From contig JAMQPK010000159.1 in the NCBI GenBank assembly GCA_023717525.1, positions 19,284 through 83,283 of the forward strand: DNA of 64,000 nucleotides, in the 5' to 3' direction. Origin of the DNA: Vicinamibacterales bacterium (GTDB lineage Bacteria > Acidobacteriota > Vicinamibacteria > Vicinamibacterales > JAMQPK01). The notes under the pieces are model-generated. The model was not told where the DNA came from, did not search any database, and worked only from the letters and a program-made list of their open reading frames with translations. Made by a program: the position numbers and the translations under genes. Positions 1 through 64,000 of the stretch are shown here, piece by piece (positions within the stretch are counted from its first letter, which is position 1; the number at the start of each line of letters is the position of its first letter).

Positions 1-53
1 CGAGGCCACCTACTCGAACTATCGTCAGTTCGGCACGTCGACGCAGGAACAGT

Positions 54-1565
54 TCAACGAAATTCCGTGAACGCCAGCTCTACCAGCGTGCGGATACCCG
101 CGGCGGTCGGTCCTTTTGGCATGAACGGCTTCGACTCGTCGGCCCACGCCGTTCCGGCAATGTCCAGGTGCGCCCACGGCAACCCGGCGGTGAACTCCTG
201 CAGGAACAGCGCCGCGGTGATCGCTCCGGCGACGCGGCCTCCCGTGTTCACCATGTCGGCAATGTCGCTGCGAAGCTGATCTCTGTATTCAGGAAACATC
301 GGCAGCGGCCAGCACCGATCGCCAGCGCGATTCGCCACGGCTCTCACGTGCTCGACGAAGGCTTCTGGCGCGCCGAACAGGCCGCTGGTGATCCTTCCCA
401 ATGCAACGCTGACAGCTCCAGTGAGTGTGGCGATGTCGACGAGATGCGTGGCGCCCTGCTGGTGGGCGTACCAAAGCGCGTCGCCCAGAACAAGCCGCCC
501 CTCGGCGTCGGTGTTCAGTACTTCGACGGTCTTCCCGCTTGCGCTTTTCAGGACGTCCCCTGGCCGAAGCGCGCCACCGCCAGGCATGTTCTCCGCGATC
601 GGAATGACGCCGATGACGCGCACGGGCCCGCCGAGCTCCGCGATCGCTCTCATTGCAGCCGCCACCGCAGCGGCGCCAGCCATGTCGTCCTTCATCCGGT
701 CCATGTCGGCAGCCGGCTTCATTGAAATCCCGCCGGTGTCGAACGTAATGCCCTTGCCGACCAGTCCCAACACCGGCGACACAGGAGCGCCTGCCGGCTC
801 GTATCGAATGACGACCAGCCGCGGAGGATGATGGCTTCCCTGCGCGACGCCGATCAGCATGCCCATGCCCAGTTTCGCTATCGCGCGTTCGTCGAGGATC
901 TCGACCGCCATCCCGCCACCTCGCGCGATGTCTGCCACGCGATCGGCGAAGACCGTCGTCGTCAATGAGTTGCCCGGCTCATTGTCAAGACGCCGCGCGA
1001 CGTTGCACCACTCACCGATGACGCGACCCCGGTGGGCGGCCGCCCGGGCAGCAATCGCACGTGCCGGGTCTTTGACGATCACGCCCAGACTCTGAATCGC
1101 AAAGGTATCCCGCTCGAGTGTTTTGTACTGCCCGGGATCGAACTCGGCCAACGTCAATCCTTCGGCGATGGCCTGCACCATGTCCGGTGTATCGATCGGC
1201 GGTTCGGCGGCAAAAGCGAGGCGGCTGATCTTCCGCTGACGTGCATGCAGCCCCACAGCCGATGCCGCGCGCCGAGCGCGCTCGACGCTGAAATCCCCCG
1301 AGCTGCCGAGTCCGACGACTGCGAGGCGACGCGCTCGATAGCCGTCATTGGTGATTGGCGTGAGGAACAGCTCGTAGGCTTTTCCTGTGAACTCCTTTGT
1401 GGCGATGCCGCGGTCGATCTCGCCGGCCGTGGGCTGCGACCAAATACTCAGGGCCCCCAAGCGTTCTTCGAACGCCCCTATGACCAGGAGATCCGTATCG
1501 ACAGTCTTGAAATCGCCCTCGAGCACATCCATCTGTTTGGATTGTTCCGGCACATCCATCCGCAC
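54..1565 (-). CDS. pepA: leucyl aminopeptidase (M17 family)
   Basis: 503-aa ORF. The translation contains the M17 motifs VGKGITFDTGG and NTDAEGRL. Confidence 0.9.
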   Translation of the reverse strand: MRMDVPEQSKQMDVLEGDFKTVDTDLLVIGAFEERLGALSIWSQPTAGEIDRGIATKEFTGKAYELFLTPITNDGYRARRLAVVGLGSSGDFSVERARRAASAVGLHARQRKISRLAFAAEPPIDTPDMVQAIAEGLTLAEFDPGQYKTLERDTFAIQSLGVIVKDPARAIAARAAAHRGRVIGEWCNVARRLDNEPGNSLTTTVFADRVADIARGGGMAVEILDERAIAKLGMGMLIGVAQGSHHPPRLVVIRYEPAGAPVSPVLGLVGKGITFDTGGISMKPAADMDRMKDDMAGAAAVAAAMRAIAELGGPVRVIGVIPIAENMPGGGALRPGDVLKSASGKTVEVLNTDAEGRLVLGDALWYAHQQGATHLVDIATLTGAVSVALGRITSGLFGAPEAFVEHVRAVANRAGDRCWPLPMFPEYRDQLRSDIADMVNTGGRVAGAITAALFLQEFTAGLPWAHLDIAGTAWADESKPFMPKGPTAAGIRTLVELAFTEFR

Positions 1566-1604
1566 ATTATCGCACCCTTGCTCTGGGCAATCGCGAGGGT
1601 TACG

Positions 1605-2033
1605 ATGACAGTAATGCGATCAGCTATCGCCCCTGCGCTGGCAATCCTTGCCGCGGCATCCGTGCTCGCGCAGGCGCCAGAGGGCAAGAAGCCGGAGCCA
1701 AAGCGCCCCTCGCTCAGTGTGAAGGCCACGCCAGGCACCGGCATGGTTCCCGTTCGGATTCTGGTTGCGGCGGAGTTGAAGGGCGGGGACGACGACTTCG
1801 AGGCTTACTACTGCCCGACGATCGAATGGAGTTGGGGCGATGGAACGAGCTCGGAGGAGACGAAGGACTGCGAACCCTACGAGGTGGGGAAGTCGCAGAT
1901 CAAGCGCCGCTACAGCGTCTTCCACAACTACAAACGGGCGGGCGCGTATCGTATTTCATTCCGCCTGAAAGACGGCGACAAAGTGCTCGCAGCCACGACA
2001 ACGGTCGTGCGGTTGTTAGGCGGCGGCTACTAG
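1605..2033 (+). CDS. secreted PKD-like domain protein
   Basis: An in-frame ATG at 1605 gives a signal-peptide-like N-terminus (MTVMRSAIAPALAILAAASVLAQA). WSWGDG...HNY...GAYRISF resembles a PKD motif. The upstream part of the 1032 ORF is antisense to pepA. Confidence 0.6.
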   Translation: MTVMRSAIAPALAILAAASVLAQAPEGKKPEPKRPSLSVKATPGTGMVPVRILVAAELKGGDDDFEAYYCPTIEWSWGDGTSSEETKDCEPYEVGKSQIKRRYSVFHNYKRAGAYRISFRLKDGDKVLAATTTVVRLLGGGY

Positions 2034-2420
2034 GCTTACGGGCGAGGGCGTGCCGTGTTTGAGTCGGTACGCCAGGATTTCTCCGCTCGCGCTCGCCAGC
2101 GAGACAATCACATAGAGGAAATCGGCTCCCCCACTCGCCTCGGCCACATCGGATGCCGACGGGAATGACGGTCCTGCCGGGTGCGAGTGATAGGCACCGA
2201 CGATGCGCCGATTCTCTGCGCGCGCTGCATGGATCGCCGCAAAGTGATCCTCCGGATCGATCGCGAAGCGCGTCGGCGCCGCCTCGCGGTTGCGCGCGCG
2301 CACACTCCGTTCAATCGAGTGCCTGTCTCCGACGAGAAGGCCGCAGCATTCGCGTGGCGCGTCCTCGCGCGCGTGCGCGAGCATGTCGTCGAGCACGGCC
2401 TGGGCGATGGTCATGGACAT
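2016..2420 (-). CDS. Mov34/MPN/JAMM family metalloprotease
   Basis: JAMM motif HSHPAGPSFPSASD and an upstream E..CG motif. The likely start is MSMTIAQ at 2420, because the longer ORF N-terminus is translated from a repeat element. Confidence 0.8.
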   Translation of the reverse strand: MSMTIAQAVLDDMLAHAREDAPRECCGLLVGDRHSIERSVRARNREAAPTRFAIDPEDHFAAIHAARAENRRIVGAYHSHPAGPSFPSASDVAEASGGADFLYVIVSLASASGEILAYRLKHGTPSPVSLVAAA

Positions 2421-2529
2421 TGGAGATTGGGTGATTGGTGATTGGGTGATAGGAAATCTCCAGTGACGGAGTGAGGGTGTGTGTCGGGCGATTGCTCCTA
2501 TCGCAAGATCACCTATCACCCAATCTCCA
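2421..2529. repeat. palindromic roughly 7-nt-periodic intergenic element between tyrA and the JAMM gene
   Basis: The array tggagat tgggtga ttggtga ttgggtga tagg (2421-2453) has its reverse complement cctatcacccaatctcca at 2512-2529. tggagatt can also pair with aatctcca at 2455-2462. The element begins 3 nt after the tyrA stop. Confidence 0.6.
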
Positions 2530-2532
2530 ATG

Positions 2533-3438
2533 TCATGTTTTTCCCGCGAGCAGCGTGTCTCGCCAGAGATTCGCGGAAGCGAAGACCTCTTCGATCGCTC
2601 TGCCGGTCTCGAGGTCCCTGCGGAGATCCGTCAGGACCGCGATGAGCGCGTCGAGCGACGCACCGACTTCGTCGGCGTTGGTGGCGCACACTTCCTTCCA
2701 GATGTCGGGTGGACTCGATGCCAGGCGGGTGGTGTCCTGCAGACCGCGCCCGCTGAGGCTCAGGCCGTCCCTGCCGGCTTCTCCGCCGACCACATGCATG
2801 AGCGCGCTGACGGTCAGTTGCGGAAGGTGGCTGATGAAGGCGAGGAGCTTGTCGTGCGCGGCTGGTGAGAGCGTCCTCGGGACCGCGCCCAGCCCGGCGG
2901 CAAACGACTCGAGTTTTTCCAACTCCTGCGCGTGCCGGTCGCTGGCCGGAGTGAACAGCCAGGGCCGGCCGGTAAACATGTCCGGACGCGCATGATCGAT
3001 GCCGCCTCGTGCTGCACCGCCGAGCGGGTGACCGCCGATGAACGTCAGCCGATCGGGAAGGGCCCGCGCGAGATCGACGATTGCCCGCTTGGTGCTTCCG
3101 GTGTCGGTGACAACGGCCCGGCCGATCACGTTGTCTGGCAAATCGCGGAGGACTTCGAGATTCTGTTGAATGGGCGCCGCGAGGATGACGAGGTCGGCCT
3201 CGGCCAGCACAATCGGATCGTCGGCCGCGACGTCGACGGCGTGCAGCACCATGGCCCGTTCGAGAACATCTTTTCGATCGACGCCGATCACGAGCCCAGA
3301 TGGCCAGATCTGGCGCGCGGCGATGGCAATCGATCCGCCGATCAGCCCGAGCCCGACGATTCCGACACGCTGGAAAATCGGCGGCTGCCCCTGCGCAGCG
3401 CCGGGCTGAAGCATCGGCAGTTGCTTCCCTTCCGACAT
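2533..3438 (-). CDS. tyrA: prephenate/arogenate dehydrogenase
   Basis: 301-aa ORF with an N-terminal Rossmann motif (GIVGLGLIGGS) and TyrA-like GGHPLGG and STK motifs. It lies in the aromatic operon. Confidence 0.85.
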   Translation of the reverse strand: MSEGKQLPMLQPGAAQGQPPIFQRVGIVGLGLIGGSIAIAARQIWPSGLVIGVDRKDVLERAMVLHAVDVAADDPIVLAEADLVILAAPIQQNLEVLRDLPDNVIGRAVVTDTGSTKRAIVDLARALPDRLTFIGGHPLGGAARGGIDHARPDMFTGRPWLFTPASDRHAQELEKLESFAAGLGAVPRTLSPAAHDKLLAFISHLPQLTVSALMHVVGGEAGRDGLSLSGRGLQDTTRLASSPPDIWKEVCATNADEVGASLDALIAVLTDLRRDLETGRAIEEVFASANLWRDTLLAGKT

Positions 3439-3442
3439 CCTC

Positions 3443-4489
3443 CTACCTTCCCCAGCCTCTCTTCACCACCGGCTCGACGCAAATGCTGCGCCCGATGGCC
3501 GGCGCGATGATGCGCAGTTCCGCCATCACGCGGTCGAACTGCGCCGGGAACATCGACTGCGCGCCGTCGCTGAGCGCCTTGTCCGGGTTGCAGTGCACTT
3601 CAACGATGATGCCGTCGGCACCCGCCGCGACCGACGCGCGCGCCATCGGTGCAACCTTGTCGCGCTTGCCTGTCGCATGGCTCGGGTCGGTGATGATGGG
3701 CAAGTGGCTCAGTTTCTTAATTACCGGGATCGCCGAAATGTCGAGGGTGTTCCGCGTGTAACTCTCGAACGTGCGGATGCCGCGCTCGCACAGAATGACA
3801 TCGGTGTTGCCGCCCGCGAGAATGTATTCCGCCGAGAGCAGCCACTCCTCGATTGTTGCGGCAATACCCCGCTTCAGGAGAACTGGTTTACGCGTGCGGC
3901 CGAGCTCGCGCAGCAGCGTGAAGTTCTGCATGTTGCGGGCACCGACCTGGTAGATGTCCGAGTAGCGCCCCACCAGATCGATCTGGCTGCTATCCATGAC
4001 TTCCGACACCAGCTTCATGTTCTGCTGGTCGGCCGCCTCGCGCAGCATCCGGAGCCCTTCCTCGCCGAGGCCCTGGAAGCTGTACGGCGAGCTGCGCGGT
4101 TTGAAGGCGCCGCCACGCAGGATCTTGGCGCCGGCCTTCTTGCAGGCCGCCGCTGTCGTAAAGACCTGCTCTTCGTTCTCTGCCGAGCACGGGCCGGCCA
4201 TCACGATGACTTCGTCGCCGCCGATGCGGACGTCATCGATCTGGATCACTGTGCCCTCGGGCTTGAACGTGCGGCTTGCGAGCTTGTAGGGCTCGGTGAT
4301 CCGGAGGACTTCGTGCACGCCGTCCATGACTTCGATGAGTGCTGCATCCACTTTGTGCGCTCCTACGACCCCAAGGACGGTGCGATTCACGCCCGTCGAG
4401 CGATGCACGTCCATGCCAGCCTCGACGAGGTTGGCAACCACCTTTTCGATCTGCGCTTCGGTCGCGCGCTCTTCCATGACCACTACCAT
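3443..4489 (-). CDS. aroF: 3-deoxy-7-phosphoheptulonate (DAHP) synthase, type I-beta, with N-terminal regulatory domain
   Basis: 348 aa with KPRSSPYSFQGLG and the KDO8P/DAHP-synthase I-beta core. A roughly 70-aa ferredoxin/ACT-like N-terminal extension is present. Confidence 0.9.
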   Translation of the reverse strand: MVVVMEERATEAQIEKVVANLVEAGMDVHRSTGVNRTVLGVVGAHKVDAALIEVMDGVHEVLRITEPYKLASRTFKPEGTVIQIDDVRIGGDEVIVMAGPCSAENEEQVFTTAAACKKAGAKILRGGAFKPRSSPYSFQGLGEEGLRMLREAADQQNMKLVSEVMDSSQIDLVGRYSDIYQVGARNMQNFTLLRELGRTRKPVLLKRGIAATIEEWLLSAEYILAGGNTDVILCERGIRTFESYTRNTLDISAIPVIKKLSHLPIITDPSHATGKRDKVAPMARASVAAGADGIIVEVHCNPDKALSDGAQSMFPAQFDRVMAELRIIAPAIGRSICVEPVVKRGWGR

Positions 4490-4491
4490 GA

Positions 4492-4809
4492 CTATCGTTC
4501 CTCCCCTTTGACGTCCACTGCACGCCCGTCCGATCCATGCGCCGTTGCGCGCTCGATGCGCCGCGCCTCGTCGATAATCCGCTCGAACACCCGCGCGATG
4601 GCGTCGCCGCCAAGCGGGCTTCCCATGTGTTTACCGTGAGACTGCACGTGGTGCAGTACCTGCGCCTCGCGGTCCGGCTGATACACCTCGAGGCCCAGGT
4701 CGTGTTTCAGCTTGCCGATCTCCAGCGCGCAGTGAGCGCGCTCGGTCAGCAGCTCCACCAACTTTTCATCCAGCTCGTCGATCCGGTTTCTCAGCTCGTC
4801 GATGGTCAT
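4492..4809 (-). CDS. chorismate mutase (AroQ class)
   Basis: 105 aa. The N-terminal IDELRNRIDELDEKLVELLTERAHCALEIGKLK is a typical AroQ helix. It overlaps trpA by 4 nt. Confidence 0.85.
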   Translation of the reverse strand: MTIDELRNRIDELDEKLVELLTERAHCALEIGKLKHDLGLEVYQPDREAQVLHHVQSHGKHMGSPLGGDAIARVFERIIDEARRIERATAHGSDGRAVDVKGEER

Positions 4810-5612
4810 GTCTGCGATGGCCGGCCGTTCTTCAGCCAGCGAACGTAGGATTCTACCCTCTCAACGAGATCGGGCGCTTTGCCGGCTTCAGCGATGACCC
4901 CCACGAGGCCGCTCCCCACCACTGCGGCGTCTGCCCACTGGCCAATCTGCCGCACGTGATCCGGGCTCGCAATGCCGAACCCCATGGCCAGCGGCATAGA
5001 GGTCGCCGCCCGGATTCGACGCGCGAGCGCCTCGGCACCATCGGCAACTTTGTCTCGCGTACCTGTGACGCCGAGCCGCGAGATCCCATACAAGAATCCG
5101 CTCCCGAGCAGCGCCGCCTGGCGGATTCTCGGCTCGGTCGTGGTCGGACTCAGCAGAAAGATCATGTCGATGTCGCGCGCCGCCAGCGAGTCGCGAACGG
5201 CCTGCGCTTCCTCAATGGGCAGATCGAGCACCAGCACGCCGTCCACGCCGGCTTGTCGCGCCCGATCGGCAAAGGCGTCGATCCCCATTCTCAGCACGGG
5301 ATTCGCGTAGGTGAACAGCACGATCGGCGCCTTGATCTCCGCACGGACCTGCGCGACCAGATCGAGCACGGCCGACGCGGTCGTACCGGCGGCCAACGCG
5401 CGTTCGGTGGCGCGCTGAATCACCGGTCCGTCGGCGAGGGGCTCGGAAAACGGAATGCCGACCTCGAGCACGTCGGCGCCGGCGCGATCGAGCGCGCGCA
5501 GGATATCGGCCGAGGACGAGAGATCGGGATCGCCTGCGGTCACGTACGTCACCAGGCCGGTCTGTCGATCGGCGCGCAATCGATCGAACGTTGCAGCGAT
5601 TCTACCCGCCAA
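4806..5612 (-). CDS. trpA: tryptophan synthase alpha chain
   Basis: YVTAGDP and GFGI motifs. The ORF extends to 5660, but the TTG at 5612 preceded by GAGGGG aligns best with canonical TrpA N-termini. The start is uncertain. Confidence 0.9.
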
Positions 5613-6837
5613 CGACGGACCCCTCTTCGTGTTCGAGATGCGCCGTGACGCTTTGTACATCTTTGTCGCCGCGTCCGGACAGATTCACCAGCACCTGCTT
5701 CCCTTCGCCAAGCTCCTGCGCCAGCGTGCACGCGTAGGCCACCGCATGAGACGACTCGAGTGCGGGGATGATGCCCTCGAGTCGCGCCAGCGCCTGAAAC
5801 GCCCCGAGCGCTTCGGCGTCGGCAATCCACGTGTATTCGGCGCGTCCGAGATCGCGTAACCACGCATGCTCTGGCCCCACCGCCGCGTAGTCGAGGCCGG
5901 CCGAAATCGAATGCGTCAGTTCGATGTTGCCATTCAGATCCTGAAGGACATACGTGCGCGTCCCCTGAAGGACGCCGGCCATCCCGGTGGCGAAGCGTGC
6001 CGCGTGCCGTCCGGCCGCGAGCGCTTCCCCGCCGGCTTCGACGCCCACCAGACGCACCGCCGCATCCGGAATGAACGCGTCAAAAATCCCGAGCGCGTTG
6101 CTGCCCCCGCCGACGCACGCGACAACCGCGTCCGGCAGCCCGCCGTTCATCGCCAACGCCTGTGCGCGCGCTTCCCGTCCAATGACGGCCTGGAATTCCC
6201 GGACCATCAGCGGATACGGATGCGGCCCGAGCACCGAGCCCAGCAGATAGTACGAGTCGGTGACGTTGGTCACCCAGTCGCGCATCGCCTCGTTGATGGC
6301 GTCCTTCAATGTGCGGCTGCCAGCATCGACGCGTCTGACGGTCGCGCCAAGCAACCGCATCCGGACGACGTTCAGCGCCTGGCGTTCCATGTCGTCGGCG
6401 CCCATATAGACGTGGCATTCGAGTCCCAGAAGGGCGCACACCGTCGCCGTGGCGACACCGTGCTGGCCGGCACCGGTCTCCGCAATGACCCGCGTCTTGC
6501 CCATCCGCTTGGCGAGCAGCGCCTGGCCGAGTGCGTTGTTGATCTTGTGGGCGCCCGTGTGCGCGAGGTCTTCCCGTTTCAGAAATATTCTCGCAGCCGG
6601 CTTAGGGAGCGAGGCGCGCAATCGCATGGCTTCATAGAGCGGCGTCGGCCTGCCCACGTACTCCGCGAGGAGCCTGTCGAGTTCCCGCAGAAACGCCGGC
6701 TCGCTCCGCGCTTCGTAGTACGCCCGCTGAAGCTCCTCGACCGGCGCCACCAGCGTCTCGGGAACAAACATCCCGCCGTATTCGCCGTAGTAGCCCCGCG
6801 CGTTCGGATCGCGGCGGCCAAATCGTGTGTCAGTCAT
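5602..6837 (-). CDS. trpB: tryptophan synthase beta chain
   Basis: 411 aa with the PLP-lysine region HTGAHKINN and GGGSNA. Confidence 0.95.
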
Positions 6838-7435
6838 TCAACGCCTCGAAGAAACGCCGTAGCCGGCTCGGATCTTTCACCCCGGGCGCCGCTTCGACGC
6901 CTGAGGACACATCCACACCGAACGGCTGAACCGTCTCCACTGCTCGAACGATGTTCTCCGGGGTTAGGCCACCCGAGAGAATGGTCTTCCGCACCGCCGC
7001 AATTTCCCGAGCTGCCTCCCAATTCACCGTCCTGCCGGTGCCCCCATAGCGAGATGGATCGTGCGCATCAAGCAGGATCAGCATTTCCGGGTCGAACCCG
7101 TCGAGGGCCACCGGCTCGCCATCCTGCAGCCCGACGGCCTTGATCACGGGACGATTCAAGAGACGGCAGTATTCCGCCGACTCGCCACCGTGAAGCTGCG
7201 CGACGTCGAGCCCGACCACGTCCATCGCGCGCGTGACCTCCTCCAGAGACTGATCCACAAACACCCCGACGTTCCTTACATGCCCGGCGTGACGCCTGGC
7301 AATTTCACGCGCCGTCGACTCACTGATTGCGCGAGGGCTCCCCTGCCAGAACACGAAACCAAGGGCATTGGCCCCGAGCTCGACGGCAAGATCGGCGTCC
7401 TCGAGCCGCGTGATGCCGCAGATCTTCACGAACAC
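6830..7435 (-). CDS. trpF: phosphoribosylanthranilate isomerase
   Basis: 201 aa with MFVKICGIT... and a TrpF-like barrel. It overlaps trpB and trpC. Confidence 0.9.
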
Positions 7436-8229
7436 AAGAGCTCCTTCAGCGCGGCTCCCGGATCACTGGCAGTCATGAACCGTTCCCCAACCAGAAACGC
7501 GTCGTAGCCCACACCACGCAGCCGGCGAAGATCGTCCGCGGTCCTAAGCCCGCTCTCGGCCACGGCAATGATCGCGTCAGGAATCTGCTCGGCAATCTCA
7601 CCGGAGACCCCAGGGTCGACTTGCAGGGTGCGCAGATTCCGGTTGTTCACGCCGACGATCGACGCACCGGCGTCAAGGGCGATCGGCAGTTCGGCCGGCT
7701 CGTGAACCTCGACAAGAACGCCCAGGCCGGCATCAACGGCGACGCGATGAAGATTCTTCAACCTTTCAGGCGTCAGGGCCGAAACGATCAGCAGCACAGC
7801 GTCCGCACCAGCCGCGCGCGCTTCAAGTATCTGATACGGATCGACGATGAAGTCCTTCCGCAGAACCGGAAGCGACGTCACCTTCCGGACCGCAGCCAGA
7901 TGTTCGAGGGAGCCGTCGAAGAAGGTCGGCTCCGTCAGCACCGAGATCGCCGCAGCTCCGGCCTCGTCGTAGCTTTTCGCAATCGCGGCAGCGTCGTAGT
8001 CCGCCCTCAGCACACCCCGCGAAGGCGAGCGGCGTTTGCACTCAGCAATCACATTGACCCGATTGCGGCGAACAAGAGTCTCCGCGAAGACATCTCGTCT
8101 TGGCTCGACTGCCGCCGCACGGCGATCCATTTCGCCCATCGGTATCTGCGATGAGCGCACCTCGACCATCCGGCGCGTGGCCGCCACAATCGTGGCGAGC
8201 AGATCAGGAGTGTGCGCCGGTGCCGTCAC
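7426..8229 (-). CDS. trpC: indole-3-glycerol phosphate synthase
   Basis: 267 aa with IAECKRRSPS, LRKDF and GVNNRNL motifs. Confidence 0.9.
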   Translation of the reverse strand: MTAPAHTPDLLATIVAATRRMVEVRSSQIPMGEMDRRAAAVEPRRDVFAETLVRRNRVNVIAECKRRSPSRGVLRADYDAAAIAKSYDEAGAAAISVLTEPTFFDGSLEHLAAVRKVTSLPVLRKDFIVDPYQILEARAAGADAVLLIVSALTPERLKNLHRVAVDAGLGVLVEVHEPAELPIALDAGASIVGVNNRNLRTLQVDPGVSGEIAEQIPDAIIAVAESGLRTADDLRRLRGVGYDAFLVGERFMTASDPGAALKELLCS

Positions 8230-9272
8230 GACGTCCTCTCCACGGTCGTCGACGGCCTCGACGCGGCCACCATGGCATTCAGCGTCGCGATGCCGGCACC
8301 CGAATCAATCGCCCGGGCAGCGCGTTGAATGCCTTCCTGTACCGACCCTGCCTTTCCGCCGATGAACAGTGAAGCGCCGGCATTCAGCAGCACCACATCG
8401 CGTCGCGGTCCTTTTTCGCCGCCGAGGATCTCTTGCACGATCGCTGCATTCATCGCTGCGTCGCCGCCATGCAGATCCTTCGACGCCGCCTTCGGCAGCC
8501 CGAAGTCTGATGGGTGTACGTAGAACGTCCTGACCGAGCCGTTGCGGCACTCCGAAACCTTGGTGTGGCCCGTCGTCGACAGCTCGTCGATGCCATCTGC
8601 CCCGTGCACGACCCAGGCACGCTCGGCGCCAAGAAGGAGCAGGGCTCGCGCGATCAGCTCGGTCAACTCTGAGTGCGGAACACCGACGAGCTGCGTCCTC
8701 GTGTTGGCAGGATTGGTCAGCGGCCCCAGCAGGTTGAACGCCGTCCGCACGCCCAGTTCCCGCCGCACCGGCGTCGCGTGTCTCATCGACGGATGAAACG
8801 TCGGAGCAAAGAAGAACGCGATGCCCACCGTTTCCAGTGACGCTTCCACAACCGCCGGTGTCGCGGCGATGTCGACGCCAAGCGCCTCGTACACGTCGGC
8901 GCTGCCGCACTTGCTCGACACCGATCGATTTCCGTGTTTCGCCACACGCAGGCCGGCTGCAGCGGCGACGAGCGCTGCCGCCGAGGAGATATTGAACGTG
9001 CCGGAACGGTCGCCTCCCGTGCCGCACGTATCGAACGCATCGTCGAATGTCTTCGTCAGCCTCACCGCATTCGCACGCATGGTTCTGGCGAGCCCGACGA
9101 TCTCCGCCGGGCGTTCGCCCTTCATCGTGAGGCCCATCAACAGCGACGCGATTTGCGCCGGTGTCGCTTCGCCGCTCATGATGGCCCCCATGGCCTCGGC
9201 TGATTCGTCCGTCGAGAGGTTCTCCCGCCGCATCAGCTTCTCCAGAAGGGCCGGAATACTCACCGTCGTCAT
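8226..9272 (-). CDS. trpD: anthranilate phosphoribosyltransferase
   Basis: 348 aa with DTCGTGGDRSGTFNIS and KHGNRS motifs. Confidence 0.95.
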   Translation of the reverse strand: MTTVSIPALLEKLMRRENLSTDESAEAMGAIMSGEATPAQIASLLMGLTMKGERPAEIVGLARTMRANAVRLTKTFDDAFDTCGTGGDRSGTFNISSAAALVAAAAGLRVAKHGNRSVSSKCGSADVYEALGVDIAATPAVVEASLETVGIAFFFAPTFHPSMRHATPVRRELGVRTAFNLLGPLTNPANTRTQLVGVPHSELTELIARALLLLGAERAWVVHGADGIDELSTTGHTKVSECRNGSVRTFYVHPSDFGLPKAASKDLHGGDAAMNAAIVQEILGGEKGPRRDVVLLNAGASLFIGGKAGSVQEGIQRAARAIDSGAGIATLNAMVAASRPSTTVERTS

Positions 9273-9847
9273 GACGGCGACCCCACTTTTAGAAAGTTAC
9301 GAAGCAGATGATGACCTTCGCGCGTCATGATGGATTCGGGATGAAACTGCACGCCGTGAATCGGAAACGTCCGATGACGCAGCGCCATGATGGTGCCGTC
9401 ATCCTCGGTCTGCGCCGAAATCTCCAGGTCGCCCGGCAGTCCTTCCCTCTGCACAACCAGGGAGTGATAGCGGGCCACCGTGAGCGGGCTCGCGATGCCG
9501 GCAAACACCCCCAGCCCGTCGTGCTTTATCGCCGACGTTTTACCGTGCATGGGCGCATTCGCACGAACAACCGCCCCGCCGAACGCCATACCGATCGCCT
9601 GATGACCGAGGCACACGCCGAGCAGCGGCACCGTGGGGCCGAATCGCCTGATGACATCGAGCGTTATGCCGGCCTGTTCGGGCCGGCCGGGTCCCGGCGA
9701 AATGACGATGCGTTCCGGCTTCAGCGCTCCGATCTCGTCGAGAGTGATCTCGTTGTTACGCCGCACGAATGGCTGCGTCCCGAGCTCGCCCAGGTACTGG
9801 ACCAGGTTGTAGGTGAAGGAATCGTAGTTGTCGATGACGAGAATCAC
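9269..9847 (-). CDS. trpG: anthranilate synthase component II (glutamine amidotransferase)
   Basis: The GTG at 9847 gives VILVIDNYDSFTYNL..GVCLGHQ..HPES. It overlaps the trpE stop as GTGA. The longer ORF N-terminus is an alternate frame of trpE. Confidence 0.9.
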   Translation of the reverse strand: MILVIDNYDSFTYNLVQYLGELGTQPFVRRNNEITLDEIGALKPERIVISPGPGRPEQAGITLDVIRRFGPTVPLLGVCLGHQAIGMAFGGAVVRANAPMHGKTSAIKHDGLGVFAGIASPLTVARYHSLVVQREGLPGDLEISAQTEDDGTIMALRHRTFPIHGVQFHPESIMTREGHHLLRNFLKVGSPS

Positions 9848-11325
9848 AGGCCCTCCTGCGCCAGTTCGAGCGCACGGACGAGCGCCTTGGCTTTGTCCTG
9901 CGTTTCCTGAAATTCGGCAGACGGATTGGAATCCGCGACGATGCCGGCGCCGGCCTGTACCATGGCACGCTGCCCGGCAATCACCAGGGTTCGAATCGTG
10001 ATACAGAAGTCGAGATTGCCCGCAAAATCGAGATAGCCGACCGCGCCCGCGTAGATACCTCGTCGATCGGGCTCGAGCTCGGCAATGATTTCCATTGCGC
10101 GGACCTTCGGGGCGCCGGAGACCGTTCCGGCCGGAAAACACGCGACGAGCGCATCGAGACGGTCGCTGTCGTCGGCCAGCTTTCCTTCGACGATCGACAC
10201 CAGATGCATGACGTGCGAGTACTTCTCGAGTCCCATGAATTGCGGGACGCGCACCGATCCGAACTGTGAAACACGGCCCAGATCGTTGCGCCCCAGATCG
10301 ACGAGCATGACGTGCTCCGACCGTTCCTTCTCGTTACGCTTCAGCTCCTCAGCAAGACGAGTGTCTTCCTCTTCGCTCTTCCCACGGGGACGCGTGCCCG
10401 CAATCGGATGCGTCTGCGCCATGCCGCCCTCGACGCGCACGAGCATTTCCGGGGACGACCCGACAATGGAGACCTTGCCCATGCGCAAGAAATACATGTA
10501 CGGCGATGGATTCACGTGCCGCAAGGCCCGGTAGACCGTGAAGGGGTCAGCCGTGATCTCTGCTTCGAAGCGCTGCGAGAGCACCACTTGATAGATGTCA
10601 CCGGCCGCGATGTACTCCTTCGCCGTCTTCACCATCTCGAGGAAGCGCTCGCGGGGCATGTTCGACGTCACCGCAACAGCCTTTCCGGGCTTGGGCCGCG
10701 GATGGGAGAAGTCGCGGCGGAGCTCGCGTTCGAGAAACTCGATCTTCGTGCACGCGAACTGATACAGCGCCTCGAGATCGTCATCCGGCGTAATGCGCGC
10801 GTTCGCAATAATCAGAATCCGATGCTGCACGTGATCGAATGCCAGCACGGTGTCGAAGACCATGAATCCCGCTTCGTCCTTTAAGGCATCCTCGGCCGGC
10901 TGGCCGTCGGTCTGCAGCGTGACCGGCTCGAACCACGCGGCGGTGTCATACCCAAGGTACCCAACGGCCCCGCCAGTGAAGCGCGGCAGCTCCGGCACAA
11001 ACGGCGAGCGAAAGTCGGCCATCATCCTTCGAAGGACTTCGATGAACGGCTCTCCGCTTTCACTCGCGGTACCCGCACGTTCGACGATCGTCCTCCCGTC
11101 GCGGGATCGCAGGGTCACGAACGGATCTTTTCCGAGGAACGAATACCGGCCGACGTGCTCGCCCCCTTCGACGCTCTCCAACAAGAATGCGTAGTCGGAG
11201 TTTTCCGCGATTCTGAGAAACGCCGAGACCGGCGTCAGCAGATCGGCGACCATTTCCTTCACCACCGGCACGAATGTGCTGCGCTGCGCCAGTTCCGTGA
11301 ACGTTTCAAATGATGTCAGTCTCAT
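9844..11325 (-). CDS. trpE: anthranilate synthase component I
   Basis: The chorismate-binding core contains GAVGY and the GxGIVxDS-type motif GAGIVADS. Start MRLTSFE at 11325 overlaps the upstream stop as ATGA. Confidence 0.95.
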   Translation of the reverse strand: MRLTSFETFTELAQRSTFVPVVKEMVADLLTPVSAFLRIAENSDYAFLLESVEGGEHVGRYSFLGKDPFVTLRSRDGRTIVERAGTASESGEPFIEVLRRMMADFRSPFVPELPRFTGGAVGYLGYDTAAWFEPVTLQTDGQPAEDALKDEAGFMVFDTVLAFDHVQHRILIIANARITPDDDLEALYQFACTKIEFLERELRRDFSHPRPKPGKAVAVTSNMPRERFLEMVKTAKEYIAAGDIYQVVLSQRFEAEITADPFTVYRALRHVNPSPYMYFLRMGKVSIVGSSPEMLVRVEGGMAQTHPIAGTRPRGKSEEEDTRLAEELKRNEKERSEHVMLVDLGRNDLGRVSQFGSVRVPQFMGLEKYSHVMHLVSIVEGKLADDSDRLDALVACFPAGTVSGAPKVRAMEIIAELEPDRRGIYAGAVGYLDFAGNLDFCITIRTLVIAGQRAMVQAGAGIVADSNPSAEFQETQDKAKALVRALELAQEGL

Positions 11326-12752
11326 AAGCTTGCCTGTGCCGCTTGCCGCATCAAATCCACGGGTGGCCGGCGTCCAATCCACCAGTCTGATTGCTCGACC
11401 GCCTGCGCCACGAGCATGTCGAGACCGCCGATCGTGTCGCACCCTGCGGCTTCGGCCTCGACAAGGAGGCGCGTCCGCTGAGGGTTGTAGATCAAGTCGT
11501 AGACCACACGCCCGTCGAACTCTCCGTCGAATGGCGTTTCGTCCACGTGTGGGACCATGCCGACGGGAGTTGCGTTCACCAGAAGATCCCAGCTCTTCGG
11601 AGGCACCGGATACGAGGCGCCGCGTCCATGCCCAAGGCGCGCGACTTCCTCTGCCTTCGAGCGGTCTCTTCCGTAAACAGTCACGACGCTGCCGTGCGAA
11701 CCCAGCGCCACGGCGACGCCACGGGCCGCTCCGCCGCTGCCGAGGATCGCCACACGAGCGCCCTGCAACGGCAACCGGCCGGCAATCGGCGCCAGAAACC
11801 CCGCCACGTCAGTGTTCCGCCCGTGCCACTGGCCCCCGTCGTGTCGGAGAGTATTGATTGCGCCAACGGCTCGACTCAGATCGTCTGTCGTGTCCGCTTT
11901 GCCGAACAGATCGACCTTGTAAGGGATGGTCACACTCGCACCCTTGACGCCGAGAGCGTTGGCGAAGGTGATGAAGTCCTCGGCGCTCGCCGCAGGCATC
12001 GGCATGTACACGGCGTCGACACCGGCCGCGCGAAATGCCGCGTTGTGCATGGCTGGAGAAACAGAATGCGCCAGGGGTGCACCAGTAATGCCGTAAATGC
12101 CGGTACGCGACGTCACCTCGCGAAAACGGAACTCGCCGAGCATGCGTGAGGCGCCAATCTGTCCGGGCGCATGGCCATCGCCTGCATACGACCAGCACGA
12201 TCCGAAATGCGCCGCGAGCACGCGTGTCGCGAGACCTGCTGGTCCCATTCCAATAAGCACGGTCTTGCGGCTCGGATCGCCCAGACTCAATAACCGCAAG
12301 TTGTCGGAGAGCGCCCGCGGGTATACGGCCACCTTCACGATCTCGGCCCCCGTTGCGCGCATCGCGCGCACGCGTTCGCTGAGATCCGATGGCACGTCAT
12401 CAAAATGGTGTGACGACACCACGATGCCCTTCCCGCCGGTGGAGCGAATCAGATCAAGAGCGAAGTCTGCACTGAACTCGACATCGACATAGTCGGCGCC
12501 CTGAGCGACCGCCGCCTGCAGGATCTTCAACCGTTCGCTCTCCGAGCCGCGAAAGCCGCCGCCTTCGAACGCTGCACGGCATGTGACCACGACTGGCGTG
12601 CGGCGGCCGGACAAAGCCGCGGAAACATCCGGATCGGCCGCCTGGTCGATGCGCAGTTCGATGAGATCGGCGCCGACTACGGCGTCGCGACGCAGGCGCA
12701 GCTCCGCCATCGTGGGCGCGGCGACCGTGACGACGAGCAGTGGTGCTGACAT
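11322..12752 (-). CDS. aroDE: bifunctional type I 3-dehydroquinate dehydratase / shikimate dehydrogenase
   Basis: The N-terminal half has type I DHQase motifs (SSHHF, IVKVA). The C-terminal half has AroE motifs (SVSPAMHNAAF, VTIPYK, NTD, GSGGAARG). The start at 12752 is preceded by GAGG-N8. Confidence 0.85.
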   Translation of the reverse strand: MSAPLLVVTVAAPTMAELRLRRDAVVGADLIELRIDQAADPDVSAALSGRRTPVVVTCRAAFEGGGFRGSESERLKILQAAVAQGADYVDVEFSADFALDLIRSTGGKGIVVSSHHFDDVPSDLSERVRAMRATGAEIVKVAVYPRALSDNLRLLSLGDPSRKTVLIGMGPAGLATRVLAAHFGSCWSYAGDGHAPGQIGASRMLGEFRFREVTSRTGIYGITGAPLAHSVSPAMHNAAFRAAGVDAVYMPMPAASAEDFITFANALGVKGASVTIPYKVDLFGKADTTDDLSRAVGAINTLRHDGGQWHGRNTDVAGFLAPIAGRLPLQGARVAILGSGGAARGVAVALGSHGSVVTVYGRDRSKAEEVARLGHGRGASYPVPPKSWDLLVNATPVGMVPHVDETPFDGEFDGRVVYDLIYNPQRTRLLVEAEAAGCDTIGGLDMLVAQAVEQSDWWIGRRPPVDLMRQAAQASL

Positions 12753-12790
12753 AAAAAAAGCCTCTTCAACTGGTAGGCTGAAGAGGCTTT
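12753..12790 (-). terminator. intrinsic terminator/attenuator hairpin abutting the aroDE start codon
   Basis: On the minus strand, aaagcctcttca (12790-12779) pairs with tgaagaggcttt (12768-12757) around a 10-nt loop. A run of 7 U ends directly at ATG 12752. Confidence 0.65.
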
Positions 12791-12813
12791 GTTGGCTCCC
12801 GAATGTGTCGGTT

Positions 12814-12876
12814 TCAGGCCAAGGCAGGCGCCCCTTCAGTGTGGGCGTAATCCCACCATCCAAAACCAAACGACAC
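12814..12876 (-). CDS. candidate aromatic-rich leader peptide (V/M)SFGFGWWDYAHTEGAPALA
   Basis: A short ORF lies between a sigma70-like promoter and the terminator. Tandem TGG TGG codons are at 12858-12853. The GTG at 12876 is preceded by GGGGA. An alternative in-frame ATG at 12924 has no SD. Confidence 0.45.
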   Translation of the reverse strand: MSFGFGWWDYAHTEGAPALA

Positions 12877-12941
12877 ATATCCCCTGCTGGCGGCGGGGGC
12901 GGCGTTGTGGAGGACGGCCTGCATGGCGTTCAAGATGTCGG

Positions 12942-12971
12942 ACGATAGCAGGAACCCTTTGAAATTGTCAA
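12942..12971 (-). promoter_or_regulatory. sigma70-like promoter for the leader/aromatic operon
   Basis: On the minus strand, TTGACA (12971-12966) is followed by an 18-nt spacer and TATCGT (12947-12942). Confidence 0.4.
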
Positions 12972-13018
12972 GGATTGTGCGAGTATTGACGGAAGGATTT
13001 CCCAATAGATTCAACAAC

Positions 13019-14854
13019 ATGAAGAGACTTCTTTTCGCCCTCGCCGCGAGCCTGGCGCTGCTGGTTGTGTCGCTGCCAGCGGCTCCTCCGTACTACCCAA
13101 TCGATCAGGTGAAGCCAGGGATGGTGGCCACGGGGTATACGGTCTGGGAGGGGACAAAGGTTGAGACCTTCAAGGCCAATATCCTCGGCGTCCTTCGAAA
13201 CGTGATCGGACCAAAGCGCGATCTCATTCTCGCGCGGCTCGAAGGTGGACCGCTTGCGCAAACCGGCGTCATCGCCGGCATGAGCGGCAGCCCTGTCTAT
13301 ATCGACGGTCAGCTCGTCGGAGCGGTCTCTTATTCGCTCGGCGCTTTTTCGAAGGAACCGATCGCAGGTATTACACCGATCGCCGAAATGATTGACGCGG
13401 CCACCCTCGAGTCCCCGAGGGCGCCTGTGCAGCGAGCGAGGCTGGAGACTCCGGTTACGCGCGAAAGCCTGTCGGCGGCGATGAGCGCGTCGCTGTCGTG
13501 GATGCGCCCATTCGCTGATCGCCCTGGCGACGTACAAGTGCTTGGCAGCGGCGTCAGCGGCCAGGTTGCCACAATGCTCCGGCCGATTGCAACGCCGCTG
13601 AGCCTCGGCGGCTTCGATCCTCAAGTTGCAGATCTTCTCAGCTCCGCCTTCCGCGACTACGGGTTCTCACCGGTTGCAGGCGCGGGGGCCGGCGCGGCCG
13701 ATGTTCCCGGCGATACTGGCTCGTCGGCGCTGAAGCCCGGCGAAGCGGTCGGCGTGAACATCGTCGGCGGCGACTTCAGCATGGCCGCGACCGGAACAGT
13801 GACGGAAGTCGTCGGCAATCGGGTGTATGCGTTCGGCCATCCCTTTTTCAATCTTGGGCCCGTCCAATTCCCGATGTCGAAGGCGTACGTGCATACGCTG
13901 CTTCCGAGCCTGACGTCTTCGATGAAGATTGCGACGACCGGCGACGTTGTCGGCACCGTGCAGCAGGATCGTGCAACGACTATCGCAGGGCTGCTCGGAG
14001 CAGGTCCGGCGACTATTCCTGTAAAGATTGCGCTCGAATCGGAACGCGGCTTCAAGCAGTCGTTCCAGTTTCAAGTTGTCAGCGATCAACTCTTCACACC
14101 ATTGTTCACGTATGCCTCCATCCTGAGCACGTTGACGTCGTACGAGCGCGAGACCGGCGCGGCAACGTTCAATGTCAAGGGCACGATGAACGTGAAGTCG
14201 CACGGCCAGGTCGCCATCGAGGACTTGTTCTCCGGCGACCGCGCGTCGATGAGCACGGCGGCGTCGGTGATGGCGCCATTGACGTTCCTGTTGGGCAACG
14301 ATTTCGAACCTATTGAGATCCAGGCGGTCGATCTCACGATTCAGTCGACCGAGCAGCCCCGCACCGCGACGATCGAGCGTGTCTGGCTCGACGGCGCCCG
14401 TGCGCGGGCGGGCAGGACCGTTCCGCTGAAGGTGCTCATGCGCACCTATCGCGGTGAAGAGGTCGTTCGCAACGTGCCGTTGGACATTCCGGCAAACGCC
14501 ACCGGGTCGCTTTCGGTCATGGTCTCCGACGGCTCGCGCCTGGCACAGTGGGAGCGGCGAGAGGTGCGGCAGCCGTCCGAACCACGCAGCGTGCCCCAGT
14601 TGATGCGTACCCTGAACACTCTGAGAAAAAACAACCGCCTGTATGTGCGCCTGCTCGCAAGCGACGCCGGCGCCGTTATCGGCGGTGAGCCGCTGTCGTC
14701 GCTGCCTCCTTCCGTATTGGGCGTGCTCGAAGCCGATCGCAGCACCGGGGATTTCGTTCCGCTTCGGAGCGCGACCCTGGGCGAATGGAACCTGCCGACA
14801 GAATTTGTCGTGGTGGGCTCGCGCATGCTGACGATTAACCTGGACGCCAACTAG
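13019..14854 (+). CDS. SpoIVB-type (S55) serine peptidase domain protein, secreted
   Basis: The start at 13019 gives the signal peptide MKRLLFALAASLALLVVSL. GMSGSPVY and AFGHPF motifs resemble the S55 catalytic Ser and His regions. Confidence 0.75.
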   Translation: MKRLLFALAASLALLVVSLPAAPPYYPIDQVKPGMVATGYTVWEGTKVETFKANILGVLRNVIGPKRDLILARLEGGPLAQTGVIAGMSGSPVYIDGQLVGAVSYSLGAFSKEPIAGITPIAEMIDAATLESPRAPVQRARLETPVTRESLSAAMSASLSWMRPFADRPGDVQVLGSGVSGQVATMLRPIATPLSLGGFDPQVADLLSSAFRDYGFSPVAGAGAGAADVPGDTGSSALKPGEAVGVNIVGGDFSMAATGTVTEVVGNRVYAFGHPFFNLGPVQFPMSKAYVHTLLPSLTSSMKIATTGDVVGTVQQDRATTIAGLLGAGPATIPVKIALESERGFKQSFQFQVVSDQLFTPLFTYASILSTLTSYERETGAATFNVKGTMNVKSHGQVAIEDLFSGDRASMSTAASVMAPLTFLLGNDFEPIEIQAVDLTIQSTEQPRTATIERVWLDGARARAGRTVPLKVLMRTYRGEEVVRNVPLDIPANATGSLSVMVSDGSRLAQWERREVRQPSEPRSVPQLMRTLNTLRKNNRLYVRLLASDAGAVIGGEPLSSLPPSVLGVLEADRSTGDFVPLRSATLGEWNLPTEFVVVGSRMLTINLDAN

Positions 14855-14869
14855 CCGAATCGAACTTCC

Positions 14870-17113
14870 ATGCGTGTGGCTTTTCGACATCTGCTCGTTC
14901 CTGCTCTCGTTGTCGGCGCGGCAATTTCGCTCAGCGCCTCGAAACCCGTGTTCTGGCAAACGGCGACTCTCAACGATTTCCTGAAAGGCGACGTTGAGAA
15001 TCTTTCTGTCGACGGCCACGGCCGCCTGGTACTCGGTCCCGCGACCGAACTCATCGCCGACACCAATGCGCCGTTTCTCTGGGCGGCTGCCGTGGCATCC
15101 GATGGCGTGATGTACGTCGGCAGCGGCAATGAAGGCAAGGTCCTGAAGATCGAATCCGGCAAGACGACGACGTTCTTTGATACGACGGAGCTGGAGGTTC
15201 ATGCGCTGGCGCTGGCGCCGGACGGAACGTTGTACGCGGCCACGTCGCCCGAAGGACGCATCTACAAGATCGACCGCACCGGGAAGGGCGCGCCGTTCTT
15301 CGATCCTGAAGATAAATACATCTGGAGCCTTGCGCTCGATTCGGCCGGAAACCTCTACGCCGGTACCGGCGAAAAAGGCACTGTCTATAAGATCACCCCC
15401 GATGGCCAGGGCGCGCCGTTCTATCAAACGAAGGCGACTCACGTCATCACCCTCACCTTCCAGAAGGATGGCCAGCTGCTGGCGGGCACGGAAGCGCCGG
15501 GACGGCTGTTCAGAATCGATCGCGCTGGAAAAGCGTTTCTCCTTCTCGACTCGACGTTTCAGGAGATCCATGCGATTCGAATCGATTCGCAGGATAACGT
15601 CTACGTCGCGGCATTGAGCGGCCGGCCTGGGCCGGCTCCCGGTCAGCCGGCAGGCCCGCCACCAGGCGAGACCTCGAGCTCCACCGGGACTCGCGAACCC
15701 ATTCCGACGGTCACGACAGAAGTGACGGCCATCGCCGTCGTCGACACCAGCGGAGGCGGCGCAAATTCGTCGGAGGCGCCCTCGCGCGAGGAGCGGCGTG
15801 GCGGACGAGGCGCCATCTATCGCATCAAGCCGGACGGCCTCTGGGACGTGATCTGGGAATCCGGCGACGACTCACCCTACGACCTGGTGTTCGATGCACA
15901 GGGCACGCTCATCGTCGGGACGGGCCGCGGCGGAAAACTCTTCAGCCTGACTGGCGATCCAGCGGCCGCAACACTGTTGATGCAGGCGCCCGCCCAGCAA
16001 GTGACGGGGTTTGCCCGCGACGCGAAGGGCGGCCTCTACTACGCGACTTCGAATCCTGGAAAAATCTTCAAGTTGTCGCCACAACGCGCGGTCGAAGGCA
16101 CCTACACGTCGCTCGTCCGGGATGCGCAGACGATCGCCGACTGGGGCACGCTCAGTTGGCGCGCGTCGGCTCCAGGCGGTACGAAAGTCGAGGTTTTCAC
16201 GCGCTCGGGAAACACCGCTACGCCTGACGATACCTGGAGTACGTGGGCAGGACCTTACGCCAAATCCGAGGGCGATGAGATCACCAGCCCGAACGCGCGA
16301 TACATCCAATGGAAAGCCGTGCTCAGCGGGAAGCAGGCGACACCGGTGCTGACCTCGGTTTCGGCCGCTTACCTGCAGCGGAATACGCGGCCGAAGGTGA
16401 CGAGCTTGACGGTTCATCCGGCCGGAACGGTTTTTCAAAAGCCCTATCCGACCGGCGATCCCGACATTGCGGGTTTCGATGATCAGGCACCTGATCGCAG
16501 GATTCTGAGCGCTTCGCCGAACTCAGGCGGGGCGAGTGCCGGCTCGGGGCTCGGCCGGCGCGCGTATCAGCGCGGCCTTCAGACGTTCGTGTGGCGCGCT
16601 GAAGACGACAATGATGATGAATTGCGGTACGAGATCCTCTATCGACGTGAAGGCGATACCGCCTGGAAGACGCTCAAAGCCGGGCTCACTGAGGCAATCT
16701 TCGTGTGGGACACGACTTCGGTGCCCAATGGAACCTACACCGTCAAGGTGGTCGCTTCGGATCAACCTTCCAATACACCCGGCGCCGCCCTCGACGGCGA
16801 ACTCGAGAGCTCGGCGTTCGATATCGACAACGCTCCGCCGGCCATCACCGTCACGGGATCTCGCGCCGCCGCCGGCCGCACGACGATTTCCTTCGACGTC
16901 CGGGACGAGTTTTCGTCTATTCAGAAGGTGGAGTACTCGCTCGATGCGCAGCGCTGGCTTGTCGTGTATCCGAAGGACGGGATCTTCGACTCGCGGCTCG
17001 AACAGTTCGATCTGACACTCGACACGACCGTTGCTGCTCGAGGTTTGATCATCCGCGCCTACGACGCCAAGAACAACTCGGCGACAGCTGCGGCTCCGCC
17101 AGTGACGCGGTGA
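14870..17113 (+). CDS. secreted beta-propeller repeat protein with C-terminal Ig/FN3-like region
   Basis: 747 aa with a signal peptide. Repeated blades of the type DGxLYAxTxxxGxIYKIDxxGK occur throughout. Confidence 0.7.
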   Translation: MRVAFRHLLVPALVVGAAISLSASKPVFWQTATLNDFLKGDVENLSVDGHGRLVLGPATELIADTNAPFLWAAAVASDGVMYVGSGNEGKVLKIESGKTTTFFDTTELEVHALALAPDGTLYAATSPEGRIYKIDRTGKGAPFFDPEDKYIWSLALDSAGNLYAGTGEKGTVYKITPDGQGAPFYQTKATHVITLTFQKDGQLLAGTEAPGRLFRIDRAGKAFLLLDSTFQEIHAIRIDSQDNVYVAALSGRPGPAPGQPAGPPPGETSSSTGTREPIPTVTTEVTAIAVVDTSGGGANSSEAPSREERRGGRGAIYRIKPDGLWDVIWESGDDSPYDLVFDAQGTLIVGTGRGGKLFSLTGDPAAATLLMQAPAQQVTGFARDAKGGLYYATSNPGKIFKLSPQRAVEGTYTSLVRDAQTIADWGTLSWRASAPGGTKVEVFTRSGNTATPDDTWSTWAGPYAKSEGDEITSPNARYIQWKAVLSGKQATPVLTSVSAAYLQRNTRPKVTSLTVHPAGTVFQKPYPTGDPDIAGFDDQAPDRRILSASPNSGGASAGSGLGRRAYQRGLQTFVWRAEDDNDDELRYEILYRREGDTAWKTLKAGLTEAIFVWDTTSVPNGTYTVKVVASDQPSNTPGAALDGELESSAFDIDNAPPAITVTGSRAAAGRTTISFDVRDEFSSIQKVEYSLDAQRWLVVYPKDGIFDSRLEQFDLTLDTTVAARGLIIRAYDAKNNSATAAAPPVTR

Positions 17114-17136
17114 TTGGTTCCGCTCTCTTTGTGGAG

Positions 17137-17173
17137 CCCTGTCAGGGGTGAGGGAAGAGGGGCGAGGGAAGAT
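17137..17173. repeat. left inverted repeat, heptamer array AGGGGTG AGGGAAG AGGGGCG AGGGAAG
   Basis: ccctgtcaggggtgagggaagaggggcgagggaagat. It has four G-runs with 3-4 nt loops. Confidence 0.8.
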
Positions 17174-17313
17174 CTGACTGCTCAAGCGCGCAAAAAGCGC
17201 CTGCTACAAACAAGTCCTGCGGTGAACATTCTGCCTACACGATTGCGAGTCCCCTAGATTCCTCAAACAACACCCCGACCACTGTCAGGCATAGCTCTTG
17301 ATCTAGCCGCGTC

Positions 17314-17691
17314 ATGACACAGTCACTGTTCTGTGAGCGCGCGTTCGAGTTCGCAGCTCGCATTCTGAAACTCTGCGACCGATTGTCTTCGAGAGGTCCA
17401 GCTGCCCGCTATCTCGCGTCGCAGCTAATGCGCAGCGCCTTATCGATCGGCGCAAATGCCGAAGAGGCTCAGGAAGCCCAGACTAAGCCAGACTTCATCG
17501 CCAAGATGAGCATCTCGAGCAAGGAAACTCGCGAGGCTCGCTGGTGGCTACGGCTACTGGTGAAGGCAGAGATTGTGAAGCCGCACGAAGTGAGGTGGGA
17601 ACAGGATGAAGTGCTGCAAATGTGCAAGATGGTCAGAAGTGCTATCTTGACGGCGCGATCGTCATCGACACGCGGAGAAACTCGAGGCTAG
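17314..17691 (+). CDS. four-helix-bundle protein (23S rRNA intervening-sequence protein / Avd-like family)
   Basis: 125 aa. FEFAARILKLC...QLMRSALSIGANAEEAQ...SKETREARWWLRLL matches the hallmark pattern of this family. Confidence 0.85.
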   Translation: MTQSLFCERAFEFAARILKLCDRLSSRGPAARYLASQLMRSALSIGANAEEAQEAQTKPDFIAKMSISSKETREARWWLRLLVKAEIVKPHEVRWEQDEVLQMCKMVRSAILTARSSSTRGETRG

Positions 17692-17705
17692 CCGTGTTCG
17701 GCCCT

Positions 17706-17742
17706 ATCTTCCCTCTCCCCTCTTCCCTCTCCCCTGACAGGG
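17706..17742. repeat. right inverted repeat of the cassette
   Basis: atcttccctctcccctcttccctctcccctgacaggg is the reverse complement of the left repeat with 2 mismatches. Confidence 0.8.
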
Positions 17743-17767
17743 ACAGAGTTCTTACTTCCTTACTACT

Positions 17768-18565
17768 TTAGAGCCTAAATCCGTCGATGTGCACGCGCAC
17801 CGTCGCGACAACTGGCGGCCGCACGGTGCGGTGAGTGACGAGCCAGACGACGTTCAGGGGCACCGGCGACCCGGCGACGCGGGCAGGTTCGAAGCGCGCG
17901 GTCGCGGCGGCATTCAGGAGTGCGGACAGCTGGTCATGCGTAGCCGGCGCCAGCCGCCGGCCGTAGGTCTGGCCGCTCAACAGTTCGAGATCGGCAAGGT
18001 GTCCATCCTGCGTGACGAGCGCCGAGAACGCTGACACGCCATCGCCCGAGTCCTGGTTCATGACGGCTGCCGGCATCACCGCCTCGGCATCGGCGCGCGG
18101 CAACTCGACCGAATCCTCCGGCAGGTAGATGTCGTACGAGCGAACCGACTGATTCATCACTGCCTTCAACGAGCCTGGATGACCTTGCGGTCCCTGCGCC
18201 ATGACCAGCGCCCAGATCGCCATGCACACCGACGCGACCACCGAAACACCGAAGCTGGCCGATGCGCGTTGCGGATCATCAAACAACCGCCGGAAGCGGC
18301 TGGCTACCGATGCGTTGTCTTCGGCATCGAACCGCTGCAGGATGTCCGACTCCAGACGCGACAGGCCGGGCATCCACGCGGCGTCTTCAAGGCGCCCGCT
18401 CGACCGCAGCTCGCTGCTGATGGCAACCAGATCGTCCGCTTCCACGGCGCATCCGGCGCAGTTCTCGAGATGGTCGGCGATGCCGATGCGAACGGTCACC
18501 GGCAGCTCTTCGTCGTGATACGCCGACAGTTCGCTTCGAACGTACTCACAGGTCATATTCAGCAT
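17768..18565 (-). CDS. anti-sigma factor (zf-HC2) with TonB-C-like C-terminal domain
   Basis: The N-terminus has the zf-HC2 pattern C..V...LSAY.D.EL.......H...C..C, followed by a central TM segment. It overlaps the upstream ECF sigma gene by 7 nt. Confidence 0.8.
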   Translation of the reverse strand: MLNMTCEYVRSELSAYHDEELPVTVRIGIADHLENCAGCAVEADDLVAISSELRSSGRLEDAAWMPGLSRLESDILQRFDAEDNASVASRFRRLFDDPQRASASFGVSVVASVCMAIWALVMAQGPQGHPGSLKAVMNQSVRSYDIYLPEDSVELPRADAEAVMPAAVMNQDSGDGVSAFSALVTQDGHLADLELLSGQTYGRRLAPATHDQLSALLNAAATARFEPARVAGSPVPLNVVWLVTHRTVRPPVVATVRVHIDGFRL

Positions 18566-19182
18566 CGCAAATCTCCCAGCTCGGCGCGGAGCGCCTGACG
18601 TGCGCGCGTCAGACGCGATTTCACAGTGCCCACGGGAAGACCCAGCGAGAAAGCAATTTCCTCGTAACGCAGTCCCTCAATCTCGCGCAGCACCAGCGCG
18701 GTCCGCTGTTCGAAGGGCAGGGCCTGAATCGCGGCTTTCAAGCGTGCGCCGACTTCCTTTCGGTCCAGCTCCCGGTCCGGAGTCCACGCATCGGCCCCCA
18801 ACAGGGTTTCGCCGTGATCGCGGATGTGCTCATCCAGCGAGACCTGGTGCGACCGCGCCCGCCGTCGCCACCAGCGTTGGCGGTTGCGGACTTGATTGAC
18901 GACGATGCGGAAGATCCAGGTGCGAAGCGCCGACTGTCCCCGGAAGCGATGCAGGGTGCGGAAGACGCGAAGAAAGACTTCCTGAGACAGGTCGAGGGCC
19001 TCTTCACGATCGCCGAGCAGGTGTGTGGCGAGGCCCAGCACGAGCCGGTGGTGCTCCAGAACGAGCGCCGCGTGTGCCGTGTCGTCGCCCGCCAGGCAGC
19101 GTTGAATGAGGGCGGCCTCGCTGCTGGCGACTTCTGACCAGGCAATGGCTTCAGCCGGCTTGACGGAGAAATCTCCTGCCAC
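18559..19182 (-). CDS. RNA polymerase ECF-type sigma factor
   Basis: Sigma70 region 2 (DLSQEVFLRVF) and region 4 (EEIAFSLGLPVGTVKSRL). The GTG start is preceded by GGGAGGA. Confidence 0.9.
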   Translation of the reverse strand: MAGDFSVKPAEAIAWSEVASSEAALIQRCLAGDDTAHAALVLEHHRLVLGLATHLLGDREEALDLSQEVFLRVFRTLHRFRGQSALRTWIFRIVVNQVRNRQRWWRRRARSHQVSLDEHIRDHGETLLGADAWTPDRELDRKEVGARLKAAIQALPFEQRTALVLREIEGLRYEEIAFSLGLPVGTVKSRLTRARQALRAELGDLRC

Positions 19183-19216
19183 AGGGTTCCTCCCGAATAT
19201 ATCAGGCTTCTATGAC

Positions 19217-19245
19217 TTTGGACCCCACCATGGAGCGGAAGTTCC
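19217..19245 (-). promoter_or_regulatory. ECF (sigmaE-like) autoregulatory promoter candidate
   Basis: On the minus strand, GGAACTT is followed by a 16-nt spacer and TCCAAA, about 35 nt upstream of the sigma gene start. Confidence 0.4.
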
Positions 19246-19266
19246 CTCTCCTGTTAGGATTAGGCT

Positions 19267-20697
19267 GTGAAAAAGGCTATTGCCGGTATTTTGGTCCTGG
19301 CCGGCCTGGCATTGGCAGCCATTCTCGCCAACCAGGCAGTGGAGCGGGATCTCGAGTACCGGCGCCTGATCGTGCAAGGGGACGAGGCACTGAACCAGGG
19401 CGAGACCTTCGTCGCCATCGAGGCCTTCAGCGGCGCCATAGCCCTGAAACGGGGCTCGATGCTCGCCTATCTAAAGCGGGGCGAGGCTCATCGGCGCCGC
19501 GGCGACACTCCGGAAACACTGGCTGCCGCCCTGCGCGACCTTCGGATGGCAGCCGAGCTCGATTCGGGCGCCACCCGGGCGCTGGAAGCGCTCGGCGACG
19601 TCAACTTCAAACTGCGTCGCTACGCCAACGCGGCAGAAAACTACGAGGCGTATCTGCGCCTCGATGATCACTCCGCTACGGTCTTCTACAAGCTGGCACT
19701 GGCCGCGCGCGGCGATGGCCGGTTGTCGCGGGCCATCTCCGCCCTGCAGCAGTCGGTGAAGCTGAATGGATCGTTTGCCGAGGCGCACTATGTGCTCGGC
19801 CTTTGCCTGAAGGAGCGCGAGCAGTTCAAAGACGCGCAGTCGGCTTTCGAAGAGGCGATCCGGCTGTCACCGGCGATGATTCCGGCACGAGAGGAGCTCG
19901 TTGACCTTCATCGGGCGCAGAAGCAAACACGCGCCGAGATCGAACAGCTCGAGGCACTGGCGGCGCTCGACGCCGGAAAGCCGGATCGGCTGATCGCGGT
20001 GGGTCTCGCCTACCTTGACGCGGGCAATCACGATTTCGCCGTGACGACTCTTGGCCGCGCTGCCGAGCGATCCCGCGAACAGCCAGCTGAGCAGCCGGGC
20101 GTATACGCTGCGCTTGGCCGAGTCTGGCTGCAAGCGGCCGAAGATCGGGGCGACCCTACCGACGCGCGGAAGGCGCTCGAAGCGCTCGAGCGCGTGGCCA
20201 CGCAGCCGTCGGCGAGCAGCGAGATTCTCGGCATGTATGGGCGGGCCCTGGCGCTTGCTGGTGAACTGAGTCGCGCCGAAGCCGCGCTCCGCCAGGCCTC
20301 GCAGCGCTTTCCGCTCGATCCCGACGTGTTACCGCCGCTCGCGACTGTCGCCCAACGGCAGGGGCATCTCGAGGAGGCGCGACAAGCGCTGATTCAGTAC
20401 GCCGCCCTCGTCGATGATGATCGCGACGAAGCGGCGCACGCGGAACTCATCGGCGATCTATCAGTGCAGATGAACGACCCGGCAACGGCAGTTGTCTGGT
20501 ACAAGAAATCCGACGTGCTCTCGCCTGCCGACGCGACCGGGCTCGCGCGTCTCGCCGATGCGCAGCTGAAGTCGGGGCGCACGCAGGACGCACAGGCAAC
20601 GGCCGCTCGTGCGCTGGCGAAAGACCCGACCGACCTCTCCGCGCGCGCGGTCTCTCGACGAATCCAGTCGAGCCTGTCCCCCGCTCAAACGCGCTGA
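19267..20697 (+). CDS. TPR repeat protein with N-terminal membrane anchor
   Basis: 476 aa with a GTG start and a hydrophobic N-terminus, followed by multiple TPR-like AxxxYxxAL repeats. Confidence 0.8.
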   Translation: MKKAIAGILVLAGLALAAILANQAVERDLEYRRLIVQGDEALNQGETFVAIEAFSGAIALKRGSMLAYLKRGEAHRRRGDTPETLAAALRDLRMAAELDSGATRALEALGDVNFKLRRYANAAENYEAYLRLDDHSATVFYKLALAARGDGRLSRAISALQQSVKLNGSFAEAHYVLGLCLKEREQFKDAQSAFEEAIRLSPAMIPAREELVDLHRAQKQTRAEIEQLEALAALDAGKPDRLIAVGLAYLDAGNHDFAVTTLGRAAERSREQPAEQPGVYAALGRVWLQAAEDRGDPTDARKALEALERVATQPSASSEILGMYGRALALAGELSRAEAALRQASQRFPLDPDVLPPLATVAQRQGHLEEARQALIQYAALVDDDRDEAAHAELIGDLSVQMNDPATAVVWYKKSDVLSPADATGLARLADAQLKSGRTQDAQATAARALAKDPTDLSARAVSRRIQSSLSPAQTR

Positions 20698-21482
20698 CGC
20701 TTCGGATCCAGCACGTCGCGCAGCCCATCTCCCAGAAAATTGAAGCCGAGCACGAGCGTGGCGATTGCCGCGCCCGGGAAGATCGTCAGGTGAGGCGCGT
20801 CGAGTAGATGCAGACGCCCGCCATTCAACATCGTGCCCCAGCTCGGCGTCGGTGGCTGCACGCCCAAGCCAAGGAAACTGAGAGACGCTTCGGCGAGAAT
20901 GGAGCCCGCCATTCCGAGAGTCGCCTGCACCATCACAGCAGGCAGCGTGGTCGGCACCACGTGCCTCACAAGGATCCGCGTCGTGCTGGCGCCCAGCGCG
21001 CGCGCCGCCTGGACAAACTCGAATTCACGAGCTCGTAGGACCTGACCGCGCACCAGTCGTGCGTAGCCAACCCAGCCGATCACCGAGAGCGCCATGACGA
21101 CATTCCGGAGACTTGGTCCGAGCACAGCCACAAGCGCAATCGCCAGCAGGATGCCCGGGAACGCGAGGAGGATATCGATGCTCCGGCTGATGCCCTCGTC
21201 GAGCCAACCGCCGAAGTAGCCGGCGACGGCGCCGAGCGCAATACCCACGATCGACGAAATGCCGACGACCGTGAGGCCGACCAGCATCGAGATGCGAGCT
21301 CCGGCCAGGACGCGCGAAAAAATATCGCGCCCGAGCTCGTCGAGCCCGAAGAAATGGTCCATACTCGGCCGCTCGAGACGCTGAGAGAGTTGTTGGCTCG
21401 ACGGATCGTATGGCGACAACCACGGACCGGCGGCCGCCGCGAAGACCGTCAGAAAAACGATGATTGCTCCGGCGCGAACCAT
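20685..21482 (-). CDS. ABC transporter permease (DppC/OppC family)
   Basis: PWLSPYDP...HFFGLDELGRDIFSRV is an N-terminus typical of DppC/OppC. The start at 21482 shares one base with the upstream stop (TGATG). Confidence 0.85.
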   Translation of the reverse strand: MVRAGAIIVFLTVFAAAAGPWLSPYDPSSQQLSQRLERPSMDHFFGLDELGRDIFSRVLAGARISMLVGLTVVGISSIVGIALGAVAGYFGGWLDEGISRSIDILLAFPGILLAIALVAVLGPSLRNVVMALSVIGWVGYARLVRGQVLRAREFEFVQAARALGASTTRILVRHVVPTTLPAVMVQATLGMAGSILAEASLSFLGLGVQPPTPSWGTMLNGGRLHLLDAPHLTIFPGAAIATLVLGFNFLGDGLRDVLDPKRQRV

Positions 21483-22405
21483 CAGCGTCCCACTCGAATA
21501 CGCGGATCGAGAAATCCGTATGTGAGATCGGTCAGCAAATTCACCCCGACGTAGGTGATCGCGATCAGCAGCACGCACCCTTGGACGGTCGGGTAATCGC
21601 GAAAGCTGATCGATTGAATCAGCAGACGGCCGATCCCCGGCCAGGCGAAGATCGTTTCCGTGATCACCGCTCCCGTCAGCACGACGCCGAACTGTAGACC
21701 GATGATCGTCACGACAGGTATCAAACTGTTCCGCAGCGCATGATGCAGCACGGCTCGTGTGCGCGACACGCCTTTCGCGCGCGCGGCCAGCACGTAGGGC
21801 TCACTGAGCTCCTCGAGCAGGCTCGCGCGCGTCATACGCGCAAGGATCGCCGCGAGTGAGGCACCGAGCGTGATCGCCGGCAATACCAGGTGCGCGGGCG
21901 TACCGCTGCCGCCGACGGGGAGCCACCCGAGCTTCACCGAGAAAACGATCGCCATCAGCGGGCCCAGCCAGAAATTCGGTACGGAAATCCCTGCCAGCGA
22001 CAGGGTCATGGCTCCGTGATCGATCCACGTGCCGCGCCATACCGCTGCGACGATGCCTAGCGGCAACGCTATCAACAAAGCGACAGCCATTGCGGCGAAG
22101 GCCAGCGTGGCGGTTGCGGGCATCCGCTCGATGATCTGTCTTGCAACCGGCTGATCGTTCCTGAGCGACACACCAAGATCGCCGTGGACGACGCCGTTCA
22201 GGAAGGCCCCGTACTGCACGACGAGCGGCCGATCCAGCCCGAGTCGAGCGCGGAGCTGCGCGACATCCTCTGGCGTGGCGCCTTCGCCGAGCATCGCCTG
22301 CGCCGGATCGCCCGGAATGAAGTGGATGAGCGCGAAGACGAGCGTCGCCACGCCAATGAGTACGGGAATGGTGAGCAGAAGGCGGCGAATCAGATACCTA
22401 AGCAT
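21482..22405 (-). CDS. ABC transporter permease (DppB/OppB family)
   Basis: MLRYLIRRLLLTIPVLIGVATLVFALIHFIPGDP is a canonical DppB/OppB N-terminus. Confidence 0.9.
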   Translation of the reverse strand: MLRYLIRRLLLTIPVLIGVATLVFALIHFIPGDPAQAMLGEGATPEDVAQLRARLGLDRPLVVQYGAFLNGVVHGDLGVSLRNDQPVARQIIERMPATATLAFAAMAVALLIALPLGIVAAVWRGTWIDHGAMTLSLAGISVPNFWLGPLMAIVFSVKLGWLPVGGSGTPAHLVLPAITLGASLAAILARMTRASLLEELSEPYVLAARAKGVSRTRAVLHHALRNSLIPVVTIIGLQFGVVLTGAVITETIFAWPGIGRLLIQSISFRDYPTVQGCVLLIAITYVGVNLLTDLTYGFLDPRIRVGR

Positions 22406-25310
22406 CGATGCCCAGTCGTTGCATCAGTTTTGCCAGTCCCTGGCGGCTGACTCCGAGCGCCGACGCCGTCTGTCCGCGGTGACCGGCGGTCCTCGCGAGC
22501 GCAGCACGCACAAATCGCTGCTCGAAATGAAGTCTGGCCATATCGAGGGTCTCCAGGGCGGCGGGCGCTGCCGCGCGCGCAATGGCCGCCGGCATGTGTG
22601 ACGCGCTCACAATGCCTCGGGCCGGCACCGCGACGACCATGCTCGTCAGCACGTTCTGCAACTCTCGAACGTTGCCGGGCCAATCATATCGCGCCAGGGC
22701 CGCCAGTGCGCCTGGGCCGAGCACGGCTTTGCTTCCGATCCGCTCCGCTGCCCGCTGCCAGTGCCGAACAGCAAGCAGCGGAATGTCCTCGGCACGTTCG
22801 CGCAAGGGCGGCACGCCGATACGAATGACATCAAGCCGATACAGCAGATCCTGACGAAAGCGGCCAGACGCGACCTCGGCGTGGAGCGATCGATTTGTGG
22901 CAGCGATGAGGCGCGCGTCGATCGCTCGCGTAAACGTCTCGCCAATCCGGCGTATTTCGCCTTCCTGCAGCACGCGCAGCAGCTTCGCCTGTGCGCGCGG
23001 TGACAACTCGCCGACTTCGTCGAGAAAGACCGTGCCCTGATCGGCGCTCTCGAACAGACCCAGACGCTCCACCCCCGCGCCGGTGAATGCGCCTTTCGCG
23101 TGGCCGAAGAGCTCGGTATCGACCAGATCTTCCGGCATTGCGGCGCAATTCAGCGCGCAAAATCGCCGCTCCCGACGGCAGCCCATACGATGAATCGCAC
23201 GGGCCACCAGCTCTTTCCCCGACCCGCTCTCCCCTTCGATCAATACCGCGAACGGCGCGTTTGCTGCCCTGGCGATCGCACGACGCACCTCTTCGATGGC
23301 CGCGCTCACACCGATCAGGTCGCAGCCTGCCTCGCTGCTGGCAGACGCAGGAGGGGCGCTGCGCTCACGTAGCGCATAGGTCAACGGGGCGCACGCGGCC
23401 GCCGCCGCCGAGCAGAATGCCATTGTCGCATCGGCGTTGGCTGGCCCTTCAGCGCTCCAGCGGCAAACGATCGCTCCAACGATGCGGGTTAGAAAGCGAA
23501 TGGGTGTGGCGGCTTCGAATCCTCCGGCACACCGTTCGATGCCGATCGGCTGCCCAACCGCGATACATCGAAGCCCCACGGACGCATTGACCGAGCCAGC
23601 AGCGGCAAGCATAGCGCCCACACCGGGCGCTGAGACACAGACAATGCCTGCTCCGACTGCCCCGGTCTGTTTCCGAATCGTGACCGCTGCGCGTCGGAGC
23701 GCCTCGCGCTCGTCTTCGATGCCGTGGCAATGGGACAACAGTTCGGTGAGGCCGTCGACATCACCCTGATTTGAAGGGAGCCTCGGCGCCGACGCAAACA
23801 CTGCCGCGGATTCGTGGACGGATGGCAGCGTCAGCCGTTCGAGCGCTCGTGCGAGGCGCTTGGCGAGGAGCGCGGGCAAGGCCACTCTGGACACGCTCCG
23901 CAGGCGGGAGGCGACGTGGCGAGCCCTGCCCGTCTCTCTGGTCCGAAACAGACCCTCCAGTAGCGTGAGCCGCAGTCGGATGGCCTGCAGCGGCAGGTGG
24001 GCATCTGCGGCCGCACGGAGCCCTTCGCGCACGTGAAATTCCAAGGCTTCCACGTCGCCAAGATGGGCCTGCACCATGGCTTCGGCCGTACGTACCAGAC
24101 TTTCTGTTGGTCGACAGTCGACCTTGCCCATGGCCAAACGGGCGCGCGACACGGCGCCCCACGCTCCAGGCACATCGTCGGCGGTCAGGCGCAGTCGCGC
24201 GGCGAGACACCAATAGCGGGTTGTATCCTGAGCCCCCTCCCTCGGAGTGATGGCTTCCAGTAACTGGCTGGCATCGCCGTGGCGACGCTGCCATCGAAGG
24301 CACCGCGCGAGGGCCACTCCCGTGGTCAGCTGAAGGCTCGTGTCGGCGAGCGCACAGGTGGCGGAGTATGCCGCGCGAAGCGAGTCCTCTGCCTCATGGA
24401 GGAGGCCGCGATCGGTCTCTGCAAGCCCCCCGAATGTACACGCCAGAACGGCTTGTGTGGCGGCGCCCCGGCGTTCGTAGTGCGACCGCGCGCGGGCGAA
24501 CAGTTCGCAGGCGTCTGCAGTGCGCCCCCGATTGTGCAGTAGCTGGCCAAGCCGCAGAGCTCCATCTCCCGCGTGAAGCGTGTCGTTCCTCCTCTCGCAT
24601 GCAGCCAGCGCCGCACGAAGAGCTCGTTCGGCTGCCTCGTGTCGTCCCCGCAACACCAGGCGCTCCGCACCTTCGAGGACGAGATACGTGGGAGATTGCC
24701 CAAAAGACGGCCGTCTTTCCGCAGCGTGCGCGACGCCCGTTCGAGCAAGCCGTAAGGCACGCGCGCCAACAACGGCAAACGACACGCGCGGCCTGGCAGA
24801 GTGCAGTTTCAGAAACCCGAGTGCGAGATCGCCCAAAGACGGCTCAGGCTCGAGGAGCACCACCGATCGTCTCGACAGAGTGGGCAAGAGGGCTGCGGCC
24901 ACGTCGCCCTCGCCCATTGAGGAGAGTCCGACTGGGATAAACCCGCGCAATCGCATCTCTCGAGCAAGCGCAAGGAATTGGGCACCCTGTTCGACACGGA
25001 GGATACGTGGCGACCATTGACTCGCATGCTCGAGCCACTCCATCGCATGCACGTAAGTTTCCGCATGCCGCAAAGGCGGCCGAGGGTTCGCCGACGCCGC
25101 CTCGAATCGTCGGTCGCGCCCGATGAACCCAAAGTCGATCAGTCGCGAGAGCGGATCCGTCAGGAGGTTCGCGCAGGCCTCGGACCACGCTTGTTGTGCT
25201 GTCCGCGATCCTGATGGCTCGATCGAGAGATGCACGGGTTCGCCAGTCGCACAGTCAACGATGGAGCCGGGCGAGAGCTGAAGAAAGCGATCGGCGATGA
25301 GCTGTGCCAT
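22398..25310 (-). CDS. sigma-54-dependent transcriptional activator with large N-terminal TPR/GAF-like sensor region
   Basis: AAA+ sigma54-interaction domain (GESGSGKE, GAFTGA, EVGEL) and a C-terminal Fis-type HTH. The likely start is MAQLIADRF at 25310. It overlaps dppB by 8 nt. Confidence 0.85.
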   Translation of the reverse strand: MAQLIADRFLQLSPGSIVDCATGEPVHLSIEPSGSRTAQQAWSEACANLLTDPLSRLIDFGFIGRDRRFEAASANPRPPLRHAETYVHAMEWLEHASQWSPRILRVEQGAQFLALAREMRLRGFIPVGLSSMGEGDVAAALLPTLSRRSVVLLEPEPSLGDLALGFLKLHSARPRVSFAVVGARALRLARTGVAHAAERRPSFGQSPTYLVLEGAERLVLRGRHEAAERALRAALAACERRNDTLHAGDGALRLGQLLHNRGRTADACELFARARSHYERRGAATQAVLACTFGGLAETDRGLLHEAEDSLRAAYSATCALADTSLQLTTGVALARCLRWQRRHGDASQLLEAITPREGAQDTTRYWCLAARLRLTADDVPGAWGAVSRARLAMGKVDCRPTESLVRTAEAMVQAHLGDVEALEFHVREGLRAAADAHLPLQAIRLRLTLLEGLFRTRETGRARHVASRLRSVSRVALPALLAKRLARALERLTLPSVHESAAVFASAPRLPSNQGDVDGLTELLSHCHGIEDEREALRRAAVTIRKQTGAVGAGIVCVSAPGVGAMLAAAGSVNASVGLRCIAVGQPIGIERCAGGFEAATPIRFLTRIVGAIVCRWSAEGPANADATMAFCSAAAAACAPLTYALRERSAPPASASSEAGCDLIGVSAAIEEVRRAIARAANAPFAVLIEGESGSGKELVARAIHRMGCRRERRFCALNCAAMPEDLVDTELFGHAKGAFTGAGVERLGLFESADQGTVFLDEVGELSPRAQAKLLRVLQEGEIRRIGETFTRAIDARLIAATNRSLHAEVASGRFRQDLLYRLDVIRIGVPPLRERAEDIPLLAVRHWQRAAERIGSKAVLGPGALAALARYDWPGNVRELQNVLTSMVVAVPARGIVSASHMPAAIARAAAPAALETLDMARLHFEQRFVRAALARTAGHRGQTASALGVSRQGLAKLMQRLGIDA

Positions 25311-25416
25311 GTCGTACAGGATGGGCACGATGCAAGCGGCCAGCCCTCGAAAACAGGCGCAAACTCGTGCGTCGGCGGGCCGATGGTGCAGAAACTTCGT
25401 ATAGAATGGCGTGCAA

Positions 25417-26628
25417 ATGCTGCGTTTTCTCACAGCCGGCGAGTCGCACGGCAAGGGCCTGGTCGCACTCCTCGAAGGCATGCCGGCTGGGCTCCACCTC
25501 GACTTCGACGCGATCACCGAACAGCTGAAGCGTCGTCAAGGAGGCTACGGTCGCGGGCGGCGCATGGCCATCGAGTCGGACAAAGCCGAGGTGTTGTCTG
25601 GCGTGCGCGCAGGCGAAACACTTGGCTCGCCGATTGCGCTCCTCATCCGGAACAAGGACTGGGACAACTGGCAGCAGACGATGCATGCAGAAGATCAGGC
25701 ACCGCCAGACGCGACAGGCCCTTCGCGGCCCATCGTCACCCGTCCGCGGCCGGGGCACGCCGACCTTGCAGGCGTCATCAAGTACGACCGCGAAGACATT
25801 CGCGACGTTCTCGAGCGCGCGAGCGCCCGTGAAACGGCTGCCCGGGTTGCCGCCGGCGCCATCGCGCGGCAGCTCCTGAAGCGCTTCGATATCGATATCG
25901 TTTCCCACATCTACCAGGTAAACGGCATCGGGCTCGATAGCCCGCTGCGTGTCACGTTCGAGGCCGCGCGCGACATTGGGAGCGATTCCGCTCTCCGGTG
26001 CGCCGATCCCGAGGCCGAAGGGAAAATGATTGCGGAAATCGATCGTTGCCGTGAAGCCGGCGACACGGCCGGAGGCGCATTTGAAGTGATCGTCCGGGGC
26101 CTGCCAGTTGGCCTGGGCAGTTACGTTCAATGGGATCGCAAGCTCGATGGGCGCCTGGCGCAGGCGGTCATGTCGATTCCGGCGATAAAGGGCGTCGGTA
26201 TTGGACTCGGCCCCAAGGTCGCCACCGTACCCGGATCGCAGGTCCACGACGAGATCGTGCCCGCGCCCAGCCGCACGAAGCCGCCGATCGGCGTCTCGCG
26301 CCCGACGAATAACGCCGGCGGCCTCGAAGGCGGCGTGACCAACGGAGAAGATCTGCGAATTTCCGGCTTCATGAAACCCATTGCGACGTTAATGGCGCCG
26401 CTGCGATCGGTCGACCTGGCCGGAATGACCGAAGCGCCGGCCGTCATCGAACGCAGCGACGTGTCCGCCATCTCCGCGGCCGGTGTCGTCGGTGAAGCCG
26501 TCGTCAGCCTCGTGCTCGCCGACGCGTTTCTGGAAAAGTTCAGCGGCGACTCCATCGCCGAGATCGCGCGGAACTACCAAAGTTCGACGGAGCGCCTTCA
26601 GGCGCGCTTCTCCACCCGACGGTCGTGA
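25417..26628 (+). CDS. aroC: chorismate synthase
   Basis: MLRFLTAGESHGKG..., RPGHAD and SARETA motifs. An in-frame GTG at 25411 is also possible. Confidence 0.95.
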   Translation: MLRFLTAGESHGKGLVALLEGMPAGLHLDFDAITEQLKRRQGGYGRGRRMAIESDKAEVLSGVRAGETLGSPIALLIRNKDWDNWQQTMHAEDQAPPDATGPSRPIVTRPRPGHADLAGVIKYDREDIRDVLERASARETAARVAAGAIARQLLKRFDIDIVSHIYQVNGIGLDSPLRVTFEAARDIGSDSALRCADPEAEGKMIAEIDRCREAGDTAGGAFEVIVRGLPVGLGSYVQWDRKLDGRLAQAVMSIPAIKGVGIGLGPKVATVPGSQVHDEIVPAPSRTKPPIGVSRPTNNAGGLEGGVTNGEDLRISGFMKPIATLMAPLRSVDLAGMTEAPAVIERSDVSAISAAGVVGEAVVSLVLADAFLEKFSGDSIAEIARNYQSSTERLQARFSTRRS

Positions 26629-27134
26629 TTCGTCCAATTCTCAAATTCGGCGACACGCCGCTGCACGAACCGGCCGCCGAAGTCGGCGTCTTGTCGGACG
26701 AGATTCAGAAGCTGATCGACGACATGATTGAAACGATGTATGCCGCACCCGGCATCGGGCTGGCTGCACCGCAAGTCGGTGTGCCGCTGCGGATTTTCGT
26801 CGTTGACCTCTCGTTTGGACGCGACGCCGGCGGCCTCAAGGTGTTCGTCAATCCGGTGTTCCTCGAACGCGACGGAGTGCAGCTCGAAGAAGAAGGCTGC
26901 CTCAGCGTGCCGGGATTCAACGCCACCGTCGCCCGCCCGCAACGAGCCGTCGTCAAAGGACGCGATCGGCATGGCGACGAGTGCACGGTGGAAGGCACCG
27001 ATCTCCTGGCTCGCGCGTTTCAGCACGAGATGGATCACCTCGACGGCAAGTTGTTTCTCGACCGAGTCAGAGGCATCAAGCGCGATCTGATCGTGAAAAA
27101 GATACGGAAGCTTTCACGCGCCGGAAAATGGTGA
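26625..27134 (+). CDS. def: peptide deformylase
   Basis: GIGLAAPQ, EGCLS and HEMDH motifs. Confidence 0.95.
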   Translation: MIRPILKFGDTPLHEPAAEVGVLSDEIQKLIDDMIETMYAAPGIGLAAPQVGVPLRIFVVDLSFGRDAGGLKVFVNPVFLERDGVQLEEEGCLSVPGFNATVARPQRAVVKGRDRHGDECTVEGTDLLARAFQHEMDHLDGKLFLDRVRGIKRDLIVKKIRKLSRAGKW

Positions 27135-28105
27135 CCGCCGCCTCTGCCCTCAGAATCGTCTTCTTCGGTACACCTGATTTCGCGGTTCCCACTCTTCAGG
27201 CGCTGCTCGCTTCGCAGCATCCGGTAGTTGGCGTCGTCACGCAGCCCGATCGCCCGCGCGGGCGAGGACAGAAGTTGCGGGCTTCACCTGTAAAAGCGCT
27301 TGCGCACCAGCATGGGTTACCGGTGCTTCAACCCGAACGCCTTCGCCATGACGAGTTCCTTGCGAGTCTGCGCGCCCTTCGAGCCGATCTGGGCGTCGTT
27401 GCGGCTTACGGCAAGATTCTGACCGAAGTGGTTCTGGCCATCCCACCGAAGGGACTCATTAATGTCCACGCGTCGCTGCTCCCGAAGTATCGTGGGGCCG
27501 CGCCAATCCATCGCGCGGTCATGGCCGGAGAAGCGAGCACCGGCGTCACGATCATGCGCGTGGTCCAGGCGCTCGACGCCGGTCCCATGTTGAGTACGGT
27601 GTCCCGTTCAGTTGGTCCAGAGGAGACCAGTCGCGACGTCGAACGTGCGCTTGCCTTCCTCGGCGCCGAGGCTCTCGTGAAGACAACGGACGCTCTTGCG
27701 GCCGGGGCCGTTCTCGAGACGCCGCAGAGGGACGCCGACGCAAGCTACGCACATCGCCTCACCAAGGCGGACGGCATCGTGGACTGGTCGCAGCCGGCCA
27801 GGACGATTCACAACCAGATCCGGGGGCTGCATCCGTGGCCGCACGCCTATTCCGATCTCGAAGGTGAGCGGGTCATTCTTCTCCGATCACAGGTCGAAAC
27901 CGAACAGAACCTTGGCCGGAACATCGAAGCCGGGGAGATCGTGGAAGCCAGCGGCGACGCGCTGAGCGTGCAGACCGGCAAGGGTGTGCTGCGGATTCTC
28001 GAGCTGCAGCGGCGCGGAGGACGTCCGATGTCGAGCCGCGATTTTCTCGCCGGCTGGCGCCTCCCGGAAAGCGCGCGATTCGTCAAGTCCCAGCAATCCG
28101 CATGA
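27128..28105 (+). CDS. fmt: methionyl-tRNA formyltransferase
   Basis: LRIVFFGTPDFAVP, NVHASLLPKYRGAAPI. The start at 27128 overlaps the end of def. Confidence 0.95.
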   Translation: MVTAASALRIVFFGTPDFAVPTLQALLASQHPVVGVVTQPDRPRGRGQKLRASPVKALAHQHGLPVLQPERLRHDEFLASLRALRADLGVVAAYGKILTEVVLAIPPKGLINVHASLLPKYRGAAPIHRAVMAGEASTGVTIMRVVQALDAGPMLSTVSRSVGPEETSRDVERALAFLGAEALVKTTDALAAGAVLETPQRDADASYAHRLTKADGIVDWSQPARTIHNQIRGLHPWPHAYSDLEGERVILLRSQVETEQNLGRNIEAGEIVEASGDALSVQTGKGVLRILELQRRGGRPMSSRDFLAGWRLPESARFVKSQQSA

Positions 28106-29448
28106 TCGCTCCGGCGCGCGCGGCGGCCTTTACGGCGCTCGGCGATGTGAACGCGCGCCGCCACGACCTTCCCGCAGCCATCGCCGCGGTGCGGCCGACG
28201 CTGAACGATGAGCGCGACCGGGCTCTTGCTGCCGAGCTCGTCACCGGAACCCTGCGGTGGCAACGGCAGTTAGACGCCCTCATTGAGTATTTCTCGAAGC
28301 GTCCCACCGCGAGACTCGACTTTGCGGTTCTGCAGATCCTGCGTCTCGGCGCCTATCAGCTCATTCATCTCGATCGTGTGCCTGCGTCGGCCGCTGTGAA
28401 CGACGCGGTGGCCCTGACGAAACGCGCGAAGAAGACCAGCGCCGCCGGGCTCGTGAACGCTGTCCTGCGCGCGATTGCCGCGAATCGAACCGCCCTTCCG
28501 CTTCCGAACGAGACCGATCCGCTCTCGTATCTTGAGATCTCGCTGTCGCACCCGCGATGGCTTGCCGCCAGATGGTTGCGCCGGCTCGGGCTAAGCGCGG
28601 CGACCGAGCGCGAGACGTTCAATAACTCTGCGGCTCCGCTCACCATTCGCGTCAACCGGCTCAAGGCGAGTCCGTTGCAGGTGATGGAAGGGCTCGGTCA
28701 GCACGGCGTCGAGGTCGTAAAGGCCCGATTCGCGCCAGACGGTTTCGTGGTGAAGAGCGGAAACCCACTGCGGACGCCGCTTGCCGGCACTGGAATGTTC
28801 TTCCTGCAGGATGAAGCGTCGCAGCTCGTGCCGCTGCTGGCCGCCGTGCGGCCGGGCATGCGCGTCCTCGACGCGTGCGCATCGCCTGGAGGCAAGACAA
28901 CCGCGATGGCGGCGGCAGCCGAAGATCGCGCGCGCATTGTCGCCGCCGACCTCAGAAGCGCGCGTATGCGGCTGCTGAGGGAAACAGTGCAATCGAGCGG
29001 CGCGGCGAGCGTCAGCCTTCTGCAGACTGATCTCGAATTCGGACTGCCTTTCCCCCAAATCTTCGACGTGGTCTTCGTCGATGCGCCGTGCTCCGGTCTC
29101 GGCACGATTCGACGCGATCCGGACATTCGCTGGCGGCGCCAGGAAAGCGACTTCGCAGGTCTTGCCGACGCACAGGGCCGCATGATCCGCAACGCAGCTC
29201 AGACCGTGCGTCCCGGTGGCACGCTCGTTTATTCGACGTGCTCGAGCGAGCCCGAGGAGAACGACGAGGTGCTCGCGCGTTTTCTCGACGATACGCCGTC
29301 GTTCGAGGCCATCGACATTCGCCGTCAGGCAGGGCCGCATCTCGCGGCGCTCGAACCGGTCCTCGACGACCGCGGTTTTCTGCGCACGCTACCCGAACGG
29401 CACGGCCTCGAGGCATTCTTCGGAGCCGCCCTGCGTCGTGTAAAATAA
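28102..29448 (+). CDS. rsmB: 16S rRNA (cytosine967-C5)-methyltransferase
   Basis: N-terminal NusB-like domain plus the SAM MTase motifs DACASPGGKT and DAPCSGLGTIRR. Confidence 0.9.
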   Translation: MIAPARAAAFTALGDVNARRHDLPAAIAAVRPTLNDERDRALAAELVTGTLRWQRQLDALIEYFSKRPTARLDFAVLQILRLGAYQLIHLDRVPASAAVNDAVALTKRAKKTSAAGLVNAVLRAIAANRTALPLPNETDPLSYLEISLSHPRWLAARWLRRLGLSAATERETFNNSAAPLTIRVNRLKASPLQVMEGLGQHGVEVVKARFAPDGFVVKSGNPLRTPLAGTGMFFLQDEASQLVPLLAAVRPGMRVLDACASPGGKTTAMAAAAEDRARIVAADLRSARMRLLRETVQSSGAASVSLLQTDLEFGLPFPQIFDVVFVDAPCSGLGTIRRDPDIRWRRQESDFAGLADAQGRMIRNAAQTVRPGGTLVYSTCSSEPEENDEVLARFLDDTPSFEAIDIRRQAGPHLAALEPVLDDRGFLRTLPERHGLEAFFGAALRRVK

Positions 29449-29457
29449 CAGGGCTGC

Positions 29458-30180
29458 ATGCAGTTCAAGACCCGCGTCTGGGGCGCCGGCCGGCTCCTCG
29501 CCATCACGGCCTGTCTCGTGGCCACGTATCTCCTCTTTGCAGTCACCGCCATGCGGGTTGCGCTCAAGGTTAGCGAGGTGCCGGTACCCGATTTGCGGAA
29601 CCACACGGTCGCCGACGCGACCGCGACCCTTGCCGCGGAGGGGCTCGTGCTGAAGGTCGACGCTGCCCCGCGACTGGATCCGAAGGTGCCCGCCGGCCGT
29701 ATCGCCCTTCAGGAACCGGCGCCCGCCACAATCTCGAGGCGGCAACGAAGTATCAAGGTGTGGCTGAGCAGGGGGCCGCGCGTCACGGTCATTCCATCGC
29801 TGACCGGCGAGAGCGAACGAAGCGCGACCTTGCGATTACAGGAAGACGGGCTTGCCGTGACGTCGATCGCGGAGGTTCGATCGGCCGACTATCCCAGTGG
29901 ATCCATCATCGCCCAGGAACCTCCGGGCGCCGCGCGGGGAACAGAGGTCGCGCTGTTGGTCAATCGCGGCGAGCAGGGTCACCGCTACGTGATGCCGGAT
30001 CTCATCGGCGTCTCCGGGTCGCGTGCCGTCGACGTCATGCGCGCCAGGGGATTTCGCGTGACGATTGTGCGGGAACTGCCCTATCCCGGCATCCCAGCCG
30101 GCATTGTCCTCCGCCAATACCCGTCCGCTGGATTTCAGATTGCGGCTGGAGAACCCGTCTCGCTCGAGGTCAGCCATTGA
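29458..30180 (+). CDS. membrane-anchored PASTA-domain protein (no kinase domain)
   Basis: One N-terminal TM helix followed by three PASTA-like repeats (VPDL.., IPSLTG.., MPDLIG..). Confidence 0.85.
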   Translation: MQFKTRVWGAGRLLAITACLVATYLLFAVTAMRVALKVSEVPVPDLRNHTVADATATLAAEGLVLKVDAAPRLDPKVPAGRIALQEPAPATISRRQRSIKVWLSRGPRVTVIPSLTGESERSATLRLQEDGLAVTSIAEVRSADYPSGSIIAQEPPGAARGTEVALLVNRGEQGHRYVMPDLIGVSGSRAVDVMRARGFRVTIVRELPYPGIPAGIVLRQYPSAGFQIAAGEPVSLEVSH

Positions 30181-30848
30181 CAGCGCGCATCGCCCCATCC
30201 ATTCTGTCGGCCGATTTTGCGTCTCTGGGTGCGGCCATCGCGACCGCCGAGAGGGGTGGAGCCGACCTGATTCACATCGACGTGATGGACGGCCACTTCG
30301 TGCCGAACATCACGATCGGCCCGCTCGTCGTGAAATCGATCAAGCGCGTTGCGAAGGTGCCGCTCGACGTCCACTTGATGATTACCGATCCCGATAAGTA
30401 CGCCGGTGCATTTGCCGATGCAGGCGCCGACATGATTTCCGTGCATGTCGAAGTGCTCCCTCACTTGCATCGATCGATCGCGTACCTGAAGAGCCTCGGC
30501 GTCCAGGCCGGAGTCGTGTTGAATCCATCGACGCCGGTCGTCGCCATTGAAGAGGTCGTAGCCGATGTCGACTTCGTCCTGGTGATGTCGGTGAACCCCG
30601 GATTCGGGGGACAGAAATTCATTCCCCGCAGCGAGCAGAAAGTCCGCGCCGTCCGGGCCCTGCTCGATCGAGCCGGCAACAAGGCGCCCGTCGAAATCGA
30701 TGGCGGCATCGATCTCTCGAATATCGCCCTCGTTGTGGAAGCTGGCGTCGAGATCGTCGTGGCTGGATCCGCGATCTTTCATGCTCCCGATCCGGCCGCG
30801 GCCACCAAGGCGCTGAAGGATGCTGCCCGGTCGGCTGCCCTCCGATGA
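30177..30848 (+). CDS. rpe: ribulose-phosphate 3-epimerase
   Basis: The TTG start at 30177 gives LTARIAPSILSADF...IHIDVMDGHFVPN. The long 5' part of the 29760 ORF is an alternate frame of the PASTA gene. Confidence 0.95.
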   Translation: MTARIAPSILSADFASLGAAIATAERGGADLIHIDVMDGHFVPNITIGPLVVKSIKRVAKVPLDVHLMITDPDKYAGAFADAGADMISVHVEVLPHLHRSIAYLKSLGVQAGVVLNPSTPVVAIEEVVADVDFVLVMSVNPGFGGQKFIPRSEQKVRAVRALLDRAGNKAPVEIDGGIDLSNIALVVEAGVEIVVAGSAIFHAPDPAAATKALKDAARSAALR

Positions 30849-31258
30849 CCGATACGCCGTCCTCGCCTCCGTGCGCCATCAATGTTCGAGTGCGCTACGC
30901 CGAAACCGACAAGATGGGCGTCGTCTACCATGCGAACTACTTTGTGTGGTTTGAAGTGGGACGCTGTGAACTCATCCGCGCGATCGGCAAGAGCTATCGC
31001 GACCTCGAGAACGAGGGAATCGGTCTGCCCGTCATCGAGGCTCACTGCGAATACAAATCGCCAGCGAGGTATGACGATGAACTGCAGGTGAAGACGTGGG
31101 GAAAACTGTTGTCCCCCGTACGGGTCGAGTTCCGCTACGAGGTCACGCGACTGTCTGATGGCGCCGTGAACGCCATCGGCCGCACGGAGCACGCGGCGAT
31201 CGACGAGCGAGGACGCCCGTGCCGCCTTCCCGACTACATAGGCGGTCTCCTCAAGTGA
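30845..31258 (+). CDS. acyl-CoA thioesterase (YbgC/4HBT family)
   Basis: 137 aa. VRYAETDKMGVVYHANY is the hotdog-fold signature. Confidence 0.85.
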   Translation: MTDTPSSPPCAINVRVRYAETDKMGVVYHANYFVWFEVGRCELIRAIGKSYRDLENEGIGLPVIEAHCEYKSPARYDDELQVKTWGKLLSPVRVEFRYEVTRLSDGAVNAIGRTEHAAIDERGRPCRLPDYIGGLLK

Positions 31259-32190
31259 ACGCACTCGTAACCGGCGCGGCCGGCTTTATCGGCTCAAACT
31301 TGTGTGCGGCGCTGCTCGATTCCGGCTCGGCCGTGACGGCCATCGATTCCTTTACCGACTACTATCCCCGCCCTTTGAAGGAGGCCAATCTCTCCACGTT
31401 GGAGGGCCGTTCGGGCTTCACGTTTGTCGAAGGCGCCGTCCAGGAGATTGATCTGAAGCCGCTTCTGGCCGGAATCACCCACATTTTCCACCTGGCTGCC
31501 CAGGCCGGCGTCCGGAAAAGCTGGGGGCGCGCCTTCGACGTCTATACAAGGAACAACGTCGAGGCGAGTCAGCGCCTTCTGGAGGCCATCGTGGGTCTGC
31601 CGGTCGAACGCTTCGTGTATGCCTCGAGCTCATCGGTGTATGGAGACCACGTCGCGCTGCCTATGAAGGAAGATGCGTACTTGCAACCGCTGTCGCCGTA
31701 CGGCGTGTCGAAGCTCGCGGGCGAGCACCTCGCGCACTTGTACTGGGCGAACTACGGAGTCCCAGCCGTCTCCCTGCGATATTTCACGGTCTATGGTCCG
31801 CGGCAACGGCCGGACATGGGGTTCCATCGTTTCTTTACGGCTGTGAAGCAGAACCAGGCGATTAGCGTCTACGGCGACGGAGAGCAGACCCGCGACTTCA
31901 CCTTCGTCGGCGACACGGTAGTGGCGACGATGGCGGCTGCAAGTCGCGGAATTCCGGGGCGCGTGTACAATGTTGGCGGTGGTTCACGCGTGTCGCTGAA
32001 CCATGTTCTCGACTTGATATCGAAGGTGACCGGACGCCCGGTTGCCATTCACCGCGAGCCCGATCAGAAGGGCGACATGCGCCACACTTACGCCGACACG
32101 TCGGCCGCGCGGCGCGATCTTGGCTTTGTCCCGCGCGTCAGCCTCGAAGAAGGCCTCACGCAGCAGTATCGCTGGATGTCGAATGTATAG
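31255..32190 (+). CDS. NAD-dependent epimerase/dehydratase
   Basis: GTG start (GTGA overlap) with VTGAAGFIGSNL and the catalytic PYGVSK motif. Confidence 0.85.
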   Translation: MNALVTGAAGFIGSNLCAALLDSGSAVTAIDSFTDYYPRPLKEANLSTLEGRSGFTFVEGAVQEIDLKPLLAGITHIFHLAAQAGVRKSWGRAFDVYTRNNVEASQRLLEAIVGLPVERFVYASSSSVYGDHVALPMKEDAYLQPLSPYGVSKLAGEHLAHLYWANYGVPAVSLRYFTVYGPRQRPDMGFHRFFTAVKQNQAISVYGDGEQTRDFTFVGDTVVATMAAASRGIPGRVYNVGGGSRVSLNHVLDLISKVTGRPVAIHREPDQKGDMRHTYADTSAARRDLGFVPRVSLEEGLTQQYRWMSNV

Positions 32191-32983
32191 AGTTCCTCTT
32201 CGCGCGCTCAGATCTCTGGCGCTGGCTACGGCTGTGGCGCTTGGGGTCGCGGCGTGCGCTTCGAGCAGCGCAGTCCCTTCTGGACCTGCCGAAGCGGACA
32301 AGGTGCTCCTCGACCGTGGGAATGAAGCCCTGGCGGCAAAGAAGTGGAGTTCGGCGAGGCAGTACTTCTCGAAGCTGCTCGAGGGCTACCCCCAGAGCCA
32401 ATACCGGGCAGATGCCAAGCTCGGCGTTGGCGATACCTATCTCGGCGAGAACAACAGCGCGTCGTACGTCTACGCCATTAACGAATATCGAGAGTTTCTT
32501 TCCTTCTACCCGACGAACCCCAGGGCCGACTACGCGCAATACCAACTTGGCATCGTCCACCTGAAGCAGATGCTCTCACCGCAACGTGATCAGACAGAAA
32601 CCAAAGAGGCCGTTCACGAGTTTCAAGTCTTTCTCGAGCGCTACCCCGACAGTGCCCTCTTGCCCCAGGCCAAAGAGCGCCTGCGGGAGGCCCGGGATCG
32701 CCTGTCCGATGGAGAGCTCCAGGTGGGCACCTTCTACCTCCGGATAGGCCTCTACTCGTCGGCCGTTCCACGCTTCCGTGCACTGCTCGAAGCGGACCCG
32801 GAATACACGCGACGAGACGCACTCTACTTCCACCTGGCAGACACGCTCGAAAAGGGCTCCAAGCCGATTGAAGCCCTGCCGTACTATGAGCGCCTCGTAA
32901 GGGAGTTCGAGCGCAGCGAGTTCCTTGACGAAGCCAGACGCCGGATCGACCTCCTGAAGCCAAAAACCCCCGCAGAGCCGTAA
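32183..32983 (+). CDS. bamD: outer membrane protein assembly factor BamD-like lipoprotein
   Basis: Lipoprotein signal (LGVAAC) and TPR-like BamD/YfiO repeats (YPxSxYxxDA). Confidence 0.8.
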   Translation: MYRVPLRALRSLALATAVALGVAACASSSAVPSGPAEADKVLLDRGNEALAAKKWSSARQYFSKLLEGYPQSQYRADAKLGVGDTYLGENNSASYVYAINEYREFLSFYPTNPRADYAQYQLGIVHLKQMLSPQRDQTETKEAVHEFQVFLERYPDSALLPQAKERLREARDRLSDGELQVGTFYLRIGLYSSAVPRFRALLEADPEYTRRDALYFHLADTLEKGSKPIEALPYYERLVREFERSEFLDEARRRIDLLKPKTPAEP

Positions 32984-33056
32984 ACGGCCCTGGCTGGCAC
33001 TCCGCCTAGCGGAAACGCCCGAAAAGTCCGAAAAGATAACTGAAGGAAGGATCTCG

Positions 33057-33893
33057 ATGCGTCATTCCCGAGCTGTTATCTTCGGTTGCCTCGTAATGCT
33101 CACGGTTGCACCAGCGGCCGTCGCCCAGACTCCGGCCCCTGTGCCCGCTGATGCACAGGCTCTCGTTCCGCCGCCTAAATGGGCATTCATCGACGTGGCG
33201 TGCGCCCCTTCTGAATCGAAGACGGCTCCAACGGGAGATCTGCGGGTTCTCGGAGTGCAGGACACCGGGATCAAGGACCAGATGTCCCCGGGAGACACGA
33301 TCGTCGTCAGTGGCGGTTCGAATGCCGGGCTTCAGCCAGGCGATCGCTTTTACGTGCGCCGATTCATCCGCACGTTCGGCAACATGAGAGGACCGGACGA
33401 GCAGCATCCTCTTTCGGTACACACCGCGGGCTGGATACAGATTCTCGGCGTCGACACGACGCTCGCGACCGCCACGATCGTTCAGGCGTGCGACGGCATC
33501 CTGCTGGACGACTTTCTGGAACCCTACGTTCCTCCAACCGTTGCGGCGCGTCCCATTCCCGGCAACATGCCGGTGTACGACAACATGGGGCATATCAGGA
33601 TCGGCGTCGACGGCAGTCAAGCGATCGCCATCGGACAGATGGTGACCATCGATCGCGGTACGAACCACGGCGTCGTTCCGGGACAGCGATTTCTCGTCTT
33701 CCGCGACAAGCGCAATATGCCCGTGCAGACCGTCGGCAAATCGGCGACGTTCGTGCAGGCCAGCAGTCAGATTCCGCTGGTTGAAATTGGCGAGGTGATG
33801 GTGGTTTCGGTGCGCGCTGATGACGCGACCGTGCAGGTGCTGGCGCAGAAAGACGCTATCTTCACTGGCGACCTGATCGCGATGATTCGCTAG
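33057..33893 (+). CDS. secreted hypothetical protein
   Basis: 278 aa with a signal peptide ending AVAQ. No family was recognised from the sequence. Confidence 0.6.
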   Translation: MRHSRAVIFGCLVMLTVAPAAVAQTPAPVPADAQALVPPPKWAFIDVACAPSESKTAPTGDLRVLGVQDTGIKDQMSPGDTIVVSGGSNAGLQPGDRFYVRRFIRTFGNMRGPDEQHPLSVHTAGWIQILGVDTTLATATIVQACDGILLDDFLEPYVPPTVAARPIPGNMPVYDNMGHIRIGVDGSQAIAIGQMVTIDRGTNHGVVPGQRFLVFRDKRNMPVQTVGKSATFVQASSQIPLVEIGEVMVVSVRADDATVQVLAQKDAIFTGDLIAMIR

Positions 33894-34444
33894 GCAGGCA
33901 CCTGGCTGAATCGGCGGTAGTAGTCACCCGCCGAGATCAGCGCCGTCGCCACAACGACCCACAGGGCCGCATTGCCGATCATGGCGAGCGGTCTCATCCT
34001 CTCCTCTTCTCCGAGAATCAGCGCAAGAATCGCGACCACCTGGGCGACCATCTTGATCTTGCCCAGCGGCGACGCTGGAATGACCGTGCCGCGCGCGTAG
34101 GCGATGCTGCGCAGCGTCGTGACAGCGAATTCCCGCCCGATAATCACCGCGACCATCCATGCCGGTGCGAGCCCCATTTGGATCAGCGAGATGAACGCCG
34201 CAGACGTCAGCAGCTTATCGGCGACCGGATCCATCATCTGGCCGAGCGCGGTGACTTGTTTGCGCCGGCGCGCAAGGTAGCCGTCGAGCCAATCGGTGAG
34301 CGAGGCCAGCCCGAAAATCGCCGCGGCCACCAGCTCCTTCCGCACACCGAAAATGAGACGTCCTTCGAACTTTGTGAGGAGAACGACGACAAGCAGCGGC
34401 ACGAGAAAAATTCTCGTGACCGTAAGGGCGTTCGGCAGGTTCAA
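33890..34444 (-). CDS. pgsA: CDP-diacylglycerol--glycerol-3-phosphate 3-phosphatidyltransferase
   Basis: CDP-alcohol phosphotransferase motif D..DG..AR....T..G...D...D. The probable TTG start is at 34444 (LNLPNALT), and the ORF extends to 34555. Confidence 0.85.
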   Translation of the reverse strand: MNLPNALTVTRIFLVPLLVVVLLTKFEGRLIFGVRKELVAAAIFGLASLTDWLDGYLARRRKQVTALGQMMDPVADKLLTSAAFISLIQMGLAPAWMVAVIIGREFAVTTLRSIAYARGTVIPASPLGKIKMVAQVVAILALILGEEERMRPLAMIGNAALWVVVATALISAGDYYRRFSQVPA

Positions 34445-34506
34445 GCGTCCTTGCAAGGCAGGGCTGATTTTAGCGCAGTTGGATGCAGTATGATTTTGCT
34501 CGCGAT

Positions 34507-35559
34507 ATGAAGGCGCTTTTGCTCGTCGGCGGCCAGGGCACACGTCTTCGGCCACTGACTATCAACCAGCCAAAATCGATCGTTCCCATCTTCAACCGCC
34601 CGTTTCTCCATTACCAACTGGATCTGATCAAGCAGGTACCGGAGATCGACGAGGTGATTCTGAGTCTGAACTACCAGCCGAGCCGCATTCAGGACGTCTT
34701 CGGCGACGGTCGCGATGCCGGCATCAAGCTCCGCTATGTGGTGGAGCCGACGCCGCTCGGGACAGCCGGCGGTGTGAAGTACGCCGCCAGAGGCGTAGAA
34801 GAGACTCTCGTCGTGTTCAACGGCGATGTGTTGACGCAGGTAGATCTCGCCAGCCTCATCGCGTTTCACCGCGAGCGGCGCGCCCGCGCGACCATCGTGC
34901 TGACGCCGGTCGACAATCCGACGGCCTATGGACTGGTAGAAACCGACCCGGCGGGTAATATCCTGCGTTTCCTGGAGAAGCCGAAGGCCGACGAAATCAC
35001 GTGCAATACCATCAACGCCGGAATTTACGTGCTCGAGCCTTCGACGTTCGACCGTAGTCCCGACGCGGTCGCCTGGTCAATCGAGCGCAGTTTCTTCCCG
35101 TCGTTCATCGAACGCCACGAAACGTTCCTCGCGTCGATCTATCGCGACTACTGGATCGATATCGGCACACCGGAGAAGTACATGCAAGTGCACCGCGACA
35201 TCATGGACGGCCGGTACGCGATGCCGCCTTTCAATGGGAAGCCCGGCCTGTCGTGGGTGTCGCCCGGGGCACGGGTCGACGCTGGCGCGAAAGTTGACGC
35301 GCCGGCATTCATCGATGAGGGATGTATCGTGCGAGCGGGCGCGCACGTTGGCGCCCATACGGTGCTGGGGCGAGGTTGCCGCGTGGATGAGGGCGCTGGT
35401 GTCGCTGGTTCCATCGTCTGGCCCGAGACGCACATAGAGCGCGAGGCCCAAGTGCGAGACGTCATCATCGGGCGTGAGAGCCATATCGGCCGCAATGCGA
35501 CGATCGATGGCGGCGTGCTGGGAGACAAGAGCGATGTCGCGGGATACTCTCGAATATAG
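34507..35559 (+). CDS. NDP-sugar pyrophosphorylase (mannose-1-phosphate guanylyltransferase-like) with C-terminal left-handed beta-helix
   Basis: MKALLLVGGQGTRLRPLT nucleotidyltransferase signature. An upstream in-frame ATG at 34483 is also possible. Confidence 0.85.
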   Translation: MKALLLVGGQGTRLRPLTINQPKSIVPIFNRPFLHYQLDLIKQVPEIDEVILSLNYQPSRIQDVFGDGRDAGIKLRYVVEPTPLGTAGGVKYAARGVEETLVVFNGDVLTQVDLASLIAFHRERRARATIVLTPVDNPTAYGLVETDPAGNILRFLEKPKADEITCNTINAGIYVLEPSTFDRSPDAVAWSIERSFFPSFIERHETFLASIYRDYWIDIGTPEKYMQVHRDIMDGRYAMPPFNGKPGLSWVSPGARVDAGAKVDAPAFIDEGCIVRAGAHVGAHTVLGRGCRVDEGAGVAGSIVWPETHIEREAQVRDVIIGRESHIGRNATIDGGVLGDKSDVAGYSRI

Positions 35560-35670
35560 GTCCTTCGGCCTTGGTCCTTGGTTCTTGGTCCCAGCCGACC
35601 AACGACGAACGACTGAGACTAACGACCAACGACTGGGACCAACGACGAACGACCAACGACCAACGACTGA
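35559..35670. repeat. heptamer-periodic imperfect palindrome between the NDP-sugar synthase and phosphomannomutase genes
   Basis: The left arm GGTCCTT CGGCCTT GGTCCTT GGTTCTT GGTCCCA is followed by about 11 units of GACCAAC/GACGAAC type. The arms are complementary at about 6 of 7 positions per unit. The element starts within the stop codon. Confidence 0.7.
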
Positions 35671-35673
35671 TTT

Positions 35674-37023
35674 ATGAACCAGAGTATTTTCAAAGCCTAC
35701 GACGTCCGCGGTCTTTATCCCTCAGAGCTGGACGAAGCCGCCTACTACGACATCGGCCGGGCGTTCGTCACGTTTCTGAACGCCAGGACCATTGGCGTTG
35801 GGCGGGACATGCGCGTGTCTTCGCCGTCTCTCGCGGCGGCGTTCATCGACGGTGCAACCAGGCAGGGGTGCAACGTCGTCGATTACGGGATGATCGCCAC
35901 CGACATGATCTACTACGGTGTCGCCAGCGACGATCTCGATGGCGGAGCGCAAATCACGGCCTCTCACAACCCCAAGCAGTACAACGGCTGCAAGATGGTG
36001 GGCCGCGGGAATGTGCCGCTCAGCGGCGACAGCGGCATCTCGGATATCCGCGACATGATCGCCGGCAACAAGATTCCGCCGGCGGCCGCCAGGCCCGGAT
36101 CCACGAGCTCTCGATCAATCCTCACTGGCTACGCGAAGCACGTGATGAGCTTCATCGACCCGTCGATCATCAAGCCCTTCAGAACCGTGCTCGATGCGGG
36201 CTGCGGCATGGCCGGTCTCGTCGCGCCGGAGCTGTTCAAGGCGTTGCCGGTGCAGGCTGACAAGCTCTGTTTCACGATCGACGGCACCTTCCCCACTCAC
36301 GAAGCCAACCCCCTGATCGAGGAGAACCGCCGCGACATCGTCGCCAGGGTAGTCGCCGACAAGGCCGACATCGGCATTGCCTGGGACGGCGACGCGGACC
36401 GTTGCTTCTTTATCGACGAGGACGGCGAATTCATTTCTGGCGACTTTGTGACCGCCCTTTTGTCTGAGGCATTCCTGCTGAAGGAGCAGGGTGCGACAGT
36501 CGTGTACGACCTTCGCGCCAGCCACGCCATCAAGGACGTGACTGCGAAGTACGGCGGCAAGGCCTACATGAACCGTGTCGGCCACGCGTTTTTCAAAGGC
36601 CGGATGCGCGAGCTGAATGCCGTCTTCGGCGGCGAAGTCACGGGACACTACTACTTCCGCGACAACTTCTACTGCGACAACGGCTTCATTCCCGCGCTCC
36701 TGATGCTCGAGTTGATGTCGAAGAAGAACCAGTCGCTGAAGCAGATGCTCGAGCCGCTCAGAAAGAAATACTTCATCTCGGGTGAGATCAACACGAAGAT
36801 GGCCAGCATGTCCGAGGTGGCCGGGCGACTCGAGACGATCGCGCAGCGATATCAGGACGCCAACCGCTACACGATGGATGGGATCTCCATCGAGTATCCC
36901 GACTGGCACTTCAATGTCAGGGCCTCGAACACGGAGCCGCTACTCCGTCTAAACCTCGAAGCGCAGAACCAGAAGATGATGGAAACGAAACGGGACGAAG
37001 TGCTGAAACTGATCCGGGGGTAG
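35674..37023 (+). CDS. phosphomannomutase/phosphoglucomutase
   Basis: 449 aa with the active-site motif TASHNP and the Mg-binding motif DGDADR. Confidence 0.9.
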   Translation: MNQSIFKAYDVRGLYPSELDEAAYYDIGRAFVTFLNARTIGVGRDMRVSSPSLAAAFIDGATRQGCNVVDYGMIATDMIYYGVASDDLDGGAQITASHNPKQYNGCKMVGRGNVPLSGDSGISDIRDMIAGNKIPPAAARPGSTSSRSILTGYAKHVMSFIDPSIIKPFRTVLDAGCGMAGLVAPELFKALPVQADKLCFTIDGTFPTHEANPLIEENRRDIVARVVADKADIGIAWDGDADRCFFIDEDGEFISGDFVTALLSEAFLLKEQGATVVYDLRASHAIKDVTAKYGGKAYMNRVGHAFFKGRMRELNAVFGGEVTGHYYFRDNFYCDNGFIPALLMLELMSKKNQSLKQMLEPLRKKYFISGEINTKMASMSEVAGRLETIAQRYQDANRYTMDGISIEYPDWHFNVRASNTEPLLRLNLEAQNQKMMETKRDEVLKLIRG

Positions 37024-37054
37024 ACGGCGAACGGTGAACCGTAGACGGTAAACG
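37020..37054. repeat. array of five heptamers GTAGACG GCGAACG GTGAACC GTAGACG GTAAACG
   Basis: Read directly from the sequence. It overlaps the TAG stop of the phosphomannomutase gene. The same unit family occurs inverted at 40045-40079. Confidence 0.65.
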
Positions 37055-37075
37055 GGTATAATTCCTTCCCAATCC

Positions 37076-37149
37076 GCGGGGTTAGCATAGTGGTAATGTT
37101 CTGGCTTCCCAAGCCAGCTAGGCGGGTTCGATTCCCGTACCCCGCTCCA
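37076..37149 (+). tRNA. tRNA-Gly (anticodon CCC)
   Basis: Manual cloverleaf: acceptor gcggggt/accccgc, anticodon stem ctggc/gccag with loop ttCCCaa, T-loop ttcgatt, encoded CCA. A TATAAT box lies at 37057-37062. Confidence 0.9.
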
Positions 37150-37260
37150 CGACGCCCAGAGGCAACGTCACGCGAACCCTCGCACCGCGCTGCTGGTATA
37201 CACTCGGTAATCATCAGACTTCGGGTCCTCACCGCGTTTGCCTTGTGTTGCGGCGTCCTG

Positions 37261-38262
37261 ATGGGTTCTCTGGCCCTCGACGGCGCGCTTCCGCCAATTC
37301 TCGCCACGCAGTTCATTTTTGAAAAAGCTCCCTTTGCAAGTTCGCACGCGTCGACGATCGTCGAGACGCGCGACGGCCTGGTGGCCGCGTGGTTCGGCGG
37401 AAGCCGGGAAGGGGCAAGCGATGTCGGGATCTGGCTCGCGCGTCAGCAAGGTGATGGCAGGTGGACCGAGCCGCAAGAGGTTGCCAACGGCGTTCAGTCA
37501 GACGGCACTCGATATCCTTCATGGAACCCCGTGCTGTTCGAAGTCGGACAGAGTACCCTCACGTTGTTCTACAAGGTCGGACCAACGCCGCGAACATGGT
37601 GGGGAATGCTGCGCACGTCGTCAGACGGCGGGCGGACGTGGGGCGATGCGCGGCGATTGCCAGATGGCGTGCTGGGCCCGATCAAAAACAAGCCGGTTCG
37701 GCTCAAGGACGGAAGCGTCATCGCAGGCAGCAGTACGGAATCCGACGAAACGCCGAGCGCCTGGCGCGTACACTTCGAGATCACACGCGATCAGGGCGCC
37801 ACGTGGTCGATCGTGCATCCTCCCCTTCCGCAATCCGGGCCGGCGATCGACGCCATCCAGCCGAGCATTCTCGTTCATTCCGACGGAACGTTACAGGCTG
37901 TCGGGCGGACTCGATCCGGCCGTCTGTTCGAGACGCGATCGGGCGATCAAGGGCAGTCGTGGACGCCGATTTCGTTGTTGGAGCTCCCGAACCCAAATGC
38001 CGGCATCGACGCCCTGACCATGCGAGACCATCGTCACGTGATGGTCTACAACCACGCGACTGAGGGGCGCTCTCCATTGAACGTCGCGATATCGAAGGAC
38101 GGCTCAACCTGGAAGAACGTACTCACGCTGGAAAGCGAGCCCGGCGAGTATTCCTATCCGGCCGTCATTCAGACCAGCGACAGTCGCCTGCATGTTACCT
38201 ACACGTGGAAGCGGCTTCGCATCAAGCACGTCGTGATCGATCCGAAGCGATTGCCTTTCTAG
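37261..38262 (+). CDS. BNR/sialidase-like (exo-alpha-sialidase family) beta-propeller protein
   Basis: Repeated SxDxGxTW (BNR/Asp-box) motifs: SSDGGRTW, TRDQGATW, SGDQGQSW, SKDGSTW. The start is uncertain, and the 5' part of the 37090 ORF overlaps the tRNA. Confidence 0.75.
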   Translation: MGSLALDGALPPILATQFIFEKAPFASSHASTIVETRDGLVAAWFGGSREGASDVGIWLARQQGDGRWTEPQEVANGVQSDGTRYPSWNPVLFEVGQSTLTLFYKVGPTPRTWWGMLRTSSDGGRTWGDARRLPDGVLGPIKNKPVRLKDGSVIAGSSTESDETPSAWRVHFEITRDQGATWSIVHPPLPQSGPAIDAIQPSILVHSDGTLQAVGRTRSGRLFETRSGDQGQSWTPISLLELPNPNAGIDALTMRDHRHVMVYNHATEGRSPLNVAISKDGSTWKNVLTLESEPGEYSYPAVIQTSDSRLHVTYTWKRLRIKHVVIDPKRLPF

Positions 38263-38317
38263 GGCAGCCCCGTTCGAACCATTTTGCTCCGCTACGCCTC
38301 TTACTAGCAGCCAGCAA

Positions 38318-38866
38318 GTGGTCACCTCCATTCAGGAAATGCAGTGGGTGCTACGGGCGCAATGCAACGATCGCGAAGCGCTCGAAGCACTGCTCCGGAG
38401 CGTCCAGCCGTCGCTGCGACGCTACCTGTCCAGTCTGGCTGGAGCGACCGACGCCGACGATCTCCTGCAGGACGTATTGGTGATCATCATCCGCAGGATC
38501 GGCACGCTGGACGATCCCAAGCTGTTTCGCCCCTGGTCGTTTCGAATTGCCAGTCGCGAGGCGTTCCGGCACCTCAGGAAGCGCCGTCTCTGGCAAGGGC
38601 GCCACGAGGACGATACGGAGCTTGGCGAGCTGCCGATGCCCGAAACAGCGCCGACGGGTGAGCGGCTTCGAGAACTCCTGGCAACCGACACGATCTCGCC
38701 CGCGAGCCGTGCGGTGTTGATTCTGCACTTCGAGGAGGAGCTGACACTTCTCGAGGTCTCGGCCATTCTCGACATTCCGTTGGGTACAGCCAAATCACGG
38801 CTATGGTACGGGCTCCGGTCGATTCGCAAACACTTGAACACCCCTGGAGGGTTACATGACAAATGA
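38318..38866 (+). CDS. RNA polymerase ECF-type sigma factor
   Basis: Region 2 (DLLQDVLVIIIRRI) and region 4 (LLEVSAILDIPLGTAKSRL). An alternative ATG is at 38339. Confidence 0.85.
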   Translation: MVTSIQEMQWVLRAQCNDREALEALLRSVQPSLRRYLSSLAGATDADDLLQDVLVIIIRRIGTLDDPKLFRPWSFRIASREAFRHLRKRRLWQGRHEDDTELGELPMPETAPTGERLRELLATDTISPASRAVLILHFEEELTLLEVSAILDIPLGTAKSRLWYGLRSIRKHLNTPGGLHDK

Positions 38867-39137
38867 CAACGAGGAAGTCCTTCGACGATCTCTCGACGCG
38901 GTAGACCGCCACAGAACTCGGCTGCTGATCGGCGTCGTGGTGACTGCGGTTCTGCTCCTGTTCGCGCTCATGCACGGGGCCGACGCTGTACACAGTCACA
39001 ACACCAACCTGTTTATTCATGCGGCCTTCCTGATTCTCTGCGTCTGGACGACGATGCTTGCCCTGGTCGTGGTCATTCAGATGACGGTCATGACCAAACG
39101 CATTCTTCGCGCCATCGAGCTGGCGTCGAAGAAGTGA
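38856..39137 (+). CDS. small two-TM membrane protein (possible anti-sigma partner)
   Basis: 93 aa. It overlaps the sigma gene by 11 nt and has two hydrophobic helices. GC is lower than in surrounding genes. Confidence 0.55.
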   Translation: MTNDNEEVLRRSLDAVDRHRTRLLIGVVVTAVLLLFALMHGADAVHSHNTNLFIHAAFLILCVWTTMLALVVVIQMTVMTKRILRAIELASKK

Positions 39138-39154
39138 GATCTCTGCCGTCTGTA

Positions 39155-40039
39155 TTAGTAGCTCGATTTCCCGGGTGGCGAAGGCGCCGCTGGCGTTGGC
39201 GGGCCGCCTTTTGATTCCTGGATGATCTTGACGCCGGCGCTCGCGCCCACGCGGCTCGCGCCAGCAGACACGAGATTCTTCAGCGCCTCGTAATCGCGGA
39301 CGCCGCCCGCCGCCTTGACGCCAATGTCTGGCCCGACGACACGACGCATCAGTTCCACGTCGGCGACCGTCGCGCCTCCTGGCCCAAATCCCGTCGAAGT
39401 CTTCACGTAGTCGGCTCCCGCCGCTTTCGAGAGGGTGCATGCCGTCACCTTCTCTTCGTCGGTCAACAGCGCCGCTTCAATGATCACCTTGCTGAGAACG
39501 CCGCAGTCCCTGCAGGGACCGACGACGGCGGCAATATCTCTCTCGACCATCCCGAGCTCGCCCGACTTCAGGGCACCGACGTTAATCACCATGTCGACTT
39601 CGGTTGCACCGTCGAAGATCGCGCGTCGCGTTTCGAAGTGCTTCACGTCGGTTGCGGTTGCACCCAACGGAAAGCCGACAACCGTGCAGACGCCGACCTG
39701 GCTTCCCTTGAGAAGTCTGGCAGCCGTCGCCACCCAGAAAGGATTAATGCACACCGTCGCAAAACCGAACTCTCGGGCTTCCTTGCAGAGCTTCTCGATC
39801 TCCTGCCTGGACGCATCGGCCTTCAACAGCGTGTGATCGATGAGCGACGCCACACCCGCCGGGACCTTCTCCCCCGCATAGAGACCGAGGCGCGAGGCGC
39901 CGGCATCGATGACGCCACGGACGCGATCGGGACAACAGTCGTAGAGCACGGCATGACAGTCGCAGGTTCGCGTCCGCTGCCGCGACAGCGCAGCCGCCAC
40001 TTCTTCAGCGATGATCTTTTGTAGCTCGTTCCACTGCAT
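39155..40039 (-). CDS. deoC: deoxyribose-phosphate aldolase with roughly 65-aa Cys-rich N-terminal extension
   Basis: DeoC core (IDHTLLK, GFPLGA, KVIIE, VKTSTGF). The extension contains CDCH-x6-CC. Confidence 0.9.
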
Positions 40040-40044
40040 TGAAT

Positions 40045-40079
40045 CGTTTACCGTCTACCGTTTACCGTTCACCGTCCGT
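40045..40079. repeat. array of five heptamers (minus strand reads ACGGACG GTGAACG GTAAACG GTAGACG GTAAACG)
   Basis: Read directly from the sequence. It spans the rpiB stop codon and the rpiB-deoC spacer. It shares the 11-mer gacggtaaacg with 37045-37055 in inverted orientation. Confidence 0.65.
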
Positions 40080-40701
40080 CTTCAAGAGCACGAATCTTGG
40101 CCAAGCGCCGGATGTATCTTGGCTCGCTCATCGCCGTGTGCAGCCAGACATCCACCACCTCGAGCGCGTCTTTCGTCGAGATGAGCGTCGATCCGAGGCT
40201 CAACACGTTCGCCCCGTTGTGCTGTCTCGCGTAGCGCGCCATCGTGACATCGTGACACACCGCCGCGCGCACGCCCTTCACCTTGTTTGCGGCGATCGAC
40301 GACCCGATGCCGGCGCCGTCGATCACAATGCCCGCGTCGGCTTCGCCACGGGCCACCGACGTCGCCACTCGAGCGGCCGTGTCGGGGTAGTCAACCGGAT
40401 CGGCCGTCAGCGTGCCGAGGTCGTGAACCGCAACGCCCTTGCCCCGCAGCGCCTGAATGATCGCCGCCTTCAACGCAAGACTGGAGTGGTCTCCGCCAAT
40501 CGCAACGCGCTTGATGTCACTGACGGGTGCAAGGCCGTCAGCCGACGACTCCAAGCGATCGTCCGACAGTACCGTCACGCGACGAGCCTTCAGGGTATCA
40601 GCAGCCAGCGGAGTGACGTGGCCGCCCCTCTGCAACACAACCGTCTCGCCGACGTCGAGGATACGCGCATCGGCCTCGGTAATGATCTCGAACCGTTTCA
40701 T
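40069..40701 (-). CDS. rpiB: ribose 5-phosphate isomerase B (RpiB/LacAB family) with roughly 60-aa N-terminal extension
   Basis: The RpiB core begins at RVAIGGDHSS...GICGTG-like...SLG. The N-terminal module MKRFEIITEADARILDVGETVVLQRGGHVTPLAADTLKARRVTV is unassigned. Confidence 0.85.
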   Translation of the reverse strand: MKRFEIITEADARILDVGETVVLQRGGHVTPLAADTLKARRVTVLSDDRLESSADGLAPVSDIKRVAIGGDHSSLALKAAIIQALRGKGVAVHDLGTLTADPVDYPDTAARVATSVARGEADAGIVIDGAGIGSSIAANKVKGVRAAVCHDVTMARYARQHNGANVLSLGSTLISTKDALEVVDVWLHTAMSEPRYIRRLAKIRALEDGR

Positions 40702-40719
40702 GTTATCGTTCGAATCCCT

Positions 40720-41241
40720 GTGACGACATTATTTACCGCCGAACAGATCAACGCGCGCATCCACCAGCTCGCATCCGAAATCGACGCGTCGTATCCGTCC
40801 GGTGCGCCTCTGCACCTGGTGGCGGTCCTGAAAGGTGCTTTCGTGTTCCTCTCTGACCTCGCGCGCGCTCTGGCACCGCGTCCGGTTACGCTCGACTTCA
40901 TCGCCGTCTCCAGCTACGGAGCCGCCACGAAAAGCTCCGGCGAGGTTCGGCTGCTCAAAGATCTTGACGCCCCGCTTCAGGGACGCGATGTCATTATCGT
41001 CGAGGACATCGTCGATACGGGTCTCACGTTGTCCTACCTTCAAGACGTGATGAGGGCTCGCGACCCGAAGAGCCTCAGAACGGCCTGTTTGCTGAGCAAA
41101 CCCAGCCGGCGCAAAGTCGACGTTCAGGTGGAATATATCGGATTCGAGATCGAAGACAAGTTCGTCGTCGGCTACGGTCTCGATCACGCCGGACAGTTCC
41201 GCCATCTTCCGTTCATCGGCATCCAGGACGACCTCACTTAG
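40720..41241 (+). CDS. hpt: hypoxanthine phosphoribosyltransferase
   Basis: The GTG at 40720 gives VTTLFTAEQINARI... with the PRPP motif VIIVEDIVDTGLT. The 5' 680 nt of the ORF is antisense to rpiB. Confidence 0.9.
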   Translation: MTTLFTAEQINARIHQLASEIDASYPSGAPLHLVAVLKGAFVFLSDLARALAPRPVTLDFIAVSSYGAATKSSGEVRLLKDLDAPLQGRDVIIVEDIVDTGLTLSYLQDVMRARDPKSLRTACLLSKPSRRKVDVQVEYIGFEIEDKFVVGYGLDHAGQFRHLPFIGIQDDLT

Positions 41242-42649
41242 GGGACGGCGCCACGGCCGCCCGAACCGAGTCCGCAAACGTCCTTGCCTCCTGCAGGACA
41301 GAGCCCTCGTTGAGCGTCAGGACCTTGCGGTCGCGCATCAGCACGCGGCCGTTCACAACGGTTGTCTGCACGTCGCCGCCGCGGCTCACGTAGACCAGGT
41401 GTGAGATCGCATTGTAGAGCGGCGTCTGTCGGGCGCCCGCCATCGAGACCGAAATGAGATCGGCTCGCTTTCCTGCTTCGAGCGATCCAATTTGCTTCTC
41501 GAGCCCCAGGGCTCTCGCGCCATTGATAGTCGCCATCTCCAAAGCGGTGGCGGCGGGAATGGCGCGCGGGTCGCCGGAGTTCAGCTTATGCAGGAACGCG
41601 GCAAGCCGCATCGCTTCGAACATGTCGAGGTCGTTGTTGCTGGCCGCCCCATCGGTTCCAAGTCCCACAGCAATTCCCGCCGAAAGCATAGCTGGCACGG
41701 GCGCAATGCCGCTCGCCAGCTTCATGTTGCTTTCGGGATTGTGAGACACACCCACCTGACGGGCCCGGAGAATCGCGATGTCTGCGGGCGACGCCCACAC
41801 TACGTGGTTCGCCAGGGTGCGTGGCCCGAAGAATCCAATTGAATCGAGATATGCGACCGGGGTCATCCCCCGGTTCGCCGCCTGCGAGTTCTTCACCTCC
41901 GGGCTCGTCTCAGCCACATGCGTGATCAACGGGACGCCATACTTCGTGGCCAGGGCACGAGCCGCCTGCAGCGTCTTCGTGTCGTTCGTGTACGGCGCGT
42001 GCGGCGCAACTGCCGGAACGATCAGGTCGTCGTGCTGGAACTCCTTGATGAACGCTTCGGCCCTCACCAGCGCCTCGGCCGGCGTCTTGGCATCGGCAAC
42101 AGGAAACTGGATGATGGTCTGGCCGAGAATACCTCGAAGGCCCGCGGCTTTTGTCACGCGGCCGATCTCTTCCTCGAAGTAGTACATGTCGGCGTACGCG
42201 GTCGTACCTGACTGAATCATCTCGAGCGCCGCGAGCCGCGTGCCGATGCGCACCATCTCGCGCGATACCGTCTTCGCCTCAGCCGGAAAGATGTAATTCT
42301 CGAGCCATTCCTGCAACGCAAGATCGTCAGCCAGCCCGCGATAGAGGACCATGGGCGCATGCGTATGGGCGTTGATGAGGCCGGGGATGACCACTTGTCC
42401 CGTCGTGTTGATCTGCTCGACGCCGCGGAAACGAGTTGCGATATCAGCAGCGGGCCCGACCGCGACGATGACGTTGCCGTCGATCGCAACGGCGCCTGGG
42501 TCATAGATGTTTCGAGCGGGATCGACCGTGACGACCGTGCCCCCAGAGACGACGAGCGATACCTGACGTGGCGGAACTTGGGCACGGACCGCGACGACGG
42601 CGCCTGCTGCAAGCGCGACGACGACCGTCAGAGACCACGTGATTCGCAT
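41234..42649 (-). CDS. amidohydrolase (MtaD/TrzA-like deaminase family) with signal peptide
   Basis: Metal-binding motifs HTHAPM and HVAET, plus a late Asp region. Start MRITWSLTVVVALAAGAVVAVRA at 42649. Confidence 0.85.
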   Translation of the reverse strand: MRITWSLTVVVALAAGAVVAVRAQVPPRQVSLVVSGGTVVTVDPARNIYDPGAVAIDGNVIVAVGPAADIATRFRGVEQINTTGQVVIPGLINAHTHAPMVLYRGLADDLALQEWLENYIFPAEAKTVSREMVRIGTRLAALEMIQSGTTAYADMYYFEEEIGRVTKAAGLRGILGQTIIQFPVADAKTPAEALVRAEAFIKEFQHDDLIVPAVAPHAPYTNDTKTLQAARALATKYGVPLITHVAETSPEVKNSQAANRGMTPVAYLDSIGFFGPRTLANHVVWASPADIAILRARQVGVSHNPESNMKLASGIAPVPAMLSAGIAVGLGTDGAASNNDLDMFEAMRLAAFLHKLNSGDPRAIPAATALEMATINGARALGLEKQIGSLEAGKRADLISVSMAGARQTPLYNAISHLVYVSRGGDVQTTVVNGRVLMRDRKVLTLNEGSVLQEARTFADSVRAAVAPSPK

Positions 42650-42871
42650 GTGTCGCATTCTATGCTGTCGAACCACGACGTGTGTTGCAGAATCTGCCAC
42701 ACGAATATCACACGCCTCCACTCAACGCCATTCTCGACACGTTCGTCTGGCGCTCTACTTGCGAGGGCACTCGACGATGTTACGATTAGGGCGCGGACAG
42801 CACAGTCGTCGGACCTTGCGAATCTTGAGGCTGCTGCCCTGGTTTTCAGCCAGTTTATTGGTGACAGACAA

Positions 42872-42982
42872 TTGTCCTGGCGCACGTTGGCCGTTGGAGC
42901 GATTGGACTGACCGTGTGGTTCTTGCTCACAGGAGCGGCTTTGATCGCAGCTCGAAAAGAGACAAGAAGAGAGACAACATGA
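42872..42982 (+). CDS. candidate 36-aa single-TM peptide
   Basis: A TTG start gives (M)SWRTLAVGAIGLTVWFLLTGAALIAARKETRRETT. Its stop overlaps the next ATG as ATGA. Evidence is weak and there is no strong SD. Confidence 0.25.
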   Translation: MSWRTLAVGAIGLTVWFLLTGAALIAARKETRRETT

Positions 42983-43086
42983 CTGCCTTTCTTGTAATCG
43001 GCCTCGGAGCAGCGTTGTTCGGATTCGCACTCATAGCCATGGATTCATATTCCCGCCGCCAGGAGCGCCGCCACAAGCGCGACTGA
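42979..43086 (+). CDS. candidate 35-aa single-TM peptide
   Basis: MTAFLVIGLGAALFGFALIAMDSYSRRQERRHKRD. It has the same architecture as the preceding mini-ORF and is too short for the ORF track. Confidence 0.3.
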   Translation: MTAFLVIGLGAALFGFALIAMDSYSRRQERRHKRD

Positions 43087-43089
43087 ATT

Positions 43090-43124
43090 CTTCCCTCACC
43101 CCTCTCCCCTCACCCCTTTCCCCT
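43090..43124. repeat. solo heptamer array CTTCCCT CACCCCT CTCCCCT CACCCCT TTCCCCT
   Basis: Five exact 7-nt periods of the same unit family as the cassette inverted repeats at 17137 and 17706. The complementary strand has five G-runs. Confidence 0.75.
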
Positions 43125-43144
43125 TTGCGTTATAGTCTCCCCCC

Positions 43145-43768
43145 ATGCCCGTTCATGTTGTTCAGCATCCTCTCATTCACGACGCGCTCAGCCAGCTGCG
43201 AGACGTTAGTACGCAGACCGAGCAGTTCAGGTCGATCGCCAATCGCATCAGCGTTCTGCTCGTCGCCGAAGCGCTGCGTGAGTTACCGACCGAGCGTGCA
43301 ATCTCGCAGACACCGCTCGAGAAGGCCGAAGGACGCCGTGTTGCGCGTGACGTCGTCGTTGTTCCGGTGCTCAGAGCCGGCCTCGGAATGCTCGATGCCG
43401 TGCTCGAGCTGCTGCCGGCGGCCCGAGTGGGTCACATCGGTCTCCAGCGCGACGAATCGACCGCCGTTGCGTCGCAGTACTATGCAAAGTTGCCGGCGAA
43501 TCTGCCGTCGAGCTACGTCGTGCTGGTCGATCCCATGCTCGCCACTGGAGGCAGCGCCGTGGCCGCGCTCGATGTGCTGAAGAAGGCTGGCGCCAACAAC
43601 ATCCGCATTGTCTGCATTGTCGCAGCGCCGGAAGGCATCGCGCTCGTCGAGAAGTCGCATCCCGATGTCGAAATCTACACGCCAGTCGTCGATCGCGGGC
43701 TGAACGCGCAGAAATACATCCTGCCGGGGCTTGGCGACTTCGGCGATCGGCTGTATGGAACCGATTGA
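43145..43768 (+). CDS. upp: uracil phosphoribosyltransferase
   Basis: 207 aa with HPLIxHxL, a PRPP loop of the DPMLATGGS type, and the C-terminal YIxPGLGDxGDRxxGT motif. Confidence 0.95.
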   Translation: MPVHVVQHPLIHDALSQLRDVSTQTEQFRSIANRISVLLVAEALRELPTERAISQTPLEKAEGRRVARDVVVVPVLRAGLGMLDAVLELLPAARVGHIGLQRDESTAVASQYYAKLPANLPSSYVVLVDPMLATGGSAVAALDVLKKAGANNIRIVCIVAAPEGIALVEKSHPDVEIYTPVVDRGLNAQKYILPGLGDFGDRLYGTD

Positions 43769-43797
43769 AATGCGCTAGTATTGAGCGTTCAAAGGTT

Positions 43798-43872
43798 GGG
43801 CGCTTGGCTCAGCGGTAGAGCATCGCCTTCACACGGCGGGGGTCAGTGGTTCGAATCCACTAGCGCCCACCA
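43798..43872 (+). tRNA. tRNA-Val (anticodon CAC)
   Basis: Manual cloverleaf: acceptor gggcgct/agcgccc, D arm gctc-agcggta-gagc, anticodon loop ttCACac, T arm agtgg-ttcgaat-ccact, encoded CCA. Confidence 0.9.
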
Positions 43873-43894
43873 ACTACATCCAACCTTCCTGCGC

Positions 43895-46120
43895 TTAGAA
43901 CCTGTACGAGTACTGCAGCTTCCCCGACAACCGCGTGTCCTGCACCATGAAGCGGAGGTTGCGGTTCTCGTCCTCCTCCTGTACCCAACCCTGGTTGAAG
44001 GCAAAGAACAAGTCGCTCCCGGGCTTCAATGTCCAGCGGACGCGGCTCTGCCAGCCCAGGTTTCTCGAACGGTTGTCGTACTGAATCAGATTCGTAAACG
44101 ACAGCGACGGCGAAGCCGCGTAGTTGATGTTCGACGTTGCGATGCGCGCTGTGAACTCTCCTTCTGGCAGCCGGGCAAAGGTCTGGTTCGTGCTCAGGCT
44201 TGCCGTGAAGCGCGGCGGAAGCTTGTAGGTGATCGACGCGAGGACCTGCTCGGCCTGGCCTGACCAGTAGTTGCCCCATCCGACGGTCAGGCTGCCCGAC
44301 AATGGCCGCTTGGCCGCCGTCGTGAAGAGATTCGTCCTGAAGCGTGTGAAGCGATACTCACCTGGCTTCAACACGATACCCGGCGAAATCATGAACGGCT
44401 CGAACAGCCGCTCGTAGGTCGGGTCGAAGTCGGCCATCCCGTGCATGCTGTCGCCAGACTTGAAGTGCCAGTCCCACCAGGTGACATACAGATCCCAGCT
44501 TTCGACCTGATCTTTGTCGAGCCGCGTGAACCTCGTAAAGAACACGTCGTGATTCATCTGCTGGATGTTCAGAAAGTCCTTCGGGCGAGGATTGTAGCTG
44601 CCGGAGGCTCTGAGCAGCCGCACGTTGCTGCGCTGAACAAAGCCGATGGCGGGCTTGAAGTTCGCCTGGATCTCGCGGTACACCAACTGGGAGATGAACT
44701 CGTCGTTTGGATAGTGGGCGGAGAACCCGTACGACGAGTCGTTGGTCGCGACGCCCTTGTTCACGCTGCGTGCTCCGTAGGCATTCACGACGAAATTGCG
44801 CGATCTCCCGAGAAAACGCGACGTCGCCAGCCGCATGTCCGCCCCGTAGGTCTGGCCCGATTGATCGACCGCCGGGTTGCCCCCGGTGAAGATGGCGCCG
44901 ACGTACGACTGCTTGAAGAGATTGCGTTTCACGCGGCCCACAAAGTAGTTCTTCTCGTCGACAATCAGCCGATCGTCGTCGGTTCGCAGATCGCCGGTCC
45001 GCACATTCAGCACGCCGACATCCGTGCGACCAACCGTGCCGGTCAGCTTGATGCCGGCGTCGATAGGCACTTCCACATCTCCGAGCAAACCAATTCGACG
45101 GCTGAAAAACGGGTAAACGTCGGCGCCGGTGGCCGGAATGCCGCCAGGCGTTTCCGGTCCTGCGCTCGCGAAACTGAAGACGCCTGCCCCTTCGAGAAAG
45201 AACGAGCGCTTCTCTGGAAACAACAGCGAGAACCGCGTCAGGTTGATCTGCCGCGCATCCACTTCCGTCTCGCCGAAGTCGGTGTTGAACGTTGCGGTGA
45301 GCTTCAAGCTTGGCGTGATGCTGTAGAACACATCGAGGCCCGGCTTCTGGTTGAAGTCGTCGAGGCCAGTACGCCCGAAGTGCAACCACCGTCCCGCGAA
45401 GAACGGCCGTAGATCGAGGCCAACTCCCTGCGACAGCCCGCCGAGGTTCGTGATCTCGCCGGCCTCCGACACCTGCAGGAACTGTGTCTCCAGGCGGGCG
45501 CCCGACCACCGATTGTCTTCCAGCTTCCGATAGATCGTCCGCGCGACGTTGAACCCCCAGATCACCTGTCCCGCGGGGAAGCTCAAACTCTTGAACGGAA
45601 TCGCAAACTCCGCGACCCAGCCCTGATCGGTACGGCTCGTCCGGACCCGCCAGATCGCGTCCCATTCTGTATTCAGCTGACCGTTGGCGAACGCCAGTCC
45701 GTCGACCAGCGCGCCCGCCGGGTTGGTCGCAAAGTAAAACGCACTCCGTTGATCGCGGAACGTGTCGAGCAGGATCTCAATGCGGTCATCCGCCATCAGC
45801 GCGCCGTCCCGCGCCATCTGCGTGCCGATGACCCTGCCAGGCTCGGAGTCGTACGCGTAGATGCCAATGTACAGATTGTCGGCGTCGCGAAGCAGCGTCA
45901 CCTCCGTCCGCTCTGTCGGGGGCAGACCGGGCTCGGGCTGGCGCTGGATCAGATCACCAATCTTGGGGGCGGATGCCCAGATAGGCTCGTTCAACACCCC
46001 GTCGATGGTGATGGGCGCGGTTGTCGTCGTGACATCAGCCAGCCTGGGCTGGGCATCGCAAATCAGCGGAAGACAGAACACGGCTAGCGCGGGCAGAACA
46101 ATTCGCCGACAACCGATCAT
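43895..46120 (-). CDS. DUF5916/CBM9-like outer-membrane-type protein
   Basis: 741 aa with a signal peptide, an N-terminal carbohydrate-binding-family-9-like region (ITIDGVLNEPIW) and a long beta-rich C-terminus ending in Y-R-F. Confidence 0.75.
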   Translation of the reverse strand: MIGCRRIVLPALAVFCLPLICDAQPRLADVTTTTAPITIDGVLNEPIWASAPKIGDLIQRQPEPGLPPTERTEVTLLRDADNLYIGIYAYDSEPGRVIGTQMARDGALMADDRIEILLDTFRDQRSAFYFATNPAGALVDGLAFANGQLNTEWDAIWRVRTSRTDQGWVAEFAIPFKSLSFPAGQVIWGFNVARTIYRKLEDNRWSGARLETQFLQVSEAGEITNLGGLSQGVGLDLRPFFAGRWLHFGRTGLDDFNQKPGLDVFYSITPSLKLTATFNTDFGETEVDARQINLTRFSLLFPEKRSFFLEGAGVFSFASAGPETPGGIPATGADVYPFFSRRIGLLGDVEVPIDAGIKLTGTVGRTDVGVLNVRTGDLRTDDDRLIVDEKNYFVGRVKRNLFKQSYVGAIFTGGNPAVDQSGQTYGADMRLATSRFLGRSRNFVVNAYGARSVNKGVATNDSSYGFSAHYPNDEFISQLVYREIQANFKPAIGFVQRSNVRLLRASGSYNPRPKDFLNIQQMNHDVFFTRFTRLDKDQVESWDLYVTWWDWHFKSGDSMHGMADFDPTYERLFEPFMISPGIVLKPGEYRFTRFRTNLFTTAAKRPLSGSLTVGWGNYWSGQAEQVLASITYKLPPRFTASLSTNQTFARLPEGEFTARIATSNINYAASPSLSFTNLIQYDNRSRNLGWQSRVRWTLKPGSDLFFAFNQGWVQEEDENRNLRFMVQDTRLSGKLQYSYRF

Positions 46121-46179
46121 CTCAGTCCTTTACTGGTACCCGGCGAGATCCGTCAGGGAAAGGTTGCAGGGGCTCGAGG

Positions 46180-46725
46180 CTATTTCTTGGCCTCCGCCAG
46201 AAGAGCGCTCAAAATCTTCGCGTACTCCTCGTCGGCCGCCGAAAAGGCTTTTGCGTACTCCGCGTCAGAGATCTTCTGCTTGTCCGGATCGCCGTCAAAC
46301 ATCACAGGCTTCCCGGCCTGCGTCCACGTGTCGTACATGTTGTCTTGTTTCTTCTGCGCGAGACCAGGCGCACCCATGTCCTGCACGAAGATCTTGGTGG
46401 CCGGTGGGACCGTGCCCGACAGCTCCATGTAGACGTCCCGGTACTCCTTCTTTTCCAGGCGCGGATCCATCAGTTGAGGGGCACTGTAGTGCCCAGCCAC
46501 AACCAGAAGCTGCACCCCGGGAAAGTAAAGCGCCGCCGTAAAGTGATCCGGCGCATCCGTAAGCTTTGCCGCAATGGCATCCAGCTTCTTCGCTTCCATC
46601 ACAGTAACCAGTTCTTTCGCGACACCGGCCGACTTACCCGGCTGCTGCGCGCTGCCAACGACAGAAAGACAGCACGCCGCAATGCCGATCGCGGCAATCG
46701 GCCGCAGAGCCCAGCGTCTGAACAT
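46180..46725 (-). CDS. secreted hypothetical protein
   Basis: 181 aa with a signal peptide. No family was recognised. Confidence 0.6.
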   Translation of the reverse strand: MFRRWALRPIAAIGIAACCLSVVGSAQQPGKSAGVAKELVTVMEAKKLDAIAAKLTDAPDHFTAALYFPGVQLLVVAGHYSAPQLMDPRLEKKEYRDVYMELSGTVPPATKIFVQDMGAPGLAQKKQDNMYDTWTQAGKPVMFDGDPDKQKISDAEYAKAFSAADEEYAKILSALLAEAKK

Positions 46726-46807
46726 GAGACCCCCTCGCAGCTGAACGTGTTCGATTGGAAGCGGAATCAGGCCGTTTCTACCACCAGTTGGAGGGTGGCG
46801 TCAATTC

Positions 46808-47236
46808 TCAGCCGATGAAGAGGGCGTCCTCTTCGTCCCTGCCCGCCCTCGCGGCGCGCGCGCCCTTCGACAGTTCCCGGAACAGCTCCAACACCGTTCG
46901 AAGGCCAGCCATGAGGGCGGCGCCGTCCCGGATAGGCGCGATGACCGCCCGCTGAATGGTGGACGCGGTCTCGTCGATCTTCTCTGCAAGGTCGCCGACG
47001 AGCCGGTCGACTCGCTCGACCTGGACGGCCGCGAGCGCCGTCGCGCGCGCGGCATCGCGGGCCACGGCATTCAGGTTGTCCGCCAGCGGCTTCATCTCGT
47101 GCTCGATCTGACCGACAAGCCGCGCGATGCGGCGGGCGAGCACCCAGCCGCATACCGCGGCGCCCACCTGCATCAGCGCCATAGCCATCGTCGCCACCGC
47201 GATGACCCCCAGAGAGACCTCTGCCCAGAAGCTCAC
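46808..47236 (-). CDS. DUF948-like membrane-anchored coiled-coil protein
   Basis: N-terminal TM segment followed by helical repeats. It overlaps the upstream YtxH-like gene by 4 nt. Confidence 0.7.
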   Translation of the reverse strand: MSFWAEVSLGVIAVATMAMALMQVGAAVCGWVLARRIARLVGQIEHEMKPLADNLNAVARDAARATALAAVQVERVDRLVGDLAEKIDETASTIQRAVIAPIRDGAALMAGLRTVLELFRELSKGARAARAGRDEEDALFIG

Positions 47237-47430
47237 ACGCCTACCTCTTTCGCCAGTTTAGCAAGCTCGGCCGCTTTATCCTGGCCCTCTCGAACCTTTT
47301 TGCCCAAAAACTCGCGCGTCTCCTGACCCGTGGCGGGGGCAAACAGCAACGCCAACGCGGCACCGGCCGCGGCCCCCAGCAAGAACGCCAACGTCAGGTC
47401 CCCAGCTCCCGATCCACCTTCACGAGACAT
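47233..47430 (-). CDS. YtxH-like small membrane protein
   Basis: 65 aa. The LGAAAGAALALLFAPATGQETRE pattern is typical of the YtxH domain. Confidence 0.7.
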   Translation of the reverse strand: MSREGGSGAGDLTLAFLLGAAAGAALALLFAPATGQETREFLGKKVREGQDKAAELAKLAKEVGV

Positions 47431-47488
47431 AGAAAGACTCCCGGTACCTTTTTCGGCCCAAGGCGCCGTTTTGTGCAGTCCCCGGAGG

Positions 47489-48529
47489 TCAGAAGATGCT
47501 CATCTTCATGTTCAGGAACTTCTTCGGATCCTTGCGAATATCGTCGATCAGCGTGTTCAGGTTCGTGACGGTCTTATTGATGTTCTCATACAGGGCCTGG
47601 TCATTCATCAACTTCCCCATGGTCCCCTGCCCCTTGTTCATGTTGACCAGCAGCGTCTCCAGGTTCGTCGTTGCTGAGTTGAACCGCTGATACAGAGCAT
47701 CGTCGGTCATCAGCTTCCCCATGGTCCCCCGGCCCTGATTCATGTTGGCCGTCAGACGATTCATGTTCGCCGTCATGTCGGTGACGTTCCTCGCCAACGC
47801 AGGGTCATTCATCAACTGGCCGAGGCTGCCTTGCCCCCTGTTGATCTTGTCGGTGATGGCTGTCAGATTCCGCATCGAGGTCTCAAGCTGCCGCGCGGAT
47901 TCAGGGTTGTTCAGCAAATCACCCAGCGTGCCCTTCCCCTTCGACAAACTGTCGGTCACCTGCCGGGCCGACGCGGTGAGTTGCTGTAACTCGGTGTAGA
48001 GCTGTTCGTCGGTCATCAGCTTGCCAACCGTGCCTTTGCCGGACCGCATGTCGGTGATCAGCGCGGTCAGTTCATCGATGCCCTTTCCAGCCCGCGTTGT
48101 CACATCAGACATTTGTGTCGCCGCCCCGCCGCTTGGGACATAGCCATAGGGAGGGACCGGAGTGCCGACGGTTGATGCCGTGATGTCGACGGCGCCCTCC
48201 CCGAGCAGCGACACCGACCCGATCGTCGCCAGCGACGTATCTCGCACACGCACCATGTTGTCTTTGCGGAGCTCGAGATCCATGTGAATCTCGGTGCCAA
48301 TGAATTGCACTCTGGTGACCGAGCCCACAGGCAGTCCGGCGACCCTCACAGGCGAGCCCTCGAGCACGCCGCCGGCATTCGTGAATTTCGCGCGGATGGT
48401 ATACCGCTGCCACCAGAACCCGCCCTGGCCGCTCAGCGTCAGAATCAGCCCGGTCGCAATGACGACAGCCACCACGGCCATCACGCCGACTTTCAGTTCG
48501 GACCACTTCAGTGAACGCGTACGGGGCAT
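47489..48529 (-). CDS. mlaD: MlaD/MCE-domain protein with five C-terminal tandem helical repeats
   Basis: Start MPRTRS at 48529 is preceded by AAGGAA. The protein has a TM segment and an MCE domain, then five repeats of about 35 aa of the type G(K/Q/R)G(T/S)xGxLMxDxxLY. Confidence 0.85.
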   Translation of the reverse strand: MPRTRSLKWSELKVGVMAVVAVVIATGLILTLSGQGGFWWQRYTIRAKFTNAGGVLEGSPVRVAGLPVGSVTRVQFIGTEIHMDLELRKDNMVRVRDTSLATIGSVSLLGEGAVDITASTVGTPVPPYGYVPSGGAATQMSDVTTRAGKGIDELTALITDMRSGKGTVGKLMTDEQLYTELQQLTASARQVTDSLSKGKGTLGDLLNNPESARQLETSMRNLTAITDKINRGQGSLGQLMNDPALARNVTDMTANMNRLTANMNQGRGTMGKLMTDDALYQRFNSATTNLETLLVNMNKGQGTMGKLMNDQALYENINKTVTNLNTLIDDIRKDPKKFLNMKMSIF

Positions 48530-48542
48530 TGGCCGTTCCTTT

Positions 48543-49355
48543 TCAAGACAAGAAAGCGCGAATGTACGGATCTGTGGACCCGCGCAGCTCTGCGGCGGTC
48601 CCTTCAAAAATGATGATGCCCTCTTTGAGCATCATGAACTCGGCTTCTTCGAGTTTCGGCGCCGAAGCAGGCACGAATCGAACCTCTCCGCCGTCCGGTC
48701 TGGCCTCGTGCGTCGCGACGAAGAACGCGTCGCGCAACTGATGGGTCACGAGAATCGAACTGACCTCTTCAAGATCACGTAACTTGATGATCTGTTCGTC
48801 GACCGTGTCTGCCGTGATGGGATCGAGTCCCGTCGTCGGCTCATCGTAGAGAAGAATGCCGGGTTTCACGGCCATCGCCCGCGCGATTGCGACACGTCTT
48901 CGCTGCCCACCGGAGAGTTCGGAAGGCATCCGATCGATGAACTGTCCAAGGCCGACGAAGCCCAGGACCTCCTGAACACGCTCCCTCACCCTGTCGAGCG
49001 GCACGTCGGTTTCCTCATAGAGTTTGTAGCCCACGTTCTCGCCGACGGTCAGGGAGTCAAACAGCGCGCCTTCCTGAAACACCATGCCCAGGTCGGCGCG
49101 CACGTTCATCATCTGCTCTTCCGTCATTTGATCGATACGCTCGCCGTTCACCCAGATTTCTCCGCCATCCGGCTTCAGCAACCCGAGGATCAGCTTGAGC
49201 GAGATCGACTTGCCTGCTCCGCTTGCGCCGAGGATCACCTTCGTATGCCCTCTGCGGAGTGTGAAGCTGACGTCACGCAACACGACAGTATCGTCAAATG
49301 CCAACGACACGTGGTTGAACACAAGCACTTCGGGGTCCTGGAGTTGGTCGGCCAT
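48543..49355 (-). CDS. mlaF: ABC transporter ATP-binding protein (MlaF-like)
   Basis: Walker A GASGAGKS, signature LSGGQRRR, Walker B LLYDEPT. Confidence 0.9.
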   Translation of the reverse strand: MADQLQDPEVLVFNHVSLAFDDTVVLRDVSFTLRRGHTKVILGASGAGKSISLKLILGLLKPDGGEIWVNGERIDQMTEEQMMNVRADLGMVFQEGALFDSLTVGENVGYKLYEETDVPLDRVRERVQEVLGFVGLGQFIDRMPSELSGGQRRRVAIARAMAVKPGILLYDEPTTGLDPITADTVDEQIIKLRDLEEVSSILVTHQLRDAFFVATHEARPDGGEVRFVPASAPKLEEAEFMMLKEGIIIFEGTAAELRGSTDPYIRAFLS

Positions 49356-50129
49356 CTAGTACAAAAGGGTAATCAACAGGCGCGTCAAGAAGAAATCCGC
49401 CGCCAATACGGCAACCGACGCCGCGACGACGGCGTTCGTCGTCGATCGGCCGACGCCCTGCGTGCCACCTCTCGTGCGCAGGCCCACGTGACAGCCGATG
49501 CTCACGATGATGAACCCGAGGAAGACCGGCTTGATCAGCCCCATCCACGCGTCCTCCACGTAGAGGCCGTCGGTGACCGACTTCCAGTATTGCGTCGACG
49601 CGACCTGCAGCTGAAGGACGGCGATAATGCCCCCGCCGATGATCCCGATGAAGTCCGAGATGACTGTCAGGATCGGAGCCATGATGACACCGGCGATCAC
49701 GCGTGGCACGACCAGCTTGCGGATCGGGTCGGTTCCGAGCGCGCGCAACGCGTTGATCTGATCGGTCACCACCATCGATCCAAGCTCGGCCGCGATACCC
49801 GATCCCACGCGGCCTGCAAGCATCAAGGACGTCAGCACGGGGCCGAGCTCCTTCACCATCGTCGCACTCACCAGGCGGCCGACGACGGGCCTCGCCCCAA
49901 ACTGATCCAGCGTGAGGCCGCTCTGCAGCGCCAGCACCGCTCCAGTGAAGACACCCGTCAACACGACGACGGTGAGCGACCCCCATCCGATCGCGTCCAG
50001 TTGCTCGACCACGTCGTGAAAATAGAACGGCCGGGTGAAGGCACCGCGAATAGTGGCAGCGCAGAGCCTGACGTATTCCTGAACCTCGGCGATGGCGGAC
50101 TTCAACCATTCATCTAACAGCGTGAACAC
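49356..50129 (-). CDS. mlaE: MlaE-family ABC permease
   Basis: 257 aa with the MlaE-like membrane profile. The GTG start lies 1 nt after the uvrB stop. Confidence 0.9.
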   Translation of the reverse strand: MFTLLDEWLKSAIAEVQEYVRLCAATIRGAFTRPFYFHDVVEQLDAIGWGSLTVVVLTGVFTGAVLALQSGLTLDQFGARPVVGRLVSATMVKELGPVLTSLMLAGRVGSGIAAELGSMVVTDQINALRALGTDPIRKLVVPRVIAGVIMAPILTVISDFIGIIGGGIIAVLQLQVASTQYWKSVTDGLYVEDAWMGLIKPVFLGFIIVSIGCHVGLRTRGGTQGVGRSTTNAVVAASVAVLAADFFLTRLLITLLY

Positions 50130-50130
50130 A

Positions 50131-52152
50131 TCAGCTCCGGTTGGTCCTCGCGGCGGCGAGCCCGAGCTCGCGCCCCTTCAGCGTCTTGATCCTGTCACGA
50201 AGTGTCGCAGCGCGCTCGAAGTCCAGATTCGCCGCCGCCTGGCGCATCTGCGCCTGAAGCGCCTCGATTCTCGACTCGATCTCGTCCGGGCTCAGGAACG
50301 CTTCGCGGTCTTCCATCACCATCGGCGTCGAGTAATCGTGCTGATAGATGCTCAAGGACGCATCATCGATGGCCTTCACGATCGAGGCGGGTGTAATGCC
50401 GTGCTCGGTGTTGTAGGCTTCCTGCAGCTTGCGCCGGCGCTCGGTTTCACTCAGCGCGACTCGCATCGAGTCGGTCACCGTGTCAGCATACATGATGACC
50501 CGTCCGTTGACGTTGCGGGCCGCCCGCCCTGACGTTTGAATGAGGGAGCCAGCCGATCGCAGAAATCCCTCCTTGTCGGCGTCAAGAATCGCGACCAGCG
50601 ATACTTCCGGCAGGTCCAGGCCTTCACGCAGCAGGTTGATGCCAACGAGGACGTCGAACTCGCCAAGTCTGAGCCCGCGCAAAATCTGGACGCGCTCGAG
50701 GGTCTCGATTTCGGAATGCAGATAGCGGACCTTCACGCCGAGCTCCTGATAGTACGTCGTGAGATCCTCGGCCATCCGTTTCGTCAAGGTTGTCACCAAC
50801 ACCCGGGATCCTTCGGCCGCTCGTTGCCGGATCTCTGCAAGCAGGTCGTCTATTTGCCCTTTCACCGGGCGAATGTCGATCGGCGGGTCCTTCAGTCCCG
50901 TCGGGCGGATGATTTGCTCGACCACCACGCCGCCGGCCTTGCCCAGCTCGTACGCGCCAGGCGTTGCCGACACGAAAATCGCCTGCCGCGATCGCTCCTC
51001 CCATTCCGCGAACGTCAGCGGCCGGTTGTCGAGCGCCGAGGGCAGGCGGAAACCAAATTCCACCAGCACCTCTTTTCGCGACCGGTCGCCGTGATACATC
51101 CCGCGAATCTGGGGAACCGTCTGGTGGCTCTCGTCCACGACAATCAAGGCATCGTCCGGCAGGTAATCAAGCAGCGTCGGCGGCGGCTCACCAGGCGCCC
51201 GACCCGTCAGGTGACGCGCGTAATTCTCGATGCCGTGGCAATAGCCGATCTCTTTCATCATCTCGAGATCGAACATTGTCCGCTGATGCAGTCGCTGCGC
51301 CTCGAGAACCTTCCCCATCTTCTCCAGGTCGGTCCGTCGCTCGACGAGCTCTGCCTTGATCGTCTCGACCGCGCTCCGGGTCTGATCCCTTGGCGCGACG
51401 AAGTGAGACTTTGGATACACGGCGATCTTGTCGTGCCGGCGGCCCGCTTTGCCCGTGAGGGGATCGAAGGTGGTGAGCGCATCGACATCGTCGCCGAAGA
51501 GCTCTATTCGCAGGGCCTGCTCTTCATACGAGGGATAGACCTCGACGACGTCACCGCGCACGCGGAACGTGCCGCGGGTGAATTCGAGATCGTTGCGTTC
51601 GTATTGAATCTCGACAAGCTTTCGAAGAATCTGATCGCGCGGAATCCGCTGACCGACCTGTAGCGGCAGGAGCATTCCGTAGTACGCCTCAGGCGACCCG
51701 AGCCCGTAGATGCAGGACACGCTCGTGACGATGATGACGTCGCGGCGCTCGAACAGCGATCGCGTGGCCGACAGCCGCATGCGATCGATCTCGTCGTTGA
51801 TCGTCGCTTCCTTTTCGATGTACGAGTCGGTGGAGGGTACGTAGGCTTCCGGCTGGTAGTAGTCGTAATAGCTGACGAAGTACTCGACCGCGTTCTCGGG
51901 GAAAAACCGCCGGAATTCCTGATAGAGCTGGGCCGCAAGGGTCTTGTTGTGGACCATGACCAGCGCGGGCCGATTCACGTTGGCAATGACGTGCGCCATC
52001 GTGAAGGTCTTCCCGGAGCCGGTCACCCCCAGCAGGACCTGACTTCGATCGCCGCGCTCGAGCCCCTCGGTAAGCTCAGAAATCGCGCGTTGCTGATCGC
52101 CGCGGAGCTCGAAGTCTGAAACGAGCGTGAACTTGTCTAAGTACGAGGGCAT
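50131..52152 (-). CDS. uvrB: excinuclease ABC subunit B
   Basis: 673 aa with [10 protein letters not shown], helicase motifs and a C-terminal UVR domain. Confidence 0.97.
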
Positions 52153-52223
52153 GGTTCAATCCGGCACAGCCCGGTTTCCTTGGTGGTGCCGAACAGGGAA
52201 TCGTACTACAGTTTCGGACGTCG

Positions 52224-52270
52224 ATCACGAAGGCACGAAGGACACAGACACAACTTCGTGTCTTCGTGAT
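52224..52270. repeat. 17-bp-stem palindrome abutting the VWA gene stop codon
   Basis: atcacgaaggcacgaag (52224-52240) pairs with cttcgtgtcttcgtgat (52254-52270) with 1 mismatch. The arm contains cacgaagg twice. No U-tract follows on either strand. Confidence 0.6.
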
Positions 52271-53197
52271 CTATTTGGATGGTGCAAAGTAACCCTGCCT
52301 GGTACGCACTTGCAGTCGTTCCGCTGACGGGCGTTTCACCCGCACTTCGACTTTGCGCCACTTACCGTCTTTCGCGACGTTACTGGACACGTAGCCGAGG
52401 GTGTACTGGTTGTTGATTTCGTCGCTGATGCGGCTGTAGATCCCGTCGAGCTCCTTCATCGTGCCGGGGAACAAGGCGATGCCGCCGGTGAGACTCGCCA
52501 TCTCGTTCAAGATGCCCTGCTGGACGAGGCGGGCCGACCCCTGACCCTGATGGGCCATGAATCCGATGGGATACACGGTCACATCGGAAGCCTTCAGCAG
52601 CCGGGTCGCTTCCCGCCACGATCGCGAGCTCGCGGAATCGCCGCCGTCGGTGTAAATGACGAGCACCTTCCGGCCGGTCTGGTCGAACGCCGCACCCAGA
52701 TAGACACTCAGGGCGTCAAACAGCGCTGTCATACCCTTCGCAGGCCGGTTACGGATCCTGGCAACCAGGCGCGCGAACTCCGCCCGCGAAAATGTCGCGG
52801 CGCGCACTTCTGTCGCAAAGTCGACGAATGTGAAATCGACCGCCTGTGGAAATGTATTCAGGAACTTGATCGCGGCCCCCCGGGAGAACGAGAGGTCCTT
52901 CTCCATGCTCTCACTGGTATCGAACATCAAGCCGATATGGAGGGGGACGGACTGATCGTTGCCGCCAGCACTGAAATAAGTGACGTCTTGCGCAACGCCA
53001 TCCTCCCTCACCTCAAAATCGCCTGACGTGAGGCCGCCAACGGGGGCGTTGCTGCGTTCGGCGACGGTGACGGAGAACCCGACCAGGTCGATGCCGGCTT
53101 TGTAGCGAATCTGCGAGGCAGAGCTGACCGCTGCCGCGCTGGCCACGACAAGAGCCACGATCGGCGCACATCCATGCATAAGGGGCGTATAATGCAT
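52271..53197 (-). CDS. VWA domain protein (VWFA-related acidobacterial-type)
   Basis: Signal peptide, an N-terminal beta region (FEVREDGV.Q) and a VWA domain with the MIDAS-like motif DTSESM. Confidence 0.8.
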   Translation of the reverse strand: MHYTPLMHGCAPIVALVVASAAAVSSASQIRYKAGIDLVGFSVTVAERSNAPVGGLTSGDFEVREDGVAQDVTYFSAGGNDQSVPLHIGLMFDTSESMEKDLSFSRGAAIKFLNTFPQAVDFTFVDFATEVRAATFSRAEFARLVARIRNRPAKGMTALFDALSVYLGAAFDQTGRKVLVIYTDGGDSASSRSWREATRLLKASDVTVYPIGFMAHQGQGSARLVQQGILNEMASLTGGIALFPGTMKELDGIYSRISDEINNQYTLGYVSSNVAKDGKWRKVEVRVKRPSAERLQVRTRQGYFAPSK

Positions 53198-53227
53198 AGT
53201 TTACAGCGATAGCGTGACGAGCTTCAT

Positions 53228-54664
53228 ATGAGGTGCCTCGCCGTTTGCCAAGACGAGCTGGTCATCAGGATGCTGAACGAAATCCTGGCGCCCAGTATCG
53301 AGGTCGATTTCCTGGTCGAAAGCCGCGCGCTCGCGCGTAGGCTCCACGATGGGGATCTGCCTGTTACGGCCGGCGATATCCGCCGAACGGACACCTACAT
53401 CAAGGCCGATCTCTCGCCGCAAACCTCCGTCATTATCGAGGATACCGGGCGGCGAAACCTTCCGAAAGTCATCGATGCCATCAGAGATGCCGGAGGCGTC
53501 CTGATTTACGTCCTGGGAGTCGGCACGGCCGACAAGGAATCCCGGGCGGAGACAATCAGGGCGCAGTTTCCAGACGTTTCCTATCTGTCGCTGTCGGAGC
53601 TGTTCGAAGGCCCGCTCCTGAAGGAGTTCAGCCGCGCGCTGACCCGTGCGCGTGTTCAGCAGTACCAGCGGTACCTTTCAGATGCCGATCGCATCCTGAT
53701 CCTTCTCCACAATGAACCCGATCCCGACGCCATGGCCAGCGGCCTCGCGCTTCGCACGGTGCTTCACCGCACGAAGGCAACCGCCGTGATCGCTGCGCTC
53801 GAAGGCGTCACTCGGCCCGAGAACGTCAGGATGGCGCACCTGCTCGACATCCACGTGGAGACGATCAGACCGGAACAGATAGAGGAATTCGACCGCATCG
53901 CCATGGTCGACGTTCAGCCGCACTACTTCGACGGAATCATCGATCGCGTCGATCTCGTCATCGACCACCATCCTGAACAGCACGGGTACAACGCCGTGTT
54001 CAAGGATATCCGCGAAGACTACGGCTCCACCTGCACGATCCTCACCGAGCACCTGCGGGCAGTCGACGCGCCGATCTCCGAACGTACGGCCACCGCGATG
54101 CTCTACGCAATCAAGTCCGACACGCTCTTCTTCAATCGTCAGGCCAACCGCTGCGACATCGACGCGTTTTCGTACCTGTATCCCCTTGCGGACGCGACCC
54201 TCATCCGGCGCATGGAAGGCGCGGAAATCACGATCGAACGGCTGCAGTTTGTCGTCAGAGCGACCGAGCACGGCAAGATGGTCGATCAGATTTTCTCGGT
54301 CTTCCTCGGCGACGTACCGAGGGATGACGTCGTACCGTATGTCGCTGACTTCTTCCTGCAGCTCGAGAATGTGAAGTGGACGCTGGTCGCTGGGATCGTA
54401 AACGGTTCGTTCGTCATGTCCGTGCGCAACCTGGGGTATTCGCGAAATGCCGGCGATTTCGTGCGCAAGTATTTCGTGGAGATTGGCTCGGCGGGCGGCC
54501 ATCGCTCGATGGCCAAGGCCGTGGTTCCGTTGGGGGCCTTCAAGGAGCGCTTTGGCGACGTCGACGAGCGACGCATGACCGAAACGATGATCGATCTACT
54601 ACAGGAGTTCCTGCACGAGGCGCCGGAAGACAAGAGGAAGAAGGAACCCGTAGGGAGCCACTGA
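53228..54664 (+). CDS. DHH/DHHA1 family phosphoesterase with roughly 150-aa N-terminal domain
   Basis: DHH motifs HNEPDPDA, DHH (VIDHHPE) and DHHA1 GGH (GSAGGHRSMA). Confidence 0.8.
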   Translation: MRCLAVCQDELVIRMLNEILAPSIEVDFLVESRALARRLHDGDLPVTAGDIRRTDTYIKADLSPQTSVIIEDTGRRNLPKVIDAIRDAGGVLIYVLGVGTADKESRAETIRAQFPDVSYLSLSELFEGPLLKEFSRALTRARVQQYQRYLSDADRILILLHNEPDPDAMASGLALRTVLHRTKATAVIAALEGVTRPENVRMAHLLDIHVETIRPEQIEEFDRIAMVDVQPHYFDGIIDRVDLVIDHHPEQHGYNAVFKDIREDYGSTCTILTEHLRAVDAPISERTATAMLYAIKSDTLFFNRQANRCDIDAFSYLYPLADATLIRRMEGAEITIERLQFVVRATEHGKMVDQIFSVFLGDVPRDDVVPYVADFFLQLENVKWTLVAGIVNGSFVMSVRNLGYSRNAGDFVRKYFVEIGSAGGHRSMAKAVVPLGAFKERFGDVDERRMTETMIDLLQEFLHEAPEDKRKKEPVGSH

Positions 54665-54666
54665 AA

Positions 54667-56016
54667 CTAGCGTCCTGGTTCGTCTGCGCCTCCGACTTCG
54701 GGCTCGATAAACTGCCGATACGCGTCTTCATAGCCACGATCCACGAGCTCGCTGAGGCTCTGAAAGCGATTCGATCGCTCGTCAAATGCCCCCTCGAAAT
54801 CGAATGAGCCCACAGGATTGTGGGCCGGCTGAATCAAGAACACGCCGCGGAAACGCTCACCGTGCATACGAGTAGCATCGCGAACCGCGGCGGCCTCGGC
54901 GGCCGAGAGATGCTCCGCCAATCGTGCCTCGAGCGTGCCGGTGTTTCTGCTGAGCCGATGAGGCGCAGAGCGATCCGCAGTGGCCGACGCGACGATGACC
55001 TGCTCGACGCCCGCGTACGAGAGCTCGAACAGCAGACGGCCGACAGCCCCCGGCCGATCGCACGTTCGATGCACTTCTCCCTTCCAGTAGCTCTCCGGAG
55101 AGAATGCAATCGGCTGAGGCTCGGTCAGCGCCGGCAGGCTCAATGAACCGGCGAGTGCGTCCAGGACATGATGCCGGCCCGTACCAGCCAGATCGATCAG
55201 GTCACCCGATGCCTCCGGCCGATGGAAGAACGCCTGACGACGTGACTCCGCAAGCGCGGCGAACACCAGGTCAGTGCGCGTCTCAAGGTTGAGAGTCGTC
55301 AGAATCAACTCGCGGAATCCCGGCTGCCCAAGATTATCGATCAGCAGTTCTGTATATCGGCGGCTGAACTCCGGCGTGGGCGGCTGCTTGGCGCTTGTGG
55401 GCCCCCTGAAAAGCTGCCAGAGAGACTGCTGAACGTGACGCAGCCCGGGATCGCTCGTCCATGGCGAACCGACGAGCCTGCCCCACCATCGGCCGCGGTC
55501 GCCGTGGCGCGCCGCTGAAACAGCGAGCACAATGGACGCCGCCGCGATCAGGAGCACCACGAATCTCGGAATCACCGTGGGCAGCGCCGGCGGCGAAAAC
55601 GCCGCGCCAATCATCGATGCGTACGCGGCGGCCATCCGGCTTCCGGCATCGACATTGATCATCTGAACCAGAAAACTCAACGGATAGGCGATGAGCCCGG
55701 TCGCAAGCACGAGCAGGGGGACGAGCAGCACCGCGGACGCCAGGAGCGCCAGCAGCGCCGCCGACTGCAGCGCAGGACGCCATCGATACCAGCGAACCGC
55801 CGGCCGGCGCCGCCAGAGACCGCCTTCTTCCCAGACCCTCGGCGCGGCGTCGATCGCCGCAAACACTGCGCCGACCGCGCCGATTCCCCGGCCGCCGATC
55901 ACATCGATCTTCACGCCGGCCTCATGCAGAGCCCGCAGGACTCCTGCGTGATAGGCCCCGGCCGTGCCGCTGCCGCTCAGCAGAACGGCGGTTCTGAGAT
56001 GTGGGGAATAGCTCAC
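54667..56016 (-). CDS. patatin-like protein lacking the canonical nucleophile serine, with membrane insertion
   Basis: The N-terminus LLSGSGTAGAYHAGVLRAL..VIGGRGIGAVGA aligns to the patatin GGGxxG...GxSxG region, but the Ser position reads Gly. Two hydrophobic segments are present. The GTG start overlaps the greA stop as GTGA. Confidence 0.65.
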   Translation of the reverse strand: MSYSPHLRTAVLLSGSGTAGAYHAGVLRALHEAGVKIDVIGGRGIGAVGAVFAAIDAAPRVWEEGGLWRRRPAVRWYRWRPALQSAALLALLASAVLLVPLLVLATGLIAYPLSFLVQMINVDAGSRMAAAYASMIGAAFSPPALPTVIPRFVVLLIAAASIVLAVSAARHGDRGRWWGRLVGSPWTSDPGLRHVQQSLWQLFRGPTSAKQPPTPEFSRRYTELLIDNLGQPGFRELILTTLNLETRTDLVFAALAESRRQAFFHRPEASGDLIDLAGTGRHHVLDALAGSLSLPALTEPQPIAFSPESYWKGEVHRTCDRPGAVGRLLFELSYAGVEQVIVASATADRSAPHRLSRNTGTLEARLAEHLSAAEAAAVRDATRMHGERFRGVFLIQPAHNPVGSFDFEGAFDERSNRFQSLSELVDRGYEDAYRQFIEPEVGGADEPGR

Positions 56017-56480
56017 GCCTCGTCGTGAACGGTGATGAGCTTGAGGATCTCGAAGTTTCTGGGGCCGTTCGGTGTGGAGACGCGTATTTCGTCGCCTTCC
56101 GTCCTGCCGACAATCGCACGTCCGATCGGCGAGCTGGTCGAAATGAGTCCCTTCGCCGCATCGGCCTCTTCCGGCATGACGAGCTGAAAGATCACCTTCT
56201 CGCCATTGTCCTCGCGCAGGTGCACAGTCGATCCGAAGGCCGCCTTGTCGTGGGGAATCTTGTCGAGGTTCATGATCGAAATCTCGGCGATGCGCTTCCT
56301 CAACATGGCGAGCCGGCTGTTGACGATCGTCTGTCGATCCTTCGCTGCCTGATACTCGGCGTTCTCGCGCAGATCGCCGAGCTCGCGCGCGCGCTGTATT
56401 TCCTTTGGCAGCTCGTGATGAAGCTCGCGCTCGAGCTCGGACACTTCATCTTCGAATTTCTTGAGGATTTTCGCCTTCAT
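56013..56480 (-). CDS. greA: transcription elongation factor GreA
   Basis: Start MKAKILKKFEDEV at 56480, with the hallmark GDLRENAEYQAAK motif. Confidence 0.9.
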   Translation of the reverse strand: MKAKILKKFEDEVSELERELHHELPKEIQRARELGDLRENAEYQAAKDRQTIVNSRLAMLRKRIAEISIMNLDKIPHDKAAFGSTVHLREDNGEKVIFQLVMPEEADAAKGLISTSSPIGRAIVGRTEGDEIRVSTPNGPRNFEILKLITVHDEA

Positions 56481-56518
56481 TCGCCAGAAAATCTTAGCAC
56501 ATCTGCTATGCTCTCCAG

Positions 56519-57319
56519 ATGACTGGAGCGGTAACGCGCCAGCATTCCAGCGTTCGACGCTTCCGCGATCTCGCTCGTACCCCGCCAGCGTCCGGCGTCG
56601 ACCGCGAGCTGCTGCTCGATGGTCTGCACCTGCTCTCGGAGGCGCACGCGTCAGGTGTCGCAATCGAGACTGCCGCCTTCGAGCATGGCGCATTGGACGA
56701 CCCGAACACGCGCAAGATCGCCGAGCAGCTTTCGACCTCCGGAACCGAAGTGCTTATCGTGTCGCGCAACGTTCTGGAAGCGATGAGCCCCGTTCGCACG
56801 CCCACCGGATCGATTGGCATCGCCCGACGCGCACTCGTGTCAGTGTCAGATGTCATGCGCGCAAACAGGCCGCTCGTCGTCGTTGCACACGATGTGCAGG
56901 ATCCCGGCAATGTCGGCGGCATGGTCCGTACCGCAGAAGCGGCTGGCGCAACAGGGTTCGTCGCGTCGGCCGGCACCGCCGATCCGTTCGGCTGGAAGGC
57001 GCTCCGCGGCTCCATGGGTAGCGCCCTTCGGCTGCCCTTGGCGCGCGCGCCGATCGACGAGGTCCTTCGCGAGGCACGGAATGCAGGCCTGGCGACGGTT
57101 GCACTCGTGCCGCGCGGCGGCACGCCGTTTCATGAGATCGATCTCCGAAGGCCCACTGCCCTGCTGTTGGGTGGCGAAGGTCTCGGGCTTTCGCGAGAGC
57201 TTGCCGACGCCGCAGACGCTCGAATATCGATTCCGATGTCGGGTCGCGTAGAATCGCTGAACGTCGGTGTCGCGGCCGGCCTGGTGCTGTACGAGGCATT
57301 CCGCCAACGGACGACATGA
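56519..57319 (+). CDS. TrmH/SpoU family RNA 2'-O-methyltransferase
   Basis: SpoU MTase motifs (DPGNVGGMVRTAEA, LLGGEGLGL, IPMSGRVESLNVGVAAG). Confidence 0.85.
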   Translation: MTGAVTRQHSSVRRFRDLARTPPASGVDRELLLDGLHLLSEAHASGVAIETAAFEHGALDDPNTRKIAEQLSTSGTEVLIVSRNVLEAMSPVRTPTGSIGIARRALVSVSDVMRANRPLVVVAHDVQDPGNVGGMVRTAEAAGATGFVASAGTADPFGWKALRGSMGSALRLPLARAPIDEVLREARNAGLATVALVPRGGTPFHEIDLRRPTALLLGGEGLGLSRELADAADARISIPMSGRVESLNVGVAAGLVLYEAFRQRTT

Positions 57320-58668
57320 GCCTCTTCGACGATCCCGACACCGCGAGGTCCTCCAGGAGCACTGCCGGCACGCCGCTGGCGGAACGGATGCGCCCGGCTT
57401 CCTTCGACGAGTTCGTCGGGCAGGAAGACGTGCTTGCCCCCGGTAAGCCGCTCCGTGAGGCGATCGAACGCGATCGTCTCCAGTCCATCATCCTGTGGGG
57501 ACCCCCAGGCACGGGAAAGACGACGCTCGCGAGGTTGGTCGCCAAGGCCACCAAAGCCCAGTTCGTGTCGTTCAGCGCAGTGCTCGCCGGAATCAAGGAA
57601 ATCCGGGACGTGATGGCCACTGCCGAGGAATCGCGGAGAAAGCTTGGCCGCCGCACCATCGTCTTTGTGGATGAGATTCACCGGTTCAACAAGTCCCAGC
57701 AGGATGCATTCCTCCCCCGCGTCGAGGCCGGGGACATCGTCTTGATTGGCGCGACGACGGAGAACCCGTCGTTCGAGGTGAACGCGGCGCTCCTGTCGCG
57801 CTCGAAGGTGTTCATCCTGCGAGCGCTCACCGAAGAGGAGATCGTGCGCATCCTCGAACGGGCGCTCACGGATCCGGTTCGGGGTCTCGGCACCGAGCCC
57901 ATTCAGGTCGACGAGGGCGTCTACCAGGCCATCGCGCGCTATTCCAATGGGGACGCACGCGCGGCGCTGAATCTGCTCGAGCTCTCTACTGCCGGTGCCA
58001 CATCACCCGTCGCGGGCGGTTCGAAGCGCGTCGAGTTGTCGCTCGTGCAGCAAGCCGTTCAACGGCGCGCACTGCTCTACGACAAGACCGGCGAAGAGCA
58101 TTACAACATCATCTCGGCCCTTCATAAGTCGATGCGCAACAGCGATCCCGATGCCGCAGTCTATTGGCTGGCTCGTATGGTGGAAGCCGGCGAGGATCCG
58201 CTCTACATCGCGCGCCGGCTCGTCCGGTTTGCGTCGGAGGATGTCGGCAATGCCGATCCCCAGGCGCTCACTGTTGCCATCGCGGCGAAAGACGCGGTGC
58301 ACTTCATCGGCCTACCGGAGGGCAATACGGCGCTCGCGCAGTGCGCCATCTACCTGGCCACGGCGCCCAAGAGCAACGCGGTGTACGTGGCCTACAACGA
58401 AGCCGCCGAGGACGCCTTGAGACAAGTCGCCGACCCTGTCCCGCTGCACATCCGTAATGCTCCGACGCGCCTCATGAAGGAGCTGAACTACGGGAAGGAC
58501 TACAAGTACGCGCACAACGAGCCTGACGGCATCGCCGACATGGACTGCCTGCCGGCGTCCCTTGAGGGCCGGAACTACTACCGCCCGACCAATCGCGGTT
58601 TCGAAGACACGATCCGGAAACGGATTGAAGACTGGAAAAAAGCCCGGAGGACACATGAACCGACGTGA
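57316..58668 (+). CDS. rarA: replication-associated recombination protein A
   Basis: AAA+ Walker A GPPGTGKTT, Walker B-type motif VFVDEIHR, and a MgsA C-terminal domain. Confidence 0.95.
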   Translation: MSLFDDPDTARSSRSTAGTPLAERMRPASFDEFVGQEDVLAPGKPLREAIERDRLQSIILWGPPGTGKTTLARLVAKATKAQFVSFSAVLAGIKEIRDVMATAEESRRKLGRRTIVFVDEIHRFNKSQQDAFLPRVEAGDIVLIGATTENPSFEVNAALLSRSKVFILRALTEEEIVRILERALTDPVRGLGTEPIQVDEGVYQAIARYSNGDARAALNLLELSTAGATSPVAGGSKRVELSLVQQAVQRRALLYDKTGEEHYNIISALHKSMRNSDPDAAVYWLARMVEAGEDPLYIARRLVRFASEDVGNADPQALTVAIAAKDAVHFIGLPEGNTALAQCAIYLATAPKSNAVYVAYNEAAEDALRQVADPVPLHIRNAPTRLMKELNYGKDYKYAHNEPDGIADMDCLPASLEGRNYYRPTNRGFEDTIRKRIEDWKKARRTHEPT

Positions 58669-59716
58669 GGTGATTCAGCTGCTTCTGTCGGGACTCGCGC
58701 AGGCGCCGCTGCTCGCGGCGGACCCCTCGGTCTCGACGATCCTCGGCGTCGGCAAGCCCGGCTCTTCCGATGGCGAGGTGAATAACCCTTACGGCCTCCT
58801 CTTCGGCCCGGATCGCGCTTTGTATTTCTGCGACCTGGATAACCAGCGGATCAGGCGGTTCGATCTGGCCACTCGCCGTGCGAGCAGTGTTGCTGGCAAC
58901 GGGCAGCGGGCCTATGCCGGCGACGGCGGTCCGGCGGCGGCAGGATCGCTGAACATGCCGCACGAGATTCAATTCGACAGGCGCGGCAATCTCTACATCG
59001 CCGAACGCGACAACCACATCGTGCGGAAGGTTGATGGGAAGACGGGCATCATCTCGACGCTCGCCGGGACCGGCGTTGCCGGCTTCGCTGGTGACGGCGG
59101 ACCCGCCGGCCAGGCACAGCTCCGTCAGCCGCACAGCATCGCCATCGACCCGCAGGATCAGCTTCTAATCTGTGACATCGGCAACCACCGGGTCCGGCGC
59201 GTGAGCCTTTCGAACGGCACGATCGACACATTTGCAGGAACCGGGGAGCGTCTGCCCACGCCTGATGGCGCACCGCTGCAAGGCACGCCGCTGAATGGTC
59301 CGCGCACCATCGCTTTCGATCGTGAGGGCAATCTCTATCTGGCCCTGCGCGAAGGCAATGCCATTTATCGCATCTCACCCAAGACGGCGACGATTCATCA
59401 TGTGGCGGGCACTGGCGAGCAGGGATATTCAGGGGATGGCGGTCCGGCGCGTCTCGCGAAGCTTGGCGGGCCCAAAGGCCTGGCATACTCGGATGACGGG
59501 CTCTATGTCGCCGATACCGAAAACCACGTCATCCGCCGCATCAACCTGCGCACCGGCGTCATCACGACGGTGCTGGGAACGGGCGTGCGCGGCGACGGCC
59601 CTGAGCCCGTTCCGCTGCAGTGCAAGCTTTCACGGCCGCACGGAGTCTTCGTGGATCCGTCCGGCGTACTGTATGTTGCCGACAGCGAGGCTCACCGTAT
59701 CCGTATCGTGAAATAG
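58655..59716 (+). CDS. NHL-repeat beta-propeller protein with Tat-like signal
   Basis: The start at 58655 gives MNRREVIQLLL. Six repeats of the type G.GxxGxxGDGGPAxxAxLxxPxGxAxDxxGNLYIAD follow. Confidence 0.75.
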   Translation: MNRREVIQLLLSGLAQAPLLAADPSVSTILGVGKPGSSDGEVNNPYGLLFGPDRALYFCDLDNQRIRRFDLATRRASSVAGNGQRAYAGDGGPAAAGSLNMPHEIQFDRRGNLYIAERDNHIVRKVDGKTGIISTLAGTGVAGFAGDGGPAGQAQLRQPHSIAIDPQDQLLICDIGNHRVRRVSLSNGTIDTFAGTGERLPTPDGAPLQGTPLNGPRTIAFDREGNLYLALREGNAIYRISPKTATIHHVAGTGEQGYSGDGGPARLAKLGGPKGLAYSDDGLYVADTENHVIRRINLRTGVITTVLGTGVRGDGPEPVPLQCKLSRPHGVFVDPSGVLYVADSEAHRIRIVK

Positions 59717-59717
59717 G

Positions 59718-59906
59718 TTACGCCTTCGGCGTTTGCGTGCGGACCATCAGCCAGCCTGCGAGAAACATCGCCACGCCCACATAGAACGGGTTCGGCTGCG
59801 GGCCCAGGGGGCCCGCCATGAACACGTCCACCAGCAGAATCCACATGGCGAACACCTGCAGGAAGCGGCCCAGGTAGTAGACGACGGCTCCCAACTGCGG
59901 GCTCAT
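59718..59906 (-). CDS. small two-TM membrane protein
   Basis: The start at 59906 overlaps the mutL stop as ATGA. 62 aa, hydrophobic. Confidence 0.5.
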   Translation of the reverse strand: MSPQLGAVVYYLGRFLQVFAMWILLVDVFMAGPLGPQPNPFYVGVAMFLAGWLMVRTQTPKA

Positions 59907-61663
59907 ATGCGCTGGAAGTTCTTCTCGATTTCGCGCCGCGTCAGCCGCAGCATCACCGGGCGCCCATGCGGGCACACCGTCGAATACGCCGTTCGTCGAA
60001 GCTCTTCGAGGATGTGGTGCATCTTTTCCATCGTCAGCGGGTAGTTCGCTTTCACGGCGGCGTGGCAGGCCGTCGTCGCGGCGATCCGCCCAAGGGCGTC
60101 GCGCACCTCGCCGCCCCTATTCAACCCTTCCAGATCGTCGGCGAGCGCCCGCACAGCCGTCACGGCATCCTCGCGGCCAAGAAGAGCCGGGACGGCCGTC
60201 AGACGAACCGTATCGCCGCCGAACTCCTCGACGCCGAAGCCGAGGCGATCCAGGTCGCCTGCGTGACTCAGCAAGGCCTGGCGTCCCTCCGGCGACAACT
60301 CCACGAGCAAGGGCTCGAGGAGACGCTGGCTCTCCAGACGCCCTGTGCTCAGCCGCTCCATCACGCGCTCGAACAATACCCGCTCGTGTGCGACATGCTG
60401 GTCGATGATCGCAATGCCGTCAGTGTCGACGGCAATGATGAACGTGTCCCGAAATTGCCCAAGCGCCATCATGGGCTTCACCGGCGAATCGTCTGACGTG
60501 GTGGCTGCGCCCGGTGCCGGCGTAAGGCTCGCCAGCGCAGCAGTCACATCCGCCGCCGACGGAATGCTCGTCGACGCCCAGCGACTCGGATACGCGCCGC
60601 CAGCCAGCACGCCAGGTATCGCTTGCGCGATGGGCGCCGCATCCGTGTACGTACTAGGCAGCAGCTGAAGCTCCGGAACGGCACCCTTTCCTATCGCGTC
60701 GGTGATCGCATGCTTCACGGCCTCGTGGATGAATGACTGATCGCGAAACCGGACCTCGGCTTTTGTGGGGTGCACGTTCACGTCCACGCGATCGGGTGGA
60801 ACATCCAGGAACAGCAGGACCTCCGGGCTTCGTTCCTTGATCGATGCCGAGCTATAGGCATCGATGATGGCGTGCGCGATCGTGCGATCCTTCACGATCC
60901 GGCGATTCACGAACACATTCTGCGTGCCACGAGTCGGACCCTGCTCGGTGAGGGCGGCAACGTATCCCTTGATCGTGCACCCGGAGAGCGCCTTACCGAC
61001 TGGCACGAGATCACCGCGCTCCCCGTAGATTTGAAACATCCGCTCGTCGAGGGTGGCTACCGGCGGCCATTGGAACAGCGTCCTCGGCCCGCTCATCACC
61101 ATGAATCCAACCTCCGGGTAGCAGAGGGCGAACTGCGTGACGACTCTGGAGACCTGCGTCGCCTCGCCCGTATCGGACTTCAGAAACTTTCGCCGGGCGG
61201 GAAGGTTGTAGAACAGATCCCCGACGTCGACCGACGTGCCTTCAGGGCAGCCCACTTCCTGAACTGACGTAACCGCGCCGCCGTTCACGCGAATCTCGGT
61301 GCCAGACTCATCTCCTCGCAGGCGCGTTCGAAGGATGAAGTGCGACACAGAGGCGATGCTGGGAAGCGCCTCGCCCCTGAATCCCAGGGTATGGATCGCG
61401 GCCAGATCGTCTGCACGCCTGATCTTGCTCGTTGCGTGCCGCTCGAGGCTGAGGCGCGCGTCTTCCGGCCCCATCCCCTCACCGTCATCTTCCACGCGCA
61501 CCAGGCGTTTGCCGCCCAACTCGACGTACACGCGGATGCGGTGCGCATCGGCGTCGATGGCATTCTCGATGAGCTCTTTGACGGCTGAGGCGGGCCGTTC
61601 GACAACTTCGCCGGCCGCTATCTGATTCGCGAGGTCGGAAGGGAGAAGCGAAATGCGGCCCAT
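59903..61663 (-). CDS. mutL: DNA mismatch repair protein MutL
   Basis: Start MGRISLLPSDLANQIAAGEVVERPASAVKELIENAIDA at 61663. This is a GHKL ATPase N-terminus. Confidence 0.95.
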   Translation of the reverse strand: MGRISLLPSDLANQIAAGEVVERPASAVKELIENAIDADAHRIRVYVELGGKRLVRVEDDGEGMGPEDARLSLERHATSKIRRADDLAAIHTLGFRGEALPSIASVSHFILRTRLRGDESGTEIRVNGGAVTSVQEVGCPEGTSVDVGDLFYNLPARRKFLKSDTGEATQVSRVVTQFALCYPEVGFMVMSGPRTLFQWPPVATLDERMFQIYGERGDLVPVGKALSGCTIKGYVAALTEQGPTRGTQNVFVNRRIVKDRTIAHAIIDAYSSASIKERSPEVLLFLDVPPDRVDVNVHPTKAEVRFRDQSFIHEAVKHAITDAIGKGAVPELQLLPSTYTDAAPIAQAIPGVLAGGAYPSRWASTSIPSAADVTAALASLTPAPGAATTSDDSPVKPMMALGQFRDTFIIAVDTDGIAIIDQHVAHERVLFERVMERLSTGRLESQRLLEPLLVELSPEGRQALLSHAGDLDRLGFGVEEFGGDTVRLTAVPALLGREDAVTAVRALADDLEGLNRGGEVRDALGRIAATTACHAAVKANYPLTMEKMHHILEELRRTAYSTVCPHGRPVMLRLTRREIEKNFQRI

Positions 61664-61668
61664 ACTGC

Positions 61669-61717
61669 CTCTGGACTCTGGGCTTTGGGCTCCAGGCCTA
61701 GAGCCCAGAGCCGAGGG
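61669..61717. repeat. heptamer-periodic palindrome between ppdK and mutL
   Basis: CTCTGGA CTCTGGG CTTTGGG CTCCAGG CCTAGAG CCCAGAG CCGAGGG. ctctgggct (61676-61684) pairs with agcccagag (61702-61710). The element lies 8 nt downstream of the ppdK stop. Confidence 0.65.
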
Positions 61718-61725
61718 CCTGCTCG

Positions 61726-64000
<2,275 letters not shown>

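Follow-up and report, generated by a model that had tools for sequence, protein, structure and literature searches.

A candidate ribosome-mediated Trp/Tyr leader-peptide attenuator upstream of the aromatic amino acid operon in Vicinamibacteria

Attenuators can respond to more than one amino acid. In E. coli, the thr attenuator responds to Thr and Ile; those of ilvGMEDA and ilvBN respond to Ile, Leu and Val. The aromatic supraoperon of Bacillus subtilis, aroFBH-trpEDCFBA-hisC-tyrA-aroE, is TRAP-controlled; a TRAP site consists of 9-11 GAG/UAG triplets which are 2-3 nt apart and overlap the antiterminator. Acidobacteriota rank among the most abundant bacteria of soils; to our knowledge, almost nothing is known about gene regulation in this phylum.

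Leader peptides with Trp codons are found in high-G+C Gram-positives, at Streptomyces venezuelae trpE and Corynebacterium glutamicum trpL (cited in PMC4833913); as far as that citation reaches, the mechanism thus exists outside the Proteobacteria. In Deinococcus deserti, transcription of a putative trpEGD leader peptide starts 1 nt upstream of the start codon (PMC4007540). The polycysteine short ORFs of mycobacteria are leaderless leader-peptide attenuators with mapped transcription starts (bioRxiv 10.1101/834739).

The sequence analysed here, referred to as the window, is a 64,000-nt stretch of a contig from a member of the Vicinamibacterales (Acidobacteriota). It contains a putative attenuator, with all elements on the minus strand, just upstream of an aromatic amino acid operon (Table 1). 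The attenuator is very probably of the ribosome-mediated leader-peptide type and would couple the operon to charged tRNA-Trp, probably also to charged tRNA-Tyr.

Layout of the locus

The operon has eleven genes, as proposed in the initial annotation; all eleven are confirmed by Pfam. The genes abut or overlap, and one related locus (L081) has an identical gene order. Synteny of aroDE and trpE is found in 79 of 80 related loci, and trpG is next wherever the fetched DNA reaches far enough. The Tyr branch is represented by chorismate mutase and prephenate dehydrogenase; for the Phe branch, the operon has no prephenate dehydratase.

Table 1. Elements of the candidate attenuator and the operon downstream (window coordinates)
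Feature	Position	Strand	Details
Promoter (consensus scan)	12942..12971	-	-35 TTGACA 12971-12966; 18-nt spacer; extended -10 TGcTATCGT 12950-12942
Leader ORF	12814..12924	-	36 codons + TGA, MQAVLHNAAPAASRGYVSFGFGWWDYAHTEGAPALA; ATG 12924, TGA 12816-12814
Regulatory codons	12847..12858	-	TGG TGG 12858-12853, GAT, TAC 12849-12847
Segment 2, antiterminator 5' arm	12830..12839	-	CTGAAGGGGC; inside leader ORF (codons T-E-G-A); pairs with 12787-12778
Segment 3, terminator 5' arm	12777..12790	-	AAAGCCTCTTCAGC; core 12787-12778 common to terminator and antiterminator
Segment 4, terminator 3' arm	12757..12770	-	GTTGAAGAGGCTTT; contains GAGG 12764-12761
T7 tract of predicted intrinsic terminator	12753..12759	-	abuts aroDE ATG at 12752
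Operon (Pfam)	2533..12752	-	aroDE, trpE, trpG, trpD, trpC, trpF, trpB, trpA, CM_2, DAHP synthase, prephenate dehydrogenase

The TTGACA-18 nt-TATCGT promoter identified earlier is present at 12971-12942 and conserved in relatives. Its -10 hexamer lies at 12947-12942, preceded by TG at 12950-12949, and 10 of 12 consensus positions are matched; a consensus scan finds no other promoter-like site of this quality within 11000-14500. Most related loci have TTGAC[ACG]-17/18-(TGn)TAnnnT ahead of the leader ORF, with the end of the -10 usually 9-13 nt away from the leader start codon. No Shine-Dalgarno sequence precedes the ORF in the window or in related loci; consequently, the leader ORF looks nearly leaderless, with the transcript 5' end predicted from the promoter. 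In the window, 17 nt separate the end of the -10 from the ATG, which is longer than in most relatives; together with the missing Shine-Dalgarno sequence, this makes initiation efficiency at the window ORF uncertain. An alternative in-frame TTG start is located at 12933-12931, 8 nt after the -10.

The short ORF ending at TGA 12816-12814, with tandem TGG codons at 12858-12853, was correctly described in the initial annotation. Two features were overlooked there: the length of the leader ORF, which is about 30-45 codons (26-46 across relatives), and a start that lies very close to the predicted 5' end of the transcript and has no Shine-Dalgarno sequence. In 70 loci, the equivalent ORF starts 10-35 codons before the Trp run (median ~23), with an ATG in 51 of them. 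A homologous 44-aa leader ORF is annotated as a gene in L081; an exact-sequence look-up returned no record for the window leader peptide.

Two mutually exclusive helices follow. The terminator hairpin was first described as 12 bp (12790-12779 with 12768-12757); the hairpin is real but its stem is 14 bp (12790-12777 with 12770-12757), with a 6-nt loop and a dG of -20.8 kcal/mol in isolation. The U7 tract runs into the aroDE ATG as claimed. The alternative 10-bp pairing, CTGAAGGGGC (12839-12830) with GCCTCTTCAG (12787-12778), also exists with its single G-U pair and has a duplex energy of -18.3 kcal/mol.

The comparison of conformer energies suggested in the initial annotation distinguishes two states. 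RNA 12842-12771 stands for the transcript as it is before synthesis of the 3' terminator arm; it adopts the antiterminator helix (-26.2 kcal/mol). Once segment 4 exists, the terminator wins (-34.5 kcal/mol); it also wins when the RNA upstream of 12803 is masked, mimicking a ribosome positioned on the stop codon. When the RNA stretching from segment 2 as far as the terminator loop is folded, the 2:3 helix forms in 60 of 62 loci; this test is partly circular since segment 2 is defined by its complementarity to segment 3. The 196-nt leader has a folding z of -3.26 relative to shuffles, and the 64-kb window holds a single occurrence of the combined arm pattern, versus 0 in 100 shuffles.

Conservation and covariation

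A covariance model, R1, was built from 70 relatives. It gives one full-length match in the window and one copy in 79 of the 80 related loci which have upstream DNA; ten matched loci are outside the seed. The matches are plus-strand and full-length, score 44.6-102 bits and always lie just upstream of aroDE; matches on the minus strand reflect the palindromic hairpin. Pattern and model scans find no second copy in the window or elsewhere in the related loci. The related organisms are nearly all uncultured MAGs, and their aroDE proteins are 45-69% identical. Conservation of the mini-ORF, the aromatic codons and the hairpins in relatives was the proposed check, and it does not refute the attenuator: a Trp-rich ORF, the antiterminator arm, the terminator and the T-run are present ahead of aroDE in 79 of 80. 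Judged from these sequence comparisons, the candidate attenuator is conserved across the whole class Vicinamibacteria (soil Acidobacteria).

A pattern scan of metagenomes is loose: of the 80 matches listed, 60 lack the third arm and are due to chance, and only the 20 complete elements were used. Of the matches listed in which a T-run accompanies all three arms, 17 have aroDE as the next gene and one has trpE.

Covariation, the second check proposed, is found in both helices. In the terminator helix, 97.7% of cells are paired and 16 are changed on both sides (slid controls 37-60%). RNAalifold independently predicts the terminator, with variable outer pairs (AU 34, CG 21, GC 5). In the antiterminator, 93.4% of cells in the 70-sequence alignment are paired and 17 are changed on both sides (slid controls 41-58%). 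All three arms change together to CTGGAGAGGC / GCCTCTCCAG / TTGGAGAGGC in L014, L021 and L054; a further three-way change, GCCGAGGGGGCG / CGCCCCTTCGGC, is found in L077-L080, of which L077, L079 and L080 are Luteitalea-type. The number of compensatory changes, counted over sequences related by descent, is modest because the arms are very conserved.

Proposed mechanism and alternatives

In the proposed mechanism, the transcription start, ORF translation, stalling, termination and amino-acid response are all predicted from sequence. Transcription would start a few nt upstream of the ~36-codon leader ORF, which would be translated without a Shine-Dalgarno sequence. The ribosome would meet 2-4 Trp codons with adjacent Tyr codons and then, ~12-16 nt further on and still inside the ORF, segment 2 (CUGAAGGGGC). 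Segment 2 is complementary to segment 3 (GCCUCUUCAG), the putative 5' arm of the intrinsic terminator (segments 3:4 plus U7). If the ribosome stalls at the Trp/Tyr codons, segment 2 would remain outside it and pair with segment 3 once this is transcribed; pairing would block the terminator, and RNA polymerase would read into aroDE. When charged tRNA-Trp and tRNA-Tyr are plentiful, the ribosome would cross segment 2 to the stop codon. There it would occlude or melt segment 2; segments 3 and 4 could then pair, and transcription would end at the U tract. The interpretation as a ribosome-mediated attenuator, already made in the initial annotation, is supported by conservation, covariation, frame-keeping spacing and the conserved promoter.

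Spacing fits classical attenuation, in which a stall leaves segment 2 free and a ribosome at the stop codon would block it; ribosome footprint sizes are taken here from general knowledge. The median distance to the arm is 16 nt from the last Trp codon (IQR 12-23) and 12 nt from the last aromatic codon. Between the arm end and the stop codon, the median distance is 9 nt, with a range of -10 to 14; segment 3 follows the stop codon at a median of 31 nt. In the window, the stop codon lies 13 nt beyond segment 2, so that a ribosome positioned there would cover only the 3' few nt of segment 2 and termination would be a matter of kinetics.

No conserved 1:2 anti-antiterminator or pause hairpin is found when segment 2 is compared with the 100 nt upstream using RNAduplex. 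The best 1:2 duplex averages -13.1 kcal/mol versus -13.0 kcal/mol in coding-sequence controls (p = 0.61). This apparently leaves a three-segment design with the ribosome as sole anti-antiterminator. A few clades have a good 1:2 candidate, such as ACCTCTTCA in L005, L012 and L013. There is no conserved pause or 1:2 hairpin to keep the ribosome and RNA polymerase in step.

An 8-bp helix enclosing the leader was also described initially. This helix (ATGTGTCG, 12878-12871, with CGACACAT, 12810-12803) is present and perfect in the window, but its register is not kept in the closest relatives, with 3-7 bp in shifting registers in L001, L002, L003, L026, L028 and L064. It is clade-specific and rejected as a part of the attenuator.

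Codon composition bears on which amino acids are sensed. Of 70 loci, 61 have 2-4 Trp codons in the core of the leader, and 59 have one or more Tyr codons there. Across 62 loci, Trp makes up 26.8% of core codons and Tyr 15.0%, versus 1.6% each in aroDE; this corresponds to a 17-fold enrichment for Trp and a 9-fold enrichment for Tyr. Phe is not enriched in the core (4.9%) relative to the N-terminal region of the leader (5.5%) and is rejected as a regulatory codon; of the 'Phe/Trp/Tyr' leader described initially, Trp and Tyr stand while Phe does not, and the description should read 'Trp/Tyr'. This matches the operon, which contains the Tyr branch without the Phe branch.

The same attenuator might sense Trp only, with the neighbouring Tyr codons incidental to TGGTAT duplication, to a role as spacers or to an RNA-level constraint. 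The Trp signal is stronger and more nearly universal, and Tyr is missing from the 10 codons ahead of the arm in 11 of 70 leaders. WYWYW variants (L062, L065, L076) resemble an expanded TGGTAT repeat. With the last aromatic codon so close to the arm, a stalled ribosome may also clip the first bases of the arm. These points are set against the Tyr frequency in the N-terminal part of the leader peptides, which is 1.6% and equal to that in aroDE, and against the position of Tyr, which adjoins Trp in 56 of 62 loci. In addition, the rarer codon TAT is over-used (TAT:TAC 59:44 in the leader versus 143:377 in aroDE); this bias may be partly compositional, as GC3 is 0.70 in the whole leader versus 0.81 in aroDE. 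Since the operon content also matches joint enrichment of Trp and Tyr, sensing of Trp only is rather unlikely, while still to be taken seriously.

Control could instead be mainly translational, with the 3:4 hairpin sequestering the aroDE Shine-Dalgarno sequence and leader translation governing initiation or re-initiation. The only Shine-Dalgarno-like sequence for aroDE, the GAGG 8 nt from the ATG, does lie inside the 3' terminator arm as first described. Such gating requires an aroDE start within ~10 nt of the stem; this is the case in the window and about a third of loci, where the start is 4-10 nt downstream of the stem. In most loci, 15-135 nt separate the hairpin from the aroDE start and the ribosome-binding site of aroDE cannot be in the arm, so gating is clade-specific and not a general mechanism. 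All loci scored have a U-rich stretch behind the stem, with at least five U in 9 nt in 62 of 62; the terminator search required this same threshold, so the count is not independent evidence. Control that is mainly translational is improbable. Several aroDE proteins in the databases seem over-extended at the N-terminus, across the attenuator.

It is more doubtful still that antitermination is independent of the ribosome, with a TRAP-like protein or a T-box-like uncharged tRNA binding the UGG stretch or segment 2 and the ORF irrelevant. The missing Shine-Dalgarno sequence ahead of the leader ORF would agree with this, and arm conservation is unusual for a plain terminator, as a protein-binding site might show; however, the arms are under a three-way constraint and one is also coding, which explains their conservation. 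In 65 of 70 loci, the arm core lies a multiple of 3 nt away from the Trp run, and the reading frame is kept across seven length classes (12, 18, 21, 24, 27, 30 and 36 nt). In L036 and L059, which are exceptions to this rule, the stop codon is the TGA inside cTGAag. The start codon is conserved at a fixed distance from the promoter, and the stop codon lies just after the arm or within it. These features argue against a ribosome-independent mechanism; the kept frame and the start position also lend indirect support to translation of the ORF.

Known ribosome-independent elements do not match either. At gathering score, Rfam finds no cis-regulatory family in the window, only tRNA genes at 37076 and 43798, and no family in 20 related loci. 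The T-box riboswitch (RF00230) gives no match even at E <= 10 in 12600-13100. A TRAP-type leader is also rejected: 12936-12790 holds one GAG and no TAG, and the sole repeated triplet is UGG, two in tandem. Related leaders have only 2-4 contiguous UGG triplets, not the 9-11 spaced triplets of TRAP sites.

A locus without a regulatory role, in which a chance ORF precedes a constitutively leaky terminator or an insulator that separates divergent genes, is extremely improbable: ORFs of 30-40 codons often arise by chance in such G+C-rich DNA, but the Trp/Tyr codons, competing helix and spacing are conserved class-wide, and a chance ORF would not retain 27% Trp codons at one place in 79 loci.

Ribosome-mediated attenuation is thus the preferred reading. 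A fuller version of it is more tentative, with somewhat less than an even chance of being correct: a class-wide, bivalent Trp and Tyr attenuator over common-pathway, Trp-branch and Tyr-branch genes, with a long, nearly leaderless ORF, no 1:2 helix and read-through by default when the leader is not translated. If so, read-through would become constitutive when leader translation is lost, the reverse of what happens in the E. coli trp archetype.

Comparison with described systems

The attenuator is apparently uncatalogued so far. Trp_leader (RF00513) does not match it. At E <= 10 in 12600-13100, the only Rfam match is Phe_leader, at 20.5 bits (gathering 55) and aligning the terminator alone; six leader peptides from these loci give no match in Pfam or NCBIfam in the same E-value range. 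A full-text literature search found no published description of this attenuator (Merino, Jensen and Yanofsky 2008 and Lopatovskaya et al. 2010 are outside its scope) and none of a Trp and Tyr leader. These results agree with the initial annotation, in which the arrangement was not recognised as described.

With its well-defined anatomy, the R1 covariance model and 79 related loci beside the window copy, this candidate would extend leader-peptide attenuation to another phylum. It may also provide two variations: joint Trp/Tyr sensing which fits the operon content, and a leaderless three-segment design whose untranslated default is predicted to be ON. The R1 model could be offered to Rfam; given a genetic system, the attenuator is a possible Trp/Tyr-responsive part.

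The D. deserti leader (PMC4007540) and the mycobacterial short ORFs (bioRxiv 10.1101/834739) share with the Vicinamibacteria leader a start at or near the transcript 5' end and the lack of a Shine-Dalgarno sequence. They belong to other phyla and are unrelated in sequence; their transcription starts were mapped, while those in Vicinamibacteria are predicted from the promoter. The actinobacterial trp attenuators, as far as they are covered by the citation in PMC4833913, have shorter leaders, are located before trpE and show no homology to the Vicinamibacteria attenuator, judged from the lack of Rfam, Pfam and NCBIfam matches.

In the multivalent attenuators of E. coli, mixed codons mirror an operon serving several pathways. 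The Vicinamibacteria leader is similar in this respect, with Trp and Tyr codons ahead of trp, chorismate mutase and tyrA genes. The amino acid pair is different, and the role of Tyr is suggested by codon enrichment only.

The B. subtilis supraoperon resembles the operon described here in that trp genes are placed among common-pathway and Tyr-branch genes in one attenuator-regulated unit; gene content and order differ. In B. subtilis, an RNA-binding protein is the sensor and the attenuator is internal, before trpE. In Vicinamibacteria, the proposed sensor is the translating ribosome and the attenuator precedes the first gene.

The design also resembles enterobacterial trpL (RF00513), typified by E. 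coli. Both have a leader ORF with tandem Trp codons ahead of trp genes, and in both an antiterminator (2:3) and a terminator (3:4) with a U tract are mutually exclusive. Stalling of the ribosome on the Trp codons promotes read-through in E. coli, and the same is predicted for Vicinamibacteria. The sequences are unrelated. The E. coli leader has 14 codons versus ~36 in the window, and segment 2 follows the stop codon in E. coli while it is inside the ORF, upstream of the stop, in Vicinamibacteria. Unlike E. coli trpL, the Vicinamibacteria leader has a nearly leaderless start without a Shine-Dalgarno sequence, and its Trp codons are accompanied by Tyr codons. In Vicinamibacteria, aroDE comes first, and the operon adds chorismate mutase, DAHP synthase and tyrA to the trp genes. 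Finally, there is no conserved 1:2 helix in Vicinamibacteria; consequently, the predicted default of an untranslated leader is read-through rather than super-attenuation as in E. coli.

Organisation of the element and its operon

The element proposed in the initial annotation is real, and its reading as an attenuator is supported with corrections. The promoter, leader ORF, tandem Trp codons and 10-bp alternative pairing are all present as listed; the hairpin, T7 tract and aroDE start codon were likewise confirmed, but the stem is 14 bp rather than 12 bp. An 8-bp helix thought to enclose the leader does not keep its register in the closest relatives. Below, segment 2 is the antiterminator 5' arm, and segments 3 and 4 are the terminator 5' and 3' arms. 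The promoter (TTGACA-18-TATCGT) is the sole match of its kind within 11000-14500.

Features of the attenuator region and neighbouring genes in the window
Feature	Position	Strand	Basis
Sigma-70-like promoter: TTGACA, 18 nt, TATCGT; TG one base 5' of -10	12971-12942	minus	consensus scan
Leader ORF, peptide MQAVLHNAAPAASRGYVSFGFGWWDYAHTEGAPALA	ATG 12924 to TGA 12814	minus	translation
Tandem Trp codons TGG TGG in leader ORF	12858-12853	minus	sequence reading
Antiterminator, 10 bp: CTGAAGGGGC with GCCTCTTCAG	12839-12830 with 12787-12778	minus	alternative pairing
Terminator-like hairpin: stem 14 bp, loop 6 nt	12790-12777 with 12770-12757	minus	hairpin scan
T7 tract directly 3' of terminator stem, adjoining aroDE ATG 12752		minus	sequence reading
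11-gene operon	12752-2533	minus	Pfam
518-aa ORF from ATG 12878	12878-11322	minus	
Prok-JAB domain gene	2016-2519	minus	
M17 leucyl aminopeptidase gene	54-1565	minus	
Divergent gene	13018-14854	plus	
Two tRNA genes	37076-37146, 43798-43869	plus	Rfam

Folding bears out the two proposed conformers. The 196-nt leader RNA is more stable than its shuffles (z = -3.26). In isolation the terminator hairpin has -20.8 kcal/mol and the duplex of segments 2 and 3 has -18.3. RNA 12842-12771, the stretch beyond a Trp-stalled ribosome made before the terminator 3' arm, adopts the antiterminator fold (-26.2 kcal/mol); with segment 4 added, it is the terminator fold that prevails.

Each gene of the aromatic operon announced behind the leader is backed by Pfam: DHquinase_I plus shikimate dehydrogenase (aroDE), trpE, trpG, trpD, trpC, trpF, trpB, trpA, CM_2, DAHP synthase and prephenate dehydrogenase. 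The genes are closely packed. The Prok-JAB gene lies 14 nt 3' of tyrA, and is also found behind tyrA in L081, a relative retrieved with 10 kb of flank; the M17 gene follows about 450 nt further on. The divergent gene begins 265 nt ahead of aroDE, and the intergenic region carries the promoters of both. Its L081 counterpart is a Peptidase_S55 (SpoIVB-like) gene, with a homologue upstream in 14 of 80 related loci. At gathering score, Rfam matches nothing in the window besides the two tRNA genes.

ATG 12878 shares the aroDE reading frame, and no stop codon intervenes. Database aroDE homologues including P0002, P0013, P0020 and P0059 have 513-528 aa against about 477; the longer N-termini probably result from gene calls drawn too far upstream, across the attenuator.

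Conservation among relatives

The window's aroDE protein matches a Vicinamibacterales MAG protein (Acidobacteriota) at 100% identity. A scan of one genome per species gave 80 loci with aroDE 45-69% identical, labelled almost all as Vicinamibacterales, Vicinamibacteria or Acidobacteriota. The aroDE-trpE synteny is kept in 79 of them, with trpG next wherever the fetched DNA was long enough; L081 has all 11 genes in the same order. The upstream layout is nearly everywhere TGGTGG(TGG) plus TAT or TAC, a CTGAAGGGGC-like segment, a stop codon, GCCTCTTCAGCC, a loop, GGTTGAAGAGGC and a T-run. In the comparison with relatives that the annotation itself had called for, conservation of the ORF, the Trp codons and both helices, with covariation, supports the original interpretation.

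Seventy loci passed a strict script, which required a hairpin of 9 bp or more followed by a T-run and, 20-45 nt ahead of the hairpin, the end of a W-rich ORF. Their alignment served to build a covariance model, which matched once at full length (44.6-102 bits) in the window and in each of the loci that have upstream DNA, L069 excepted; ten of the matched loci lay outside the seed. Pattern and covariance-model searches found no second copy in the 64-kb window. L069 keeps the aroDE-trpE synteny and has a divergent S55-like gene close by.

In the metagenome sample, the gene following complete elements (three arms and T-run) with room downstream is aroDE in 17 cases and trpE in one; the one exception is a doubtful match with a weak T-run. 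The element is thus a dedicated operon attenuator and not a dispersed repeat. In the trpE case (L121, Ga0316628_100362047), a WWW-Y leader, three arms and T-run stand directly 5' of trpE with no aroDE between, which indicates that the attenuator accompanies the trp genes also in operons that do not begin with aroDE.

The attenuator-aroDE spacer varies. In L023 (element at 2152-2500) some 215 nt separate the element from aroDE; this DNA has GATCTCCCTGTGATT-like inverted repeats and may be a small insertion. Short tandem repeats occupy the spacer in L080 (about five copies of GTAAGCC/GTAAGTC), L022 (GCTGAAA/GCTGAGA) and L017 (GATTTGG-like). Vicinamibacteria-type operons with the attenuator also occur in MAGs labelled Bifidobacterium breve, Acidimicrobiia, Solibacteraceae and Bifidobacteriaceae (L005, L039, L067, L074, L076); the bin taxonomy is probably wrong.

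Both helices are strongly supported by the alignment. In the terminator (columns 145-154 with 164-173), 97.7% of cells are paired and 16 are changed on both sides, against 37-60% paired in slid controls; for the antiterminator (columns 74-83 with 145-154) the values are 93.4%, 17 and 41-58%. No column shuffle (0/500) matched the observed pairing or covariation score of either helix, counts which are not probabilities since the aligned sequences share descent. RNAalifold alone recovers the terminator, whose two outer pairs vary freely (e.g. AU 34, CG 21, GC 5). Three-way changes occur in L014, L021 and L054 (CTGGAGAGGC / GCCTCTCCAG / TTGGAGAGGC) and in Luteitalea-type loci (GCCGAGGGGGCG / CGCCCCTTCGGC / GCCGAAGGGGCG). 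The arms are conserved to an unusual degree, which in our view reflects the need for a single sequence to pair with two partners, of which one is also coding. No conserved 1:2 helix is supported: segment 2 pairs with the upstream 100 nt no better than with coding controls.

The predicted leader peptide

Between the last TGGTGG and the segment 2 core, the spacing is divisible by three in 65 of 70 loci. Seven lengths occur (12, 18, 21, 24, 27, 30 and 36 nt), which points to repeated in-frame insertions and deletions. In two exceptions (L036, L059) the ORF is shifted and the TGA within cTGAag is the stop codon. All 70 loci have an in-frame start codon 10-35 codons 5' of the first Trp codon (ATG in 51; median about 23 codons). 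In L081 the source's gene caller picked up the homologous 44-aa ORF (9804-9938) as a gene; it has no Pfam match.

On the 3' side of the A-site codon, a bacterial ribosome covers about 12 nt. Segment 2 begins a median of 16 nt after the last Trp codon (IQR 12-23) and precedes the stop codon by a median of 9 nt (range -10 to 14). It should therefore be free when a ribosome stalls at Trp, and covered in part or whole by a ribosome at the stop codon.

Most loci have a TTGAC[ACG]-17/18-TAnnnT promoter, usually with TGn before the -10, which most often ends 9-13 nt 5' of the leader start codon; no Shine-Dalgarno-like sequence precedes that codon. Transcription usually starts 6-8 nt after the -10. 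On this assumption the 5' end is predicted 0-6 nt before the ORF, which would make the ORF fully or almost leaderless. The window has 17 nt between the end of its -10 and ATG 12924, though an in-frame TTG (12933) is found 8 nt past the -10. Leaderless leader peptides have precedents in Deinococcus deserti (14 putative cases, one for trpEGD; PMC4007540) and mycobacteria (polycysteine short ORFs; bioRxiv 10.1101/834739).

The leader had been described as rich in Phe, Trp and Tyr; the enrichment holds for Trp and Tyr only. Trp makes up 26.8% of the core (from two codons ahead of the first Trp as far as segment 2), against 0.1% of the N-terminal part of the same peptides and 1.6% of aroDE; for Tyr the values are 15.0%, 1.6% and 1.6%, and for Phe 4.9%, 5.5% and 2.9%. 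The Phe codons of the window leader (SFGFGWW) are confined to its own clade. A less likely rival explanation is that the attenuator senses Trp only; against it, Tyr adjoins Trp in 56 of 62 loci. The rarer TAT is favoured in the leader (59 TAT to 44 TAC; 143 to 377 in aroDE), a preference which its lower overall GC3 (0.70 vs 0.81 in aroDE) may partly explain. The operon encodes the Trp branch, the Tyr branch (chorismate mutase, prephenate dehydrogenase) and two common-pathway steps, with no prephenate dehydratase among its 11 genes; Trp and Tyr codons without Phe would thus mirror its content.

Proposed mechanism and known systems

The data are best read as ribosome-mediated attenuation of the classical kind, with three RNA segments. 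When Trp or Tyr is scarce, the ribosome would stall at their codons and segments 2 and 3 would pair as segment 3 emerges, letting RNA polymerase pass the U tract into the operon. When both are plentiful, an unhindered ribosome would cross segment 2 and reach the stop codon close behind it; segments 3 and 4 would then pair and transcription would end.

A protein- or tRNA-mediated switch is disfavoured by the frame conservation and the lack of T-box- or TRAP-type features. A mainly translational effect could draw on the proposed aroDE Shine-Dalgarno sequence in segment 4, which is possible where aroDE starts no further than about 10 nt from the stem, as in around one third of loci, but not in the others, which have aroDE 15-135 nt downstream; against it stands the U tract present in all loci scored, a T-run being a criterion of the locus script. 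The absence of any regulation is at odds with the conserved frame from the Trp run to segment 2.

The element is outside every catalogued family. Rfam at gathering score gave no cis-regulatory family in the window or 20 related loci; the sole weak match in the leader region was Phe_leader (20.5 bits against a gathering score of 55), with only the terminator aligned. No Pfam or NCBIfam model matched six leader peptides (E <= 10), and full-text literature searches brought up no account of an acidobacterial trp or aromatic attenuator.

As read from its sequence, the Vicinamibacteria element would work like the enterobacterial, rhizobial and actinobacterial trp attenuators. Possible variant features are bivalent Trp/Tyr sensing, a near-leaderless long leader and the use of three segments. 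In the absence of a 1:2 helix, the three-segment model predicts read-through by default when the leader is untranslated. This is the opposite of E. coli trp, and provides a sharp test of the model.

Follow-up and report, generated by a model that had tools for sequence, protein, structure and literature searches.

The 64-kb stretch of acidobacterial DNA analysed here (hereafter the window) contains, between two convergent genes, a small gene of the S23p/IVS protein family that is enclosed by a pair of inverted repeats. This arrangement raises the question of what kind of element the gene and the repeats form, and whether the repeats are an integral part of it. Structures of S23p/IVS proteins have been solved since 2006-2007, but to our knowledge the function of the family is not known. 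Tandem heptamer repeats are on record from cyanobacteria, Xanthomonas, Beggiatoaceae and other bacteria, and we know of neither a mechanism nor a partner protein for them. The layout described below links a protein family without an assigned function to these unexplained repeats and thus turns two puzzles into one testable question. It also provides an annotation rule for widespread small cassettes that are now labelled merely as 'four helix bundle protein'.

The gene and the arrays that enclose it

The left neighbour of the cassette encodes a 747-aa beta-propeller protein (14870-17113, + strand) and the right neighbour a zf-HC2 anti-sigma protein (17768-18565, - strand), beyond which lies an ECF sigma gene. 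The two neighbours are convergent, with the cassette between them, as the initial annotation had described. The lower GC content that it reported for the interior is real yet modest, with values of 0.562 for the interior and 0.563 for the gene against 0.627 for the window, and a GC3 of 0.643 in the gene against 0.73-0.79 in its neighbours.

The gene (17314..17691, + strand) encodes a basic four-helix-bundle protein of 125 amino acids (pI 9.65). Its assignment to the 23S rRNA IVS-protein family (S23p/IVP), initially made from the letters, is supported by matches above the cutoffs to both PF05635 (E=1.3e-17, 64.4 bits, cutoff 33.8) and TIGR02436 (E=2e-22, 79.4 bits, cutoff 24). In the AlphaFold (AF2) model of the monomer (pLDDT 92.6), the helices span residues 5-27, 29-54, 58-84 and 94-116, and Foldseek placed 2RLD first (TM 0.8-0.9), followed by 2GSC (about 0.7) and then Avd, with a fold similarity to bAvd of TM 0.65-0.85. 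A PDB profile search returned 2RLD, a member of the S23 family, at E=5e-42, and bAvd (4DWL) was absent from it at E<=1. The earlier designation 'Avd-like' is therefore justified as a remote relation at the level of the fold, but not at the level of sequence. The gene displays a dN/dS of 0.04-0.10, and the protein is under strong purifying selection. By analogy with Avd, nucleic-acid binding by the protein is probable, with the heptamer arms as its most plausible target.

The best inverted repeat of the whole window consists of two arms of 37 nt each (17137..17173 and 17706..17742), which are 532 nt apart and complementary at 35/37 positions (95%), in agreement with the 37-nt repeat that had been noticed around the gene. 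The 5' arm (+ strand) is G-rich on the coding strand and starts with the terminal near-palindrome CCCTGTCAGGG (17137-17147, + strand), which is followed by the four heptamers GGGGTGA, GGGAAGA, GGGGCGA and GGGAAGA. The 3' arm mirrors the 5' arm as its reverse complement (35/37); on the + strand it contains the units TCTTCCC, TCTCCCC, TCTTCCC and TCTCCCC, followed by the near-palindrome CCCTGACAGGG (17732-17742). Both arms are thus tandem arrays of 7-nt units of the type GGGGYGA/GGGAAGA. The unit AGGGGYGAGGGAAGA occurs six times in the window, compared with 0.29 expected occurrences, and this number was reached in 0/100 shuffles. The minimum-free-energy fold pairs both arms (z=-5.8), and the energies predicted by ViennaRNA are -76 kcal/mol for the arm duplex and -12 kcal/mol for a G4 in each arm.

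The G4 motif claimed for each repeat is present as a pattern (G3+ N1-7, four tracts); it is a predicted sequence motif, which within the 64 kb is found only in the two arms and in one solo array. The arms also fit the repeat class of Rehm et al. 2015, which comprises intergenic heptamer arrays with four or more G3+ tracts. Two further parts of the initial description have to be corrected. The G-rich strand does not read outwards, because its 5' to 3' direction runs into the cassette on both arms, and the repeats are tandem heptamer arrays rather than a special 37-bp G4 module, as the arrays of homologues are often not G-rich. The solo array, correctly recognised as a member of the same unit family, is located at 43089..43124 (- strand), comprises GGGGTGA, GGGGAGA and GGGAAGA units without a partner arm, lies 4 nt past a stop codon and precedes upp, the uracil phosphoribosyltransferase gene, by about 20 nt. 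The window holds at least four further heptamer families but one PF05635 gene.

A leader of 140 nt (17174..17313, + strand) without a Shine-Dalgarno sequence separates the 5' arm from the gene. An alignment of 26 leaders revealed three motifs that are conserved in the subfamily; all are on the + strand, and their versions in the window are GCGCGCAAAAAGCGC (17186-17200), GAACATTCTGCC (17224-17235) and GGCATAGCTCTTGAT (17288-17302), the last of which has the form TGGC-N8-TTGA and lies 12-13 nt upstream of the ATG. The conserved sequence TGGC-N8-TTGA-N12-13-ATG points to a promoter within the cassette and to an mRNA without a leader; such a transcript would not include the 5' arm, which speaks against the IVS-type explanation favoured below. 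A sigma-54 promoter was considered for this box, because the -24/-12 spacing fits and the start would fall at the ATG; it was dropped, since almost all elements have an A in place of the near-invariant C in the -12 GC. A sigma-70 promoter scan gave no match, and a terminator scan gave one terminator-like site against 0.8 expected, which is not above chance. Rfam identified no RNA family in the cassette, either at the gathering threshold or at E<=10, and the PADLOC defence models gave no match.

A Pfam scan of 53 ORFs across the 64 kb identified neither a reverse transcriptase nor a transposase, an integrase or an invertase, and no long direct repeat of the TR/VR type is present in the 64 kb. 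A target-site duplication bordering the arms was likewise not seen when the flanks were read in the window and in four other loci (L001, L003, L016, L085). The lack of a reverse transcriptase, template repeat, transposase and clear target-site duplication that had been stated from the letters thus holds across the 64 kb. The sole long imperfect direct repeat in the window is an intragenic tandem of 102 bp. Rfam found only two tRNAs in the window, and the flanks of the cassette are protein-coding.

Distribution of the layout and the same gap in relatives

The layout of a heptamer array, the gene and a reverse-complement array is common to nearly every free-standing relative examined (over 40 copies from six bacterial phyla) and surrounds most close homologues in soil metagenomes. 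The acidobacterial set comprised 26 cassettes, six from orthologous or related loci and the others from 20 of 28 metagenome loci. In nearly all 26, the 5' array ends 120-145 nt before the ATG and the complementary array lies 1-40 nt past the stop codon. The inverted-repeat score was at least 30 in 19/26 cassettes, compared with about 16 for a direct-repeat control, and three of the failures were caused by a short flank or by an ORF call that extended into the array. The layout was also found in all eight plasmid copies inspected (Cyanobacteriota, Bacteroidota, Spirochaetota and Chloroflexota), and in Xanthomonas, Dyella and Lysobacter it is located between accB and accC, with arms that are the published GGGAATC G4 repeat. 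The sites at which the gene is found thus include such sensitive ones as accB-accC, cas2-cas1 and the 23S rRNA. The element is kept at one site across the Xanthomonadales genera, which indicates that it can reside stably.

The unit sequence differs among elements, whereas both arms of one element match. Arms of the GGGRAGA type are present in the window and in L001, L003, L016, L011 and L004, while GGGCAGA, GGGCTNA, GAGCARA and GGGGTRA are each tied to their own protein clade, and arrays of other sequences, often not G-rich, e.g., TTCAAAA, TAGTGAT and ACTGGTC, surround homologues elsewhere. Judged from these arrays, the conserved features are the 7-nt period and the complementarity of the arms, and not the G4 motif. 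Random 378-bp segments are flanked by a period-7 array at each end with a frequency of 5e-5. The unit of one arm matches that of its own partner at 5.72/7 positions but that of shuffled partners at 4.12/7, and 0/2000 shuffles reached the observed value, so that the arms covary. Arrays composed of two alternating units, to which the 5' arm of the window belongs, escape a simple lag-7 detector, and its count of 25/37 is therefore an underestimate; a comparison of array counts across periods was not length-matched and was excluded from the evidence. Arm mismatches show no excess of G.U (21) over A.C (19), and sense-strand RNA pairing is thus not singled out over pairing at the DNA level or concerted evolution. 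The terminal motif (T/G)GTCAGGG recurs at the outer array edges in several acidobacterial clades; as a universal end signal it was rejected, because it is absent from the GGGGTRA and GAGCARA clades. In the literature on PF05635/S23p, we found no paper that links the family to heptamer arrays, apart from a remark on Coxiella.

The gene order around the gap is kept in about 70 of the 80 loci that were fetched for this gene neighbourhood; only few carry the gene, whereas in about 70 other loci of this gene order the gap is empty. At the gap, either orientation of the gene occurs and two divergent types can be distinguished: it has the orientation of the window in L001/L002 and is inverted in L003, L016 and the P0008 locus, and L011 contains a second gene type, whose protein is 65% identical to that of the window. 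All gene-carrying gap loci with DNA on record have arms of the GGGRAGA type (for P0008, none is on record). Relatives carrying the gene without repeats would have contradicted the initial annotation; those with the gene at this gap do have the repeats, and the annotation is thus not refuted. The type-2 protein of L011 is 88% identical to that of L004, which is at a different locus, and an alignment of the two loci revealed common arms, a common leader start and a common gene between unrelated flanks. An extra outer inverted repeat is present in L011 outside the G-rich arms. Many of the empty orthologous gaps hold a hairpin of lineage-specific heptamers (tctagaa, cgaaaac, ggccaaa, tcaatga, atgccga or aaggcag).

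By comparison of these loci, the cassette appears to have been gained, lost, relocated and inverted over evolutionary time. The non-autonomous mobile cassette initially proposed is borne out in so far as it is a discrete unit with its own inverted repeats and a record of such changes, but its movement is seen by comparison only, as no target-site duplication, transposase or recombinase was found. One ancient gain at the gap, followed by many losses, would be an alternative to repeated movement, since a 65% identity of the proteins between two host clades is close to that expected from vertical descent of a fast-evolving gene.

Possible explanations for the cassette

The explanation that we favour, and consider reasonably probable, is a free-standing, evolutionarily mobile IVS-type cassette, in which the PF05635 gene and its leader are nested in their own inverted heptamer arrays. 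Previous descriptions of this element type are confined to 23S rRNA genes, where it is called an 'intervening sequence with S23p ORF'. The arms would be part of the element and move along with the gene, and a read-through transcript of the gap could fold so that the arms form a stem of about 37 bp around the entire cassette. If the rRNA elements are a guide, RNase III would accept this stem as a substrate, and its cutting would allow the insertion to sit in intergenic spacers, operons and rRNA at little cost to the host. The cassette is a low-copy element, and the enzyme that moves it would be encoded outside of it. The initial annotation was right in naming IVS as the protein family, but it did not recognise the same element architecture. 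The 7-nt period itself is left unexplained by the IVS-type model.

A period of one unit per protein subunit would follow if the gene were a repeat-binding 'master gene' comparable to REPIN-RAYT, with the PF05635 pentamer as a putative dedicated trans-acting factor for heptamer arrays; the gene and its two arms would then be the master copy, and dispersed solo arrays and hairpins without a gene that share its unit family would depend on it or be regulated by it. In Xanthomonas, the arms of the gene belong to the GGGAATC family of that genome (PMC4692102), a solo array of the arm family is located 25 kb away in the window, and the protein is basic and homologous to the pentameric RNA-binding Avd. 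Protein clades and unit types also go together, although this co-variation may be plain co-inheritance. We nevertheless consider a master gene rather unlikely, because at least four other heptamer families share the window with a single PF05635 gene, no further PF05635 gene was found in 1.08 Mb of related sequence and the protein lacks a known catalytic motif. Equally tentative is the broader proposal that free-standing PF05635 proteins are the missing partner of bacterial heptamer repeats, acting as putative Avd-like non-enzymatic nucleic-acid chaperones. Such a partner would cover the cyanobacterial STRR, which are heptamer repeats, the Xanthomonas GGGAATC repeats and the acidobacterial arrays, with about one 7-nt unit per subunit of a basic pentamer. 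The gene between its two arms would again serve as the master copy, with solo arrays and heptamer hairpins that lack a gene as either non-autonomous derivatives or targets of its regulation, and the rRNA IVSs would be the same element after landing in rRNA hairpin loops. If true, this would represent a gene-repeat symbiosis comparable to REPIN-RAYT.

The lineage-specific hairpins in empty orthologous gaps might instead indicate that the arms are host features, i.e., ordinary intergenic terminator or insulator hairpins in whose loop the gene landed or was retained. The outer inverted repeat of L011, which gives the impression of a cassette sitting inside an older hairpin, and the replacement of hairpin loops by rRNA IVSs (PMC4990558) are in line with such an origin. 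It is nonetheless improbable, because the unit type tracks the protein type across unrelated loci, the distance from the array to the ATG is fixed at 120-145 nt and the GGGRAGA type was never found in the empty-gap hairpins. That related genomes carry the cassette in either orientation at this gap would also fit an invertible switch, for which the inverted repeats serve as sites of programmed inversion (phase variation). However, the orientations are split by host subclade (the window and L001 versus L003 and L016), so that one ancient inversion suffices, the window contains no invertase, and a logic of outward promoters is inapplicable because both neighbours converge on the cassette; we regard a switch as very unlikely. 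That the gene is an orphan Avd, either a remnant of a diversity-generating retroelement (DGR) or an accessory gene at the service of one, is hardly credible. The fold resembles that of bAvd (TM 0.65-0.85), and among the Pfam families near DGR reverse transcriptases PF05635 is the most frequent (PMC10053308), but the 53 ORFs scanned include no reverse transcriptase, the 64 kb contain no TR/VR-type repeat, the protein matches 2RLD at E=5e-42 and has no sequence match to 4DWL, and a reverse transcriptase adjoins none of the relatives examined.

Comparison with known systems

Like MITEs, the cassette is short and intergenic, with terminal inverted repeats and without a transposase. It differs from them by its low copy number, the lack of a target-site duplication, a conserved functional gene and arms built from tandem repeats that vary in both length and sequence. 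In REPIN-RAYT systems, the gene product RAYT is a Y1 transposase whose chemistry is known, and the REPs are fixed palindromes of about 35 nt. As in these systems, a single-copy gene lies between an inverted pair of short repeats; dispersal of the repeat family in the genome would be a further parallel, for which the 64 kb contain one solo array of the arm family and Xanthomonas has the published counts of its GGGAATC arrays. In contrast to RAYT, PF05635 lacks a catalytic signature, and the arms are tandem heptamers instead of REP palindromes; the 125-aa protein matches PF05635 only, and no Y1 (IS200/IS605-type) transposase is encoded.

In the DGR ribonucleoprotein, Avd forms a pentamer that binds RNA (10.1101/2023.10.23.563531). 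Avd (PDB 4DWL, 8UB7) and the cassette protein share the four-helix bundle, a basic surface and the Pfam family, and Avd binds structured RNA as a pentamer. The cassette protein differs in being about 15% identical to it and in having 2RLD as its nearest solved relative. The reverse transcriptase, TR and VR that characterise a DGR are all absent from the window.

G-rich heptamers have been described as GGGNATC in Xanthomonas and GGGGA(C/T)T in Nostoc (Rehm et al. 2015, PMC4692102), and the Xanthomonas GGGAATC repeat forms 186 arrays and 70 convergent pairs, mostly four units long (PMC4692102). Similar to the cassette arms, these repeats are intergenic, tandem 7-nt units with G3-4 tracts, often four in number and frequently in convergent inverted pairs, and the arms of the Xanthomonas PF05635 gene are members of the GGGNATC family itself. 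They were described as stand-alone repeats without a gene, whereas the cassette pair encloses one, and cassette-type arms of other lineages need not be G-rich.

The 23S rRNA IVSs of Coxiella burnetii and Leptospira carry the same protein family in the loop of a long stem of complementary terminal sequences (28 bp in Coxiella versus 37 bp in the cassette). The Coxiella IVS contains an S23p ORF, its 28-bp terminal stem is cut by RNase III, and it has two to three tandem GACAGAT heptamers, the number of which varies between strains (PMC4990558). Both IVSs and the cassette possess tandem heptamers of variable copy number in their 5' part, are 0.4-0.75 kb in size, encode no mobility enzyme and show a sporadic distribution that suggests horizontal spread. 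RNase III cleavage has been reported for the Coxiella stem and may apply to the cassette stem by analogy. Unlike IVSs, which occupy helix 9, 25 or 45 of the 23S rRNA, the cassette is located between convergent protein-coding genes and contains a conserved 140-nt leader with promoter-like boxes. Furthermore, the Coxiella ORF has been reported to be decaying and probably untranslated (PMC4990558), whereas the cassette gene is intact and maintained by purifying selection.

An inverted-array cassette with a PF05635 gene

The cassette (17137-17742) lies, as initially annotated, between convergent genes, with the end of a 747-aa beta-propeller gene at 17113 and, on the opposite strand, that of an anti-sigma/ECF-sigma pair at 17768. 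Its two 37-nt arms (17137-17173 and 17706-17742) are 532 nt apart and 95% complementary, and a whole-window repeat search showed them to be the strongest inverted repeat of the entire 64 kb. In each arm, four 7-nt units (GGGGTGA GGGAAGA GGGGCGA GGGAAGA) come after a terminal near-palindrome, CCCTGWCAGGG. The window has six copies of the 15-nt double unit, against an expectation of 0.29; four copies fall within the two arms and two within the solo array at 43089-43124, which had been correctly assigned to the same unit family. Canonical G4 motifs are confined to these three arrays, and the G-rich strand, previously described as outward-reading, is directed into the cassette on both arms.

The interior is indeed less GC-rich (56.2%) than the window (62.7%), and its only consequential ORF, a PF05635/TIGR02436 gene of 125 aa on the + strand (17314-17691; Pfam E=1.3e-17, TIGR02436 E=2e-22), has a GC3 of 0.64 versus 0.73-0.79 in neighbouring genes. 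Pfam scans of the 53 window ORFs portray a core chromosomal region (trp/aro genes, def, rsmB, uvrB, mla, mutL) of a Vicinamibacterales (Acidobacteriota) MAG and detected no reverse transcriptase, transposase, integrase or invertase. The cassette has neither a target duplication nor an enzyme gene.

The encoded intervening-sequence-family protein (IVP) is basic (pI 9.65, about +5.6 per chain), and its AlphaFold model comprises four helices (pLDDT 92.6). A dN/dS of 0.04-0.10 in five pairs indicates strong purifying selection on the gene. The nearest solved structure by sequence profile is 2RLD (Bacteroides BT_0352, 'S23 ribosomal protein family', E=5e-42), followed by 2GSC (E=1.4e-3), while bAvd, the accessory protein of diversity-generating retroelements (DGRs), was not retrieved by this search. 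Ranking by fold gives 2RLD, 2GSC and then Avd (TM 0.65-0.85, about 15% identity). The designation 'Avd-like' is therefore correct at the family level only. A DGR remnant was rejected, because the 53 ORFs contain no reverse transcriptase, as already noted in the initial annotation, no template/variable-like repeat was found in the 64-kb window, and bAvd is unmatched by profile.

The leaders of the subfamily (26 aligned) have no Shine-Dalgarno sequence and share a pair of GCAGAnnnTGC-like boxes some 40 nt from each other, together with a TGGC-N8-TTGA motif 12-13 nt before the ATG; in the window, the conserved boxes lie at 17186-17200, 17224-17235 and 17288-17302. The TGGC-N8-TTGA motif is spaced like a -24/-12 promoter and would yield a leaderless mRNA, but has GA in place of the -12 GC. 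The boxes may form an internal promoter that produces a leaderless mRNA without the 5' arm. The window also contains a sigma-54 activator gene at 22401-25517.

Conservation and mobility of the module

In 28 metagenome loci with IVP proteins of 51-63% identity, the plan of array, gene and reverse-complement array is present nearly throughout, with the inner edge of the 5' array 120-145 nt upstream of the ATG and the 3' array starting 1-40 nt past the stop. The units differ by protein clade (GGGCAGA; GGGCTGA/GGGCTAA; GAGCAGA/GAGCAAA; GGGGTGA/GGGGTAA; GGGATGA), but agree between both arms of each element. Of 26 acidobacterial cassettes (six orthologous or related loci and 20 of the 28 metagenome loci), 19 had an inverted-repeat alignment score of at least 30, with the direct-repeat control at about 16. 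Of the seven that stayed below 30, three could be accounted for, by a short flank in L103 and by ORF calls that extend into the array in L099 and L105. In the 25 elements with strong arrays on both sides, comparing an arm unit with the reverse complement of the opposite arm gave 5.72 matches over 7 positions, versus 4.12 with shuffled partners and 2.96 on the same strand; 0 of 2000 shuffles attained the observed figure. Period-7 arrays flank random 378-bp segments on both sides with a frequency of 5e-5 (1.07 Mb of Vicinamibacterales sequence).

Scanning one genome per species yielded 80 loci of the propeller protein, supplemented by look-ups of the closest homologues. About 70 of the 80 show the gene order of the window with a recognisable anti-sigma/ECF-sigma pair downstream. 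The gap between these genes is occupied by an IVP gene in the host clade of the window (window, L001/L002, L003, L016; propeller proteins 83-95% and IVP proteins 75-85% identical), on the + strand in the window and L001 and in the opposite orientation in L003 and L016. L011 is alone in the neighbouring host clade in having a gene in the gap, encoding a second IVP type 65% identical to the window protein. This type is 82% identical to P0008, which occupies the same gap in inverted orientation, and 88% identical to L004, which resides at an unrelated locus between ankyrin-repeat and hypothetical genes; L004 and L011 align across arm, leader start and gene, while their flanks are unrelated. The roughly 70 other loci have a gap without the gene, mostly 0-260 bp long. 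No relative was found to carry the orthologous gene without repeats, since GGGRAGA-type arms are present at every occupied gap with available DNA. These comparisons imply a minimum of one relocation and one inversion, plus either two gains or a single gain followed by many losses.

Decayed gene copies with internal deletions or frameshifts occur in L016 (1594-1905, - strand; internal deletion), L109, L110 and L112, and their arms are still recognisable. The MAG records of L011 and L069 are titled 'uncultured Bifidobacteriaceae bacterium' despite a Vicinamibacterales gene order and propeller identities to the window of 77% and 51%, respectively; these labels look wrong.

Outside the Acidobacteriota, inverted heptamer arrays flank all eight plasmid-borne homologues inspected, on two Nostoc plasmids (GTAAAAA; TTCAAAA) and on plasmids of Planktothrix (AATCCCC/AATCGTA), Euhalothece (CAGTTAC, with ACTGGTC x13), Bernardetia (TAGTGAT x15), Treponema (GGAAAGN x~30), and Chlorohelix and Gloeocapsa (both GATTTTA). 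Some of these cassettes are intra-operonic, located between cas2 and cas1 or with a DUF1156 gene on one side and a Swt1-type HEPN gene on the other (L113 from Nostoc; L119 and L120 from Chlorohelix and Gloeocapsa); the latter context is common to two different phyla. The comparisons establish, at the sequence level, a conserved three-part module of array, leader plus gene, and complementary array that moves between loci as a unit, with co-varying arms and a gene maintained by selection.

Heptamer arrays without the gene

Many empty orthologous gaps (L005-L084) contain a hairpin between the same convergent genes with tandem heptamers as arms (for example L007 8239-8336; L012 8239-8345; L018 8227-8297; L024 8176-8341; L049 5327-5423; L062 8174-8276; L079 8251-8600). 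Their units differ by lineage (tctagaa, cgaaaac, gaacgaa, ggccaaa, tcaatga, atgccga, gggaatg, aaggcag, cacggtt), related species having the unit type in common but differing in copy number. In L011 (8242-8878), a second inverted repeat lies outside the G-rich arms, its left side being CACTCTCTTCGCGG x2 and its right side GGAGAGAG...GCGAAGAGAG, an arrangement suggestive of a cassette sitting in the loop of an older hairpin. In L087 (1195-1370), the stop is directly followed by a second hairpin, this one without a gene, of GGGCAGA/GAGCAAA arrays and their complement; cassettes and gene-less hairpins can therefore adjoin.

At least five distinct heptamer families are present in the 64 kb. The second-best inverted repeat (39 nt, 87%, 41-nt loop; 2416-2454/2496-2534), of GATTGGG/GATTGGT heptamers, adjoins the prephenate dehydrogenase gene. 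Inverted ACGGTRA arrays (32 nt, 91%; 37023-37054/40045-40076), 2,990 bp apart, enclose a tRNA gene together with genes for an ECF sigma factor and a DeoC-type aldolase; they may represent either an old inversion boundary or simply two arrays of one family. GGTCCTT adjoins CGACCAA arrays between the nucleotidyl-transferase and phosphomannomutase genes (35559-35667), and a CTCTGGG/CCCAGAG hairpin lies near the mutL/pyruvate phosphate dikinase junction (61669-61720). Three 102-bp tandem repeats of 61-76% identity inside an MlaD-domain gene (47585-47875) probably encode a repeated protein module.

The hairpins in empty gaps and the apparent nesting in L011 would fit arms that are pre-existing host hairpins, but unit type goes with protein type from locus to locus and the distance between array and ATG is constant, which makes this origin improbable. 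A REPIN-RAYT-like relationship, in which an IVP pentamer would bind the arrays, perhaps with one unit per subunit, and dispersed arrays would be its dependants, is attractive because of the Xanthomonas GGGAATC arrays and the solo array at 43089. Yet only one PF05635 gene is present in the window beside at least four other heptamer families, and no second one was found in 1.08 Mb of related sequence, so that we consider it rather unlikely. A programmed inversion switch is hardly credible, as the two orientations are split by host subclade and no invertase is present in the window.

A putative RNA stem and relation to known systems

We infer with moderate confidence that the arms pair in a read-through transcript, for example from the same-strand propeller gene. 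The predicted arm duplex has -76 kcal/mol, and when the whole segment is folded, its minimum-free-energy structure pairs the arms (z=-5.8). By analogy to rRNA elements, they would form a long double-stranded stem that encloses the cassette and is predicted to be cut by RNase III. Such a stem would make insertion tolerable in spacers, operons and rRNA and would explain sites such as accB-accC and cas2-cas1. Confidence is moderate because arm mismatches show no G.U excess over A.C (21 vs 19), which makes DNA-level pairing or concerted evolution equally possible, because an internal promoter may give a leaderless mRNA that lacks the 5' arm, and because the stem model gives no account of the 7-nt period. 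The initial observation stands, and its interpretation was partly right. The element belongs to the IVS-type S23p cassettes and lies outside rRNA, and its arms are G-rich heptamer arrays.

Xanthomonas, Dyella and Lysobacter (L121, L125, L126, L129) have an XCC0516-family PF05635 gene (PDB 2GSC), flanked by GGGAATC-type arrays, between accB and accC of the acetyl-CoA carboxylase operon, which model bacteria cannot do without. Its presence in three Xanthomonadales genera suggests that the cassette has long resided in this highly expressed operon. The arrays are of exactly the G4-forming heptamer family that Rehm et al. described in Xanthomonas; for X. campestris they recorded 186 arrays, mostly of four units, and 70 convergent inverted pairs, with no associated gene named (PMC4692102). 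In the DGR ribonucleoprotein, Avd forms a pentameric barrel of positive charge that binds structured RNA (10.1101/2023.10.23.563531); the window protein resembles it by fold and family, although the sequence profile does not reach bAvd. Literature searches found no connection between PF05635 and heptamer arrays beyond a remark on the Coxiella burnetii 23S rRNA IVS (PMC4990558). This IVS of 428-444 nt fits the cassette plan, with a 28-bp terminal stem cut by RNase III, an S23p ORF and 2-3 tandem GACAGAT heptamers of strain-variable number (PMC4990558). In nearly every copy examined, free-standing PF05635 genes sit in inverted heptamer arrays, an association that may have lasting value and that extends to the G4 repeats published for Xanthomonas and to the IVS of Coxiella.
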